Shown in pieces: positions 1 through 55,299 of a stretch of DNA of 55,299 nt. The stretch's first letter is position 1. The number at the start of each line of letters is the position of its first letter. The position numbers and the translations under genes are program-made. The DNA comes from an uncultured Roseovarius sp. (GTDB lineage: Bacteria > Pseudomonadota > Alphaproteobacteria > Rhodobacterales > Rhodobacteraceae), in NCBI GenBank assembly GCA_937884705.1, contig CAKZYL010000458.1, positions 1 through 55,299 of the forward strand, in the 5' to 3' direction. Under the pieces are notes generated by a model, which was not told where the DNA came from, searched no databases, and saw nothing but the letters and a program-made list of their open reading frames with translations.

Positions 1-49
1 CGGCCTTCGAAGCCGAGGGTTGGGAGTTCGAACCTCTCCGAGGGTGCCA
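1..49 (+). tRNA. tRNA-Arg(TCG), 3' portion; the 5' portion presumably lies upstream of the window
   Basis: Anticodon loop CTTCGAA, TTCGAAC T loop, encoded CCA. The right-end copy has no tRNA 5' half before it, so the intact gene is probably this one. Confidence 0.8.
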
Positions 50-55
50 AATTTC
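1..55 (+). repeat. att core (left junction), 3' part of tRNA-Arg(TCG)
   Basis: Identical to 55245-55299. Contains anticodon arm CGGC-CTTCGAA-GCCG, T arm GGGAG-TTCGAAC-CTCTC and acceptor 3' strand ending CCA at 47-49. Confidence 0.95.
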
Positions 56-121
56 TTAACAATTTCAAAGAGCTACATAGCAACCATACTCAGGCAAAAG
101 AGTTGGTTGTCACAACGGTTG

Positions 122-1189
122 TCAGGTTTTTGCTCGCCGTCGATAATCTTCAAGCTTTGCGATCGCACTGCTTGCCATGCGATTTGTACGTGCCAAGTAA
201 GTGTCAATGATGCGCGCAACACGGTCGACAGAGTGACCGCTAATCGTTGCGATCTCCGGGATCTCACAGCCAGCTTCAGCCATGCGCGTGATGCCAGTTC
301 CGCGAAGGTCGTTGAATGTTAAATCGGTGATCCCTGCAGCCACAGAAATCTTGTTCCACTCTGTGCGGAATCCGTCGCCTGGGTACTTCCAAGGTTTACC
401 TCTTTTGCCAGTGAGAATGGTCGTTGCTCGCTTCGGTGTTTCGTGCAAAGCAGCGCATAGTAAAGCTGTACAAGGAACCATAATTGGCTTTGCAGTTTTG
501 TTCTGCCTGAGAGTGATGCAGGAGCCGTCAAATTGCGTCCAGGAGAGGCGAATGAGATCACCCTGACGTTGCACTGTGTCGAGGGCTAGGCGCAGCGCTA
601 GGGCCATCTCTGGCGTGGCATGGGCAAGGAATGCTTCTATGTGCTCGTCTTCCCAAATCTTGTCAGCACGATCACCGGTGTACAACTGGCCAAGATTGCG
701 TGCGTGGTTGATGCCGATCTCGCCATTGTCGTAAGCCACAGACAGAACACGCCGAAGGAATGCAACGCGGTAGTCTGCCTGTCGTGGTCCGATTTCTTTA
801 GCAATCTTATCGCGCCATTGCCGTAGGTCTTTTCGTATCCGCTTGTCTTCGAAAACTTCAATCGGCGCATTGCCAAACTTGTCTAAGACTTTGTCCGCGT
901 TTCTGCGGTGATCAATCTGCGTGCGCGGACTTAGTTCGCTGAAAACTGAGGATTGAAAATACTGCTCAACAAGCGCGTGAATAGTGCCGGTGGGCACGCG
1001 GTTAACGTCGAACTCGCTTGCTGCTGCGTAACTTGCAGCAAACGTCGGCGTACCTGGCTCACCTTCAATCTTTTTGCCGGTCTTCCTGTGGTAGCGATGG
1101 AAGTTAATCGTGCCGTCTGCAAGTCTCTTTTTGACGACCTTGATATGTTTGAATCGTTGCAGCATTTTTGTCAGCTGGCGCGCTTCCAC
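122..1189 (-). CDS. int: Tyrosine recombinase (phage integrase)
   Basis: Catalytic pattern TVQRQGD (R), QNKT (K), FNDLR, SGH, DTYL (Y); adjacent to att. Confidence 0.93.
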   Translation of the reverse strand: MEARQLTKMLQRFKHIKVVKKRLADGTINFHRYHRKTGKKIEGEPGTPTFAASYAAASEFDVNRVPTGTIHALVEQYFQSSVFSELSPRTQIDHRRNADKVLDKFGNAPIEVFEDKRIRKDLRQWRDKIAKEIGPRQADYRVAFLRRVLSVAYDNGEIGINHARNLGQLYTGDRADKIWEDEHIEAFLAHATPEMALALRLALDTVQRQGDLIRLSWTQFDGSCITLRQNKTAKPIMVPCTALLCAALHETPKRATTILTGKRGKPWKYPGDGFRTEWNKISVAAGITDLTFNDLRGTGITRMAEAGCEIPEIATISGHSVDRVARIIDTYLARTNRMASSAIAKLEDYRRRAKT

Positions 1190-1392
1190 GCATCGTAAGC
1201 GCTGCCGTCCTCATCTGAGTTGTCTATGCCGCTCAGCTTATTTAAAGCACGGTCGATCGCCAACTTATCGTAGCGTTTTGTCCCCGCTATTGGTCCAGGC
1301 ATGCGGCCATCCTTGACCCATGCCGTGAATCCAGATGGGGTGAGGCGGCAGTACTCTGCCGCTTCGTGGACTGTCATTAAGCGAGGTTCCAT
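1171..1392 (-). CDS. Excisionase / helix-turn-helix DNA-binding protein
   Basis: LMTVHEAAEYCRLT...WVKDGRMP pattern typical of Xis-like proteins; overlaps the int start. Confidence 0.8.
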   Translation of the reverse strand: MEPRLMTVHEAAEYCRLTPSGFTAWVKDGRMPGPIAGTKRYDKLAIDRALNKLSGIDNSDEDGSAYDAWKRAS

Positions 1393-1418
1393 CTACTCAG
1401 CCTCTTGTTAGGCGGCGG

Positions 1419-1730
1419 TTATTGGCCCAGGGCCGTATCGCAAATCTTCTCAATCTCACGGAGCTTTTCAGACGGTGTGTCGGCGTTGCCTATCTCGCGC
1501 CACCCGCGGATCTGTCTCAATGCTCTCTTGTACTTGATGTAATCCCGATAAATCTGATCGCCGTTCTCTGTCATTTTCCGATCTCTTTCATCACTGTCGA
1601 ACAGATAAGCGTGGTCGTCACACGCCAGCAGTCCAACTCCATCACTGTACTTGGCAGGATTTCTGCAGAAATCGCATTTAGGTGACTCCAACAACTTGCC
1701 GAGCAGCCATCTTGGGATCCTCCAGAGCAC
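1419..1730 (-). CDS. Hypothetical phage protein with Cys/His cluster (start uncertain)
   Basis: CDFC...CDDH; GTG at 1730 overlaps the upstream stop. Confidence 0.45.
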   Translation of the reverse strand: MLWRIPRWLLGKLLESPKCDFCRNPAKYSDGVGLLACDDHAYLFDSDERDRKMTENGDQIYRDYIKYKRALRQIRGWREIGNADTPSEKLREIEKICDTALGQ

Positions 1731-1936
1731 TACGGAACTCCAGGCCCACTCAGAATAATTGAGAAGTCTTTCTGGCCCTTGGGCCGCATAGTGTTCACGC
1801 TCTTGCACTCGTGGCACCAGTAGCCGTATCGAGGCGGCATCAGCATCGAAACCTTGCCGCACGGTAATTCGTGGCCGCAGCTGGTGCATTCCCAAGGATC
1901 ATCAAAGCTTTTCGGTCTCTTATATTCGCTCATCAC
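1730..1936 (-). CDS. Small zinc-ribbon protein
   Basis: CTSC...CHEC; abuts neighbours in the operon. Confidence 0.55.
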   Translation of the reverse strand: MMSEYKRPKSFDDPWECTSCGHELPCGKVSMLMPPRYGYWCHECKSVNTMRPKGQKDFSIILSGPGVP

Positions 1937-2155
1937 TCACTCTTTCTCTTCGCGCTGCTTCAGCATGGCGTCTGCGTACTCGTAGGCAACGATCGACGCG
2001 TTTTCAGGATTCCACTCTTCATCAGCGTCAGAGGATAAGAATGCAGCCAATGCTTGGCCTGCAAACCAATCACGCAAATCCATGCCCGGAGTTCCCCACT
2101 GCTCAGCAGTTTCTAACGTTGGGAACGCGTAAGGATTTTCTGGCTTATCTGTCAT
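1937..2155 (-). CDS. Conserved small phage protein (GMxLRDxFA family)
   Basis: AFP...GMDLRDWFAGQAL...AYEYADAML, a motif common in phage early genes; ATG at 2155. Confidence 0.75.
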   Translation of the reverse strand: MTDKPENPYAFPTLETAEQWGTPGMDLRDWFAGQALAAFLSSDADEEWNPENASIVAYEYADAMLKQREEKE

Positions 2156-2961
2156 CACTCTTTCTCTTCTGGTGGAGGGGGAATCCAGAACCAGCCGCCT
2201 TGCTGTTCTATTTGGTCGTAGGTTTGGGCAGCGCACGGATCAGAAAGGCCGTATGGGTTGACTTCAATAAGCATGGGCTGATCAGTCGACCTGCCAACAT
2301 GTACGTCAAACACAAGCTCGTTCAACTCTGTCTCTGGGACGATCACTGATTGAAAAAATGCATCAATCTTCTTCCACGTTTCCGCACGCCACTCTTTGTC
2401 CAGAAATGAACTGAGCGGCCTGTCATAGAAGTACTGCGTTGCTGCCTGAAGTTGTCCTCCAGTCACGAAACAACGAACTTCTAACTCTGGCATGAAGTGC
2501 TGAACCTTCCTCAGCGCAATAAAACAAGGACGGTCCGCATTCTTGAAAACGGTTAAATCGTCCATGGTGCGATCGCTGGAGATCAGCCAGGTTAATGCCT
2601 GTCGGCCTGCGCAGGTGATCGGTTTATCGATCACGTCCTTAGGTGACCGAGAGTTGAGACGAATGAAGCGAGATTGCCAATCACAAAGAGCGTCGACTTC
2701 GCGAGCCAATGGATCAAGCTTATCAATCCGATGGCCGTCGTGTGCGCCCCACATGACATCAACCAGTGAGAGATCAAGAGGAACAAGATCTGTTTCCATG
2801 CTGGCGGTGCGCCAAGCATCTGGCCACTTGTCAATGTACGACCACGAAACTCGCTCGTATGATCTCAAGCAGTTAGCACTGATTGCTTTGGTGTCTGGTG
2901 GTTGAATCTCCGGAATGATAAACATCTCTTCTCCACCTAGCTTTAGCGGGACTGCGACCAT
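2155..2961 (-). CDS. Cdc123/D123-like (R2K clade) ATP-grasp protein; start may be 2925
   Basis: FIRLNSRSPKD, EVRCFV...ATQY and FDVHV...LIEVNPYG parallel the Cdc123 motifs. Confidence 0.7.
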   Translation of the reverse strand: MVAVPLKLGGEEMFIIPEIQPPDTKAISANCLRSYERVSWSYIDKWPDAWRTASMETDLVPLDLSLVDVMWGAHDGHRIDKLDPLAREVDALCDWQSRFIRLNSRSPKDVIDKPITCAGRQALTWLISSDRTMDDLTVFKNADRPCFIALRKVQHFMPELEVRCFVTGGQLQAATQYFYDRPLSSFLDKEWRAETWKKIDAFFQSVIVPETELNELVFDVHVGRSTDQPMLIEVNPYGLSDPCAAQTYDQIEQQGGWFWIPPPPEEKE

Positions 2962-3299
2962 ACCGGGTCTCCATTAAAACGACGCCAGCCTCTAAAGCCT
3001 GACTTCTTCTGATGTTTCTTTGGAACTATGTTCTTCGTGTACTTGCGTTTGGTGGTTGCTGCCTGCTTGCGGTCCTGGGGCGTCTTGGCGCCGTGGCATA
3101 TGAAGCATAAGAGCTGAAGGTTATCGTCATCGTTCGTGCCTTGGCATTCTAATGACGTTATGTGATCAATGTGCCAGACCTCACCGGGCCTAATTCGCCT
3201 TTTGCAATTGTTGCAAACGCCATCGTGAGCGGCGAAGAAACGAGCTCTTTGTTGAGGCGTCCAAGATCGCCTCTTTTCCTTGTCGAATGGGCTTGTCAT
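2943..3299 (-). CDS. HNH endonuclease with zinc finger
   Basis: CNNC...IDHI...GTNDDDNLQLLCFICHGAKT; ATG at 3299 overlaps the upstream stop. Confidence 0.85.
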   Translation of the reverse strand: MTSPFDKEKRRSWTPQQRARFFAAHDGVCNNCKRRIRPGEVWHIDHITSLECQGTNDDDNLQLLCFICHGAKTPQDRKQAATTKRKYTKNIVPKKHQKKSGFRGWRRFNGDPVWSQSR

Positions 3300-3793
3300 T
3301 TGTGTCTCGCAAAATCGCCATGAAACTGTTTTGCGGCGTGCTGGCGTGCCTTTGTGGCATCTTCGATAGAATCGAATAGACCAAGGTGCTGCATACGACC
3401 GTCTACTGTTATGAATGCACGCCATTTTCTCATCTGTTTGTGCCATGACACGCCCTTAACGCCCGACGTATTGTCGGATCGAATAGCTACGTTCATAAGG
3501 TTCTGAGAATGAGTTGCTGGGCGTAGATTTGACCATCTGTTGTCGGACGGGTCTGAGTTGATGTGATCAATCGAATGGTCAGGCCATATTCCAGTCATGT
3601 AAAACCAAGCTAGCCGATGAGCGTAATAGGCCTGCCTGAGTATATTAATTCGCACATATCCATTATTATTAGCGCAACCTGCAACAGCGCCATGTGAAAC
3701 ACCGGCACGGGCAGATCTCCATGTGAATTGCCCGGTTGTTGGATCGTATCGAACCTGTTGCTTCAGTCTTTCCAATGTCAACATTTTCGCCAT
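3296..3793 (-). CDS. HNH homing endonuclease with AP2-like C-terminus
   Basis: AHRLAWFY...IDHINSDPSDNRWSNLR...NTSGVKGVSW...HLGLF. Confidence 0.9.
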   Translation of the reverse strand: MAKMLTLERLKQQVRYDPTTGQFTWRSARAGVSHGAVAGCANNNGYVRINILRQAYYAHRLAWFYMTGIWPDHSIDHINSDPSDNRWSNLRPATHSQNLMNVAIRSDNTSGVKGVSWHKQMRKWRAFITVDGRMQHLGLFDSIEDATKARQHAAKQFHGDFARHK

Positions 3794-3801
3794 AACGACC
3801 T

Positions 3802-4038
3802 TTAAACAAAACTAGCTTCGTAACTATCACCACATCTGGTGCATCTCATTATCGCGCGCCCTGTAGGATAACCCGGAACACGCCTGTAATTGTGAAGACC
3901 AAAAAAACAGAAGATATTTCTCCAGGACTTTTTAGCTGTCTCAGGCGGTTCCTCCACATAATACTCTGCACATTGAGGACAGCAGGCCCATAGAGCATCA
4001 TCCCATTCTCTGTTGTGACGCTTGCAAACCTGTTTCAC
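3802..4038 (-). CDS. Small Cys-rich hypothetical protein
   Basis: CKRH, CPQC, C-x4-H, CTRC. Confidence 0.55.
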   Translation of the reverse strand: MKQVCKRHNREWDDALWACCPQCAEYYVEEPPETAKKSWRNIFCFFGLHNYRRVPGYPTGRAIMRCTRCGDSYEASFV

Positions 4039-4246
4039 GGGTGCCTCTCTGGGATTGAAAATAATACGATTTCACTATCATCTTGTCGTCTGGATTGACC
4101 TGGAGAAGAAAACAGACGTCCTCCCATCCAAGTCCTTTCTGACGCATAACCTTGATCATGTGACGCATATACTTAGATAACTTCACGCAGCACTCTCGCT
4201 TTCCTTCAAAAGCTGATCGCAGCTCTCGATTCCCAACACCTTGCAA
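3998..4246 (-). CDS. Hypothetical protein (true start probably near 4186)
   Basis: Fills the gap in a tightly packed operon. Confidence 0.4.
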   Translation of the reverse strand: MQGVGNRELRSAFEGKRECCVKLSKYMRHMIKVMRQKGLGWEDVCFLLQVNPDDKMIVKSYYFQSQRGTRETGLQASQQRMG

Positions 4247-4611
4247 ACCAGGTGCTCCACGCTCTCAAAAACACCAACAAGCTCTTTATGCTTGCTCTTG
4301 TTCTTGGCGATCGACTTAGGTGTCAGGATATAGATCCGTCCGTTGTAAACAGCGGGGAAACTCTGCTTGCCTGCTGCCCGGATGACAGCTGTTGCAATTG
4401 CGCTGACAGCTTCAGGTTCAAGTCCCTTATGAGGAATCTCGGTCTGCGTTCTGTATCCTGCCTTAGTTAGTAACCAGGCGCGCAAATGTTCCGGATCATC
4501 AGGCGTGAATTCCGCATGCACTGGCCAATGAATGAATGCCTCTCTGACAACACCAAAGAACCGTCTTCGCATTGGATCACTGTGATTGCCGGCGCAGTGG
4601 GGGCAACTCAT
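4183..4611 (-). CDS. DUF1367-like phage protein
   Basis: RRFFGVV...EHLRAWLLTKAGY...PKSI pattern; ATG at 4611. Confidence 0.6.
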   Translation of the reverse strand: MSCPHCAGNHSDPMRRRFFGVVREAFIHWPVHAEFTPDDPEHLRAWLLTKAGYRTQTEIPHKGLEPEAVSAIATAVIRAAGKQSFPAVYNGRIYILTPKSIAKNKSKHKELVGVFESVEHLVCKVLGIESCDQLLKESESAA

Positions 4612-4928
4612 GCCGTCTCTCCGCGAGCTGCAGACAATGCGTCCTGAACTAGCTTCCATGCCGTGTCTGGCATGTTCTTGCCGTCGTCGTTTTCAAGGTT
4701 GGCAAGTGCTTCATACATGAGTGGCGCCGCTGCGATCAGGCGTGCATCTTGCTCCGACGTCTCGGCAACTTGGAAATACTCGCCTGCGGTGTCCGGATCG
4801 CCGCAACATGAGCCATCCATTGGGTGAATTCGTCCGCAGCAAACCAGTTCTCGCGTATCAACTACGACCGCGCCGCCTTCCGCGTACCACGGCCCAGGCG
4901 TGGTGTTGGGGCATTGATGTGATGACAT
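4608..4928 (-). CDS. Conserved phage protein (TPGPW...ARLIAAAP family)
   Basis: TPGPW and DARLIAAAPLMYEAL motifs; ATG at 4928. Confidence 0.75.
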   Translation of the reverse strand: MSSHQCPNTTPGPWYAEGGAVVVDTRELVCCGRIHPMDGSCCGDPDTAGEYFQVAETSEQDARLIAAAPLMYEALANLENDDGKNMPDTAWKLVQDALSAARGETA

Positions 4929-4929
4929 A

Positions 4930-5622
4930 TCAAGCAGCCTCTCCACCAGTGAGTTGTTCAAGGCGAGAGCTATAGCGAGACCGCAGCATCTCCTGCTCAC
5001 GCTCGTTCAATGTCTGGTAACGCTGAACGTTCTTAGCGTTACTTTTCCACTTGGTGAGATCGGCAGCGGTCTTTGCGGTTTCAATCTCATCCCGCATTTC
5101 AATGCATGTGTCGCTGGGGATAAAATCGTCATCTAGGCGCGCTGGAATTGCAGACTTTCCGTCGTCGTCTGTCGGATCATCTGAGGTTGCGATGCCCAGG
5201 CCTGCTAGGAGTGTGTATCGCTTGCCGTATGTGAGGGCAGAACCAGCGGCCTGAGCATCGAGCTTTGGAACCGGGATCTCAATGTGAGAGCGGCGGAACT
5301 GGGTCGTTCTGGTGTGTATGAAGTCTGTGTAGATGTCATACAGCCTAGTCTTTGTCCCGCCGCCCTCGTCGGCATTCCAGCTTCGCGTCTGGCCATGCAT
5401 GAAGATGATGTCTTGCTCTAATAGAATGGGCCTGATAATGCGCACACACTGTTCGTAGCTTGCGTACTTGCTGCGCTGACCATCGGCGTCATTTTCAATG
5501 ACAGCCGGCAGCTTCTCAATGGCCTTCTGGAGGGCAGCATAGAAGGCTAGCAGGTTCTCCGGAACAACGCCGCCACGAGACGCAAGAACCTCGCCTGTGT
5601 TTTGATCAATGACGTCCTGCAT
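4930..5622 (-). CDS. erf: ERF-family single-strand annealing protein
   Basis: DAQAAGSALTYGKRYTLLAGLGIA...DDDG signature. Confidence 0.88.
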   Translation of the reverse strand: MQDVIDQNTGEVLASRGGVVPENLLAFYAALQKAIEKLPAVIENDADGQRSKYASYEQCVRIIRPILLEQDIIFMHGQTRSWNADEGGGTKTRLYDIYTDFIHTRTTQFRRSHIEIPVPKLDAQAAGSALTYGKRYTLLAGLGIATSDDPTDDDGKSAIPARLDDDFIPSDTCIEMRDEIETAKTAADLTKWKSNAKNVQRYQTLNEREQEMLRSRYSSRLEQLTGGEAA

Positions 5623-5624
5623 CG

Positions 5625-6044
5625 CTACTCTCCCTCTGGCATTGTCTGCCGATAAGTATCTTCAAAGGATACGTCCAGATCCGCTGGAGAAGGTGGAGGT
5701 TTACGACTAATTTGAACATCGTATCGATGCTTCAGAGCCTCTTCGACGCGCTGTATCAAAACATCTTCGACAGTGCTCAGATCGCGAGCGGCTTCATCAA
5801 TTTTCTCCACTAGGCGTTCCATGTTTCGCTTGTACTTTATTTCGTCGTCATACTTTTGTTTCAGAAGGCTCTCATGGTGAGTGTCATACCGATCCACATC
5901 ACGAATGAGCTGATCAAACTTCTTGAAGTTCACGACGTTGCTTGTCTGCGTTTGCTCTCTGTAACTTGGAAGGTCAGCATTAGGATCGACATTGCCAAGA
6001 TTGTTAATGAATGTGTTGGCTGTTTCTCGTGCTTTTCCAAACAT
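5625..6044 (-). CDS. Hypothetical coiled-coil protein
   Basis: In operon, preceded by AAGGGG. Confidence 0.6.
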   Translation of the reverse strand: MFGKARETANTFINNLGNVDPNADLPSYREQTQTSNVVNFKKFDQLIRDVDRYDTHHESLLKQKYDDEIKYKRNMERLVEKIDEAARDLSTVEDVLIQRVEEALKHRYDVQISRKPPPSPADLDVSFEDTYRQTMPEGE

Positions 6045-6055
6045 GACTTAACCCC

Positions 6056-6376
6056 TTAAGACTGCGTAGACGATGATTGCAAATCCAATGCAGCAGAGTG
6101 CAATCGCGAATACTTTCGCTTGGCCCAACGTTCTGCGAGTGCTTCTGTCCATTCTTTAACGCCTTCCACAATTCCTATGGCGCACAGCATCAAAATGCCG
6201 GTCAACATCACGCCCATACCCAAATAGACAAGGCCTCCAAAAATATCGGCCAAAGCTTCAATAATGACCATCATTGCCTCCATAGAAAACAACAGTCCGC
6301 CAACTGCTGCTGAAACAATTATCGCGATCGGTATCGCCGCGTATAATCCTGCATATTCTCTGTGCCTGAGTTCCAT
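6056..6376 (-). CDS. Hypothetical membrane protein
   Basis: Two long hydrophobic segments; GGAG upstream. Confidence 0.6.
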   Translation of the reverse strand: MELRHREYAGLYAAIPIAIIVSAAVGGLLFSMEAMMVIIEALADIFGGLVYLGMGVMLTGILMLCAIGIVEGVKEWTEALAERWAKRKYSRLHSAALDLQSSSTQS

Positions 6377-6470
6377 CTATGAGATCTCCACATGAGGAAC
6401 GCATAAACAAAACCGAACACCAGACCCGCCAGAAACCACGCACCGACAAACGCCAACCAAGAGCAGAACA

Positions 6471-6809
6471 TCACAAGACTGCCTCGTGGTAGGCTATAGT
6501 TTCGCTCCGAACTTCTCGGGCGATCTCAATTTGATGATCAAGGCCGGCATCGTGATGCTCAAACTTTTCGAGCATGCGAGCGTCGGTCCAATAGAGAAGC
6601 GCGGCGTGCTCGATCCTCTGGTCCAGCTCGGTTGGATTGAGTTTCCCGTACTGAAACTTTGCGCCGAGGATGGTGTAGTGAGTGACCGTGTAAAACGGTA
6701 CTCCGTTGTGATCGATCTCTAGGGTTGCGTAGACTCTGTTTTCGCCTAACTGGATCTGATCGTCTTCTTCGATCTGGGGAACATTGAACCAATCATCAAT
6801 TCTGCTCAT
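6471..6809 (-). CDS. Hypothetical protein, first gene of the leftward early operon
   Basis: ATG preceded by AAGG; follows the structured leader. Confidence 0.6.
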   Translation of the reverse strand: MSRIDDWFNVPQIEEDDQIQLGENRVYATLEIDHNGVPFYTVTHYTILGAKFQYGKLNPTELDQRIEHAALLYWTDARMLEKFEHHDAGLDHQIEIAREVRSETIAYHEAVL

Positions 6810-6832
6810 CGCCTTGCCCTTTCATCTGGTCT

Positions 6833-7004
6833 GACCGGGCGGGCTTTATGTTGGGATTAAAGGACCCGCCCGGTCGATTTGAGAGCGAACCACTCTCCCC
6901 CCGCTATGGAAGGGCACGCGCTCAAACTGGGTGCAGGACGGGAGGGTAGTGGTGATGTGGAGCTAGCCCGTATCGGAGAGTTTTGGGCTGATCTCCCGTC
7001 CTGC
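6833..7004 (-). ncRNA. Structured leader with three consecutive stem-loops
   Basis: Inverted repeats 6833-6843/6865-6875 (11 bp), 6878-6887/6917-6926 (one mismatch) and 6933-6944/6993-7004 (12 bp). Confidence 0.5.
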
Positions 7005-7013
7005 GATAAGAGA

Positions 7014-7066
7014 ACTATTCTGGAAAATTCGGAATACGTCAACCATGAATTCCGAAAAACTCAGAA
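7014..7066 (-). promoter_or_regulatory. Leftward early promoter with two 17-bp operators
   Basis: TTCTGGAAAATTCGGAA (7018-7034) and TTCCGAAAAACTCAGAA (7050-7066) flank a minus-strand TTGACG (7042-7037) and resemble the palindrome at 10411. Confidence 0.65.
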
Positions 7067-7122
7067 AAAGTTGTTGGCAGTCATCAGACTGTGGACAACA
7101 GTGCTATAGCTGGACCTGAAAT

Positions 7123-7959
7123 TTGAGGATGTTGCCGGTGGCGCTGGTGTTGATTGATCGATATGGACAAACTCATTCGGGTTCGAGTGAGCTACCTGGC
7201 AACGCGGAGCAAGACGGTTTTATTCGCCTGAGCCTTCCGCCGGCGCCAACCTTCCTCTCGTTCGATCCATCGCAAACTTCGTTCCGCGCGTTTGCAACGA
7301 CGGGTGCAATACTGAAGGCGGCCAATCCAGATAGGATTGCGGTTCGCATCTCGGGCGATCAGGCGGAGTACCGAATTGCTGGAAGCGCATCAGAGGCCAG
7401 CAGCATCCTGTATCAAGCTCTGAGAAGAGCTAAGCGTGTCGGCGCTTTTCAGGCCGATCGCCGGAGCGTGGAAGAGCAGGACTTGGAGCCGTCATATAGG
7501 CTGTTGCTGGGGCTTTGGCGCGATACTGGCGGGCGCATAGATGCTGAGACTCGATCGCAGCAGCTACACGAGATCATGTCTGGCAAATTTCTGTCGGTTC
7601 AGGAGCGGACGCCCGGTGACCTTCTCGAGTTCACTTCGATCGGCAAAGCATCGAATGTCTACAAAGACAAGTCTTGGCTGCTTCAATCTTCGGGCATGCT
7701 TGTCGAAAACCAGCCGGACATGAAGTATGGGCTATGGGTCCAGGAAGGCTACCGAGCTGCAATGCAGCAGCAAGAGCCACAGGTGGACGACGTTGATGCG
7801 CTTGTCTACGACCCATTCCAACAAAAGTATCGGCGCCACAAATACAGGCGGATGCTTCTCCCTATTCGTGGTCCTCACGACCAGCCAATGCTGCTAAGCG
7901 CTCCGATCCCGCGCTCTTTCGTCGAAGTCGACATTGAAGTTGCGAACAAAAGCAGCTGA
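7123..7959 (+). CDS. Hypothetical protein with PAS-like C-terminal domain
   Basis: LLGLWR...FTSIG...GYRAA...P...YRRMLLPI resembles alphaproteobacterial PAS_5-type domains; start uncertain. Confidence 0.5.
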   Translation: MRMLPVALVLIDRYGQTHSGSSELPGNAEQDGFIRLSLPPAPTFLSFDPSQTSFRAFATTGAILKAANPDRIAVRISGDQAEYRIAGSASEASSILYQALRRAKRVGAFQADRRSVEEQDLEPSYRLLLGLWRDTGGRIDAETRSQQLHEIMSGKFLSVQERTPGDLLEFTSIGKASNVYKDKSWLLQSSGMLVENQPDMKYGLWVQEGYRAAMQQQEPQVDDVDALVYDPFQQKYRRHKYRRMLLPIRGPHDQPMLLSAPIPRSFVEVDIEVANKSS

Positions 7960-8670
7960 GTCTGTAATGATTTCCTCCCTCTGCATTCGGCACAACACAT
8001 AGAGCGTGGTCGCATTCGGGTAGCTTGGCGAGTTCGTGTGGATCACGTGACGCGTTACCTCTGAATAGCCGAGACGCTTGTCGAAATCACGAACATTGTT
8101 GGCATCAGCAATGACCCCGCAGACGCTATCCACATTCCAGCGAGACAACGATAGGACGCGGCCTATTCGCGGAACGATGCGTGCCAGCTGACGCCCTCGC
8201 ATGCTCGGGTGGTACCAAACGGCTCCCAAAAACACGACACTCCCGGTGATATCCTCGGCATTGGGCGCCGTCACGACGCATGTCTCACCGGATGCTGCTT
8301 GTATGCTTGGATCGCTGTAGAAGCAGCGCAGGCTCTCTGCCTCGCGCTTGAGGTTGCTCTGGCTCCAGTCCATCAGTTTGCCAGCCTGGGTGCAGACAAC
8401 CTGGCCAGCGCGATCCCTGCCGACGACAACAAATCCAGGGCGCTCCAGCACACCGCCAGTGTCAATTCGGAAGCTTGTGTGTAAGGGGCGCCAGTTGACC
8501 ATGTTTGCGGCATTGATCGCCTGGAGTTCCTGGAAATCAGATAGTTCCAGGAATACGCCGCGCGCGGCTGCAGCCTCAGCGGCCTTGAGGAAATAAGATC
8601 GGCTTTGAGGTGTGGGAGTATGGTCAGACGCGACTTGATCAAGAAAGCGGTTCGCCGGGTTGGTCAACAT
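7894..8670 (-). CDS. GNAT/acyltransferase-fold protein (LuxI/FeeM-like architecture)
   Basis: VFLGAVWYHPSMRGRQLAR matches the acyl-CoA binding motif; late LGY motif; ATG at 8670 preceded by GAGG. Confidence 0.5.
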   Translation of the reverse strand: MLTNPANRFLDQVASDHTPTPQSRSYFLKAAEAAAARGVFLELSDFQELQAINAANMVNWRPLHTSFRIDTGGVLERPGFVVVGRDRAGQVVCTQAGKLMDWSQSNLKREAESLRCFYSDPSIQAASGETCVVTAPNAEDITGSVVFLGAVWYHPSMRGRQLARIVPRIGRVLSLSRWNVDSVCGVIADANNVRDFDKRLGYSEVTRHVIHTNSPSYPNATTLYVLCRMQREEIITDSAAFVRNFNVDFDERARDRSA

Positions 8671-8817
8671 AATTGCGATCCTCACGACAAGGTGGAGGTT
8701 TATTGAAAACTTCCACCTAGCCGTGAAAATCACGCGCGTCAGTTGCGTATGCGAGTTATGCTCATTACTCTAGTTGATAACCTGTGTATTTTAATACTTA
8801 AGTTGATTGAGGGTGCC

Positions 8818-9252
8818 ATGAACGATGATCGGGGTGTTGTTCAGAAACTAGAGCGTCGGGCGCCAACAGAAGTCGAGAAGATCATAGGGCAACGTATCAG
8901 GCTCCGGCGGCGATCTCTGAAGCTGAGCCAAGAAGCACTTGGAGAGGTTTGCGGCCTCTCCCCTCAGCAAATTCACAAATATGAGAATGGGTTCAGCCGT
9001 ATTAGCGTTGGACGCCTCATGCAGCTGGCGGAAGCCCTGGGCGCCACTGTCGAGTGGTTCTTTGAGGGCCTGGGAGAAAGGCAAGGCGATCCGGATGACG
9101 TTATGCACATGATCGCCAAGCCAGAATACACAGAGCTTATGCTGCTTTTGGAAGATCTGGACGACAACAGCTTCACCAACAGTGTTCTTGAGATGGTGAA
9201 GTATCGCGTACGCTCGTTAGAGGCCAGACCGGAAAGGGCGGCTAGTGCTTAG
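8818..9252 (+). CDS. XRE-family HTH regulator
   Basis: IGQRIRLRR...LSQEALGEVCGLSPQQIHKYENGFSRISVGRL...WFFEG; GAGG upstream of ATG at 8818. Confidence 0.88.
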   Translation: MNDDRGVVQKLERRAPTEVEKIIGQRIRLRRRSLKLSQEALGEVCGLSPQQIHKYENGFSRISVGRLMQLAEALGATVEWFFEGLGERQGDPDDVMHMIAKPEYTELMLLLEDLDDNSFTNSVLEMVKYRVRSLEARPERAASA

Positions 9253-9712
9253 GATTTTGGGCGCTGCAACGCTAGGTCTCGTTGGGATTTCTGGAAGCGC
9301 CACCGCGTCGTGGGTTGAGATCACGAGCTGCAGTAGCCTAAGCGGAATGGCATACTATTTACCTGGCCCCTTGGTTCCTGCAGACAAGGCCGGATGGCAG
9401 GAGGATGCAATCTCCAAGGGAAGCACCACATTGCTTTCTGACGGCAAAAACTTTGACATTGTTTTCAAAGACGCTGCCGGGCGGCAAAGGTCGGTGCGTT
9501 TCCACGAGAAGGCGATAGTGAAGTCACGGATTAACACCCATCTAACCGTCATGGTTACGTATCCGAAAGGTAACCAGAGGAGTGGTGTAAGTTCAGAGCA
9601 ATATACCTTTCGGCTATCCCGTAAAGGAGATGGCATCATGATTCTGAGCCAGCAGCGGGATGCACTTATCTCAAAGGTCTCCGTAATGGCAGGTGCTTGT
9701 AAAGCAAAGTAA
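9245..9712 (+). CDS. Secreted/periplasmic protein
   Basis: N-terminal signal peptide ending ATA; two Cys near the termini. Confidence 0.6.
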   Translation: MLRILGAATLGLVGISGSATASWVEITSCSSLSGMAYYLPGPLVPADKAGWQEDAISKGSTTLLSDGKNFDIVFKDAAGRQRSVRFHEKAIVKSRINTHLTVMVTYPKGNQRSGVSSEQYTFRLSRKGDGIMILSQQRDALISKVSVMAGACKAK

Positions 9713-9733
9713 TAAGCAACCCGATGCCCGCAA

Positions 9734-10354
9734 TTACAGCTCTTTAAAGACTCCGACGGCTCTAGCGAGGATGTGGTTGGGATGCTCCTCGTTCGCTGTC
9801 ATTTCCGGATAATCCGTATTGTCAAAACGGAGTATGAAACTCTCTCGGCTGTTCGGCTTTAGTGGCCGATACCTGCCGATGTATGCGGTTTCTTCATCTG
9901 GTGACGAAACGAGTATGAGTTTTCCGGGTTGCAGGTCTGCGCCTACATCGAAGACCACAACATGGCCCTCACCGATCTCAGGAACGTTCGCAGTATCTTC
10001 ACTCGTTACGCCGAAGCACCGCTCTGGGTGTTTTACTGGCACAACTATTGTTTTCTCTACTACAACATCAGTGAGGATCTTTTTACCATCCGTGAAGGCA
10101 CTTACACCATGGATGCTAAGTAGAGGAATCGAGTGAACCTCCACTGTGGGGACAGGTATGTCACCAAAACGGAGATATTTCTCTGTCACTCCGACAGCGC
10201 CAGACAGCCGCTCGAGGACTGTTCCTCGCGGATTCTGAGTTTCACCTTTCAGGTAGCCATAGATCGACTTCGCCGGAACTTTAGAGAGCTTAGCTAGCTC
10301 CTCAACGTCCAAGCCTTCGCGTTCCATGGCTTTTGCAAGCCGCTCCCACCACAT
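9734..10354 (-). CDS. cI: CI-like repressor (HTH plus degenerate S24 domain)
   Basis: XRE HTH, IPLL linker, S24-like C-terminus; divergent from cro; ATG at 10354. Confidence 0.85.
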   Translation of the reverse strand: MWWERLAKAMEREGLDVEELAKLSKVPAKSIYGYLKGETQNPRGTVLERLSGAVGVTEKYLRFGDIPVPTVEVHSIPLLSIHGVSAFTDGKKILTDVVVEKTIVVPVKHPERCFGVTSEDTANVPEIGEGHVVVFDVGADLQPGKLILVSSPDEETAYIGRYRPLKPNSRESFILRFDNTDYPEMTANEEHPNHILARAVGVFKEL

Positions 10355-10368
10355 GTGGCGCAACCTAC

Positions 10369-10427
10369 CCCTGAATTTTTCAGTGTGTTTCCAAATATTC
10401 CATCTTGTAATTCCGGATAATCCGGAA
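10369..10427. promoter_or_regulatory. cI/cro operator region
   Basis: Palindrome TTCCGGATAATCCGGAA (10411-10427) and CTGAATTTTTCAG core (10371-10383). Confidence 0.7.
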
Positions 10428-10439
10428 TAGCGTCTGGAT

Positions 10440-10700
10440 ATGCGGAAGAACCCACGAGAGATTATTGATGCATGCGGCGGTCCATCGGCCATCGCTGCAA
10501 AGTCATGCGCATTCGAGACGAGTCAGAGGGTGTCAGCCAAGGCCGTCTACGACTGGCAAGACAACGGCATACCAGAGAAGCGCTGGCCCATCATCATGTC
10601 TCTCACGGATATCACTGAGGCAGAGCTTCACGCTGCCAACGAAGCAGTCCGCACCAAAAAAAAGGGATCTGAAATGCAGTCTGAAGCACACGCAGCTTGA
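10440..10700 (+). CDS. cro: Cro-like protein
   Basis: IIDACGGPSAIA...AVYDWQDNGIP...W; divergent from cI. Confidence 0.8.
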   Translation: MRKNPREIIDACGGPSAIAAKSCAFETSQRVSAKAVYDWQDNGIPEKRWPIIMSLTDITEAELHAANEAVRTKKKGSEMQSEAHAA

Positions 10701-10806
10701 TGCGCGATACAGGCAAGGCGGCAGACACCTTCACGCGACCCTGTGAGGTGACTGGCCACGTAACCCGGACAACTCCGGGGATCTGCCGCTTTTCCTTTGC
10801 CGCGCA
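10701..10806 (+). ncRNA. Candidate multibranch RNA structure downstream of cro
   Basis: GCGGCAGA/TCTGCCGC (10718-10725/10782-10789) encloses hairpins at 10726-10750 and 10764-10779; outer TGCGCG/CGCGCA pairing possible. Confidence 0.4.
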
Positions 10807-11106
10807 CTTCCATCCACGGCCAGTTAGGCGGTCGGACTGAGGTCAGAAAGGCGGGATGACATGTTCCTGTGCGCGGTCCCTTTTGGGGGTCTTCTTGGGA
10901 CCAGATCCTGCCGAGCCTAACGCGTTTGTACCGGAGTTTTAGTTTCTAGCATGTCCTCGTCCGGGCTGCGGGTATCCCCATGCCCAAAAGCTCGGACGCA
11001 GGGACCAGTATTCCAGCGTATTTCGGAAAAGAAAAAGCCCGCCAATTTGTGCGGTCGGCGGGCTGAACTCGGTGCATCGAGTAACCTTTGATGAGGTATG
11101 TAATTT

Positions 11107-11925
11107 ATGAACGACAAAACCGACAAAAGCAAGGCGGGTTACGTCAAAATACACCGCTCAATGTTCGACAATCCACTGTTTTCAAGACATCCAGAATTCA
11201 TTGGTCCGTGGGTTTGGATGATTGCCGAGGCGCGATTTAAGGCTAATGGAATTGGCCGTGGCCAACTGCGTTTATCAAAGCGCGAACTCCATAAGAAATT
11301 CACTTATTTAAGCGTCTCAAAATGCGAGCGATTTCTGGGCCACTGCGTGAGCCACTACATGGTAGAAATCGAGCCACAAAGTGGGACAAAGCTGAGCCTC
11401 GTAACCATCTGTAATTACGAGAAATATCAGCACCTAGAAACATCTAGTGAGCCACTAGGTGAGCCACAAGGGGCGAAAATCGAGCCACAAAGTGAGCCAT
11501 CTTATAAGAATGTTTCTAAGAATGATAAGAAAGAAGAGAATACGTCCGTTCCGGACGACGTGCGCGCCGCTTTTGCAAAGTTCATAGCATTTGCCGATCA
11601 CACGGGTTTGCCAAAACCTGGAAAGCTCTCTGCTAAGCGAAAACAGAAAATCAAGGCGCGTCTGAACGAGCATGGCCTCGAAAACTGGATTGTTGCTCTT
11701 AGGCGAGCTGCGAAATCGGATTTCATTCGTTCTGCACGTTGGTTCACGATCGATTGGCTGGCGGCTAACGAAACCAACATCACAAAAGTTCTCGAAGGCA
11801 ACTACGACAACAAGCAAAAGCCGCAAGAGCAAACCGCGGACGAGAAGTTTATCGAACGCGTCAGGCGTGAAAACGAGGGTCAGCCGCTACCAATGCCGGC
11901 CAATGGTGGGAGTTTGTTACAGTGA
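11107..11925 (+). CDS. Phage replication initiator
   Basis: GYVKIHRS N-terminus, VTICNYEKYQ, FTIDWL...KVLEGNYDN C-terminus; internal iterons; directly before the helicase. Confidence 0.85.
   Translation: MNDKTDKSKAGYVKIHRSMFDNPLFSRHPEFIGPWVWMIAEARFKANGIGRGQLRLSKRELHKKFTYLSVSKCERFLGHCVSHYMVEIEPQSGTKLSLVTICNYEKYQHLETSSEPLGEPQGAKIEPQSEPSYKNVSKNDKKEENTSVPDDVRAAFAKFIAFADHTGLPKPGKLSAKRKQKIKARLNEHGLENWIVALRRAAKSDFIRSARWFTIDWLAANETNITKVLEGNYDNKQKPQEQTADEKFIERVRRENEGQPLPMPANGGSLLQ
11349..11500 (+). repeat. Iterons / probable replication origin
   Basis: GAGCCAC at 11349, 11371, 11449, 11461, 11482, variants at 11394 and 11494; 18-mer AAATCGAGCCACAAAGTG at 11366 and 11477; AT-rich tract follows. Confidence 0.75.
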
Positions 11926-13283
11926 ACTACATGGAAATCGATGTTGAGTTGATTGCTTTGGGTGCTGTCATGCTCAACCACAACCAAATCGATCGCTGGA
12001 AGCTTCGTGCAACGGACTTCTCGAACGTGGTCAACCGGCATGTGTTCGATATCATCGAAGAGCATCATCGCCGCGGAGAAACGCTTACAGCCGGCATGAT
12101 CGAGTCGATGGTCGATGCCGATGAAATGGCGGATGACGAATTTACTGTTCGCCAGCAGATCCGTTTTGCCATGTCATTCGGAATTCAGCATGCAACGCCT
12201 GGAATTGGCGAAAGGCTCAGGGAAGTCTCTGCCAAGCGTGCCGTCAACCAAATTGGCAATGAACTTCGATACGGAGCGATCGGAGACCAGTCCGCTGAAG
12301 CTATGCTTGAGAACGTGCGCGGCAACCTGGAACAGATCGTTGATCGTTCAGTCGATGACGAGAGTTTTGAACTGATCGGAGATGTCAGCGCTGAGATCGT
12401 TCAGGACATCATGGACGGCGTTGTGCCGGAAGAGACCTTCACGGGCTCTCAGGTGCTCACGAGGCAGCTTGGAGGCTACCAGCCTGGAGAGCTGATCATC
12501 ATTGCCGGGCGACCGTCTATGGGCAAAAGCATGGTTGCGCAATCCCTTGGCCTTCACATGGCAAAGAAGGGCATCGGCGTTGTGATGTTCAGCCTTGAAA
12601 TGAGCTCCAAGGAGCTTGGATACCGGTCTCTGTCCGATCTTATCTGGACGCATGAACGACGGGTTTCTTATCAACAGATCCGCAACCGCGATCTGAGTGA
12701 AAACGAAGTGGAACTACTCGGCAAAGGCGGTGCCCATCTACGCACCTTGCCTTTCATTGTCGACGATCGTGCCGGCCTGTCTCTGGACGAAATAGGTTTT
12801 GAGATCCGCAAACACAAGCAGCGCCTGGCGCGCACGAAATCCCCTCTCAAGGTCGTGTTTGTCGACCATATCGGCCATGTGAAACCATCGGACCGCTACA
12901 AGGGTAACAAGACCAACGAGGTCGGAGAAGTCAGCGCGGGCCTGCTCAAACTGGCCAAGGATCTGGACATTACCGTTGTCGCTCTCTGCCAACTCAACCG
13001 CGGACCGGAAAACCGCGAAGAGAAGCGGCCAACGCTAGCGGATCTCCGCAACTCCGGAGACATCGAACAAGACGCCAATACCGTCATGTTTGTCTATCGC
13101 GATGCCTATTACGTCGAGCGTCAAAACTTCAACGACGACGCGGAAAAGCAGGCAACTCTCCGCCACTGCCAGAACAAGCTGGAAATCCTCATAGCGAAGA
13201 ACCGCCGCGGCTCAACAGAGACCGTGCACATGTTTTGTGATCCTGCGTGCAACGTCATTAGAGACCTGGAGAGAGCCGCATGA
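11922..13283 (+). CDS. dnaB: DnaB-like replicative helicase
   Basis: AGRPSMGKS, FSLEMS, VFVDHI, QLNR, DLRNSGDIEQDA, AKNRRG. Confidence 0.95.
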   Translation: MNYMEIDVELIALGAVMLNHNQIDRWKLRATDFSNVVNRHVFDIIEEHHRRGETLTAGMIESMVDADEMADDEFTVRQQIRFAMSFGIQHATPGIGERLREVSAKRAVNQIGNELRYGAIGDQSAEAMLENVRGNLEQIVDRSVDDESFELIGDVSAEIVQDIMDGVVPEETFTGSQVLTRQLGGYQPGELIIIAGRPSMGKSMVAQSLGLHMAKKGIGVVMFSLEMSSKELGYRSLSDLIWTHERRVSYQQIRNRDLSENEVELLGKGGAHLRTLPFIVDDRAGLSLDEIGFEIRKHKQRLARTKSPLKVVFVDHIGHVKPSDRYKGNKTNEVGEVSAGLLKLAKDLDITVVALCQLNRGPENREEKRPTLADLRNSGDIEQDANTVMFVYRDAYYVERQNFNDDAEKQATLRHCQNKLEILIAKNRRGSTETVHMFCDPACNVIRDLERAA

Positions 13284-13550
13284 GCTGTCACGATTGCAAG
13301 GGCTGCATAGCCAAGATCTGCCGCGACCCAGAGAGCTTCAGAAATGGCCGTCCGGTCCTAAAGGGCATGACCTGCTCAAAGTTTGAGTCTGAGAAAGAGC
13401 AGGAGGCAGCGTGATCAGCACTAGAGCGCAATTCTTATTGCTGGCTGTCATCGTGTTCGTGGGTGCCCTCACGATCTACCTGGAACCCGCCCCCGGCCCT
13501 CAGATTACTGTTGTGAAAACAAAGCAGATAGACGCAAGGAAGTTACTCAA

Positions 13551-13973
13551 ATGAGAGCAGGAAGACGTGGATTTTTGAAAGCTCTCGCCATGGCGCCGGC
13601 TGCGCTCCCAGTTGCCGCTAAGGCAGCCGCTCAAAAGATGGGGTTGTCTGATGCGATAACGATCGGGCCCGCACATGAATCGGATCTAAGTTTTTCCGAG
13701 GGGCCCTGCAACACGGTTGCAGATGACGGTGAATGGGCTCGAAACGCCCTTAAGGAGATGTTTTCTTCGGAGGCTGTCAAGGATCGAAAGCATCGGGCCA
13801 AGCGGATGGCCATGACATTGGACCCCGATCTAGCGGCGAACCACTCTATGTCGCCGGTTGCCGCCTACAGCATTCAGATCGAGCGCAATTACAAGCGGAT
13901 TACGGAAGAGCAAAAGAGCTGGTATTCGCGGGAAATCGAAGAGCACGCAAAACAAATGTTCAAACTGCAATGA
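13551..13973 (+). CDS. Protein with twin-arginine signal
   Basis: GRRGFLKALA followed by an Ala-rich hydrophobic stretch. Confidence 0.6.
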   Translation: MRAGRRGFLKALAMAPAALPVAAKAAAQKMGLSDAITIGPAHESDLSFSEGPCNTVADDGEWARNALKEMFSSEAVKDRKHRAKRMAMTLDPDLAANHSMSPVAAYSIQIERNYKRITEEQKSWYSREIEEHAKQMFKLQ

Positions 13974-14106
13974 CCTCCCACATCAAAGGCTTTGTCCTCA
14001 AGGACGGCAAGCTAGTCAAAAAGAAGTCCCGCAAGACACCAGTTCAGCACGCACGCGAGCGTAAATCAAAGAAACAAACAGTCATATCAAGAGCAAAGGC
14101 AATTTC

Positions 14107-14625
14107 ATGTTCTGGTACGTTTGGCGCTGCAAGCCCAACCAAGAAATAGGCCGATACGAGAATGGTGAGTGTATCCGCAAGGGCGCGCGGGAAGAGTTGC
14201 AGGAGCTCGGCATGCAAGTTGTCTGCCCGACAATTCCAGAGTTCAAGAGATTCAAGAAAGCCGGCAAACGCGAAACCGAGAGGGCGCTTTTTCGCGGGTA
14301 TGTCATCGCTGGTTCCCCTATCATTAAGTGGATGCAGCTCGCAGACCTAGCTCGTAACTCCAATAAGGCATTGCTTGGCGTTGTTTGCATCGGCAATGGG
14401 CCCGCTCGCATCAGCGAGACAATAGTGCAGCACCTATCAGGACGCACATGGCAGACCGGAGAGAAGTTCAAATCAGGGGATGAGGTTCGAGTAAAGGAAG
14501 GGCCGTTCTTTGGTCAGGTGGCCAAAATAGAGAGTCTGGACGACGAGCGGGCGGTTATGCTTGTGAGCATGCTAGGCCAATCGGTTCGAGTTTCGGTCGA
14601 TATCGATGTGCTCGAAGAAGTGTGA
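14107..14625 (+). CDS. NusG-like antiterminator (NGN plus KOW)
   Basis: WYVWRCKPNQE, ALFRGYVI, GDEVRVKEGPFFG KOW motif; occupies the position of lambda Q. Confidence 0.88.
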   Translation: MFWYVWRCKPNQEIGRYENGECIRKGAREELQELGMQVVCPTIPEFKRFKKAGKRETERALFRGYVIAGSPIIKWMQLADLARNSNKALLGVVCIGNGPARISETIVQHLSGRTWQTGEKFKSGDEVRVKEGPFFGQVAKIESLDDERAVMLVSMLGQSVRVSVDIDVLEEV

Positions 14626-14669
14626 TAAGAACGGAGCTCATTTGCAGCTTGCAACGGTAGAATGAATAG

Positions 14670-14942
14670 GTGAGCTCTATGAATACAAGCAAAGACCGGG
14701 GACATGACGCACAGCTACTCGGCGCGAAGATCCAAAACGATTCCAGGCTTGCAAACCGCATTGCGGAGCCCATCGCTCAACTAGCTGAGGCAACGCGCCT
14801 GCACACCGATGCAGTTAAAGAGCAAACCAAAGCGTTAGAGAAAGCTATAGCAACCGCGGCAAAGGTTGGGCCTTGGGCAATGGCAGCGGTGATCATTGCC
14901 GGAGTGGGCGTGGCCTGGCAGATAATCCACTCCCTTCTATAG
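14670..14942 (+). CDS. Hypothetical protein with C-terminal transmembrane helix
   Basis: Coiled coil followed by a hydrophobic tail. Confidence 0.5.
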   Translation: MSSMNTSKDRGHDAQLLGAKIQNDSRLANRIAEPIAQLAEATRLHTDAVKEQTKALEKAIATAAKVGPWAMAAVIIAGVGVAWQIIHSLL

Positions 14943-14950
14943 GTGCATAA

Positions 14951-15229
14951 ATGACCGTCTTAGAGATATTGGAATGGCTGAACAGTCTCGGCTGGATAAC
15001 AATAGCGGGCGGGGCAGTTCTGGGCGTCATCGTCGCAACAGTTTGGTGTGAAATTGAGAATTTCATCAAACTACGCCGTTCGATAATTGATAGAGAACGG
15101 CGAGAAGAGTTGCACAAGAAGAGGTTTGCTGAACGCGAGGATCGAGCAGCGGCTGAGTTTGGATGTGCCGTTCTATATAATGCACAGACGGATCTGTTTA
15201 TTCCGGTGAAAAGGCAAAAGAATAAATGA
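14951..15229 (+). CDS. Hypothetical membrane protein
   Basis: N-terminal hydrophobic helix; AGGTG upstream. Confidence 0.55.
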   Translation: MTVLEILEWLNSLGWITIAGGAVLGVIVATVWCEIENFIKLRRSIIDRERREELHKKRFAEREDRAAAEFGCAVLYNAQTDLFIPVKRQKNK

Positions 15230-15281
15230 GTGTTTTCGGGAACTCACCTTGGAATTGAGGCGGAGATCCAACAGCAAAGCG

Positions 15282-15310
15282 TTGACATTTGGTGCGAATA
15301 CAGGCATGCG
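15282..15310 (+). promoter_or_regulatory. Probable late promoter
   Basis: TTGACA at 15282-15287, about 130 nt before a terminator; -10 element weak. Confidence 0.4.
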
Positions 15311-15413
15311 CGATTAATCATTTGTTCCCGCAGTCGGGCTGCGCTGTTCGTATGCCTTACCGTGCTGCAAAATAGGCTGCGTTTCGCCAGAGGCGAAGCT
15401 ATGCGCAGATGAC

Positions 15414-15435
15414 AAGGCCCTACGGGGCCTTTTTT
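15414..15435 (+). terminator. Intrinsic terminator before the late genes
   Basis: AAGGCCC-TACG-GGGCCTT followed by a T run. Confidence 0.8.
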
Positions 15436-15565
15436 GATTCCCGCTCGGCCAGACACGATGACCACTTCACACAATGCGCTGCTGCACGACATCGATGTCA
15501 CCGGGTGGAAACAACGCTAACGCAACTCCCTCATCAGTAATCCCCCGCAGCTGAACGGTTAGTGA

Positions 15566-16066
15566 ATGCCCGATATAACGGCGGAAAGACTTCGACAGCT
15601 TCTGAACTACAATCCTGAAACAGGTGAATTCGTCTGGGCTGTCACAAGAGGAAGTCGGGCGATGGCAGGAACGATCACAAGCTGCTGCTCATCGCACGGG
15701 TACAGAGTCATAAGAATAGACAATCAGTTGATTATGGCGCATCGCCTAGCATGGCTCTATGTCCATGGAGAATTGCCGAGCGGTGAAATTGATCACATCA
15801 ATGGCGACCGATCAGACAACCGTTTGGCTAACCTGAGATTGGCCACGCGAGTTCAGAACAATCAAAACACAAAGACCAGAACGGACAACACGTCCGGCCA
15901 CAAAGGCGTTTGCTTTCACAAGCAAGCGGGCCGTTGGATGGCCTACATCAACGCATCTGGAAAGAGAACCTATTTAGGCCTGCACAACAGCAAGGAAGAA
16001 GCGGCTCAGGCATACGCAGCCGCCGCCCAGGAACTTCACGGTGAATTCGCGAGGACAGAGCAATGA
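15566..16066 (+). CDS. HNH homing endonuclease with AP2-like C-terminus
   Basis: AHRLAWLY...IDHINGDRSDNRLANLR...NTSGHKGV. Confidence 0.9.
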   Translation: MPDITAERLRQLLNYNPETGEFVWAVTRGSRAMAGTITSCCSSHGYRVIRIDNQLIMAHRLAWLYVHGELPSGEIDHINGDRSDNRLANLRLATRVQNNQNTKTRTDNTSGHKGVCFHKQAGRWMAYINASGKRTYLGLHNSKEEAAQAYAAAAQELHGEFARTEQ

Positions 16067-17124
16067 ATATCCCCGTAGGACTAAAGTGGCATTTTCGCGC
16101 GATAGCATTGCTAAGCGTTGGCGTCTTGCTTGGTGACATGATCCTATCTGCAAAGTTCGGGGCTTCAATCAGCATTGAAGTAATGCTGATCGCCGCTATG
16201 ATTTCAGTAGGGTCGGGGTTGTTGCTCGTGCTCGCGGGGTACTATTACTTCACGGGCTGGAGGCCTTTGTCGTACGGTCTTTGTGCCGTTTGGGTTCCGC
16301 TTTTTGCTTTCAATTGCATTAGCAATATGGGCGTAGCGACCGCCAACAGAATGCACGAAGTCGAAAGTGCGCACTTGAAAAAAGCCGCCTTCAATGAAAA
16401 GGACAAAGCCCGCAAAGAAGCAGAAGTCCGACTGGCAACATTCCAAAAACAGCTCGACGCATTGCTGTCCAAACACGCTTGGGCCGGGACTGTCACAGCT
16501 GATGGACTCCGCTCACAAGTGGCAGATCTCCGCAAGGCAGAGGTCTCAGAAACCGCCCTTGGCGGATGCGGACCAAAATGCCGTGGCATTCAAAACCAGA
16601 TCGTTGAAGTGCAAGGCAAGATCGCCACTGCAGAGCAACGCGCTGGCCTAGAAGGGCAAATCGCAGCCACGAAGCGAGTGCTTGCAGACGCTAGAAGCAC
16701 GGTCGCCTCTGCTGACGCTGGCCTGAGCCACACAAACAATCAATCAACGCTCTACGCGAAGTGGTTCAGGTGGACCGCGGATCCAGATGTTTCGACTATT
16801 CAAGCCGCTAACGAGGGCATGGGGATTGGCATGGCATTTGTCCTAGCTATCGCCGCGGCAGGACTTACGATCGCCGGCGCATGGCCAGCGCTTATCCAGG
16901 CTGGTCGCGAAGCTGCTGCGGGAATGAACTGGACACCGCCAGCACCAAAGCCGCCAAGTGATGAAAAGTCCTGGCTTCAAGCTTCAAACCTACCAGAACC
17001 AGCACAAGTCAATCGTGTCCCAGTTCCCAACAATGACCTAAGGGTCAGCCCAACAACCGTTGGTGAAATGAACCTTGATAAGATTAAGGGACTCCTGAAA
17101 ACTCACCGGGTCGTAGCTGCATGA
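16063..17124 (+). CDS. Multi-pass membrane protein with coiled coil
   Basis: Three N-terminal hydrophobic helices, coiled coil containing GCGPKC, late hydrophobic helix. Confidence 0.65.
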   Translation: MNIPVGLKWHFRAIALLSVGVLLGDMILSAKFGASISIEVMLIAAMISVGSGLLLVLAGYYYFTGWRPLSYGLCAVWVPLFAFNCISNMGVATANRMHEVESAHLKKAAFNEKDKARKEAEVRLATFQKQLDALLSKHAWAGTVTADGLRSQVADLRKAEVSETALGGCGPKCRGIQNQIVEVQGKIATAEQRAGLEGQIAATKRVLADARSTVASADAGLSHTNNQSTLYAKWFRWTADPDVSTIQAANEGMGIGMAFVLAIAAAGLTIAGAWPALIQAGREAAAGMNWTPPAPKPPSDEKSWLQASNLPEPAQVNRVPVPNNDLRVSPTTVGEMNLDKIKGLLKTHRVVAA

Positions 17125-17345
17125 GTACAGAAGCAAAGATCAAAGCCGGAGCTGAAGCGTTCCGCTCATGGTCGATCTACCTCATACGGTGGGTCGGCCT
17201 TCTCGCATTGATTGCGCTTGCACTCAGCGTCTTCAAGCTCCAGCCTTTCCGCATTGGTGACATATCTCTTGTCTATCCTTGGGTTCAGGGATCTTGGCAG
17301 CAACTTCTAGCTCTTTTAGCCGGGATCTATTTGTACCGAGCTTGA
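17121..17345 (+). CDS. Small membrane protein
   Basis: Two hydrophobic segments; ATGA overlap with upstream gene. Confidence 0.55.
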   Translation: MSTEAKIKAGAEAFRSWSIYLIRWVGLLALIALALSVFKLQPFRIGDISLVYPWVQGSWQQLLALLAGIYLYRA

Positions 17346-17393
17346 GAGGCCAGGGTTAGACCCTTCTTATCATTACAGGCGCAATAGAGAACG

Positions 17394-17921
17394 ATGCCGA
17401 GAACAGGAAAACCAAAAGGCAGGCCGTCAAAATACTCGGAAGCGGTGGCAAATGAAATCTGCGATCGGCTTGCTGATGGCGAAAGCCTTCTGAACATCTG
17501 CAAAGATGAACATTTGCCCAGCGAAAGAGCGGTTCGGTTCTGGGCTTATGATGAAAAACATCCTTTTTCTCCGAAATACGCCCGCGCAAGAGAGCTTGGA
17601 TATCGCCGAATGGCTGATGAATTGCTCCAGATTGCCGATGATGCAACCAGCGATATCACGAAACTTGAAAGTGATGATGGTCGCGAAGTCGTAAATCATG
17701 AACACATCGCTCGTTCTAAGCTGCGCGTTGATACTCGTAAGTGGCTTTTGTCTAAGTGTCTGCCGAAGGTCTATGGCGACAAGCTCCTAAACGAGCACTC
17801 AGGTCCGGATGGCGCTCCTATTGAAGTCCAGGACAACGAAGCTGCGCGACGTATTGCATTTATGCTTGGTCAAGCTGCCGGTCGCGGCGCGAAAGCAAAT
17901 GAGCCATCTGAGGCACAATAA
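17394..17921 (+). CDS. terS: Terminase small subunit
   Basis: GRPSKYS...ICDRLADGESL...KLRVDTRKWLLSKCLPKVYGDK. Confidence 0.88.
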   Translation: MPRTGKPKGRPSKYSEAVANEICDRLADGESLLNICKDEHLPSERAVRFWAYDEKHPFSPKYARARELGYRRMADELLQIADDATSDITKLESDDGREVVNHEHIARSKLRVDTRKWLLSKCLPKVYGDKLLNEHSGPDGAPIEVQDNEAARRIAFMLGQAAGRGAKANEPSEAQ

Positions 17922-17925
17922 TTGT

Positions 17926-18138
17926 GATGCTCACGGCCAGCTCAATCAAAAGAATTGGGAAAAGGGCCGATTGAGGCGGCTTCTGGTGGACTGTAGCATC
18001 AGTCAATCAGACCTTGCTCGACGGGTCGATGTCCACCCAAACACTGTATCAAACTGGATGACGGGATCAGTAAGAACACCAGGTGCAGTATTCGCCTATC
18101 TTGAGCTCTTAGCCAAAGTCAAGCTTCTGGACGAATGA
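17926..18138 (+). CDS. Small XRE-type HTH protein (start uncertain)
   Basis: ISQSDLARRVDVHPNTVSNWMTG...P; stop overlaps terL start. Confidence 0.6.
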   Translation, partial: DAHGQLNQKNWEKGRLRRLLVDCSISQSDLARRVDVHPNTVSNWMTGSVRTPGAVFAYLELLAKVKLLDE

Positions 18139-19715
18139 GCAGCCTTCTCGACGACATCATCTCCCGCCTTAACGATATGCCGGCCTCAGAACGCGAGGAA
18201 GTAACCAAGCTCGCGTTAGAGGCAACGGCAGATAAAAACTGGATTCCCAATCCTGGACCTCAAACAACAGCCTATTTCTGCGAAGCAGATCAAACGCTCT
18301 ATGGTGGTGAAGCGGGCGGCGGGAAGAGCGACCTTCTCATTGGGCTTGCAACGCAGGAACACAGTCGCTCGCTTCTCCTGCGTAGGATCAAAGCCGACAT
18401 CAGTTGGCTCGTTGACCGTTGCGCAGAGGTTCTTGGAAGTCGCCAAGGATACAATGGCCAGGCCAATCGCTGGAAGATCCCAGGCCCAGATGGGCGAATC
18501 ATCGATTTTGATGGACTGCAACACCCGGGCGATGAACAGCGTGGCAAAGGCAGACCGAAAGACTTCATTGGTTTCGACGAGGCCAGTGACTTTCTGGAAA
18601 GCCAGGTCGAGTTTGTCCTCGGTTGGCTCCGGACCACAAAGGAAGGTCAGCGTTGCCGCTCCGTATTTGCAACCAACCCGCCAACGACTGTTGAAGGTGA
18701 GTGGATTGTTCGCTGGTTCGCGCCTTGGGTTGATAATACGCATCCGCTTTTTCCGTACCCAATGGGCAAGCTGCTTTGGACAGCGCGTGGAGCAGAAGAC
18801 GAATGGCTTTGGTTCGAAGATCCAGACGAGTGTGAAGACGATGATATGCGAGAAAATCTCATCTCGCGCACGTTCATCCGTTCCGGTCTGGGAGATAATC
18901 CAGACCTCTCAAAGTCAACCTACTCTCGCCAGCTCGCGCTGCTCCCCGAAGAACTGCGCAGAAGGTATCGCGATGGCGATTTCTCAGCGGAAGCTGCGGA
19001 TGATGAGTTCCAAGTTATCCCGACTGAATGGATCAGGGCTGCTCAAGATCGCTGGATCGAGGAAGACGGCGAGTTCATGGAGGTCATCGGTGTTGACGTT
19101 GCACAAGGCGGCAAAGACAAGACAGTGCTCGCGCTCAGGTACAAAGGGCGGACTGTTAAGCATTGGGTTGATCGCCTCAAGAAGTGGGCAGGGGCAGACA
19201 CCCCTGATGGACCGAGCGTTGCTGGTCGAGTTGTTACTCACGTCAAAGACGCCGCACAAATCAACGTCGATATGGGCGGTGGTTGGGGCGGATCAACATA
19301 CGATCACCTGAAGTCTGCTGAAATGTCAGTGACAGGTTTCGTGCCATCCGAGGGAACAGAGTCGCGTACGGTCGATGGAATGCTTGGGTTCGTCAATAAG
19401 CGCGCTGAAGCGGTTTGGCGTGTCCGAGAAATGCTCGACCCGACCTCGACAGAGACAGTTGCCTTGCCGCCGGATCCAATGTTGCGAGCGGATCTCGCAT
19501 CGTACAGGTGGAAGCTTGGGGCGGGCGGCAAAATCATTCTTCGCGACAAGGAAGAGATCAAGAAGCTGCTTGGTCGTTCTCCGGACGATGGAGATGCGGT
19601 GGTCCTCTCTCTCGCAACGGGCAGTAAGCGTCAGCATCCGCGGCGCTCTGAGAAATTTGTCCAGACAACCAACTACGCCACCCAAAGCCGTATTCGCAGG
19701 GTCAAAAGACGCTAA
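18135..19715 (+). CDS. terL: Terminase large subunit
   Basis: YGGEAGGGKS Walker A, IGFDEA Walker B, ATNP, IGVDVAQGGKD nuclease motif, GRSPDDGDA. Confidence 0.95.
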   Translation: MSSLLDDIISRLNDMPASEREEVTKLALEATADKNWIPNPGPQTTAYFCEADQTLYGGEAGGGKSDLLIGLATQEHSRSLLLRRIKADISWLVDRCAEVLGSRQGYNGQANRWKIPGPDGRIIDFDGLQHPGDEQRGKGRPKDFIGFDEASDFLESQVEFVLGWLRTTKEGQRCRSVFATNPPTTVEGEWIVRWFAPWVDNTHPLFPYPMGKLLWTARGAEDEWLWFEDPDECEDDDMRENLISRTFIRSGLGDNPDLSKSTYSRQLALLPEELRRRYRDGDFSAEAADDEFQVIPTEWIRAAQDRWIEEDGEFMEVIGVDVAQGGKDKTVLALRYKGRTVKHWVDRLKKWAGADTPDGPSVAGRVVTHVKDAAQINVDMGGGWGGSTYDHLKSAEMSVTGFVPSEGTESRTVDGMLGFVNKRAEAVWRVREMLDPTSTETVALPPDPMLRADLASYRWKLGAGGKIILRDKEEIKKLLGRSPDDGDAVVLSLATGSKRQHPRRSEKFVQTTNYATQSRIRRVKRR

Positions 19716-19930
19716 TGGCAGACAAACTGATACCTAAGCCGAAGGCTCCGCAACTCGGTCCTTCACAGCTGGCGCCAGAGCCAACAAAGATCACTGTGCC
19801 ATCGCCAAATGATCCTGAAGTCGTCGCTGCCAGTCGAGAAAAGGCCCGCGATGATCAAAAGCGCAGGCAAGGCAGATCATCAACAGATCTCGCCGGTGGT
19901 CCCGTCTACTCAAGAACCAAGCTGGGTTAA
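19715..19930 (+). CDS. Small hypothetical protein before the portal
   Basis: TAATG coupling at both ends. Confidence 0.7.
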   Translation: MADKLIPKPKAPQLGPSQLAPEPTKITVPSPNDPEVVAASREKARDDQKRRQGRSSTDLAGGPVYSRTKLG

Positions 19931-21645
19931 TGGACGATAACGCAAAAGAGCTTCTGAAACGCGGTGATGCCCGTTTTGCTGCGCGCGCGGATCTGGATAA
20001 TTTCCGGCAGGAGATCGCTCTGAACTTCGCGCCGTGGGATGCGTCGTGGACGGAAGAGCTGCAATGGGGCGAGGACTTCGCCAGTCATCTTGTCGACGGC
20101 ACACCGCTGCTTTTGGCTCGTGACTACGTCAACATGATACCGAGCTTCCTCCGTCCACCAGGTAAGCAGTGGTTTTGGAGGCGGACATCATCAGAGGATC
20201 TGAACAATGATCCGCAGGCGCGTGAGTATCTTGACTGGCGCTCACGCCAAACCATGCGGATTATCTTCGATCGTGAGACTGGCGCACAGAAGGCGTTCAA
20301 GGTCTCAGATCGCTTCTATGGCCTCTATGGTGATGCTGTTCTGAGTGTTGATACTTGCGATAAGCAGGAATCGCTCCGCTTCGAAGCCGAACACACCAAA
20401 AACTGTGTCTGGGCTATCGGCAAAGATAACCGAGCCAATGTCATGACCCGCAAGATGATGATGTCTGCACGGCAGATCATCGAGCGCTGGAAAGATAAAC
20501 CGGGCTGCAAGATCCATCACAAAGTCGAAGAAGCCTACGACAAGAACCCAGATCAGACCTTTGAAGTCCGCCACGAAGTGCTTCCAGCGATGGAATACGA
20601 CGCCTATCGCAAGGTGGGCATGCGCCGGCAACAAGGTCAGTTCGCATCAGTCTGGATTGATGCCACCAACAAGCATGTAATCAAGGACGGCGTCACAACT
20701 CAAACCTTCCGCTATGTTGTCCCGATCTCAGTGCAGATGCCGCATGTTCCCTATGGGATCTCGATGGCAACGACGATTGCGCTTCCTGATGCTCGCCTGA
20801 TCCAGCAGCAGGCGCTTGCTATTCTGGAGGCTGCAGAACGTCAGGTCGATCCGCCGTTGATAGCGCCTTATGACACGATGCGCGGTGATGTCAGTCTACA
20901 GCGAGGCCATATCAACTGGTATGAACCAAGTTACGACACGCGATCAGGTCAGCCGGTCGAAGCACTAGAGCTCGGCAAGAACTTCCAGCTTGGCGTTGAC
21001 AGTCTGCTGCGCACGGAAGGTCAGATCACCCGCGCGTTTCACCTCGATATGCTGCGGATGCCAGATACCCGCAACAGCAAGTCAGTCGAGGAAATCCAGT
21101 TTAAGATTGACGAGTACGTGCGCTCTGCACTGCCGCTGTTCGCCCCGATGCAGGCTGAATACAACGAATCCATGCTGTTTGAGGTTGATGCTGTTTGCCG
21201 ATCAGTCGGCATGTTCCCGGACTCTGAGATCCCTGATGTTCTCCGACGGTCAGGCGAAGACGTCCAATACGCATGGGACAATCCACTGTCGGACATGATG
21301 GAGCGTCAGAAAGCGCAGGAAGTGGCAGAGATCGGTCAACTTGCCAATGCTGTTGCAGCGCTTGAGGAAGCAGCCAAAGCAGCGCCGGCGATCAAGACGC
21401 TCGATACCAAAGGTATGTTCAAAGAGGCAGCTGTTGGTCTTGGCGGTGCGCGTCACCTTCTCAGTGAGGACGAAGCCGAAGAAGCCCAAGCAGCCATTGA
21501 GCAAGGCAACCAAACACAACAGATGATCGAAGCTGCGCCGAATATGGCCAGCCTAATAGACAGCGGTGTGAACGCAGCTCAAGTGGCTGGAGAAATCCAG
21601 AACACACAAGAACCAGGTGTCCCACTGCTGCCGGCGCCTGCATGA
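19930..21645 (+). CDS. Portal (head-tail connector)
   Basis: 571 aa after terL; YG...ALPDARLIQ...AERQVDPP and ITRAFHLD motifs of podovirus connectors. Confidence 0.88.
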   Translation: MDDNAKELLKRGDARFAARADLDNFRQEIALNFAPWDASWTEELQWGEDFASHLVDGTPLLLARDYVNMIPSFLRPPGKQWFWRRTSSEDLNNDPQAREYLDWRSRQTMRIIFDRETGAQKAFKVSDRFYGLYGDAVLSVDTCDKQESLRFEAEHTKNCVWAIGKDNRANVMTRKMMMSARQIIERWKDKPGCKIHHKVEEAYDKNPDQTFEVRHEVLPAMEYDAYRKVGMRRQQGQFASVWIDATNKHVIKDGVTTQTFRYVVPISVQMPHVPYGISMATTIALPDARLIQQQALAILEAAERQVDPPLIAPYDTMRGDVSLQRGHINWYEPSYDTRSGQPVEALELGKNFQLGVDSLLRTEGQITRAFHLDMLRMPDTRNSKSVEEIQFKIDEYVRSALPLFAPMQAEYNESMLFEVDAVCRSVGMFPDSEIPDVLRRSGEDVQYAWDNPLSDMMERQKAQEVAEIGQLANAVAALEEAAKAAPAIKTLDTKGMFKEAAVGLGGARHLLSEDEAEEAQAAIEQGNQTQQMIEAAPNMASLIDSGVNAAQVAGEIQNTQEPGVPLLPAPA

Positions 21646-21977
21646 TCGAAGATCACAAATGGCCCAAGGAAGAAGCCGCACTCATGAAGGCGCTGTGGCA
21701 GGGAACGAGTGATGCCCATGCCCAACAGCGCGCTCTCAAATACATCGTGGAGATGCTGGGCGGGATCAATCAGGTGCCTTTGGAGCCTGGCAATCCCGAC
21801 ATCACCGCCTTCAACTCCGGCCGCATGTGGGTGGCCAGACAGCTGCAGATTGCAATCTCAACGCCAATTGATCAGCTCGTAACAAACGAGGATAAGAATG
21901 AGCGAACCCAACGTGGAACCCGTACAGCCACCGAACGCGCCGCCTCCAAGTCCGCCGCCCGCAGATCCGCCCGCTGA
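21642..21977 (+). CDS. Small conserved protein after the portal
   Basis: TAFNSGRMWV motif seen at this position in temperate podoviruses. Confidence 0.6.
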   Translation: MIEDHKWPKEEAALMKALWQGTSDAHAQQRALKYIVEMLGGINQVPLEPGNPDITAFNSGRMWVARQLQIAISTPIDQLVTNEDKNERTQRGTRTATERAASKSAARRSAR

Positions 21978-22851
21978 CCCTCCGAAGCTTGGCGGTTCTG
22001 ATCCGGGCGATCCGCCACCAAGTGATCCTCCTGCTGATCCACCAGCGGAACCAAAAGCTGTTTCGTTCGATGATGACTGGCGTGCGCACCTTGCCGGCGA
22101 TGACACGGAAGCTCTGGAGCGCCTGTCACGCATCAAGTCGCCGCAAGATCTCGCCAAGGAAGTTGTTCGCCAGAACAAAGAGCTGTCGAAACGCCAAGTC
22201 AACGGCGCCTTTCCCGAGGAAGGCAGCGACGAAGACAAGGCTGAATGGCGCAAGGCCAACGGCGTCCCTGAAAAGGGTACGCTTACGGAGTACGGGATTA
22301 AAACCCCGGAAGGTTACGACATGTCCGAAGTTGAATCGGGCATGTTGGATGACTTCGTCAGCACATTGCATGGCATCAATGCGCCATCAGGTCAGGTGCA
22401 GACCGCGGTCGATTTCTGGTTCAAGGCCAACGCAGCAAACCAGCAAGCTAATAACCAGCTTGATGCCGACCGAAATCGCGAGTGGGACGGAGAGATTGCA
22501 TCCGACCTTGGCAAAGACAAAGACACAATGCTCGCCGCTGCCAATGCCTACATAGAAAACCGCATTGGTGACGAAACTCTACGGAATGAATTGCTGAATG
22601 CACGGCTGCCCGGCGGTGGCATCGTCGCGAAGCACCCAGAATTCGTGAAAATGTGGATCGATCTAGCCTTACAGAATGGCTATGCCGATCGCATTGAAGC
22701 GAACTCGCTCGAAGCAGGTGGCAAGTCCATCATCGAGCAAATCCACGAGATCGAGGCCTTACAGTTCAAGGACCGTCAACGCTACGACGCATCCAAGGAC
22801 AAGCTGCTCAAGCTCTACTCTGCTGCAGAATCCAAGGGCCTCAAGTACTAG
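21898..22851 (+). CDS. Capsid assembly / scaffolding protein
   Basis: Pro-rich N-terminus (DPPADPP), acidic; lies between portal and capsid. Confidence 0.7.
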   Translation: MSEPNVEPVQPPNAPPPSPPPADPPADPPKLGGSDPGDPPPSDPPADPPAEPKAVSFDDDWRAHLAGDDTEALERLSRIKSPQDLAKEVVRQNKELSKRQVNGAFPEEGSDEDKAEWRKANGVPEKGTLTEYGIKTPEGYDMSEVESGMLDDFVSTLHGINAPSGQVQTAVDFWFKANAANQQANNQLDADRNREWDGEIASDLGKDKDTMLAAANAYIENRIGDETLRNELLNARLPGGGIVAKHPEFVKMWIDLALQNGYADRIEANSLEAGGKSIIEQIHEIEALQFKDRQRYDASKDKLLKLYSAAESKGLKY

Positions 22852-23015
22852 CGGTCACCTCATTCGAGCCCCGCATCCTCTTGCGTACAACGCTGCATCC
22901 ATCGCCCTGCACGAGTGATGAGTGGTCCCGCCATGCGGTCACCCTCTCTGATCTCCTACGCAGTCACCGACGGCTGAGCACCATCGTTCCATCCTCATAG
23001 AAAAGGAAAAGAGCA

Positions 23016-23864
23016 ATGGCTCATCCTGAATCAGTCCATTATAGGCGCGAATTCATTCGCTCCTTCAATCAATCTGTGTCGCTGCTAGCTGACCGCTGCA
23101 CAGACGAATCTATGTCCATGGGCCGTTCTGCGGTCTTTGATGTTGCCGACCTTGGCGGTGACTTGGCGCAACGCTCGATTGATGGCCGCTTGCCGCGCCT
23201 GACCTCGAACGATAGCCAAGTGACTTGCACACTCGAAGAGTACGGCGGCACCATGGAGATCACGAACTTTGAGAAGTTCACCTCTCAGTCTGTTGAGCGC
23301 GAGAAAATGTACGCCAAGATGATGGCGCGCGTTAATCGCCGGATGGACAAAATTCTGATCTCAGAACTCGACAACGCTGCGACACAGTACGACGGCGGCA
23401 CGGCGACGACTCTGACAGTCGATAACTTGACTGACATTGTTTCGGATCTTGCTGAAAACGAAGTTGATATCAGTCCGAACGACGTGACGATGCTGTGCAC
23501 GCCGAAAGCTGCTCGTCAGCTGAAGAAGTCAGCGCAGTATTCAAGCGTCGATTACGTCAACGTCAAGCCTTACGCCGAAGGCGATCAGCTGACGTACTCC
23601 AACGAGCGTAAGATCCGTGTCTTTGCTGACGTTGGGATTATCACGTCGCCGCTGTTGTCCGGCATGGGCACTGCGACGGCGAAATGCTTCATCTTCCATC
23701 GCAATGCGGTCGGATGCGCAAAGCCAACAGAGCAGATCAAAGTGACAGCTGGTGACGACGATCAGCATCACTACGACTACTGCTCAGCTTCAGTGAAGGC
23801 TGCCTGCAAGATTTTGCAGAACGGTGGCGTTCTTGAAGTCATTCACAACGACACTGCGGCCTAA
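23016..23864 (+). CDS. Major capsid protein
   Basis: Position, strong RBS, RRMDKILI and SSVDYV motifs of podoviral capsid proteins. Confidence 0.82.
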   Translation: MAHPESVHYRREFIRSFNQSVSLLADRCTDESMSMGRSAVFDVADLGGDLAQRSIDGRLPRLTSNDSQVTCTLEEYGGTMEITNFEKFTSQSVEREKMYAKMMARVNRRMDKILISELDNAATQYDGGTATTLTVDNLTDIVSDLAENEVDISPNDVTMLCTPKAARQLKKSAQYSSVDYVNVKPYAEGDQLTYSNERKIRVFADVGIITSPLLSGMGTATAKCFIFHRNAVGCAKPTEQIKVTAGDDDQHHYDYCSASVKAACKILQNGGVLEVIHNDTAA

Positions 23865-23879
23865 TAGGAGTTTGCAAAC

Positions 23880-24182
23880 ATGGCTTATTCAACAAATGGC
23901 CTTCGTATGTGGTCCAGTGGTATCGTCAATACCTGGATCTTGGATACGGTTGACGCTGTGACGGCGGCAGTTGCTGCTGATTACATCACCGATGCTGGTC
24001 CAACTGCCACGGAACCAGGTAAGGGCATGCAGGTTGGTGACGCGGTGTTTATCCGTGTTGTTGGCGCTTTGCCGGCATCTCAGGAAGCACCGGCCACCTG
24101 TACTGATACGGCGTGGGCGCATGTCTCAGCGATTGACGCCGCAGACGGCGCCGGATCTCTCACACTCAGTCACGCCAACTAG
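23880..24182 (+). CDS. Capsid decoration/cement-like protein
   Basis: Small Ala/Thr-rich protein after the capsid gene and before a terminator; GMQVGD motif. Confidence 0.55.
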   Translation: MAYSTNGLRMWSSGIVNTWILDTVDAVTAAVAADYITDAGPTATEPGKGMQVGDAVFIRVVGALPASQEAPATCTDTAWAHVSAIDAADGAGSLTLSHAN

Positions 24183-24191
24183 TGACGCAAT

Positions 24192-24223
24192 AGACGGCCT
24201 ACTTCGGTGGGCCGTCTTCCTTT
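24192..24223 (+). terminator. Hairpin terminator after the head genes
   Basis: AGACGGCCTAC-TTCG-GTGGGCCGTCT followed by TCCTTT. Confidence 0.75.
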
Positions 24224-24232
24224 GGAGGGCAA

Positions 24233-24673
24233 ATGCCAGAAAAACAAATTGAATGCCAACCGGCTGCACTGAACTCCGCGAATGAACGACGTATGTGCTA
24301 CATGCACATGGTTGAGCAAGGCACATCCCTGGAAGATGTGACCAAACCCGGCTACTGGAAGCACGTACATCGTGAACTGGGCCGCGCGCCTCATGCCTTG
24401 ATCGAGTGCATTGCCAAGGATCAATCTTGGGAAGCAACGCTGCGTGTGTTCGCGACTGGCGATGGCTTTGCAAAGGTTCGTGTCCTCAATCACTGGAAGG
24501 CAGAAGCCAAATCAGGACGTAAGCCAAGCTTGCCTGAAGGATGGGAAGCCGGATGGATTGAGAGCGGATGGCGGGTGCGCAATGCCGACGGCGAGATCGT
24601 TGTCGACAAGCAAGCCACGGAACACGACGCAATCTCAGCAGCAAGCCAGCTGCACAAGAAGATGGCCGCCTAA
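24233..24673 (+). CDS. Hypothetical protein in the virion operon
   Basis: GGAGG RBS; in operon. Confidence 0.6.
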   Translation: MPEKQIECQPAALNSANERRMCYMHMVEQGTSLEDVTKPGYWKHVHRELGRAPHALIECIAKDQSWEATLRVFATGDGFAKVRVLNHWKAEAKSGRKPSLPEGWEAGWIESGWRVRNADGEIVVDKQATEHDAISAASQLHKKMAA

Positions 24674-24676
24674 TCC

Positions 24677-25981
24677 ATGGCAACGACGTCTAAGCTAACG
24701 GTCTATAATGAGGTGCTTCGCGAAATTGGCGTAAAATTGCCATTGGCGAACCTCACAACGGCCAACACGCGCCTGACGACTCTCAATGATGCTTTTGATC
24801 ATGCGGTGGAGTGGACCTTATCGCGTGCTAGCTGGACGTTCGCCAAACGCCGCGCCACGCTGACCGGAACGTCAAGCACGGCATTCTTGCCTTACACGTT
24901 TGTTTACACCAGACCATCGGACTGGCTTCGCACGATCTGGATCAAGACAAATGCCGATGATGAAGCGGAAATCGACTATGCAGAGATCGGGGCGTCGAAC
25001 TACGGGTTCTTAAGCTCAGCTTTGATGGAATACGTTTCGGATCATGCAGACAACTATGATCCAGTGAACTGGCCACCGCACTTCACGCGGGTTGTCACGC
25101 TGTACCTGGCCTATCAGGTCGCGCCAGGACTGGCACGGGCCGGCGATGATCAGCAAGGTAAGCTCTGGTCTCAGTATCAGGCAGCCCTATCCGAAGCGGA
25201 ACAGCATGAAGACCGCTTCCTTGTTAACGCGCAGATCAACGTCAATCGTCATCCGACGATGCGGCGGGCAATCCAGTTCATGGGCCAGGTTCTTGCCGGC
25301 TCGGTTCCCATCAACAACCAAACCGCCAAGCTTCGATGGGAAATGAACCGCTCTTGGGATCACGCGGTTCAGTACGTTCTTGAACAAGGCGCATGGAACT
25401 ACGCAACGCGTCGTGTGCGCCTGACAGGCGGTACAGAGCCAATCCCAGGCGATACGCAGGACGATATCATTGAGGGATATTCGGTAGGACCGGCAACGGA
25501 ACCGGCAGATTCCGACACGCTGCCGGAAATGAGCGAATACGATTACGGCTTTGTCCTACCAACTGACTTTCTGCATAAGATCTGGTGCAAGGCAGATGCC
25601 AATCACGAATACGAGTGCGATCACCAGTTCTTACGTGATGCCGTTTACGCCAATCACGAGAACATCATTCTCGAATATGTTTCCAATGACTCTGATGCTG
25701 TGAACCCGGACAACTGGCCGGCTAGTTTCATGGAAGCCGTTGCAGCTTACCTTGCGGTAACTGTAGTTCCGGAGCTCATGATCGAAGAAACCGGCAAGGG
25801 CCGGCAGAAGATCAATGCAAGCGGTGCCAAAGACAGCCTGGAGCGTTTATATCGAGACAAATTGAGCAATGCCAAGGTGCGCGATGCACTTCAGCAGCAG
25901 CCGAAGCGGACGCCGCTCGGCGCCTTTGCACAAGCACGATTTGGCAGCCGATCTTCACGACAGCATGGACGCTACCACTAA
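24677..25981 (+). CDS. Tail adaptor (tail tubular protein A-like) with tandemly duplicated domain
   Basis: Two copies of W-x-F/Y-A-x-RR-x2-L...P-x-D-x-L...EYVS...NWP-x2-F-x6-YLA. Confidence 0.78.
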   Translation: MATTSKLTVYNEVLREIGVKLPLANLTTANTRLTTLNDAFDHAVEWTLSRASWTFAKRRATLTGTSSTAFLPYTFVYTRPSDWLRTIWIKTNADDEAEIDYAEIGASNYGFLSSALMEYVSDHADNYDPVNWPPHFTRVVTLYLAYQVAPGLARAGDDQQGKLWSQYQAALSEAEQHEDRFLVNAQINVNRHPTMRRAIQFMGQVLAGSVPINNQTAKLRWEMNRSWDHAVQYVLEQGAWNYATRRVRLTGGTEPIPGDTQDDIIEGYSVGPATEPADSDTLPEMSEYDYGFVLPTDFLHKIWCKADANHEYECDHQFLRDAVYANHENIILEYVSNDSDAVNPDNWPASFMEAVAAYLAVTVVPELMIEETGKGRQKINASGAKDSLERLYRDKLSNAKVRDALQQQPKRTPLGAFAQARFGSRSSRQHGRYH

Positions 25982-28663
25982 GTGGCCAGAACTCACGAGT
26001 TAATCTACTCATTGAACGCAGGCGGTGTTGATCCGGAGGCTTTGAGCCGGATCGATCTTGAGCGCATGCGTTTGGCCGGTGAGCATCCAGTTGATAACTG
26101 GTTTCCCAAGGTATTGGGGCCAATGACGTTGCGTCCAGGATTGGAGCAACTGAGCACAATCGCCAATCAAACGCGCAAATTCGCATTCCAACGCTCGATC
26201 GACACCAAGTTCCTACTGTTGATGTCAGCCAACGAAATGCGGATCCTGTCCGACGGTGTTGTCGTTCAGATACCATCTGTATCGAGCACGATCAGTACCA
26301 GTTCATGGACTGATGAAAGCGGGGGATCTGCATCAGCGTCGGGGGGCGCAACGCTATCGTTTACAGCTACACAAACAGACTCCGCACGTCTGAGACAGGC
26401 TGTGACGATAGCGTCTGCCGACCAGCTTATAGAAAACATCCTCAGGATTGTTGTCTCACGTGGGCCTCTGATACTGCGCATCGGCACAACAGCAGGTGGC
26501 CAGGACATTCAGTCAGATACGTCTTTGTTGACTGGAACGCACAAAATCTCTGTCACGCCAAATGCCGGGACGGTTTACATCGAGTTGCGTTCTGATGATC
26601 CAGTAACACGATCTGTTGGTCAGATTGATTTCGAGGCCAATCTCGCTAGCGGAGATCTAGTGTTGCCGACGCCCTGGAGTTGGGCGCAAATACTACGATT
26701 GCGGAAGTGGCAATCGATTGATGTCTTGTTCATGGGTGACGGATCTCAGCAACAACGACGCATTGAAAACCGTAACCTCAACGAAAAATCGTGGTCAGTC
26801 GTACTCTATGAGCCAAGTAATGGGCCATACTCGCTGCCGGGCGGCAACATCACAATGACGCCTTCGGCGCTGACCGGGAATATCTCGATCACCGCGAGTG
26901 AGGCTTACTTTCAATCTGGCCATGTTGGAACGCAGATTGAGCTGACGCAGACCGGGAAAACCGTTTCTCAGACTCTCAACGGAGAAGACCAGGCAACCGA
27001 TTTCATCACTGTGACGGGCATTGATGCACAACGCGTTTTCTTCAGAACCGCAACAGGCGCCAGCTTTGTCGGAACGCTAACACTTCAGCGGTCAGTTGAG
27101 ATCGATGATCCGGTGTCTTGGTCAGATGTTGAATCTTACCTTAACGGTGCAGCAACATTCGCCCGAACCACGTACGATGATGGTCAGGACAATCTCACCG
27201 CGCACTATAGATTTGCTATCAAGTCCGGCGATTACACATCCGGATCTGTTGCCGTTGAGCTGGAGTTTGAGAACCAGACAACGGTAGGCCAGGCACTCAT
27301 CACCGGATACACAAGCGAAACTATAGTCAGCGCTGAAGTACGGACAAACTTCGGTGCAACAGATGCCACCAGGAATTGGCGCATTGGATCATGGTCTGAT
27401 GTCGCGGGATGGCCTCGGACTCCCATCATTCACGACGATCGCATGCACTGGTTTGATGACGATGGTCGGGACTATGCTTCTGAGGTCGATGATTACACAG
27501 ATTTTGACGATACGCTGGAAGGGGATTCAGCGCCATTTGTGAGGACCGTTCAAGGCGGCAAGCTGGAAGGCGTGCAATGGGCACAATCCGAAGAGCGCCT
27601 TGTTGTCGGAACGACCGGATTTGAGGCTATCATTCAGGCCAACGAGTTTGACGGCGCTTTAACCCGCACAGACTTTACTTCGCGGAAGTTCTCTCGACGC
27701 GGTTGTGCTGATGTCGATTCCATCGTGCATCATGCCGGTATCTTCTATGCACAGAGGTCTGGAAAGCGCCTCTACGAAGCGTCAATTCCATCATCGCAAT
27801 CCAGCTATCGCAGTCAAAACATTTCCCGGCTCAATCCAACGGCTTGCGCTGCTGGCATCAAGCGTATGGCAATCCAGGAGCAGCCAGAAACACGAGCCTA
27901 TGTCGTGCTTGATGATGGCGGCATGGTGGTTTTGACATACGAACCAGATGATGAGGTTATCGCCTTCACAACTGTCACCACGCCAGGCGGTCTATTTGAA
28001 GATGTTGAGGTGTTAGTTGGCTCGGATCAGGATGAGGTTCATGTCACTGTGAACTTCTCGGGCACACGGCAGTTGCAGAGATTTGCAGGTGAGGCAGATC
28101 AAGAAAGCGTCTCCACTTATTCAGGTCTCGACTGTCATAAGGTGCTCACCGGAACAATAAGTTCAATCACGGGGGCTACCCATCTCGCCGGCCAAACCGT
28201 GCAAGTCTGGGCAGATGGTCAACATCGTGCTGACGTCGTCTTGGATGGATCTGGAAACGGCACCTTGGACGGCACTTATAGTCGGGTTGTCTACGGCAAG
28301 AACTACGATGCTAACTCAAAGTCTGCGAAACTGGCATACGCCGCTCAGCTTGGAACCGCGATAGGTCAGGAAAAGATCGTTCGCCATATGGCATTGTTGT
28401 TGTCCAAGTCGTGTGTTGATGGCCTAACATTCGGGACCGACGAGAATAGTCTGGAGCCTATACCTGATAACATCAGGGGCGTGGAGCGAACGGCTGGGCA
28501 GTTCTTCACTCACCTAGACTTTGAACTTGTTCCCGTCGCTGGTGAATTCGATACGGATACTCGGATTTACATCAACACCAAAAGCCAATCAGGGCCGTGT
28601 ACCGTGCAGGCCGTGGTGTTAGATATCGAAGCCCCTGAAAATTATAGTGATCCTAGGAGATAG
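25982..28663 (+). CDS. Tail nozzle (tail tubular protein B-like)
   Basis: LNAGG...NWFP...GPMTLRPG start, QSIDV, WS-x3-GWP; 893 aa, beta-rich. Confidence 0.82.
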   Translation: MARTHELIYSLNAGGVDPEALSRIDLERMRLAGEHPVDNWFPKVLGPMTLRPGLEQLSTIANQTRKFAFQRSIDTKFLLLMSANEMRILSDGVVVQIPSVSSTISTSSWTDESGGSASASGGATLSFTATQTDSARLRQAVTIASADQLIENILRIVVSRGPLILRIGTTAGGQDIQSDTSLLTGTHKISVTPNAGTVYIELRSDDPVTRSVGQIDFEANLASGDLVLPTPWSWAQILRLRKWQSIDVLFMGDGSQQQRRIENRNLNEKSWSVVLYEPSNGPYSLPGGNITMTPSALTGNISITASEAYFQSGHVGTQIELTQTGKTVSQTLNGEDQATDFITVTGIDAQRVFFRTATGASFVGTLTLQRSVEIDDPVSWSDVESYLNGAATFARTTYDDGQDNLTAHYRFAIKSGDYTSGSVAVELEFENQTTVGQALITGYTSETIVSAEVRTNFGATDATRNWRIGSWSDVAGWPRTPIIHDDRMHWFDDDGRDYASEVDDYTDFDDTLEGDSAPFVRTVQGGKLEGVQWAQSEERLVVGTTGFEAIIQANEFDGALTRTDFTSRKFSRRGCADVDSIVHHAGIFYAQRSGKRLYEASIPSSQSSYRSQNISRLNPTACAAGIKRMAIQEQPETRAYVVLDDGGMVVLTYEPDDEVIAFTTVTTPGGLFEDVEVLVGSDQDEVHVTVNFSGTRQLQRFAGEADQESVSTYSGLDCHKVLTGTISSITGATHLAGQTVQVWADGQHRADVVLDGSGNGTLDGTYSRVVYGKNYDANSKSAKLAYAAQLGTAIGQEKIVRHMALLLSKSCVDGLTFGTDENSLEPIPDNIRGVERTAGQFFTHLDFELVPVAGEFDTDTRIYINTKSQSGPCTVQAVVLDIEAPENYSDPRR

Positions 28664-28665
28664 AG

Positions 28666-29448
28666 TTGCCAACACAGGATTTGGTACAATCACTGTTCGA
28701 TTATGAAAGTGAGACAGGACATCTGAGGTGGTCAAAAAACCGTGTCGGTCGGGCAGAAGCGGGCTGTAGAGCCGGAACGTGTGTTAGGGGCACGCGCGTA
28801 GTATGTGTACACAAAAAACAATACACAGTTCGACAGATTGTTTGGCTCTACCACCGAGGCACCATGCCTACATCTAAGATTTATCCAATCAATGGGTGTG
28901 CGAATGATACCAGGATTGAAAATCTCACCCTGGCAAAAGATCAGCATTGGATCGACGCTGAGCGATTGCGGCATCTGCTAAGCTATGAACAAGACACTGG
29001 TCATTTTCGTTGGAAAAATGGCCGAGGGCCGCGCGCCAAGACGGGAACCATAGCTGGCCGTAACCGGTTTGGATACAATCAAATCCACGTCTGTGGTCGA
29101 CGTTATCCGGCGCACAGGCTGGCTTGGTTATATATGACTGGTGAGTGGCCGCAGAATGATATCGACCACATCAACCGTAATAGATCTGACAATCGGTGGT
29201 GCAACCTGCGAGAAGCAACGCGTTCGCAAAACAACATGAACCGAGGACCAACAAAGGCTAACAAGAGTGGTTTCAAGGGTGTTAGCTGGAGCAAATGTAA
29301 CAGCAAGTGGATTGCCCGGATTAAGGTGGGTAAAAAATATAAACACCTTGGTTGCTTTACAAGCAAAGAAGACGCAGCAAATGCGTACAATAGGGCTAGC
29401 GAAATCGTGCACGGTGATTTCGGGTACAGCAATCCGGTAGTTGGATGA
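28666..29448 (+). CDS. HNH-AP2 endonuclease with an extra degenerate N-terminal HNH copy
   Basis: First copy IYPINGCANDTRIENL lacks the DH pair; second copy IDHINRNRSDNRWCNLR is intact. Confidence 0.85.
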   Translation: MPTQDLVQSLFDYESETGHLRWSKNRVGRAEAGCRAGTCVRGTRVVCVHKKQYTVRQIVWLYHRGTMPTSKIYPINGCANDTRIENLTLAKDQHWIDAERLRHLLSYEQDTGHFRWKNGRGPRAKTGTIAGRNRFGYNQIHVCGRRYPAHRLAWLYMTGEWPQNDIDHINRNRSDNRWCNLREATRSQNNMNRGPTKANKSGFKGVSWSKCNSKWIARIKVGKKYKHLGCFTSKEDAANAYNRASEIVHGDFGYSNPVVG

Positions 29449-29810
29449 CAGTGCTTCGCAAAGCAACAAATGATGATTGGCATAAGTTCTTTGGAATGCC
29501 TGCATTCGTTCCATGGCAAGGCTACGTTGCCGAAGATCGGCGCATGATCCTTGGGATTGGTGGCATATTCATGCCGAATGATGGCCGTTGGCATGCATTC
29601 CTGAAGAAGGCTCCAGGTGTTCGTGCAGTTCTCACTACATATAAAGCTGCCAAGCTCACTCTCGATGATGCTGAGCAGCAAGGATTGACTGTCTACGCAA
29701 TGCCAGATGATGGCATTTCCAGTGCTTGTGCGTTTCTGAAGCGTTTCGGATTTGTTGAGACTGAAGAGATGATCGACGGTCTGACTTACTGGAAGAGAAT
29801 ATCTGAATAA
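29445..29810 (+). CDS. GNAT-like protein at the T7 gp13-equivalent position
   Basis: ILGIGG, AFLKRFGF; lies between nozzle and ejection genes. Confidence 0.6.
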   Translation: MTVLRKATNDDWHKFFGMPAFVPWQGYVAEDRRMILGIGGIFMPNDGRWHAFLKKAPGVRAVLTTYKAAKLTLDDAEQQGLTVYAMPDDGISSACAFLKRFGFVETEEMIDGLTYWKRISE

Positions 29811-30364
29811 TGGATCCATTCACGCTTGCTGCCGTGTCAGCTGTTGCCACTGCTGGAACCACAATCCTCGGCGCACAATCTGAAGCCAACGTCCTAGAGC
29901 AACAAGCTGAGGACGAACAGCAGCGCGCAGAGATACAGGCAGCTAACGCTGAGAAACAGGCATTGGAAGAGCGTGTTGTTGGCCAGCAGAAGGCCGGCAA
30001 CCGGCGACGTGAGGCCAAGCTTGCAAAATCACGCCTCATTGCAGAAGCTGGCGCGTCAGGGGCGAGCGCGTCAGACAAGACTGTCCTTGATATCTGGGGG
30101 GATATTGACGCCGAGGGCCGGTTCAATGCCGATCAGGAAGCCGCTGCCGCTGATCAGAAGGCAAAGGGGATCACTTATCAGGCCAGCCTTGATCGATGGA
30201 CAGCAGATCGTAACGCAGCAATCAAACGGTCATCTGCCAAGACAACCAGAATCGGCGGCTTCGGCGAAGCGATTGGCCAAAGTTTTGGGATGATGAGTCG
30301 TTATGGGGGATTCAGCCCGTCATCCACGATTGACGGTTGGAAGCCAACGGTGACCTACGGCTAA
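29810..30364 (+). CDS. Small internal virion (ejection) protein
   Basis: MDP plus hydrophobic N-terminus, Ala/Gln helical body, AGASGA. Confidence 0.72.
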   Translation: MDPFTLAAVSAVATAGTTILGAQSEANVLEQQAEDEQQRAEIQAANAEKQALEERVVGQQKAGNRRREAKLAKSRLIAEAGASGASASDKTVLDIWGDIDAEGRFNADQEAAAADQKAKGITYQASLDRWTADRNAAIKRSSAKTTRIGGFGEAIGQSFGMMSRYGGFSPSSTIDGWKPTVTYG

Positions 30365-32487
30365 TGGCACGTACTCCTCAAGGTTCAGACTTGATGCGCG
30401 ACCCGAAGGCCGCGGCTACTCCAGCCGTGCGCGCAAGGGCTGTTGATTACTCTCCACAGCTGCAAGCAACTCGCTCGCTGCAGCGCGCAGGGAATTCGGT
30501 TTCCAAGGGCTTTGAGATCGCCGCGCAGAAAGCGCAGGAATACGAGGATCATGAAACCAAACTCAAACTTGCTGAGTTCCGCCTGCAAACCGAACGTGAT
30601 CTGGAAGACCATCGAAAGACTATGGCTCCAGGGGCAGCAGGCTGGGAGTCAGGATGGCAGAAGGCCTATACTAAGCGCGCAGACAAGTTCATAAAAGCGC
30701 TGCCCGCTGCTCAGAGGCAGAACGCACATGCGGCATTAACACGACAGTATGAGAGGCTTGGCAGTCGAGCGAACTCACTTGCTCGCGGTGAGGCCCGCCG
30801 GTTTACGCTGGAGCGCCTAGAAGGAACTTTGACCGGATTCACAGAGAGGGTCGATCGCGATCCATCATCTCTGAATGAAAGCCGGCAAGAAGCACGCAGA
30901 CTGGTCGAGAGTGCCGATCTCTCACTGGCTCAGAGAAAGGTCCTGCTCAAGCGAACGCGTCAGCAACTGGATCGGACAGCTCTAACTGCGAAACTTGCCT
31001 CTGCAAAAGATATCGGATCTCTCAATGCCTTGGATCAGGAGCTTGCTGGGAGCAAAGACGCCAAGCGTTACGATGGACCTTACAAATACTTAAGCGTGGC
31101 GCAGCGGCGGTCTGTACGAGGACAGATCGAAACGCAGAAAAAGAGGATTATCCGCGAGGTTCGCAAAGAGATATCAAATGTGGAAAGCGCGGCAGTAAAC
31201 GGTGTCGCACCGAAAGAAGGCGAGCGTGCGAGGATTGACCAGTTAGTGGAGTCGACTGGCGATCCTAAGCTGAAGCGAGAGCTTTCTAGTGCTTTGAAGA
31301 CGGCGGAGCGGATGAAGTCTCTATACCGACTTCCAGACACTGCAGTTGCTGCGGCTGCTACTCGACTTCGCGCTGATCTTACCAATAATGGTGGAACGGC
31401 TGCCCAGGACAAATATGTTCGGAAAATTGAAGCGCTGGCCCGAAATATGAAGACGGCCCTAAAAAACGACCGTCTTCAATGGGCTTGGAAGACCGGCACC
31501 GTCCCCATCGAGAGGTTGGTGCTTGACGATCCGAGGTCTATGGCATTGCGCTATGAGCAATCTCACCAAGCCGCTCGCATCTTTGTAGAAGGCAAGGTCA
31601 ACGATCCCGCTGATATGAACCAGCACGAGTTGGACGCTGGAGCTGCAGAGCCCCCTCCCGCAAAAGACGTCATATACTTCCTGAATGCTGAGCGTGACGT
31701 GATAGCCTCCGATCTGGAGTCTGGTCGAAGGTCTGTCACTAAGACGGCCGCACTTCTTGTGCGTGCTTGGGGGCCAAAGGCTGCACAACAGGAGATGAGC
31801 CGTCTCGTTGATAAAGCACCAGGGGCCGCGCTAATCGGCACGTATGTTACGAATTTTGGAGAAAACGCGCCACTCGCGAAGGACTATGAAGCTGGTTTGC
31901 GGCTCAAGCAAACGGAAGGCTTCAAGTCACGACTCGGTTCGGTTGTTGAGATCCGCGGCGCGGTTGCGGACGCGGTCGATGCAAAAGCATTCGCGCTAAA
32001 TCCGCAGGGCCTTACCGCTTTGCGCAATGCTGCCAATGTTATCTATGAGCAACAAGCCACGCGAGAGGGCCTGATCGAGTTTGAGAGCAATCGTTACGAG
32101 AAGATAGTCCGAGAACTCATAGGTGAAAACAAAATTGGCGGCGTGACTTATGGTGGGATTGCGGACGGCGATCCCGGCTGGTGGGGATCCTTTCCAACTT
32201 TTGTTCCGCACGATGTGCGCCAAGATAGTTTTGATGATCTGAGGGAAGAAATAAAGATTGAAGATCTTCCGTCACATCCAAGAGAAGGTGGCCGAAACGT
32301 TACCAAAGGTGAGTTCGAGTCTGCGATTTGGGTAAGCCAAGGAATGGATCGTTATCTATTGGCAGCCGATGTAGGCGATGAAGGCCTCAAGGCTTACACG
32401 GATCATGATGGCCGACCCTACATCATCGACTTTGGATCACTGCGCGGAAGACTAAAAGAACGTCGTCGAGATCTGTTTGCCCCATAG
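30364..32487 (+). CDS. Internal virion (ejection) protein
   Basis: Long helical Ala/Arg-rich protein; TAATG coupling gives start 30364. Confidence 0.68.
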   Translation: MARTPQGSDLMRDPKAAATPAVRARAVDYSPQLQATRSLQRAGNSVSKGFEIAAQKAQEYEDHETKLKLAEFRLQTERDLEDHRKTMAPGAAGWESGWQKAYTKRADKFIKALPAAQRQNAHAALTRQYERLGSRANSLARGEARRFTLERLEGTLTGFTERVDRDPSSLNESRQEARRLVESADLSLAQRKVLLKRTRQQLDRTALTAKLASAKDIGSLNALDQELAGSKDAKRYDGPYKYLSVAQRRSVRGQIETQKKRIIREVRKEISNVESAAVNGVAPKEGERARIDQLVESTGDPKLKRELSSALKTAERMKSLYRLPDTAVAAAATRLRADLTNNGGTAAQDKYVRKIEALARNMKTALKNDRLQWAWKTGTVPIERLVLDDPRSMALRYEQSHQAARIFVEGKVNDPADMNQHELDAGAAEPPPAKDVIYFLNAERDVIASDLESGRRSVTKTAALLVRAWGPKAAQQEMSRLVDKAPGAALIGTYVTNFGENAPLAKDYEAGLRLKQTEGFKSRLGSVVEIRGAVADAVDAKAFALNPQGLTALRNAANVIYEQQATREGLIEFESNRYEKIVRELIGENKIGGVTYGGIADGDPGWWGSFPTFVPHDVRQDSFDDLREEIKIEDLPSHPREGGRNVTKGEFESAIWVSQGMDRYLLAADVGDEGLKAYTDHDGRPYIIDFGSLRGRLKERRRDLFAP

Positions 32488-32581
32488 CAATAAGGAGTTA
32501 TCGTGATGGAAGGTAGGATGACTGGAACATTAACAGCTTCGGATGTGGCTGCGGTGGCCTTTGCTGGAGCGTCTCAATTCC

Positions 32582-32848
32582 TCACTCATCAAGTCGATTG
32601 CGAACAAGTGCAAAGAATTCCTCCGAAATGCGTGCAACCCGATCGACGGCATTATCGGCAGTGGTTTGATCCGCGCCAGATATTTCAACTTTTGAGAGTG
32701 CTTCCGAAATGAGCTTAGCAAAGTTATCGAAAGACCCAACTGGATCATTATTTTTCTTGAACTGAATTTCGTACAGCAGTGAAACAAGCTGTCTCATCAC
32801 GGCAGACTCAGCCTCAAGCTCCAGTATTTTCTCTTCAATGTCATTCAT
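32582..32848 (-). CDS. Hypothetical protein
   Basis: Follows the RHH gene on the same strand. Confidence 0.55.
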   Translation of the reverse strand: MNDIEEKILELEAESAVMRQLVSLLYEIQFKKNNDPVGSFDNFAKLISEALSKVEISGADQTTADNAVDRVARISEEFFALVRNRLDE

Positions 32849-32855
32849 GAATTAC

Positions 32856-33191
32856 TCACTTCTTCAGAGCGGATCTTTTAACAATAGATCTCTGAACACG
32901 TGTGACTTTAGAGGGTGGAGCAGGGATCTTTGGACGAGAATCAGAGTCAAATGGCGGTGGCTCACCGGCGCCACTACCAGTTCCGTAAAACACCTGTCGT
33001 CGTTTGCGAACCGCTTCAGCTAAACGCTCAGGGTCCAGGAAATCAGCCTCGTCCAACTGATCCACATGAGCCTGCAGAACAATTGCAATGTATGAAGCCA
33101 GGCTGCGGTCATCGGCTTCCGCAAGCATCTTCAGCGAGTCAAGCAGTTGATCAGGCAGCCGCACAGTAGTTTGTGAGTTTTTCTTCTCCAT
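32856..33191 (-). CDS. Arc/ribbon-helix-helix regulator
   Basis: QTTVRLPDQLLDSLKMLAEADDRSLASYIAIVL. Confidence 0.8.
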   Translation of the reverse strand: MEKKNSQTTVRLPDQLLDSLKMLAEADDRSLASYIAIVLQAHVDQLDEADFLDPERLAEAVRKRRQVFYGTGSGAGEPPPFDSDSRPKIPAPPSKVTRVQRSIVKRSALKK

Positions 33192-33195
33192 AGAG

Positions 33196-33244
33196 TGCAT
33201 TTGACTTCATATGAATTGACATGCAATCGAAACCGTGAACACAT
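33196..33244 (+). promoter_or_regulatory. Divergent promoter with palindromic operator
   Basis: TGCAT-TTGAC-TTCATATGAA-TTGAC-ATGCA (33196-33225) overlapping TTGACA at 33216-33221. Confidence 0.6.
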
Positions 33245-33289
33245 ACCGGAGTGGATGAAGTCATTATGTACTCGGTATGGAGTTGCGTT

Positions 33290-33526
33290 ATGCCAAGACC
33301 AGTCAGGCGATCGAAGTCGGGCAACATAAAGAAAACTGATCGAGGGACGAAACAGCTGCATGTTTTACTCAGAGTTCAGAGCTTAGAAGCGCAGGCAAAT
33401 GTTCTGAGGATTATGTCGCTGAGCCCAGCGGTGAATGAGAACATCAAACCAATTTTAGTCTTCTTCGCAGAGTCAATCGACGCTGACTGTGAGTACATCC
33501 GCGATTGCCATTGGAAAGACCTCTAA
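33290..33526 (+). CDS. Hypothetical protein
   Basis: GGAG RBS before ATG at 33290. Confidence 0.5.
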   Translation: MPRPVRRSKSGNIKKTDRGTKQLHVLLRVQSLEAQANVLRIMSLSPAVNENIKPILVFFAESIDADCEYIRDCHWKDL

Positions 33527-33546
33527 CTCATCTCAGTGACGATGAA

Positions 33547-33665
33547 TACTTTCAGGAGATATTGGCAGTTTCCTCGGCAGGGCTCCGCTTCGTTCGGCGT
33601 GGCACGGCGAGGTGAGGCAGGGCACGGCTCCGCTTGGCACGGATTTCAGACTATCTCTTTCAGTA
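33547..33665 (+). ncRNA. Candidate guide RNA: (G/C)GY-NN pentamer array in a closing stem
   Basis: 13 in-register pentamers at 33576-33640; GAGATA/TATCTC (33556-33561/33652-33657) and TACT/AGTA flanks; intergenic. Confidence 0.7.
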
Positions 33666-33675
33666 GGAGCGTAAA

Positions 33676-34281
33676 ATGCAAATCATGACAGCAAAGTTCA
33701 GTGGTTCGAAGCCGCTTCTCATGTCAAATGAGCAGATGGCCAATCCGCTCAGTAAGGCGTCACAGCGATTAAAAGAAATCACGCAGAAGAGAAACAAGAC
33801 TGAGGATGATTACTGGGAATGTGCCCGAAGGGAATTTGACGGAGGCATGTACTTTGACGATGCACTCGGTCCGATCATACCTAGTCGCATTCTTCGAGCC
33901 GCTCTGATCGCTGGCGCCAAAAAACTGAAGCTAGGTCCCAAGGTCACAGAAGGTGTCACGTTTGTCGATCTGGAATACAAGCTGCTGTACACCGGTCCGC
34001 GCGATAAAGATGGCTTATGGAAGAAGGGTTTCTACGATCAACGAATGGTCGGCAATCAACGAGCCCGTGTTCTTCGCACCCGACCGATGTTCAAGGACTG
34101 GGCTGTCGAGTTCCAGATCATCTTCGACCCGACAATGATCGATGAGCGCAACATAACTGACGTCCTCAGGCGTGCTGAGACATTGGGCATCGGTGACTAC
34201 CGGCCCTTGTTCGGCACGTATCAATCGAAGGTTCTCGGCGTTGCTCAATGGCAAATCGATCTACCGGAGGCCGCAGAGTGA
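33676..34281 (+). CDS. Stand-alone RAMP/Cas7-like protein
   Basis: N-terminal strand plus PLLM, PIIPSRILRAAL, RTRP-x-F-x2-W, C-terminal Gly-rich loop LGIGDYRPLFGTY; AGGAG RBS. Confidence 0.68.
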   Translation: MQIMTAKFSGSKPLLMSNEQMANPLSKASQRLKEITQKRNKTEDDYWECARREFDGGMYFDDALGPIIPSRILRAALIAGAKKLKLGPKVTEGVTFVDLEYKLLYTGPRDKDGLWKKGFYDQRMVGNQRARVLRTRPMFKDWAVEFQIIFDPTMIDERNITDVLRRAETLGIGDYRPLFGTYQSKVLGVAQWQIDLPEAAE

Positions 34282-34763
34282 AAGAGCCGCGCAATTTCTT
34301 CTCGCACGATCCAAACATCGGCGAGCCCTGGCAAATAGCGGTTCAGGGCTTAGTAGAGATGGATCTTACGCCCGGAGACATCGTCCAACAACGTGAGATC
34401 ACGGCACTTCTTGGCATGATCGACGAGGATGAAATCACGGACGCCGCAGAGTTCAAGCGCTTCACGATGGCTCGTTGGCCACAAGTGGAAAAGCTTATTG
34501 AAGGTTTTGAAGACGAGACTGGTCTCACACTCATGGCAAATCACCGAGGCGCGTATCTGGTCATTGAGCCAGAAGAAGTCGCGCAAGTTGTCATGGAAGC
34601 AACGGGCCGGAAGCTGCACCGCCTTCTCAAGTGGGCCACTGGAAAGTTGAATCGAGCCAGCAACGAACGTGCATCAGCAGAAGAACTGCAACGTCGTTCT
34701 GATGCAGTTGTCCATCTTCAATCGCTCCGGCAACAGGCTAAGCGAGCAAGGGCAAAAGGTTAG
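34278..34763 (+). CDS. Partner protein coupled to the RAMP-like gene
   Basis: GTGA start/stop overlap; possible winged-helix region followed by basic helices. Confidence 0.65.
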   Translation: MKEPRNFFSHDPNIGEPWQIAVQGLVEMDLTPGDIVQQREITALLGMIDEDEITDAAEFKRFTMARWPQVEKLIEGFEDETGLTLMANHRGAYLVIEPEEVAQVVMEATGRKLHRLLKWATGKLNRASNERASAEELQRRSDAVVHLQSLRQQAKRARAKG

Positions 34764-34981
34764 TTCCGACCTCTTCGGCCGGAACTGGGCCATTCGAAAG
34801 CTAAAGGCATGAGAGTAGCCAGCAACATCATTGAGATCTTAATAATTCCGGGCTCTACCCAGTATGCAATGGCGACTGCGATTGCGATTACCAGTGCCAC
34901 AAGAGTGTTATTGAGGCGTGGATGTTCAGTTTTGAATTCGTAGTGGCTGACGGGAAGTTTCATGTGGATACCTCCTGGCAT
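34760..34981 (-). CDS. Small membrane protein
   Basis: Two hydrophobic helices. Confidence 0.45.
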   Translation of the reverse strand: MPGGIHMKLPVSHYEFKTEHPRLNNTLVALVIAIAVAIAYWVEPGIIKISMMLLATLMPLAFEWPSSGRRGRN

Positions 34982-34984
34982 AAA

Positions 34985-35197
34985 TCATGACGCATTACGG
35001 TAAGCTAGAACCCAACCATAACGCGCGCCCAAGAACGATGCGCCAAATATAAGCAAAGTAGCCAATTTGATAGACCCACCATCTGGCGTTGCTCCATCGA
35101 AGTAGAGCCAGAACAGAACGGCGACAGTAACAAGTAGCCCCGTGAGCATCAGGGCGAAACCAACGACTGCACCAAGAATCCCTAAAACAATTCGCAT
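34985..35197 (-). CDS. Small membrane protein
   Basis: Two hydrophobic helices; antisense to the late operon. Confidence 0.55.
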   Translation of the reverse strand: MRIVLGILGAVVGFALMLTGLLVTVAVLFWLYFDGATPDGGSIKLATLLIFGASFLGARYGWVLAYRNAS

Positions 35198-35208
35198 AAC
35201 TAGATCCT

Positions 35209-38200
35209 ATGTACTTCGGCAAACCTGACATGAACCGGGTCTATACGACACCGGCTGACGTTACGACTCCACCTGCTGATCCGTCGTGGGCGAACCTTGG
35301 CGATATAGCGGCAAGGACGTCTGAAACCATGTACATAACCAATAATCTCAACAGTACGGAGCTTGGCCTAGAGGAAGCATACAGGCAAGAAATTGCGACA
35401 ATCAAGGACGCGACTGGAACCGAGCTCCCAAACCCACAAACGTTTCGCAGGCAGGCCGGCTTACAGGGTCAAGAAGGCGCATATGGTCAATTGTTCTCCA
35501 AACGCCTGCGCCAGAAAAGCGAAGAGGAGGTCACTCCGCAACGCTTTATGGAATTGAAGCGCGAGTTGGCGGAGAAATATCCACAGCATCTCGAGGCCAT
35601 TAAACCGGACGCTGATCCCGGTGATACGCTTCGCCAGCTGCGCCGCGATGCTGAGAAACGTTTGCTGGAAGCGCACCGGCGCTATGGCGATGGTTTCTTG
35701 CCCTACGCTGCTATGTTAGCTGGTGGTGTCTATGGTGGCGGTACTGACCCAGCTTTCTGGGCCTCGTTTCTGCCTGGAATGCAGGGCGGCGCGGGCCGTG
35801 GGATTGCAGGCTTGTTATCGATGGCAGCGAAACAGGCTGCGATCAATGCGGCTGTTGAGGTGCCATTCACCGCAGTATCTCAACTCAACCGTGCAGACGC
35901 AGGTCTGGAGTACGGAGTTAGACAGGCAGCCTTCGAAGTAGCCGCGGCTGCCGCATTCGGCGGACTTCTGGACCTCGGCGTCCGCGGTCCTACTCGTGCT
36001 ATCCAACATGTAAGAGGCAAAAAGCCAAACGTCGACGACAAAGACCGGATAGTCGGATGGCGCAACAAAGACGATCCTGAGCCCAAGCCCATCCGTATTT
36101 CACCAGAGACCTGGCAAAAGGCAGAGCAGGGCGATATCGAGTCCCTCAAGAGCGTCACCAGGGAACTCGGGATTGACGACCAACCCAGCATTCGCGGCCT
36201 GACCGAGGGAGCAGAGATCGAGGCAGAGACCCGATTGCAGCTTCGGGAGATGGGCGTCGACGATGGCGAGGGCCTACGGAAGTTCGCCCAGGCATTGCGG
36301 TCTGTTGCAGATGGGTCAGAACCGCCGCCGCTACCGCCATCTGTCACGCGAAATGAATTCCAGAATCTGAATGAACGTCTCGACGAACTATCCACCGGCC
36401 AAACAGAAGTTGCCGCAGCTGTCCGTGAGATCCGAGATGACTTGCCGGCTGAAACTGCACCGATCGAAGACTGGCGCGCAATTCAAGCAAGGATCCGTGA
36501 TCCCGAAGTCAAACAGGCCGTATCAGACTTCGTAGAAGCAAAGCAGCAGTCCGTTGATACACCAGAAGTATCGGTCACTCGTGATACGACGCCAGTGCAG
36601 CTAGCACGCGAGATTCAGGAGGTGCCATCGCGAGCGGTCGTCCTGGAACAACGCATCGGACCGGATCGTGCACGCATGGTCAATAATCTCGCACGATTGT
36701 CCGATGAAGCATTGGGCCAAGTTGAGGCCGGTGCCGTCCATCCGAAGGTTGCCGCTGTCGTCGGTGAGTTTGTTGTAGACCAATCTCGACATAAGCCAAT
36801 CGTTGAGCGGTTGAGCGCAGAGCAAGTTCAGGATGTTCCGGCTGCTCGGCGCGTCATCGGCGAGGAACTGCAGCAGGGCACGCAAGTCGAAACGGCTATT
36901 CGCATTCTCGGTGCTGACCCACGTCATACAAATGTTGAAGCACTCGGACGTCTGGACGATCCAAACGGTCCTGAGGCTCGAGCCCAGGCAGAAGAGCTAG
37001 AGCAGCAGGTCAATCGGTTCCCGAAGGATGATTTGAATCTTCTTCTGGCCATCCGTGCCTACCACGGCAGCCCTCATGACTTCGATAAGTTCTCCATGGA
37101 CAAGATAGGAACTGGAGAAGGGGCGCAAGCTTATGGGCATGGGTTGTATTTTGCTGAGAATCCGAAGGTGGCGACGCAGTACAGGGATGATCTTGCGCCT
37201 GCCAGTCCGGACCCAGTCTTTTTGGATCATGCAGGCAAGGAAGTTTCTGGAGCGACAGAGACGGCGGCCTTCCTCCTTGATCGGCACAAGAACTCAAGCC
37301 GGGGTGCGCTCGATTCTGCGCTCTACGATGCCAGCGTGATGCAGAATGCGGACGCTGTTAGTGCGGAAGTCCAAAGACTTGCCAAAGGCGCGAAGCCAGA
37401 GGACAGGGTCACAAAAGGACCGCCTCGTGAAAGCCCCGGCAACATCTACGAAGTCAACATAAAAGCCAACAAGGATGACTTCTTGGATTGGGACAAGCCG
37501 CTTAGAGGTCAATCGCAGAACGCGAGTGCCGCCTTCCGAAACATGGTGGAGGACGTCGAGAGAAAGACCTTGGGGCGTGATCCTGCATTGGGTCCGGTCC
37601 CTGAACAGCTGTCACGTTTAAAGGATCGCCTGCAGCAATTCCATGGCCGTCAGAATGATACGCCGCTTGGCCAATGGGCGGCAGCAGAGAGCTTAGACAA
37701 GGCGACCTTAGATGCGATGAAGGATTCCGGAATTCCTGGCATCAAGTACCTTGACGGAAATTCTAGGGCGTCAGGCCAAGGAACCTATAACTACGTCATA
37801 TTTGACGATAACCTGATAGAGATCACAGCAAAGAATGGAGAGCCTGTTTCTGCAGACGTGCGCCGCGAAGCTATTGCCCAGACACAGAAGCAGTTTGCGC
37901 TTGCCAACGGCGTCGGATCACTTGGTGATCCGCTTGCACATGCTGCGACACCGCTTGCCAATCTCGATATGCCGTCTATTCGCACTGAGATAGACAAGAT
38001 TATCAACAGACTGCCTGAGGGATACAAGGTCCAACTTGAGAACCGCCTGACGTTCCAGGAACGAGGCGGAATCGTCGAAGCCGATGCTGTGTTCGACCCA
38101 ACGGCCAAATTAATAAAGGTTTCGCTTGCATCGAATGATCCGGCTCGGTTTGGTCGCCATGAAGAGATCCATGCCTATCGCCAGCTCGGACTGTTCAACG

Positions 38201-38649
38201 ACGATGAGTGGAACGCTCTGACGACCTACGCGCGCGACAACGATCTGCGCAAAGCCTATAAAATTGATGATCGCTACGGAGAACTCTACGGCAATAGGTA
38301 TAAGGACGATCCCGACAAGCTCGAGGAAATGCTTGTCGAAGAAACCATTGCCGAAATGTGGGCCGATCGGGTTTCTGGCAAGAGTTACGGCAAAACGATT
38401 GACGGCCTCATCGATCGAGTGATGCGGGTCATAAACGCAATCTCGAAAATGCTCCGTGGCAAAGGATACACGCGCATTGAAGACGTTTATCAGCGTATTG
38501 AAACAGGTGAGATTGGACGTCGCGCAGAACCATCAGCTTCAAGCGATTTGCCCCCGACGAACGTCGACTACCAAGCTTATCAAGCTGAGATGTCTCGAAC
38601 CCAACGAATGGGAGATGTCGGCGAAGTCGTGGAGGCCTGTCGACGATGA
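35209..38649 (+). CDS. Large polyvalent ejection protein with ART-like and zincin-like domains
   Basis: AYHGS...GTGEGAQAYGHGLYFA...GIKY...NYVIFD block; HEEIH...EETIAE. Confidence 0.7.
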   Translation: MYFGKPDMNRVYTTPADVTTPPADPSWANLGDIAARTSETMYITNNLNSTELGLEEAYRQEIATIKDATGTELPNPQTFRRQAGLQGQEGAYGQLFSKRLRQKSEEEVTPQRFMELKRELAEKYPQHLEAIKPDADPGDTLRQLRRDAEKRLLEAHRRYGDGFLPYAAMLAGGVYGGGTDPAFWASFLPGMQGGAGRGIAGLLSMAAKQAAINAAVEVPFTAVSQLNRADAGLEYGVRQAAFEVAAAAAFGGLLDLGVRGPTRAIQHVRGKKPNVDDKDRIVGWRNKDDPEPKPIRISPETWQKAEQGDIESLKSVTRELGIDDQPSIRGLTEGAEIEAETRLQLREMGVDDGEGLRKFAQALRSVADGSEPPPLPPSVTRNEFQNLNERLDELSTGQTEVAAAVREIRDDLPAETAPIEDWRAIQARIRDPEVKQAVSDFVEAKQQSVDTPEVSVTRDTTPVQLAREIQEVPSRAVVLEQRIGPDRARMVNNLARLSDEALGQVEAGAVHPKVAAVVGEFVVDQSRHKPIVERLSAEQVQDVPAARRVIGEELQQGTQVETAIRILGADPRHTNVEALGRLDDPNGPEARAQAEELEQQVNRFPKDDLNLLLAIRAYHGSPHDFDKFSMDKIGTGEGAQAYGHGLYFAENPKVATQYRDDLAPASPDPVFLDHAGKEVSGATETAAFLLDRHKNSSRGALDSALYDASVMQNADAVSAEVQRLAKGAKPEDRVTKGPPRESPGNIYEVNIKANKDDFLDWDKPLRGQSQNASAAFRNMVEDVERKTLGRDPALGPVPEQLSRLKDRLQQFHGRQNDTPLGQWAAAESLDKATLDAMKDSGIPGIKYLDGNSRASGQGTYNYVIFDDNLIEITAKNGEPVSADVRREAIAQTQKQFALANGVGSLGDPLAHAATPLANLDMPSIRTEIDKIINRLPEGYKVQLENRLTFQERGGIVEADAVFDPTAKLIKVSLASNDPARFGRHEEIHAYRQLGLFNDDEWNALTTYARDNDLRKAYKIDDRYGELYGNRYKDDPDKLEEMLVEETIAEMWADRVSGKSYGKTIDGLIDRVMRVINAISKMLRGKGYTRIEDVYQRIETGEIGRRAEPSASSDLPPTNVDYQAYQAEMSRTQRMGDVGEVVEACRR

Positions 38650-41456
38650 GCCTCAAAGTCTGCATTGACAACGCCGTATCGGCCGGCGAGCTGACTCTTG
38701 AAGAAGGCCAGCAGCTGAAACAGCGCTACGACACGCTGGCGAGGAAAGTTTTCGCTCGCGGATCTGCGCGAGATCAGCTGATCGAAGAGATCGAAGCGGA
38801 AGCCGCGCAAAGGAAGCGCATTGCACTTCTTACTGAAACGGTTCGCCAGCAATTGCAGGGATTCGTCTTCGGCCATGTCAATGCGCGCGGGTTCATGGAC
38901 CCAATGGAAGCTCAGATGTGGCTCTTGGACCATAAAGGGCAGGCGCAAATCGAAAGCGTCAAGCAGCATCAGCTCGGCCTACAGGGATACATTCATGGTC
39001 GCGTCAATCAGGCTATGCAGGAATTCCGTGCCAAGGCGAAGATTACCGGCGATCTAGCACGTCGGTTTGGGTCTACGCGCAAACTACAAATGGACTGGGT
39101 CCGGGAGATGCACGGCGAGAGCACGGGAAACGAATACGCTAAAGAACTGGCTAAAGAGACATCCGCGGCCATCAACGATACTCGTGAATGGTTCAACGAT
39201 GCAGGCGGCGCTATCGGTAAGATTGAAGGTTATGCGTTACCTCAGCATTACAATCGCGAGCGAATGCAAGCTGTCGAGCCGGAAGAGTTCGCAAAAGACA
39301 TGCAGGAACACGTTGGTTTAGAGCGTATGAGACATCCGCTGACGGGCAACCAGATGACCTTGGATGAAGTCTGGGATGCTGCGATATTCACGCATGAAAA
39401 TGTGGGCGCCGACGGCTGGTTAAAGCGTGAGCCATCCGGTCAGCAGTACGGCAAAGGCGCTATGTTCAAGCGCCACGCAGATCACAGATTCTTTCATTTC
39501 AAGGACGCAGACTCCTACATCTTCATGATGGAAAAGTACGGTGACGTGGATGTCCTGACCGGACGTTGGGATCCCTGGTCGACCTTTACAGGTCACATGG
39601 CGACGATGACGCGCGACATCGCAATGATGCGTAAGCTTGGGCCAAACCCCAATGCCATGATGGAGTTTATTCATCAGAGCGTCGAAAAACATGCAGCAAC
39701 GATCCGGCCAAGCAATAAGATCAGAGAGATGCAAATCCGGGAGTTCAAGGAACTTGTTCGGGCCAAGAACCAGACGGTGGATAGCCTGCATGCGAAACAC
39801 GCAACGATCCTTAAGAAGTTAGACAAAGCGAGGCACAGAACTCGCCTCGCTGCCCCGCTGAACAGAGACAGTAAGAAAGCGCAAAAGCAACGATCTGAAG
39901 TTGAGAAGCTTCAAGCCGAGCTAATGGAGTCACATCAGAAGCTTGTGGCTCTTGAGCAAGGGCAACGATTGTGGACCGACGCGGATGAGCGGAAGTCGGC
40001 AGAGCTGCTACGACAGATGCGTTTGGAAGTCCCTGACGACTTCAACAACCCACGCCGGCGTGCCGCTGAATGGAAGCGCATGTCCGAGCGGGCATTTGAC
40101 GAACTTCGTGGTGCGAACAAACTTCCCGAGGAGGGGGACTTCGCGGAGAACTTCGCACACTACGCGCAAGGCATGCGGAACTGGCAGGTAGCTACCAAAC
40201 TCGGCGGTGCCGGCATATCAGCTCTTAGTGACGTAGGGCTACGGCGTCAGGCACAACGCATGGCGGGATTGCCGCACAAAGGCCTAATCACGAACTACAT
40301 CAAGCAATTCGGTCCTGGACAGCAGAAAATTGCGATGCAGCAATCTCTGATCTTGGACGCTGCTTTACACACCTTAGATAGAGACAGTCGACACGCTGTC
40401 GCGACTTCGTTCGATGGCGTTACTGGCTATATCGCTGACCGCACTCTTGTCGCCGGCGGCCTTACTCAAATGACGCAAGTCAATAAACATGCAACCGGCC
40501 TTGAGCTTCACGCCTTCACCGGAATGCTGCTTGAGCGTAATTTCAAGGACCTTCCCAAACCGTATCGTAAAGGAATGGAAACTTTCGGTTTGACCGAGGG
40601 CGATTGGAAAGTGATGCAGCAAGCTGGGACGAACTCCGCCGGTTTTGCGCAGGTTGCCGAGATGCACAAGATCGATCCATCAGTTGCTATTCGGTACAAC
40701 GGATACGTTCACAAGATTATGCGCGAGTCAGCAGGTGAGATGGATACGCGCACGCGTGTTCAAATGATGCATGACTCTAAGGCTGGAACGTTTTCCGGCG
40801 AGATCCTGCGAAACATGTACCAGTTTAAAGGCTTCGGAATCGGCTTGCTATTCACGCATTTCACGGGAGCTTACCGAGACTTTCACGCAGGAGATAATAT
40901 GGGCCTCGCGATGCGAGCCGTGAATATCCTTCTGATCATGTCTCTCATGGGCGCAGTCTCCCTTCAGCTTAAGGATGTATTCTGGGGGCGTGATCCGAGA
41001 AACATGAATGATTGGCGCTTCTGGGTGGCATCAGTTGTTCAAGGCGGTGGCCTCGGGATCTACGGTGATTTCTTCTTTGCCGATCACAACAGGTTTGGCG
41101 GCAGCATCGGTGAAACAATTGCCGGTCCTGTCGGTGGCGTTGTTGGCGATATTACGCAACTAACATTCGGGAATATCGCCAACTTGTCCAATCAGGACGA
41201 CACGAACTTCGCGAACGAAGCATTGCGTTTCGCTAAAAACAATACACCGGGCCAGAACGTTTTCTATCTTCGTTTGGCCTGGGAGAGGTTGCTGTTCGAC
41301 CGACTGCATCAGGAAATCGACCCGCAGGGCTTCCGGGCTCGAGCTCGTCGCCAGATACGCAACCGTAGGCGTGATTACAATCAAGAGTATTGGTTTGCTC
41401 CAGGTCAAACCTTTAACGAAGCAGACCTCCCTGACCTCTCTGAAGCTATTCAATAA
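38646..41456 (+). CDS. Large internal virion (ejection) protein
   Basis: YALPQHY, GPNP, GEILRNMYQFKGF, QGGGLGIYGDFFF motifs typical of podoviral DNA-transfer proteins. Confidence 0.75.
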   Translation: MSLKVCIDNAVSAGELTLEEGQQLKQRYDTLARKVFARGSARDQLIEEIEAEAAQRKRIALLTETVRQQLQGFVFGHVNARGFMDPMEAQMWLLDHKGQAQIESVKQHQLGLQGYIHGRVNQAMQEFRAKAKITGDLARRFGSTRKLQMDWVREMHGESTGNEYAKELAKETSAAINDTREWFNDAGGAIGKIEGYALPQHYNRERMQAVEPEEFAKDMQEHVGLERMRHPLTGNQMTLDEVWDAAIFTHENVGADGWLKREPSGQQYGKGAMFKRHADHRFFHFKDADSYIFMMEKYGDVDVLTGRWDPWSTFTGHMATMTRDIAMMRKLGPNPNAMMEFIHQSVEKHAATIRPSNKIREMQIREFKELVRAKNQTVDSLHAKHATILKKLDKARHRTRLAAPLNRDSKKAQKQRSEVEKLQAELMESHQKLVALEQGQRLWTDADERKSAELLRQMRLEVPDDFNNPRRRAAEWKRMSERAFDELRGANKLPEEGDFAENFAHYAQGMRNWQVATKLGGAGISALSDVGLRRQAQRMAGLPHKGLITNYIKQFGPGQQKIAMQQSLILDAALHTLDRDSRHAVATSFDGVTGYIADRTLVAGGLTQMTQVNKHATGLELHAFTGMLLERNFKDLPKPYRKGMETFGLTEGDWKVMQQAGTNSAGFAQVAEMHKIDPSVAIRYNGYVHKIMRESAGEMDTRTRVQMMHDSKAGTFSGEILRNMYQFKGFGIGLLFTHFTGAYRDFHAGDNMGLAMRAVNILLIMSLMGAVSLQLKDVFWGRDPRNMNDWRFWVASVVQGGGLGIYGDFFFADHNRFGGSIGETIAGPVGGVVGDITQLTFGNIANLSNQDDTNFANEALRFAKNNTPGQNVFYLRLAWERLLFDRLHQEIDPQGFRARARRQIRNRRRDYNQEYWFAPGQTFNEADLPDLSEAIQ

Positions 41457-41488
41457 CCAGTTCCGCGTTCCAACTTAGGAACCATGCC

Positions 41489-42088
41489 GTGGGCCATAAT
41501 CTGTCCCCGATACCATCCCGCACATCTGTAGTGATTCAGACAGATGTTGATGGCAGCAACGCTACGATCAAAGCGGCTACAGAGCAGCAAGCTGGCGTCA
41601 TGACCGCGGATATGGTCAAGGCGTTGAACAAGCTCATTCAAGCCGTTCCAAATCTGGATCAAGCGCCGATTGCACTGCATGCCGTCAATGCACCAGATCC
41701 TAGCCTCGATCTGTCGCTTCCAGCTGTCGTGCAGCCACAAACTCAAATCCTGCCGCCCAGCAGCATGGATAATGTTATTGCGCGGCTTACAGCGCTAGAG
41801 CAACGCGCAAACAACACTCAAGACTACGCCAGTTTACTCAACGCACTCACAGCATTCCGAGACAAGGTGTCTGATCGGATCACAGCTCTTGAGGCGCGCG
41901 TGGCCAAACTTGAAACAAACGACAATCAGCGCGGTCTTCCAGCTCCAGACATGAGCGGCGAAGTCAATCAGCTGAGAGCTGAAGTGCAGCAGCTCAATTC
42001 AGTTGCCAATGAAAACAGCGCTTTCATCGAATTGATCAAAGGCATGGTTGATGATCCCACGCCAGTCCTGAAGCCGGAGGGTGCCTGA
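41489..42088 (+). CDS. Coiled-coil tail-associated protein
   Basis: ATEQQAGVMTA motif and repeated RLTALE/RITALE. Confidence 0.55.
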   Translation: MGHNLSPIPSRTSVVIQTDVDGSNATIKAATEQQAGVMTADMVKALNKLIQAVPNLDQAPIALHAVNAPDPSLDLSLPAVVQPQTQILPPSSMDNVIARLTALEQRANNTQDYASLLNALTAFRDKVSDRITALEARVAKLETNDNQRGLPAPDMSGEVNQLRAEVQQLNSVANENSAFIELIKGMVDDPTPVLKPEGA

Positions 42089-44865
42089 TGGTTGATATTA
42101 CCGAGTACAACGCCAGCGGAGCGCTCAGTGCTTTCTATCCAGACAAGAATACACGTGTTCCGGCGCGCCTCTGGGCGATTGAGAGAGCTATTCAAGATCT
42201 TGCAGCCGTTGGCATTGTCACGCTGTTTGAAGGTGCTGGAACGGATCCAACAGGGCTCACAGGGTACGCAAACACCAGCCTCTGGCTGAATGCGGAATCA
42301 GGTGTTACCGCAACGCCGGGAACAGTGCGTTATTGGAATGGCACGTCACCAGAGACGGATGTAGCAAACTGGCCGGCGTTAACTGTTGCCGGCTTTAGAA
42401 GCCATCTCAGCGTCTACAGTCAGGCAGAAGTCGATGCCTTGATTGCTGGCGGATTGCCAACATTCAATAGTGATAATTTTGCTAACAATTCGAGTGTCGC
42501 CGGGACAACCGTCACGGATGCACTCAACACACTCCTGTCCGCCCTGGCAAACTACGTTCCAACGTCTCAGCTGGGCGCGAACGATGGCGTTGCGACGCTC
42601 GATTCCAGCGGCAAGCTGACAGCCGCACAAATCCCGTCATCGATCACGTCGCCGTTTCAGTTCCAAGGCACCTGGGACGCATCTACGAACACACCAACGC
42701 TTACCAGCTCAGTTGGAACTGAAGGTCATCTCTACCGTGTATCAGTCGCAGGCACGACGGCTTTGGATGGCGAAGCGTCATGGACGGTAGGCGATGAGCT
42801 TTACTTCGGTGGCGGTGTCTGGAACAAGCTTGCCGGCGCCAGCACGCAGATTTCAACTGTCGATTCCAATGCCCAGGTTGACGGCGGTATAAAATTGCTC
42901 GGCACGACTGGCACACACGGGCAGTCGCAGGGCAATGCCTATTATAGCGTGGTTGTGACCAGCGATGAGCGTATCCTGATATACGGCGACCATGACGTGT
43001 TCGCCTTCAACCCGGTCGACGACTATCCCGGCATACCTTATGAATTGCCGCTCCCTTGGGACACGTCAACCGTCAAGATCGAAGCGGTTTATTGCGGCGG
43101 CAATTACCTCCTAGTTCAAACCGATGAAGCCACCGGCAATCTTTACTCGATAGGAGCGAATGCATCTGGTCAACTTGGCCAGGGTGACACAACCGCAAGG
43201 ACAGAGCTGACGAACATCTCGGCGCTCTCAGCGGTTCACGTGGATCGCTGTTACACATTCGGCGGAACAATCAATACGGTAAATCAGGACTACTGGTATG
43301 CCATCATGAGTGATGGGGATTTGTGGGGCTGCGGTCGCAATGCCGAGTATCAGATGGGCGACAACACCACAACAGACTGGACGACACCAGCCCAGATACA
43401 AGACAGCGGCGCCAGTGATCTCGTTAATATTGTGGAAGTGTCATCTGCTGGTGGCATATCCGGCCAGATGGCGCGCGTCACTGATGGTTCTGTTTGGGTA
43501 TGGGGCGCCAATACAGATGGCCAACTCGGCAACAACTCGACAACCACGATTACTCAGCCCGAAAAAATAGAAACATCACCGGGATCGGGAACGCCGCGCA
43601 CAGATATTGCACGAGCTGTGGTTACAGGTTCAGATAACGCGACAGCTCGTTCATCTGGATACATTCTGACAACAGCCGGAAAAGTTCTGTTTTCTGGTGA
43701 CGCAAATTACGGCCTTGGCGACAACACAACAACAAGCCGCCAAGTGTTTACTGCATGCACTGGCCTCATCGACAATGAGACCATCACAGACATTTTTGTC
43801 GGAGGCGGTGAGTATTCAGTCGCCGTAGCATTTGACTCGACGGGTGGCGTCTGGATCGTCGGATACATGGCATCAGATGCGCTTGCCGGCGCCGGCAGCA
43901 CAACGAATTTGACAGAGTTCTTGGAGATCGGCAGCAACCTTCCAGCAGGTTGGAACGGAGCCGTAACGGACTGCATTATCGCCGGTGGCAATGCCACGTG
44001 CGTCATCTATCTGGAAGCTACCATAGCCAGCGTGAAACGAATTGCTTCTATCGGTCATGATACCAACTATGAGAGCGGGCAGAACCGTTCGGTAGCAGCT
44101 GCTGCACACACGTGGCAAGAAGTTCACGGGATGCGTGGAACGCTGAGTGATTACTCAGTCTTTGGGGATTATCTGCGCTACGGTTTGATGACCGTCAATA
44201 CTGAAGGCGAAGCCAGGTATCACGGATACAATGCCACCGGCATGGCCGGCAGTGGAAGTCTAACGCCGGCGTCTATCTCAACGCAGCAGTCGGTCAAAAC
44301 AGGGATACCTCGCAAGCTCAAAGCTCCGGTGCATCTTGGTGCTTATAGCGCTGTGACCGAGTACAGCTATCAAGACGAAGTCACGTATCAAGGTTCCACG
44401 TGGCGCTATCGAGCTGGGCTCAGCCCGTCATCTGGCAACGCTCCGCCAACACTTCCAACGACATCCAATACTTATTGGGAGCTCGTCAGTCAGAAGGGCG
44501 ATGCTGGCTTTTCGAATGTTGTGTTCGATTTTGATGGCGGATCGACGCCATTGGTTGCTGGTCTGCAAGCGCGTATCCCTGTGTCGTTCGATGCAACGAT
44601 TATAGAAGCAACGCTGATAAGCAACACGTCCGGTGATGCGATCATCGACATCTGGAAGGACACGTTTGCGAACTATCCTCCGACGAACGCAGACTCGATC
44701 ACGGCATCAGCGCAGCCCACGCTATCCAGCGCAGACAAGTACCAGGATCTGTCTCTCACGGGCTGGACGATATCAGTCACCGCCGGAGACGTCCTTGTTG
44801 CCAACATCGACAGTGTCAGCGGTCTCACAAATCTAGTGCTCAATCTCAAGGTCCAAAGGAGCTAA
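42088..44865 (+). CDS. Tail fibre / receptor-binding protein with RCC1-like repeats
   Basis: GVATLDSSGK and FQGTWDASTNTP fibre motifs; repeated G-x-N-x2-GQLG-x2-T/S-T. Confidence 0.75.
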   Translation: MVDITEYNASGALSAFYPDKNTRVPARLWAIERAIQDLAAVGIVTLFEGAGTDPTGLTGYANTSLWLNAESGVTATPGTVRYWNGTSPETDVANWPALTVAGFRSHLSVYSQAEVDALIAGGLPTFNSDNFANNSSVAGTTVTDALNTLLSALANYVPTSQLGANDGVATLDSSGKLTAAQIPSSITSPFQFQGTWDASTNTPTLTSSVGTEGHLYRVSVAGTTALDGEASWTVGDELYFGGGVWNKLAGASTQISTVDSNAQVDGGIKLLGTTGTHGQSQGNAYYSVVVTSDERILIYGDHDVFAFNPVDDYPGIPYELPLPWDTSTVKIEAVYCGGNYLLVQTDEATGNLYSIGANASGQLGQGDTTARTELTNISALSAVHVDRCYTFGGTINTVNQDYWYAIMSDGDLWGCGRNAEYQMGDNTTTDWTTPAQIQDSGASDLVNIVEVSSAGGISGQMARVTDGSVWVWGANTDGQLGNNSTTTITQPEKIETSPGSGTPRTDIARAVVTGSDNATARSSGYILTTAGKVLFSGDANYGLGDNTTTSRQVFTACTGLIDNETITDIFVGGGEYSVAVAFDSTGGVWIVGYMASDALAGAGSTTNLTEFLEIGSNLPAGWNGAVTDCIIAGGNATCVIYLEATIASVKRIASIGHDTNYESGQNRSVAAAAHTWQEVHGMRGTLSDYSVFGDYLRYGLMTVNTEGEARYHGYNATGMAGSGSLTPASISTQQSVKTGIPRKLKAPVHLGAYSAVTEYSYQDEVTYQGSTWRYRAGLSPSSGNAPPTLPTTSNTYWELVSQKGDAGFSNVVFDFDGGSTPLVAGLQARIPVSFDATIIEATLISNTSGDAIIDIWKDTFANYPPTNADSITASAQPTLSSADKYQDLSLTGWTISVTAGDVLVANIDSVSGLTNLVLNLKVQRS

Positions 44866-44871
44866 CTAATC

Positions 44872-45294
44872 ATGGTGGCATTTAACAAGTACCACACATT
44901 CATAGAGGCGCAGTTCGAAGGTGCGCACAACTTGGGCAGTGACACACTTAAAGTCGCCCTCACGAATACGGCGCCAACTGTCGCGACTGATGCTGGTCTC
45001 AGTGATATCTCGGAGATTTCTGCAGCCAATGGGTATACGGCAGGCGGCACGCAGGCGGCAACGTCGTCTTCGGCACAGACTTCCGGAAACTACAAACTTG
45101 TTCTGGCAGACGTCGTGTTCACCGCAAGCGGCGGATCGATCGGGCCGTTCCGCTATGCGGTTTTGTACAACGATACCGCGTCAGGAGATGAGGTGATCGG
45201 ATATTGGGACTACGGATCATCCGTATCGCTTGCGGATGGTGAGTCACTAACGTGGGATGCGGACCCAACTAACGGCGTCTTGCAGGCAGCATAA
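44872..45294 (+). CDS. Virion structural protein
   Basis: DTLKVALTN...NGYTAGG...YAVLYNDT, beta-rich; in tail cluster. Confidence 0.65.
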   Translation: MVAFNKYHTFIEAQFEGAHNLGSDTLKVALTNTAPTVATDAGLSDISEISAANGYTAGGTQAATSSSAQTSGNYKLVLADVVFTASGGSIGPFRYAVLYNDTASGDEVIGYWDYGSSVSLADGESLTWDADPTNGVLQAA

Positions 45295-45302
45295 GGAATT
45301 AG

Positions 45303-45551
45303 ATGATGTCAACAACAGTCGATCTACTGAGGCAGCGTTTCAAAGAGCTGCAGCAAGAACGAGAAACTATTCTCGCTCAACTTGAACCATTGCAGGCAAA
45401 ACGCGATGCGATGGCGCAACAAGTCCACCAGATCAAAGAGCAAATGAAGCCGGTCGCTGATGAAGCCAGGCCGCTCAGAGACGATTTGTTCAAAGTGGAT
45501 AATGAGCGCGGACAAATCAGCAAGGCTCTGAACGGCAAAACGGGCAAGTAA
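45303..45551 (+). CDS. Small coiled-coil protein
   Basis: AAGGA RBS; heptad pattern. Confidence 0.6.
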   Translation: MMSTTVDLLRQRFKELQQERETILAQLEPLQAKRDAMAQQVHQIKEQMKPVADEARPLRDDLFKVDNERGQISKALNGKTGK

Positions 45552-46348
45552 TGGCTGAACTGCTATTAAAAATCGGTGATGAGGCAGGGTTCGAAGACGG
45601 CGATGTTTTGCACGCTTTCAACGATCGGCGGATCTGCCAAGTGCACACCGAGCATATCTGTTGTCCGAAAGGTCGTCCTGATCTCAACCCGCGAACGCGC
45701 AGCGGGTTCTTAATACGCGGGACGCTAACGGAAGAGTTGTGCGCCCAGATGTTTCGTCATTGTTTTGAGCGCGTGTCGGCTTCGACAGTGAAGCGCACAG
45801 ACCTCGTAACTCTGGATGAGGTTCTATTTGACGGGAGACCGCGTCTCGTTGACGGCAGAGTGCAAGCGATGGACGTGGATCTGTTCTTGCGAAATCGCTT
45901 GCTTGCCGCCAATCACGGCATCTTCGGAGATGAGCGAAAGGCCGTTTGGTACGGTACGTCTCGCACGCCGGACATATACGCATTAGGGAAAGTGTGGGAT
46001 CGTATCGAGGCCGACACGAAGCTTCGAAGATCGGACCACACACAGTTTCCGTTCGTCGAACGGACACGGTCACTGCACCTTCCGATATCGTTCGAAGACT
46101 TCGACGATGCGACTGCGGCAGACTACGTGGCGCCACTCGTGGATCAGTCCGACCCGGATAATGTCCAGGCCGTAAAGAAGCGCGAGAAACAAGTTGCCTA
46201 TAAGGAGATTTTTCCAGATCGAGTTTCCAAAATTTTAGACAAGTCAGCCATTGAGGATTTGCGTGATCAGATCGCCCGCACGTCTGCAGACATGGCCACA
46301 AAAAAGATCGATGAGAAACTTCCGGTCGCAGAAGTTGAGGGACGCTGA
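45551..46348 (+). CDS. Hypothetical protein
   Basis: Coupled to both neighbours. Confidence 0.6.
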   Translation: MAELLLKIGDEAGFEDGDVLHAFNDRRICQVHTEHICCPKGRPDLNPRTRSGFLIRGTLTEELCAQMFRHCFERVSASTVKRTDLVTLDEVLFDGRPRLVDGRVQAMDVDLFLRNRLLAANHGIFGDERKAVWYGTSRTPDIYALGKVWDRIEADTKLRRSDHTQFPFVERTRSLHLPISFEDFDDATAADYVAPLVDQSDPDNVQAVKKREKQVAYKEIFPDRVSKILDKSAIEDLRDQIARTSADMATKKIDEKLPVAEVEGR

Positions 46349-47892
46349 TGGCAACGGTCACAAAATCAATCGGCACAGCAGGTCGCGACTATGAGACCAT
46401 TACGCTATGGGAAGCTGACCTTGACAACGCCGCGGAGTACAGCTCTGGCGATGATGCTGTCGGGGAAATGTACAATGACAGCGTCTTCGACGAGGCGCCG
46501 GCTATCAATGGCGGCGGCACCATCGGATTAAATTCTATCACACTGACCGTTGCTTCCGGTGAACGACATGACGGCACTGCAGGGACAGGTGCACGTATTG
46601 TAAAAACGGGATCGGGTGGAAATGTTATAAGTCTCCCGACAGCTGTCGGGACGACCGTCGAATGGTTGGATATTGACGCCAACGGGAATACTTGGCAACG
46701 CATCTTCCTTGTCACCGCACCGAATGGAAGTGGCTATCAAAATACTATCCGAAATTGCATCATCCATGACATGACCAACGGCAACAATCCGATTCATGGG
46801 ATTTCCGCACAGAGCATTTCAACCGGATCAAAACTAGATATCCTGAACAATATTATGTATGGCATTACGTCAACGCGTAGCGCAGGATCGGGTTCGATTT
46901 TTGGCATTGAGCATGCTCAAAGCAACGGTACTTTTAACGTAATCAATAACACTATCCATGACGTGGAGGCGACGTCAGCATCATTCGGCGGCACCATTTA
47001 CGGTTTGGGCATGCTGAACAGCTCAAACCATGACTATGTCAATAACATCGTAACGGCAACCACAGCAGCAGGGTCGCCAACTCTGGCGGATTTCGAGTTA
47101 ATATCTCCGGCAAATCCAACAGTTAGTAACAACATGTCGAGTGACGCATCTGCTAGCGGAACAGGCAGCGTTACTAACGTCACAACAGCAGATCAGTACG
47201 TGTCGACGACTGTTGGTAGCGAAGACCTTCACCTTAAAACCGGATCTGATGCGATCGGAGCGGGAACGGATCTTGGCACTACTCCATCAGGCGTTGAGAT
47301 TGACATAGACGGTCGCGATCGGGACGCAGAAGGCGACACCTGGGACATTGGCGCCCATCAGTTTGTTGCAGCTGGTGGCGGAGGTCTTACGATCGATGCA
47401 GAGCACGGTACGTTCACACTAACTGGCCAGACTGTCGACCTCAGCGCCTCTCGATCGCTTGCAGCTGGATTGGGTAGCTTCGCTCTAACCGGGCAAACTG
47501 TCGATCTAATTACGTCAGGCGCTCTTGCTGCCGAGGCCGGTAGTTTCCTTCTGACAGGCCAAGATGTCGATCTTCAGGCCGATCGGACACTATCGGTCGA
47601 GCACGCAAATTTTGTTCTGAATGGCCAATCCGTCAATCTGGTTGGCGAAAACACAATCGTTGCTGAGAACGGCGTGTTCACCGTGACCGGCCAGGTGGCT
47701 GGCTTCGAGCAGGCACTGTCCCTTGTCGCGGAGCATGCAGATTTTGTTCTGACGGGACAGGACGCAAACCTATCGCTCGGGTTCACTCTTGACGCAGAGC
47801 ACGGCGTGTTTGTCCTCAACGGACAGAATGTGGTTTTGACGTACGATACCGGGGTGTTTGAACGACGAGTTCGTGCATTCATCATCGGCTGA
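46348..47892 (+). CDS. Beta-helix tail protein with C-terminal repeats
   Basis: Asn ladders (IRNCII, ILNNIM, VINNTI, YVNNIV), DIDG...WDIGAHQF, then about seven F-x-L/V-T/N-GQ repeats. Confidence 0.68.
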   Translation: MATVTKSIGTAGRDYETITLWEADLDNAAEYSSGDDAVGEMYNDSVFDEAPAINGGGTIGLNSITLTVASGERHDGTAGTGARIVKTGSGGNVISLPTAVGTTVEWLDIDANGNTWQRIFLVTAPNGSGYQNTIRNCIIHDMTNGNNPIHGISAQSISTGSKLDILNNIMYGITSTRSAGSGSIFGIEHAQSNGTFNVINNTIHDVEATSASFGGTIYGLGMLNSSNHDYVNNIVTATTAAGSPTLADFELISPANPTVSNNMSSDASASGTGSVTNVTTADQYVSTTVGSEDLHLKTGSDAIGAGTDLGTTPSGVEIDIDGRDRDAEGDTWDIGAHQFVAAGGGGLTIDAEHGTFTLTGQTVDLSASRSLAAGLGSFALTGQTVDLITSGALAAEAGSFLLTGQDVDLQADRTLSVEHANFVLNGQSVNLVGENTIVAENGVFTVTGQVAGFEQALSLVAEHADFVLTGQDANLSLGFTLDAEHGVFVLNGQNVVLTYDTGVFERRVRAFIIG

Positions 47893-47969
47893 AACTAACA
47901 GTCGCTACCTCCATTAAACATACAATTAGTATTGCGTCGTGCTGCGCGTAAAGCTCAGGAAATAGCCGC

Positions 47970-48701
47970 ATGAGCCTAGCATTTGAGAAACTATCAAAAC
48001 GCCGCTTGCAGGGCGTTCACCCCGACCTAACAGACGTCGTGCATAAGGCGATAGAAAGCCTTGATGTGCCGGTTTTGGTCGTTGAAGGTAAACGCACGAA
48101 AGCACGTCAACGCCAGCTAGTCAGAAAAGGTGCTAGCCAGACAATGAACAGCCGGCATCTAACCGGACATGCTGTTGACCTGGTCGCTGTTGACGGCCGC
48201 AAGCTTCTATGGGGCCGGCCTTACTATCAGTCGATATCAGCCGCAATGAAGTCAGCCGCAGAAGAGCTGAACGTTGATATTGATTGGGGTGGCGACTGGC
48301 GATCATTCAAAGACACTCCGCATTACCAGTTGAACTGGAAGGCTTACCCCAAGGATGACAAGAGCTGGCAGGATCGCGTTAAGCCAGAGGTTAAGCCCTG
48401 CCAAGTTCTGGCCAAGACTAGCCGTAAGTACAAGACGGCCGGCTTAGGAAAGCATGCTTCCGCTGGATTTGCTGCATCAGCAATTAGCTATGCCAGCCTG
48501 CAAAACGTAACCGCCACACAAAGCTATCTTGATGCGATCAGTTCCCTTCTCAAAACTTATGGGATTGTTGTTGCTATAGCTGCCGGTGTGGCTGGCTGGC
48601 TGATCTTCGAACTGCTTCAGCGTTGGCAGGAAGAAGACTATGAGGACGGCCGATACGAAACAAAAGAAGACATGAATGAAGGGTCAGGCGAATGGGGTTG
48701 A
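47970..48701 (+). CDS. Endolysin, peptidase M15 family, with hydrophobic C-terminus
   Basis: RLQGVHPDL, SRHLTGHAVD, WGGDW...DTPHYQL. Confidence 0.9.
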   Translation: MSLAFEKLSKRRLQGVHPDLTDVVHKAIESLDVPVLVVEGKRTKARQRQLVRKGASQTMNSRHLTGHAVDLVAVDGRKLLWGRPYYQSISAAMKSAAEELNVDIDWGGDWRSFKDTPHYQLNWKAYPKDDKSWQDRVKPEVKPCQVLAKTSRKYKTAGLGKHASAGFAASAISYASLQNVTATQSYLDAISSLLKTYGIVVAIAAGVAGWLIFELLQRWQEEDYEDGRYETKEDMNEGSGEWG

Positions 48702-49192
48702 CGCAAGAGCAATTGCATAAAGTCTTGCATTATGACCCTGACACTGGTGATTTTTGGTGGAAGGAGAAGAAGTCAGGGCGACACATGACAAAGCCAGCGG
48801 GCGGAAAGTCCGGGAGGTATTTACAAATACAGCTATGGAAAGGCGCGCAGTTCTACGCTCATCGCCTTGCGTGGCTGTACGTTTACGGAACGTGGCCGCC
48901 AGAATGCATAGACCATTCAAACGGTGATGGTCTTGATAACCGTGTTGCCAACCTTCGACTAGCGAGCAAGAAACAGAACGCACGAAACGCCAAAAAAGGA
49001 AAGAACAACACGTCGGGATACAAGGGCATTTGCTTTGACAAAGGGAAGCAGAAATGGATGGCCAAGACGTGCAAGGACTACAAACAGATATTTATTGGGT
49101 ACTTTGATTGCCCTAAGCAGGCGCATGAAGCGTATGTGAACAAGATAAAAGAGTTGCATGGGGAGTTTGCCAACGGTGGAGCTGGGGAATGA
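48692..49192 (+). CDS. HNH homing endonuclease with AP2-like C-terminus
   Basis: AHRLAWLY...IDHSNGDGLDNRVANLR...NTSGYKG. Confidence 0.9.
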   Translation: MGLTQEQLHKVLHYDPDTGDFWWKEKKSGRHMTKPAGGKSGRYLQIQLWKGAQFYAHRLAWLYVYGTWPPECIDHSNGDGLDNRVANLRLASKKQNARNAKKGKNNTSGYKGICFDKGKQKWMAKTCKDYKQIFIGYFDCPKQAHEAYVNKIKELHGEFANGGAGE

Positions 49193-49458
49193 ACGTAGCG
49201 TTGTCTCTAGGCGGCTTAATATTTAAGTCGTTTTATGGCCGTCTGATAGGCGTTGCACTGATTGCACTTAGTGCACTTGCTATCAATAATTCCTACCAAC
49301 GCGCCAAGGGCGCCAGTGCAGAGCGTACCAATATCGTTAATAAAACTAACGAGAAAGCGAAGCAACGCAATGCACAAGCTAGTAAGGTCCGCCGCGGCAA
49401 TCCTGTGTCTGGGGCTGCTAAGCGCTTGCGCGACGAATACGGCGCCGGCGCTAATTGA
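49189..49458 (+). CDS. Inner-membrane spanin (Rz-like)
   Basis: N-terminal hydrophobic helix plus helical tail; overlaps a lipoprotein gene. Confidence 0.65.
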   Translation: MNVALSLGGLIFKSFYGRLIGVALIALSALAINNSYQRAKGASAERTNIVNKTNEKAKQRNAQASKVRRGNPVSGAAKRLRDEYGAGAN

Positions 49459-49606
49459 TCTATCGTCTCTTTGCAAAGATTGGCGCGTGGTCAAGCCTGC
49501 TAATGCAGACAAGTTCACCAACAAGACCGCCAAAGACATCCTAGATAACAACGACACGCGCCATAAGGTTTATGGATGCCATAAGCTTGAAAACGAGGCC
49601 GCGTGA
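49370..49606 (+). CDS. Outer-membrane spanin lipoprotein (Rz1-like)
   Basis: MHKLVRSAAAILCLGLLSAC lipobox; overlaps the preceding gene in another frame. Confidence 0.72.
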   Translation: MHKLVRSAAAILCLGLLSACATNTAPALIDLSSLCKDWRVVKPANADKFTNKTAKDILDNNDTRHKVYGCHKLENEAA

Positions 49607-49767
49607 TGTGGTGGTTATCGGCCTGGACAATCGCAAACCTTGTGATCGCTGGGCTATTCTTGACTGTTGTCACCTTAGATAATGCACCACTTGATGAGTG
49701 GTTGTTCTTCGTAATTCTGGCCGCGTTGCCTTGGGCCTTAATATACATTTGGAAGCGAGCAACATAA
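49606..49767 (+). CDS. 53-aa two-helix membrane protein (holin candidate; not in the ORF track)
   Basis: MWWLSAWTIANLVIAGLFLTVV...WLFFVILAALPWALIYIWKRAT; TGATG coupling. Confidence 0.5.
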   Translation: MWWLSAWTIANLVIAGLFLTVVTLDNAPLDEWLFFVILAALPWALIYIWKRAT

Positions 49768-49791
49768 TGAACGATCATCGGAGCGGCAGCT

Positions 49792-50097
49792 ATGTACCCC
49801 ACACGTCATTCGATGCCGCCATACCAGCAATACGTGCCAAGCTCAGATCCTCACACGGTGGCCACTCTAACGGAGCTCCGCATCGGCCAGCACAATACCA
49901 ACGAGGCCCTCAAATGTATCAAGAGCAAGCAAGACCAAATATTGCAAGAGGTCCGCAAGCCCGCACGCCGCCTGCCGGAATGGCTATCCCCTCAAATAGT
50001 GGTGTGGATCATTATCATATTCGTTTCACTGATCGCGAATTTGACGGCGGAGAAACAGAAGCAATTGCTAGGTCTTCTCGACCATATGCCCAAGTGA
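49792..50097 (+). CDS. Membrane protein (holin/antiholin candidate)
   Basis: Coiled coil then IVVWIIIIFVSLIA; GGAG upstream. Confidence 0.45.
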   Translation: MYPTRHSMPPYQQYVPSSDPHTVATLTELRIGQHNTNEALKCIKSKQDQILQEVRKPARRLPEWLSPQIVVWIIIIFVSLIANLTAEKQKQLLGLLDHMPK

Positions 50098-50183
50098 TTC
50101 TTGCAAGCATTGCGGTTGTTTCTTTAGGGCTATACGCCTACCGCATGCTGACCTGAAGCGGGTGTTATTTGGCACCTTGCACG

Positions 50184-50429
50184 CTAGTGCAGACCATCCA
50201 GATAGCTCTTAGCTTCCTCAACCGTCCCTCTGAATGCCAGCCTTGTAGATATAGAAAATAGCGCATAGAGAGCGATTAATCCGAGCACTACGGCAAACGC
50301 ATCTATGAGTATAGATCCTCCGCCGTACACATGATTGACGACAGATGCCGCTACGGGCGCTGCCATGCTGGTTCCTTCGGCCAAATATTTCACCCAAGTC
50401 CAATTCGTAATTGTGATTGTAATATCCAC
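50184..50429 (-). CDS. Small membrane protein
   Basis: GAGGT RBS; hydrophobic helices. Confidence 0.55.
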   Translation of the reverse strand: MDITITITNWTWVKYLAEGTSMAAPVAASVVNHVYGGGSILIDAFAVVLGLIALYALFSISTRLAFRGTVEEAKSYLDGLH

Positions 50430-50532
50430 GTTACTACCTCAAAAAAACGATCAGTAAACAGTGTCATGCAACGTACCTTGGATGTTTGATCTAGATCAAG
50501 TCCGTGGGTGCATGTGTACGGGGGAACCTTTC

Positions 50533-50721
50533 CTATCTCGGGATTAGTCGAATTTCACGCAACGCAGCAGCCAACTCGCTCAAATCGCGACGGCGCTGCT
50601 CATCCTTCGCGCTACCATAAAAGCTATTGGCGTGCTTCTGGATCAGGGCAACCACATGCCTGTAATCATCCTCGCGCAAGGTGCGCAGACAGGTGATTGC
50701 ATGATGGTCGTGATCATTCAT
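50533..50721 (-). CDS. Hypothetical protein
   Basis: In the leftward operon; purine-rich RBS. Confidence 0.5.
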   Translation of the reverse strand: MNDHDHHAITCLRTLREDDYRHVVALIQKHANSFYGSAKDEQRRRDLSELAAALREIRLIPR

Positions 50722-50729
50722 GAACCGGC

Positions 50730-50936
50730 CTACCTTTCCAAGTTTGCGATCTGCTCTTCGACAGCACTTTTGATGGCCTCACGGATCTCGAACTCAAGCT
50801 CCATGAAGTTTGCTTGAATTCGAGATGAGTCACCTTTGACCGCGTACGTGTGGTTCAGCATGATATCGCGCGCCCGGTCGTGAGCCCATCGTGGCGATCC
50901 GTTGATCATGTCTTGAGCGTCTTTATCGAAACGCAT
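50730..50936 (-). CDS. Hypothetical protein
   Basis: AAGGAAGG before ATG at 50936. Confidence 0.55.
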   Translation of the reverse strand: MRFDKDAQDMINGSPRWAHDRARDIMLNHTYAVKGDSSRIQANFMELEFEIREAIKSAVEEQIANLER

Positions 50937-50962
50937 AGATCGGGCCTTCCTTGCGGTTAGAT

Positions 50963-51066
50963 TTGGGGCTGGTATTTGCAGGCGCTCTATCCATTCTGAG
51001 CTACATCCGTCGACGGTGGGGTTCGAACCCACGACCTCCAACTACTGACCAGTTTCGCATCCCCAA
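50963..51066 (-). ncRNA. Circularly permuted tRNA mimic (YrlA/Y-RNA-like)
   Basis: Order T arm, closed acceptor hairpin, D arm; enclosed by TTGGGG/CCCCAA and CTGGT/ACCAG stems. Confidence 0.72.
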
Positions 51067-51215
51067 GGCATCTAAGGGACCGTCTCCCTACTCTGCCACT
51101 ACGCTCCGAGAATCTCTTACAGCGGTCCTGTCGGAAGCGCGGTGCCGCTGAGCATCGCCGTAAGCTGCAGCCGTACGGCAATTCGAGTTATCCACCTTTG
51201 TCCATGGGCGGGCCT

Positions 51216-51365
51216 CTACTTCTTCTTGTCCAAGGCTTCTTTGACTTGGGCATCTATGTGGTCAAATGCGCGTTGGGCTGCATCGTATGCTTCCCGCGCT
51301 TGAGCAAGTTCACGCCGCCGCTTGGAGCGGATAACAACCAGCCCATCGAACTCTTCGTCTGACAT
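51216..51365 (-). CDS. Small coiled-coil protein
   Basis: GAGG before ATG at 51365. Confidence 0.45.
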   Translation of the reverse strand: MSDEEFDGLVVIRSKRRRELAQAREAYDAAQRAFDHIDAQVKEALDKKK

Positions 51366-51404
51366 GCTCGGGGCCTCTCTTCTGTGTTGGGGACAACGTA
51401 AGCA

Positions 51405-51485
51405 GGCCCTTGACAAACGTCAATACAAAAAATACTTTTCCAACAAGCAATACATTCAGCGCGAGCAGTAGAACATTGACGAATC
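51405..51485. promoter_or_regulatory. Divergent promoter region
   Basis: TTGACA at 51410-51415, opposite-strand TTGACG near 51423, AT-rich, inverted CGTCAAT/ATTGACG. Confidence 0.5.
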
Positions 51486-51511
51486 CCCAGACAGCCGTCA
51501 CAGACGGTGAG

Positions 51512-51685
51512 ATGAAAGACAAATGGCTACAGGTCCGCGTCGATGAGGATATCGAAGCGGCGCTAGATGAACTGCGAATAGCTGATTTGCAGAGCGGCAG
51601 ATCCAAGAAGCTGCCGAACAAATCGCAGATGGTTATCCTGCTGATTGAGCGCGCCAAGGCGGATCTCAAGAAGGGCAAGAGGTAG
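51512..51685 (+). CDS. Ribbon-helix-helix regulator
   Basis: WLQVRVDEDIEAALDELR...NKSQMVILLI. Confidence 0.65.
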   Translation: MKDKWLQVRVDEDIEAALDELRIADLQSGRSKKLPNKSQMVILLIERAKADLKKGKR

Positions 51686-51687
51686 TC

Positions 51688-51894
51688 ATGGCAAAAACCT
51701 GGAAGATAACAAATCACGAGGAATATCTCGAAGCGCGCGCCGAGCTTGATCGTATCAACAAGGCGATTGCGGAGGCGCCGAAGGACTCTGTTCCAGTATT
51801 CAAAGGCTCTGCTGAGCTACACACTGAAGTCCAGGCTTGGGAGCGTCGCAATAGCATTACACATCCACCGCCGTGGATGAAGTCAACGCAGTAG
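51688..51894 (+). CDS. Small hypothetical protein
   Basis: GAGGT RBS; ITNHEEYLEA...WE. Confidence 0.6.
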   Translation: MAKTWKITNHEEYLEARAELDRINKAIAEAPKDSVPVFKGSAELHTEVQAWERRNSITHPPPWMKSTQ

Positions 51895-51907
51895 AGAAGG
51901 TGCGAGC

Positions 51908-52102
51908 ATGGGCAAGGCAGTCGATTTCTATGATCTTGGCTTGACCGCCGAAATCACTTCTGATGGTCGCCTTCGAATTGTGTCCAAAGAGGTGCGAGGG
52001 CTTGTGCTGTCCAGTACCGACCATGATGCAGTGTGGCGCGACCTCGGCCCAGCATTACAGGCGCTGCTCAAGCGAAACGAAAATTGGCCAGTTGATAATT
52101 GA
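51908..52102 (+). CDS. Small hypothetical protein (array)
   Basis: Motif then ATG. Confidence 0.6.
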   Translation: MGKAVDFYDLGLTAEITSDGRLRIVSKEVRGLVLSSTDHDAVWRDLGPALQALLKRNENWPVDN

Positions 52103-52111
52103 GGTGCGCAG

Positions 52112-52264
52112 ATGACTTATTTGAAACTGAGGTTCAAAGCGTTCCTGTTTGCTCTTCGCTGCGCCTGGAGCGTTTTGAGGTTCGGGAAGTCGGAACGGTT
52201 TGGCCCTGTGCACATGGAGGGCCCGGGTGTCGATGCCTGGGATAAGATTCGAGATAGAAAGTAA
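52112..52264 (+). CDS. 50-aa hypothetical protein (array; not in the ORF track)
   Basis: GAGGTGCG then ATG; MTYLKLRFKAFLFALR... Confidence 0.5.
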   Translation: MTYLKLRFKAFLFALRCAWSVLRFGKSERFGPVHMEGPGVDAWDKIRDRK

Positions 52265-52270
52265 GGGTGG

Positions 52271-52462
52271 ATGATGCACTGGGAGAGTGTGCCTGCAACA
52301 TACGTTTGGCACTCCAACACACCCACTCGCCGCCGCACTCGTGTCGAAGCGTTTTGGCGTAATGACAGATGGTGGCGGGTGTGGGGGCGATCGTGCGTCA
52401 GCCCGATTGAAAGAATTGACCACGACGAGCTAAGAATTGTGAAAATGCAATTCGACGATTAA
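52271..52462 (+). CDS. Small Trp/Arg-rich protein (array)
   Basis: AAGGGTG before ATG; stop overlaps the next motif. Confidence 0.55.
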   Translation: MMHWESVPATYVWHSNTPTRRRTRVEAFWRNDRWWRVWGRSCVSPIERIDHDELRIVKMQFDD

Positions 52463-52477
52463 CGAGAAGGTGCGGCT

Positions 52478-52726
52478 ATGACCAAGGCAAACAATCATCC
52501 GATCGTAAGAGATCTTCGTCAGCTTCTCGACAAGCACAAGATTGACGGTGCGGTTTTGGTTGGTGTTTTTAGCAACGGTCATCCGTTCTCAGCTTCTGCC
52601 GGTCGCGACGTTGAGAAGTGCAACGCTCTTGGTCCAGTTCTTCAATCTGAATATGTGGACATCGTAAAATTTGAGGTCGATCAGATTTTGATGGATCTAT
52701 CTCAAACGAAGAAGCTGGAAGGTTAG
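52478..52726 (+). CDS. Small hypothetical protein (array)
   Basis: 14-mer motif then ATG. Confidence 0.62.
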   Translation: MTKANNHPIVRDLRQLLDKHKIDGAVLVGVFSNGHPFSASAGRDVEKCNALGPVLQSEYVDIVKFEVDQILMDLSQTKKLEG

Positions 52727-52734
52727 GTGCTGCT

Positions 52735-52938
52735 ATGGGTGTTGTAAAAATCGACATGACAGAATGCGCGCTTGCGATTGGCATGGGTGAGCCTGATGAG
52801 GCGGGCAGCTATGTCAACATCACCATGATTGCATTCGGACAATCTCACGATGACCCACCGCAGCAATTAACTTTCCGATTGTCGGAGGGCGAAGCCTTGA
52901 TGTTGCGAGATCGCTTAGTTCATGTCTTGTCGAGGTAG
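52735..52938 (+). CDS. Small hypothetical protein (array)
   Basis: TAGGTGC then ATG. Confidence 0.6.
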   Translation: MGVVKIDMTECALAIGMGEPDEAGSYVNITMIAFGQSHDDPPQQLTFRLSEGEALMLRDRLVHVLSR

Positions 52939-52941
52939 GCT

Positions 52942-53145
52942 ATGGAACCGATGCCATCGAAAGAGGACTTCGACGACGCTGCGGATGAACTCGCTGATGC
53001 CGTCGAATATCTTCAGACACAGCTGCATGCTGGTGAAGGCGTGCTTGAGAGCCAGTGGATAGGTCCGGTGATGCGAGCACATGAACTGCTGCTGCATATG
53101 TCCGAGCTTGCCCCGACTGACGAACAACAGAAGTTACCAACGTAG
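52942..53145 (+). CDS. Small acidic protein (array)
   Basis: GAGGT then ATG. Confidence 0.6.
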   Translation: MEPMPSKEDFDDAADELADAVEYLQTQLHAGEGVLESQWIGPVMRAHELLLHMSELAPTDEQQKLPT

Positions 53146-53153
53146 GTGGGACC

Positions 53154-53393
53154 ATGGCTGCACGGATGACGGTTGATGACGCCAAGGCTGAATGTGAGCG
53201 CTGGTTTGCGCATCTCAATCGCCAGAAAACCAAGGCGCTTGAGCTTGGTCGTATCGCAGCCGAACGTAGAGCCGGGCGAATGGATTACGATGAGGCGAAG
53301 AGGTTGATGAGAGCGCTAGATAGCAAGCCGACAGTCTACGACGGCGCCAACCTGGAACGCGCTGTTCGTGTGCTGCTGAAAAATTTGAAATAG
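53154..53393 (+). CDS. Small hypothetical protein (array)
   Basis: AACGTAGGTG then ATG. Confidence 0.6.
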   Translation: MAARMTVDDAKAECERWFAHLNRQKTKALELGRIAAERRAGRMDYDEAKRLMRALDSKPTVYDGANLERAVRVLLKNLK

Positions 53394-53411
53394 GAAAGGT
53401 ACGTGCGAGAG

Positions 53412-53681
53412 ATGGCAGACGATGCATTTGAGGAACTAAAAGATGTTGTCGTTCGATTGCAGCGACTAACCGGTCATCGTGATGGACTGGTCTCAGTCCA
53501 GATCAATTCAGAGGCTTGGGAAGATTTCTCCAACGCGATCAGACACTCACCAACAATGCGCAACATGGTTCCGGTTGAACATGGTCAAGGTGCGGATGGC
53601 AGAGGGAAGCGGTTCGAGTTTATGGGAGTTGAGTTTGCCGACTACAATCGTCTGACTGGCTTAAGCTCAACTAGGAAGTAG
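53412..53681 (+). CDS. Small hypothetical protein (array); start 53403 or 53412
   Basis: Variant motif upstream. Confidence 0.58.
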   Translation: MADDAFEELKDVVVRLQRLTGHRDGLVSVQINSEAWEDFSNAIRHSPTMRNMVPVEHGQGADGRGKRFEFMGVEFADYNRLTGLSSTRK

Positions 53682-53690
53682 AGGTGCCCA

Positions 53691-53828
53691 ATGGAACGTT
53701 TCGCCATCAAGATATATGAGCGCTGGTGCGAACGCAGCTGCAACATCCTTGGATGGAACGATCAGGGCGAGGTTGCGAAGAACCATTTCAGGCGTGTTGC
53801 GCGAATTGTTGTTGCAGCGCGGCTTTAA
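53691..53828 (+). CDS. 45-aa hypothetical protein (array; not in the ORF track)
   Basis: GAGGTGCCCA then ATG; stop overlaps the next motif. Confidence 0.5.
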   Translation: MERFAIKIYERWCERSCNILGWNDQGEVAKNHFRRVARIVVAARL

Positions 53829-53842
53829 CGAGAAGGTGCGAA

Positions 53843-54046
53843 ATGTGGCTACCAGACACACAGGCTGACAAGGACGCCAAACACGCCGAAAGGCTGTTAG
53901 CTATGAGCATCGCTGATGAGGATCTGCAGGCGGAGCTTGATCGCATTTGGTTCAAGCTTATCGACGCACGAAACACAGGCAGTAAGAACTTGCTGCAGGA
54001 CGCGATTGATGATCTCGGCTGCATAATTGCGAATGATGACGATTGA
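53843..54046 (+). CDS. Small acidic protein (array)
   Basis: 14-mer motif then ATG at 53843. Confidence 0.6.
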   Translation: MWLPDTQADKDAKHAERLLAMSIADEDLQAELDRIWFKLIDARNTGSKNLLQDAIDDLGCIIANDDD

Positions 54047-54062
54047 ACGAGAAGGTGCGACC

Positions 54063-54254
54063 GTGACAGAGCCTACGTTTGAAGTCCGAACTATTGAACG
54101 GAACACTTGGGCTGTGGTTCGCGGAAGAGATCGCGTGTTCGTCACGACGGATTGGGTTGCGGCAGTTCGCACTAAAGATGAATTGAACCGGGCCGATCGG
54201 CGGGCATTCTATGAAGGCCTTATTGTCGGTGCGTCAGAGCGATCAGTGAAATAG
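54063..54254 (+). CDS. Small hypothetical protein (array)
   Basis: 14-mer motif then GTG at 54063. Confidence 0.58.
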   Translation: MTEPTFEVRTIERNTWAVVRGRDRVFVTTDWVAAVRTKDELNRADRRAFYEGLIVGASERSVK

Positions 54255-54264
54255 GGGTGCGGCT

Positions 54265-54357
54265 GTGACCGACTGGATGATCGCAATAGATTTCACTTTG
54301 ACAATGATCATATGTGTCGTGCTGCTGATTTGGATCGTAAGACGAATTAACGAGTAG
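54265..54357 (+). CDS. 30-aa single-helix membrane peptide (array; not in the ORF track)
   Basis: Motif then GTG; hydrophobic LTMIICVVLLIWIV. Confidence 0.45.
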   Translation: MTDWMIAIDFTLTMIICVVLLIWIVRRINE

Positions 54358-54364
54358 GTGCCCA

Positions 54365-54631
54365 ATGCTTAAAGATCCAGAGCCATTAGTCTACGGCCAC
54401 AAAGAGCACCGTAGCGGCTGGTACAATCTATTTCGACTGCGGTGTTTTTTCAAAAACTGCCCATGCCGAATGACGCGTCTTGATGAGAAGGCCGGGTGGC
54501 GCTGTGTGGACTGTGGCGAGCTGAAGGGGGTGTTCGGAGAACTATACGGCGACGGCGGCGACAACGGTTGGCGCTATCCTCGACAGGCTCCAGATCCTAA
54601 ACCTTCTCCACAAACTCAAAACGCAGAATAG
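54365..54631 (+). CDS. Small Cys-rich protein (array)
   Basis: Motif then ATG; CVDCG. Confidence 0.58.
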   Translation: MLKDPEPLVYGHKEHRSGWYNLFRLRCFFKNCPCRMTRLDEKAGWRCVDCGELKGVFGELYGDGGDNGWRYPRQAPDPKPSPQTQNAE

Positions 54632-54674
54632 GTGCCCTTTTCACTGCTGGGGCATAGTGCTGGGACTCAATGCG

Positions 54675-55163
54675 CTAGTTCCCTACTTGTTCACGCTTCT
54701 TCATCTCCCGCCGAAATTTGATATCATCGATTGTTTCGCCACGCGGGCTCTTGCGATAGTCCCACCGTCTCCACGTTGATTTACGAGCTTGAATCGTAAT
54801 GGTCTCAATCTCACACGGAACCGTCTCAAAGATCAGTATTTGCTCCAGCTGATCGCTAAGATGAAACCACTCGTTGTGATGATGCTTCTTGGAGAGAGCT
54901 CTATGAATGCGGTTCTCATCCGCAGTAGTTCCCTCCAAAGCTCCCAGAAGACATAGCTGAAACGGAATATGTCCCTGAAGAGTCTTCATGCGTGACGATA
55001 TGCATTGGCTGTGACCGACCTTCACGTAGTTTCTGCAAGTGATGAAATAGACTCCCGCGAGCTCCTCCGCTTCTCCATACTCAAGAGGAGCATCATGAAC
55101 TGGATGACCTTGATTGATTGCGGCCAGAAGCATGTCTATAGATCGGTCTTCCATGGTTTCCAC
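54675..55163 (-). CDS. GIY-YIG superfamily (T5orf172/MUG113-like) protein
   Basis: GVYFI...VKVGHS...RMKTLQ...ENRIHRAL...NEWF. Confidence 0.8.
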   Translation of the reverse strand: METMEDRSIDMLLAAINQGHPVHDAPLEYGEAEELAGVYFITCRNYVKVGHSQCISSRMKTLQGHIPFQLCLLGALEGTTADENRIHRALSKKHHHNEWFHLSDQLEQILIFETVPCEIETITIQARKSTWRRWDYRKSPRGETIDDIKFRREMKKREQVGN

Positions 55164-55244
55164 TTTACCACCTAACCCTTTGATTCTTGGTGTGTGATTC
55201 TTGTTCGGTTTCCAGGCAGTATATTGAAGTATATGCCTAAACTG

Positions 55245-55299
55245 CGGCCTTCGAAGCCGAGGGTTGGGAGTTCGAACCTCTCCGAGGGTGCCAAATTTC
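55245..55299 (+). repeat. att core (right junction), duplicated tRNA 3' end
   Basis: Identical to 1-55. Confidence 0.95.

Follow-up and report, generated by a model that had tools for sequence, protein, structure and literature searches.

The vipr cassette and its guide array

The stretch of DNA analysed here (the window) is a contig of 55,299 nt in assembly G000, filed under an uncultured Roseovarius sp. Its plus strand carries a compact cassette made of a repeat tract predicted to encode a guide RNA (vrRNA; 33576..33640), a short 3′ tail with a ribosome-binding site (AGGAG; 33641..33675), the vipr gene for a RAMP/Cas7-like protein of 201 aa (33676..34281) and a 161-aa vap1 homolog with a GTG start (34278..34763; PHROG 5926).

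The tract, as re-read from the sequence, consists of 13 pentamers of the type (G/C)GY-NN, 10 of them GGY and three CGY, exactly as given in the initial annotation; as was also stated there, it ends 35 nt before the ATG of the 201-aa ORF. The variable dinucleotides form the predicted guide AG TC TT TC GT AC GA GA AG AC TC TT AC. No other run of at least seven [GC]G[CT]NN units exists in the 4.2-Mb assembly G000 (518 contigs), where the next-longest are three runs of six units each. Weak periodic matches in contigs C45, C90 and C313 of this assembly were rejected as ordinary sequence by eye, with no adjacent Vipr. The motifs GAGATA (33556-33561) and TATCTC (33652-33657), earlier described as bracketing the array, are both present; as a closing stem they gained no folding support, since the relevant folds were no better than those of shuffled sequences (z 0.31-0.35). 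Neither a stable fold nor a SUSP1-like pseudoknot was seen in the 35-nt tail (fold z +1.0), and no match to a sigma-70 promoter or a plus-strand terminator was found. A gap of at most 36 nt between array and vipr start also occurs in nine of the 48 other loci having an upstream array. The hexamer TTTCAG is present at one place ahead of the array and at two places behind it (33547-33562, 33644-33672), and in locus L073 an array is followed by a similar tail, TTTTCAGGAGATA.

The Vipr protein and its family

The only PDB sequence match of the 201-aa protein is 36pp, ‘SUSP1 Vipr protein’ (phmmer E 6.2e-27), which a profile of 28 sequences matches at E 1.6e-56. Both proteins fall in PHROG 4652 and share about 30% identity. 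The AlphaFold model (pLDDT 94.6) has a RAMP fold with thumb and G-loop, the latter reading GIGDYRP, and its Foldseek matches are Csm3/Cas7 subunits (identity 9–14%, TM-score ∼0.5), in agreement with the RAMP assignment made earlier from the sequence. The residue table shows K33, R39, K82, G87 and R136 (SUSP1 R138) to be retained, and D174-Y175-R176 corresponds to SUSP1 D177-W178-R179. All four residues that 10.64898/2026.04.26.720927 gives as needed for silencing in SUSP1 (K33, K82, R138 and D177) are thus kept.

The family comprises 2266 cluster representatives at E ≤0.001. Among the best 80 of 458 confirmed viral homolog loci, 77 have same-strand GGY-NN arrays with differing NN; opposite-strand tracts were seen in one of 81 loci, and all 16 dinucleotides occur over the 238 unique arrays. 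In a quick tree the window Vipr falls in a separate, supported clade of eight rows, with SUSP1 on a long branch. No close relatives were found in metagenome contigs, and Vipr is absent from the 100 relatives of G000 that were searched and from genomes G500–G502; three of the 401 genomes of G502's family have it, as distant matches (L136, L137, L138). The cassette is kept in close relatives (P0002/P0030; X1).

The 161-aa protein falls with SUSP1 Vap1 in PHROG 5926 (E 4e-12), and a phmmer comparison of the two in a 77-sequence set gave ∼1e-10. Its start codon overlaps the vipr stop codon (GTGA), and from this overlap the two genes are likely to be translationally coupled. The homolog P0030 begins at the same start, where (34278) related contigs have an ATG codon. 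The RAMP gene, earlier called stand-alone, therefore has an overlapping partner. From homology to SUSP1 Vipr, the shared Vap1 PHROG and the arrays at homolog loci, the locus is a new member of VIPR as described in preprints of 2026; the initial annotation, which had noted a resemblance to these systems, was right on this point.

Neighbouring genes and search for cas genes

Divergently from the cassette runs a gene for an Arc-like ribbon-helix-helix protein (32856..33200, minus strand), which matches Pfam Arc (PF03869) above cut-off and the PHROG of Arc-like repressors. The protein is a possible regulator. An Arc-like gene does not regularly adjoin vipr: in the set made up of the 80 viral loci and SUSP1, two further loci have one. 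No cas genes were found in the window in searches with PHROGs on 60 ORFs, Pfam on 15 and PADLOC on 34, which upholds what had been noted from the ORF list; PADLOC gave just two weak HNH/ZorE matches, both on one HNH gene.

The segment 32490-35208, with the cassette, several small ORFs and the divergent Arc-like gene, is inserted between two internal-virion genes, and a related prophage in genome G502 (see below) carries different small ORFs at the corresponding spot. Downstream (35209-38649) lies the gene for a 1146-aa internal virion protein, in which residues 616-673 match, at the Pfam cut-off, a domain resembling the ADP-ribosyltransferase ART-PolyVal. The genome also has five scattered genes for HNH endonucleases, four belonging to PHROG 99 (HNH-AP2 type), with coordinates that include 2943-3793, 15566-16066, 28666-29448 and 48692-49192.

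The phage and its probable host

The contig is circular, with a terminal overlap of 55 nt, and encodes an integrase (122-1189), repressors, DnaB, terminases, head, tail, internal virion and lysis proteins; by this gene content it is a temperate podovirus. Its attP core is the 3′ part of tRNA-Arg(TCG) (1..49, plus strand). The 49-base core has exact matches in two Hyphomicrobiaceae genomes, which belong to the family set of G502, and in G502 it is present as attL and attR. G502 carries a mosaic sister prophage with 82–100% identity to the window over many blocks, among them the attL/attR, integrase, tail and lysis regions. The repressor (immunity) region 6861-10700 equals G502:C681:1-3840 at 100% over 3840 bp. 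The two phages are, as far as their sequences tell, likely homoimmune and mosaic relatives.

Assembly G000 is 84% complete, has no Arg-TCG gene among its 31 tRNAs and shares no BLASTN match between the window and its remaining contigs. Given the att match in Hyphomicrobiaceae and the lack in G000 of both an Arg-TCG tRNA and shared DNA, the contig was probably mis-binned and its host is probably Hyphomicrobiaceae-like.

Predicted target of the guide

Under the 1-nt-skip target rule (10.64898/2026.04.26.720920), the guide decodes to V[KN][DE]VLSSVT[DE][KN][DE]L, with the skips on wobble positions. The first lead came from the G502 prophage, whose minus strand has a site of 20/26 inside its allele of a gene that in the window (30364..32487, plus strand) encodes 707 aa. 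At the G502 site every skip falls on a third codon position and the protein reads LKDVLSSLKKEDL. Of 3000 guides with shuffled units, three scored 20 in the 8.8 kb of G502 loci. The SUSP1 DNA also gave an unrelated 20/26, and the G502 match was consequently taken as a lead only; at 77% this sole DNA-level match is below the 80% used in 10.64898/2026.04.26.720920.

Three proteins were found in a search for homologs of the G502 protein, among them P0032, an 877-aa protein with a phage-lysozyme insert, which at codons 772-784 reads VKDVLSSVTKEDL. At three of the 13 site codons it departs from the G502 protein, and each of these differences brings it closer to the guide. Of the 13 codon families 11 fit, and the nine 3′ units (5–13) do so without exception; in SUSP1, according to 10.64898/2026.04.26.720927, the Vipr filament assembles from the 3′ end. 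Units 3 and 4 misfit, as both P0032 and the G502 protein have KE where EK is decoded. The units GGCTC CGCTT are present twice in the array, as units 2-3 and 11-12 (33576-33590, 33616-33635), and the misfit of unit 3 might derive from copying of 3′ units, a hint on guide rewriting.

Depending on the Leu and Ser codons, the protein-level score of P0032 has a floor of 18/26 and a ceiling of 24/26; its controls use the ceiling, i.e. the maximum score possible from a protein sequence. On this scale the best of 1.66 million residues in G000 ORFs scored 20, as did the best of 5000 shuffled guides. For 187 unrelated vrRNAs the best fraction was 0.73, versus 0.92 for the window guide on P0032.

The window itself has no self-target, its best site being 19/26. 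In its own assembly nothing rose above background at skips of 0–3 (best 1-nt-skip site 20/26, with shuffled guides reaching 19–21). An exact 26-base site was found in none of the viral, metagenome and genome collections, and sites with at most three mismatches in none of the 401 G000-family genomes, the three att-bearing genomes or the 301 G502-family genomes. Three sub-patterns picked out 34 viral-contig loci (best 22/26, L098); none is related to P0032 (best tblastn E 0.28), and for this reason they were treated as chance. The viral contigs yielded no DNA of P0032-type genes. In G502's family a P0032-type homolog occurs in nine of 401 genomes, and the eight besides G502 are distant, with best guide scores of 14–17. 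The proposal that the NN string spells a gapped target was supported, since with the 1-nt skip the string decodes to a wobble-aligned site in a related phage's gene.

A second guide comes from a contig of sequencing run X1, which has a related vipr and six different NN units in the same 5-nt register. These six readable units decode to [KN][HQ][HQ][DE]RL and equal NQHERL at residues 127-132 of P0032, 12/12 at the protein level. The background for such a match is one site per orientation in 1.66 million residues, and 13 of 5000 shuffles gave it; on the window's own DNA at the NQHERL site the X1 units score 8/12. As decoded at the protein level, two natural guides are thus directed at different sites within a single rival gene.

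The window has its own allele of this gene 1.1 kb upstream of the array, flanked by a T7 gp14-like gene on one side and virion genes of PHROGs 342/684 on the other. From this position between internal-virion genes, its 707-aa product is a probable internal virion or ejection protein; neither this protein nor P0031 has a Pfam or PHROG match. In an alignment with P0031 and P0032, the homologous site of the window (32230-32268) agrees with 12/26 guide bases. Over the first 235 columns the own protein shares 98% identity with that of G502, but only 29% in the C-terminal part. Between P0032 and the window allele, identity is ∼55% N-terminally and 29% C-terminally, and the C-terminal part of P0032 has the G502 protein as closest relative (65%). 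The G502 allele stands in full prophage context and follows a T7-gp14-like gene. The ejection-protein gene is modular, and P0032 adds its lysozyme domain at the junction of the N- and C-terminal parts.

Loss of His17 and deviant repeats

In SUSP1, His17 of Vipr contacts and reads G1 of the repeat, according to the SUSP1 preprints. The window Vipr has Ser at this position, where His is kept in 93 of 102 and in 136 of 150 homologs, and all three repeat deviations in the window array are changes of G1 to C. Where loci have arrays, deviation at G1 affects 4.8% of the 2781 units belonging to 67 His loci, compared with 26% of the 188 units belonging to five Ser/Ala loci. Four of these five are one clade that is equally loose at G2; G1 deviation is not raised in the one Asn locus, and it reaches 23% in one His locus and 18% in SUSP1 itself. 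At least three G1 deviations occur in six of 157 His arrays. By reading of the X1 vipr, the listed substitutions and indels would restore the His codon. Loci L048, L049, L051, L053 and L054 form a Ser/Ala17 Vipr clade with strongly degenerate arrays, in which G1 and G2 each deviate in about one-quarter to one-third of units. We regard the association of His17Ser with G1-deviant repeats as a lead from two independent lineages, and no more.

Comparison with known systems

VIPR tracts are described as 9–16 YNNGG (GGY/NN) repeats beside vipr (10.64898/2026.04.26.720920); the window tract, with 13 units, is within this range. The type II system of the Escherichia phage SUSP1 (10.64898/2026.04.26.720920, 10.64898/2026.04.26.720927; PDB 36pp) resembles the window in its Vipr homolog, the vap1 gene directly downstream, the GGY-NN tract upstream of vipr, a wobble-aligned predicted target and the lack of a self-match. 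It differs in having four vrRNAs, where the window has one, and in the pseudoknot tail of its clade, where the window has a 35-nt tail without pseudoknot. SUSP1 has His17, whereas the window combines Ser17 with three CGY units. The window cassette sits on a temperate podovirus with a probable Hyphomicrobiaceae host, and its predicted target is the virion ejection gene of a related phage rather than a satellite recombinase. With type II VIPR as a whole (SUSP1 and Pseudomonas fulva) the window shares vap1; the multi-vrRNA array and the structured 3′ tail are missing.

The P. fulva prophage clade (10.64898/2026.04.26.720920) is similar in that vipr and vap1 are prophage-borne and the guides are predicted to act against other prophages. 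The targets reported there, however, are mainly lysis-lysogeny regulators and other VIPRs, and the window guide is predicted to act on a homolog of the gene next to the cassette, which is a late structural gene. Solo vrRNAs of the SUSP1 family, as presented in 10.64898/2026.10.15.759431, are likewise guides aimed at close relatives, with a self-match lower than the non-self match; they target vipr, vrRNAs or satellites and come without vipr, whereas the window has a complete cassette predicted to act on an essential-looking virion gene. The words ‘virion’ and ‘ejection’ are absent from 10.64898/2026.04.26.720920 and its supplementary PDF (PMC13142463), though the lists in data S3/S4 may include such targets or the clade. 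An ejection gene of a related phage was not found as a target class in that text or in the accessible parts of 10.64898/2026.04.26.720927, 10.64898/2026.10.15.759431 and 10.64898/2026.10.21.760802.

Cas7/Csm3 of class 1 CRISPR shares with the window Vipr the RAMP fold, thumb and G-loop. Class 1 systems have a repeat-spacer array, a cas operon and contiguous pairing; the window has a pentamer code, and no cas genes were found. The place of the cassette has parallels in other phages. In T4, cassettes of freestanding homing endonucleases adjoin the gene whose rival allele they discriminate against, and in the immI region of P22 an Arc-like gene is inserted among ejection-protein genes. The likeness appears to be positional only; no nuclease is involved here, and RNA-guided repression is predicted.

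Proposed function and alternative explanations

We consider it quite probable, from sequence comparison, that this VIPR of a temperate podovirus has a guide that silences the virion-ejection allele of a related phage and spares its own, given that the guide decodes to a 13-codon stretch of the related phage's version. As described in the SUSP1 preprints, one Vipr subunit binds per pentamer, with GGY hidden, in a filament along the RNA; NN pairs with double-stranded DNA, every third base being skipped, and transcription is repressed. Vap1 enhances silencing or is needed for it in SUSP1 and P. fulva, according to the preprints. In the window phage the RNA would anneal to codons 772-784 of the P0032-type gene on the coding strand, and each skip would fall on the wobble base of a target codon, so that the rival could not escape by synonymous changes. 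Once bound, the filament would obstruct the late operon of the rival, with a likely polar effect on downstream virion and lysis genes too, and a co-infecting or co-induced relative would consequently make few infectious particles. The own allele would escape because its C-terminal two-thirds have diverged (29% amino-acid identity; 12/26).

The P0032 element could instead be a satellite that borrows the capsid of the window podovirus and has its own lysozyme-bearing ejection protein, the cassette being a genuine VIPR with an anti-satellite role as in SUSP1. Structural genes of the helper have diverged homologs in the SUSP1 satellites (10.64898/2026.10.15.759431), the contig of P0032 is only 13.5 kb, and the identity to the window allele (∼55% N-terminal, 29% C-terminal) would suit such an origin. 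The nearest relative of its C-terminal part (65%) is, however, in the full prophage context of G502, and we think this origin unlikely. It is improbable that the guide of a genuine VIPR has another target or is stale, with the P0032 match due to chance or history. The absence of a DNA-level match reaching 80%, the mismatches of units 3–4 in both homologs and the choice of the lead gene after a 20/26 match among about 90 loci would fit this; yet P0032 was found by homology and not by the guide, its ceiling of 24 compares with null maxima of 20, and the X1 allele decodes independently to the same protein.

A decaying, inactive cassette is suggested by the loss of a His17 kept in most homologs (93/102 and 136/150), the three CGY units, the single guide and the unstructured tail, and GGY-to-AGY is among the perturbations said to abolish SUSP1 silencing (10.64898/2026.04.26.720920, text and fig. 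S12 legend). Both ORFs are nevertheless intact and overlapping, K33, K82, R138 and D177 are kept, the cassette persists in P0002/P0030 and X1, and short tails occur in other loci; we judge decay to be very improbable. That an orphan CRISPR Cas7 or an anti-CRISPR-like gene lies by chance beside a GC-rich repeat, as the Foldseek matches to CRISPR Csm3/Cas7 subunits would allow, is hardly credible: these matches have 9–14% identity and TM ∼0.5, as against E 6e-27 for SUSP1 Vipr, and the array is unique in 4.2 Mb and accompanies the gene family.

Returning to silencing of a related phage's gene, a more specific and still tentative proposal is that the cassette serves as an RNA-guided module for allele exclusion. 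It would lie beside the gene whose rival allele it silences, together with a resistant allele with a swapped C-terminal part, and different isolates would re-aim their guides within the rival gene. We hold this to be possible, with the odds against it.

Since the VIPR family is already published, membership alone is modest news. What the locus adds is the prediction of a natural target for a system from beyond E. coli and Pseudomonas, with controls and a second allele in support, and it would extend the wobble-aligned 1-nt-skip code to a distant Vipr clade; the His17Ser lead is relevant to possible drift of the repeat code. At ∼1.2 kb, with a single guide and a short tail, the cassette is also a compact candidate for engineering. 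If allele exclusion is true, the His17-to-Ser change would relax the reading of the first G and permit CGY units, and VIPR would serve to discriminate between kin in podoviruses with a common att site and shared mosaic modules, which repressor immunity fails to distinguish.
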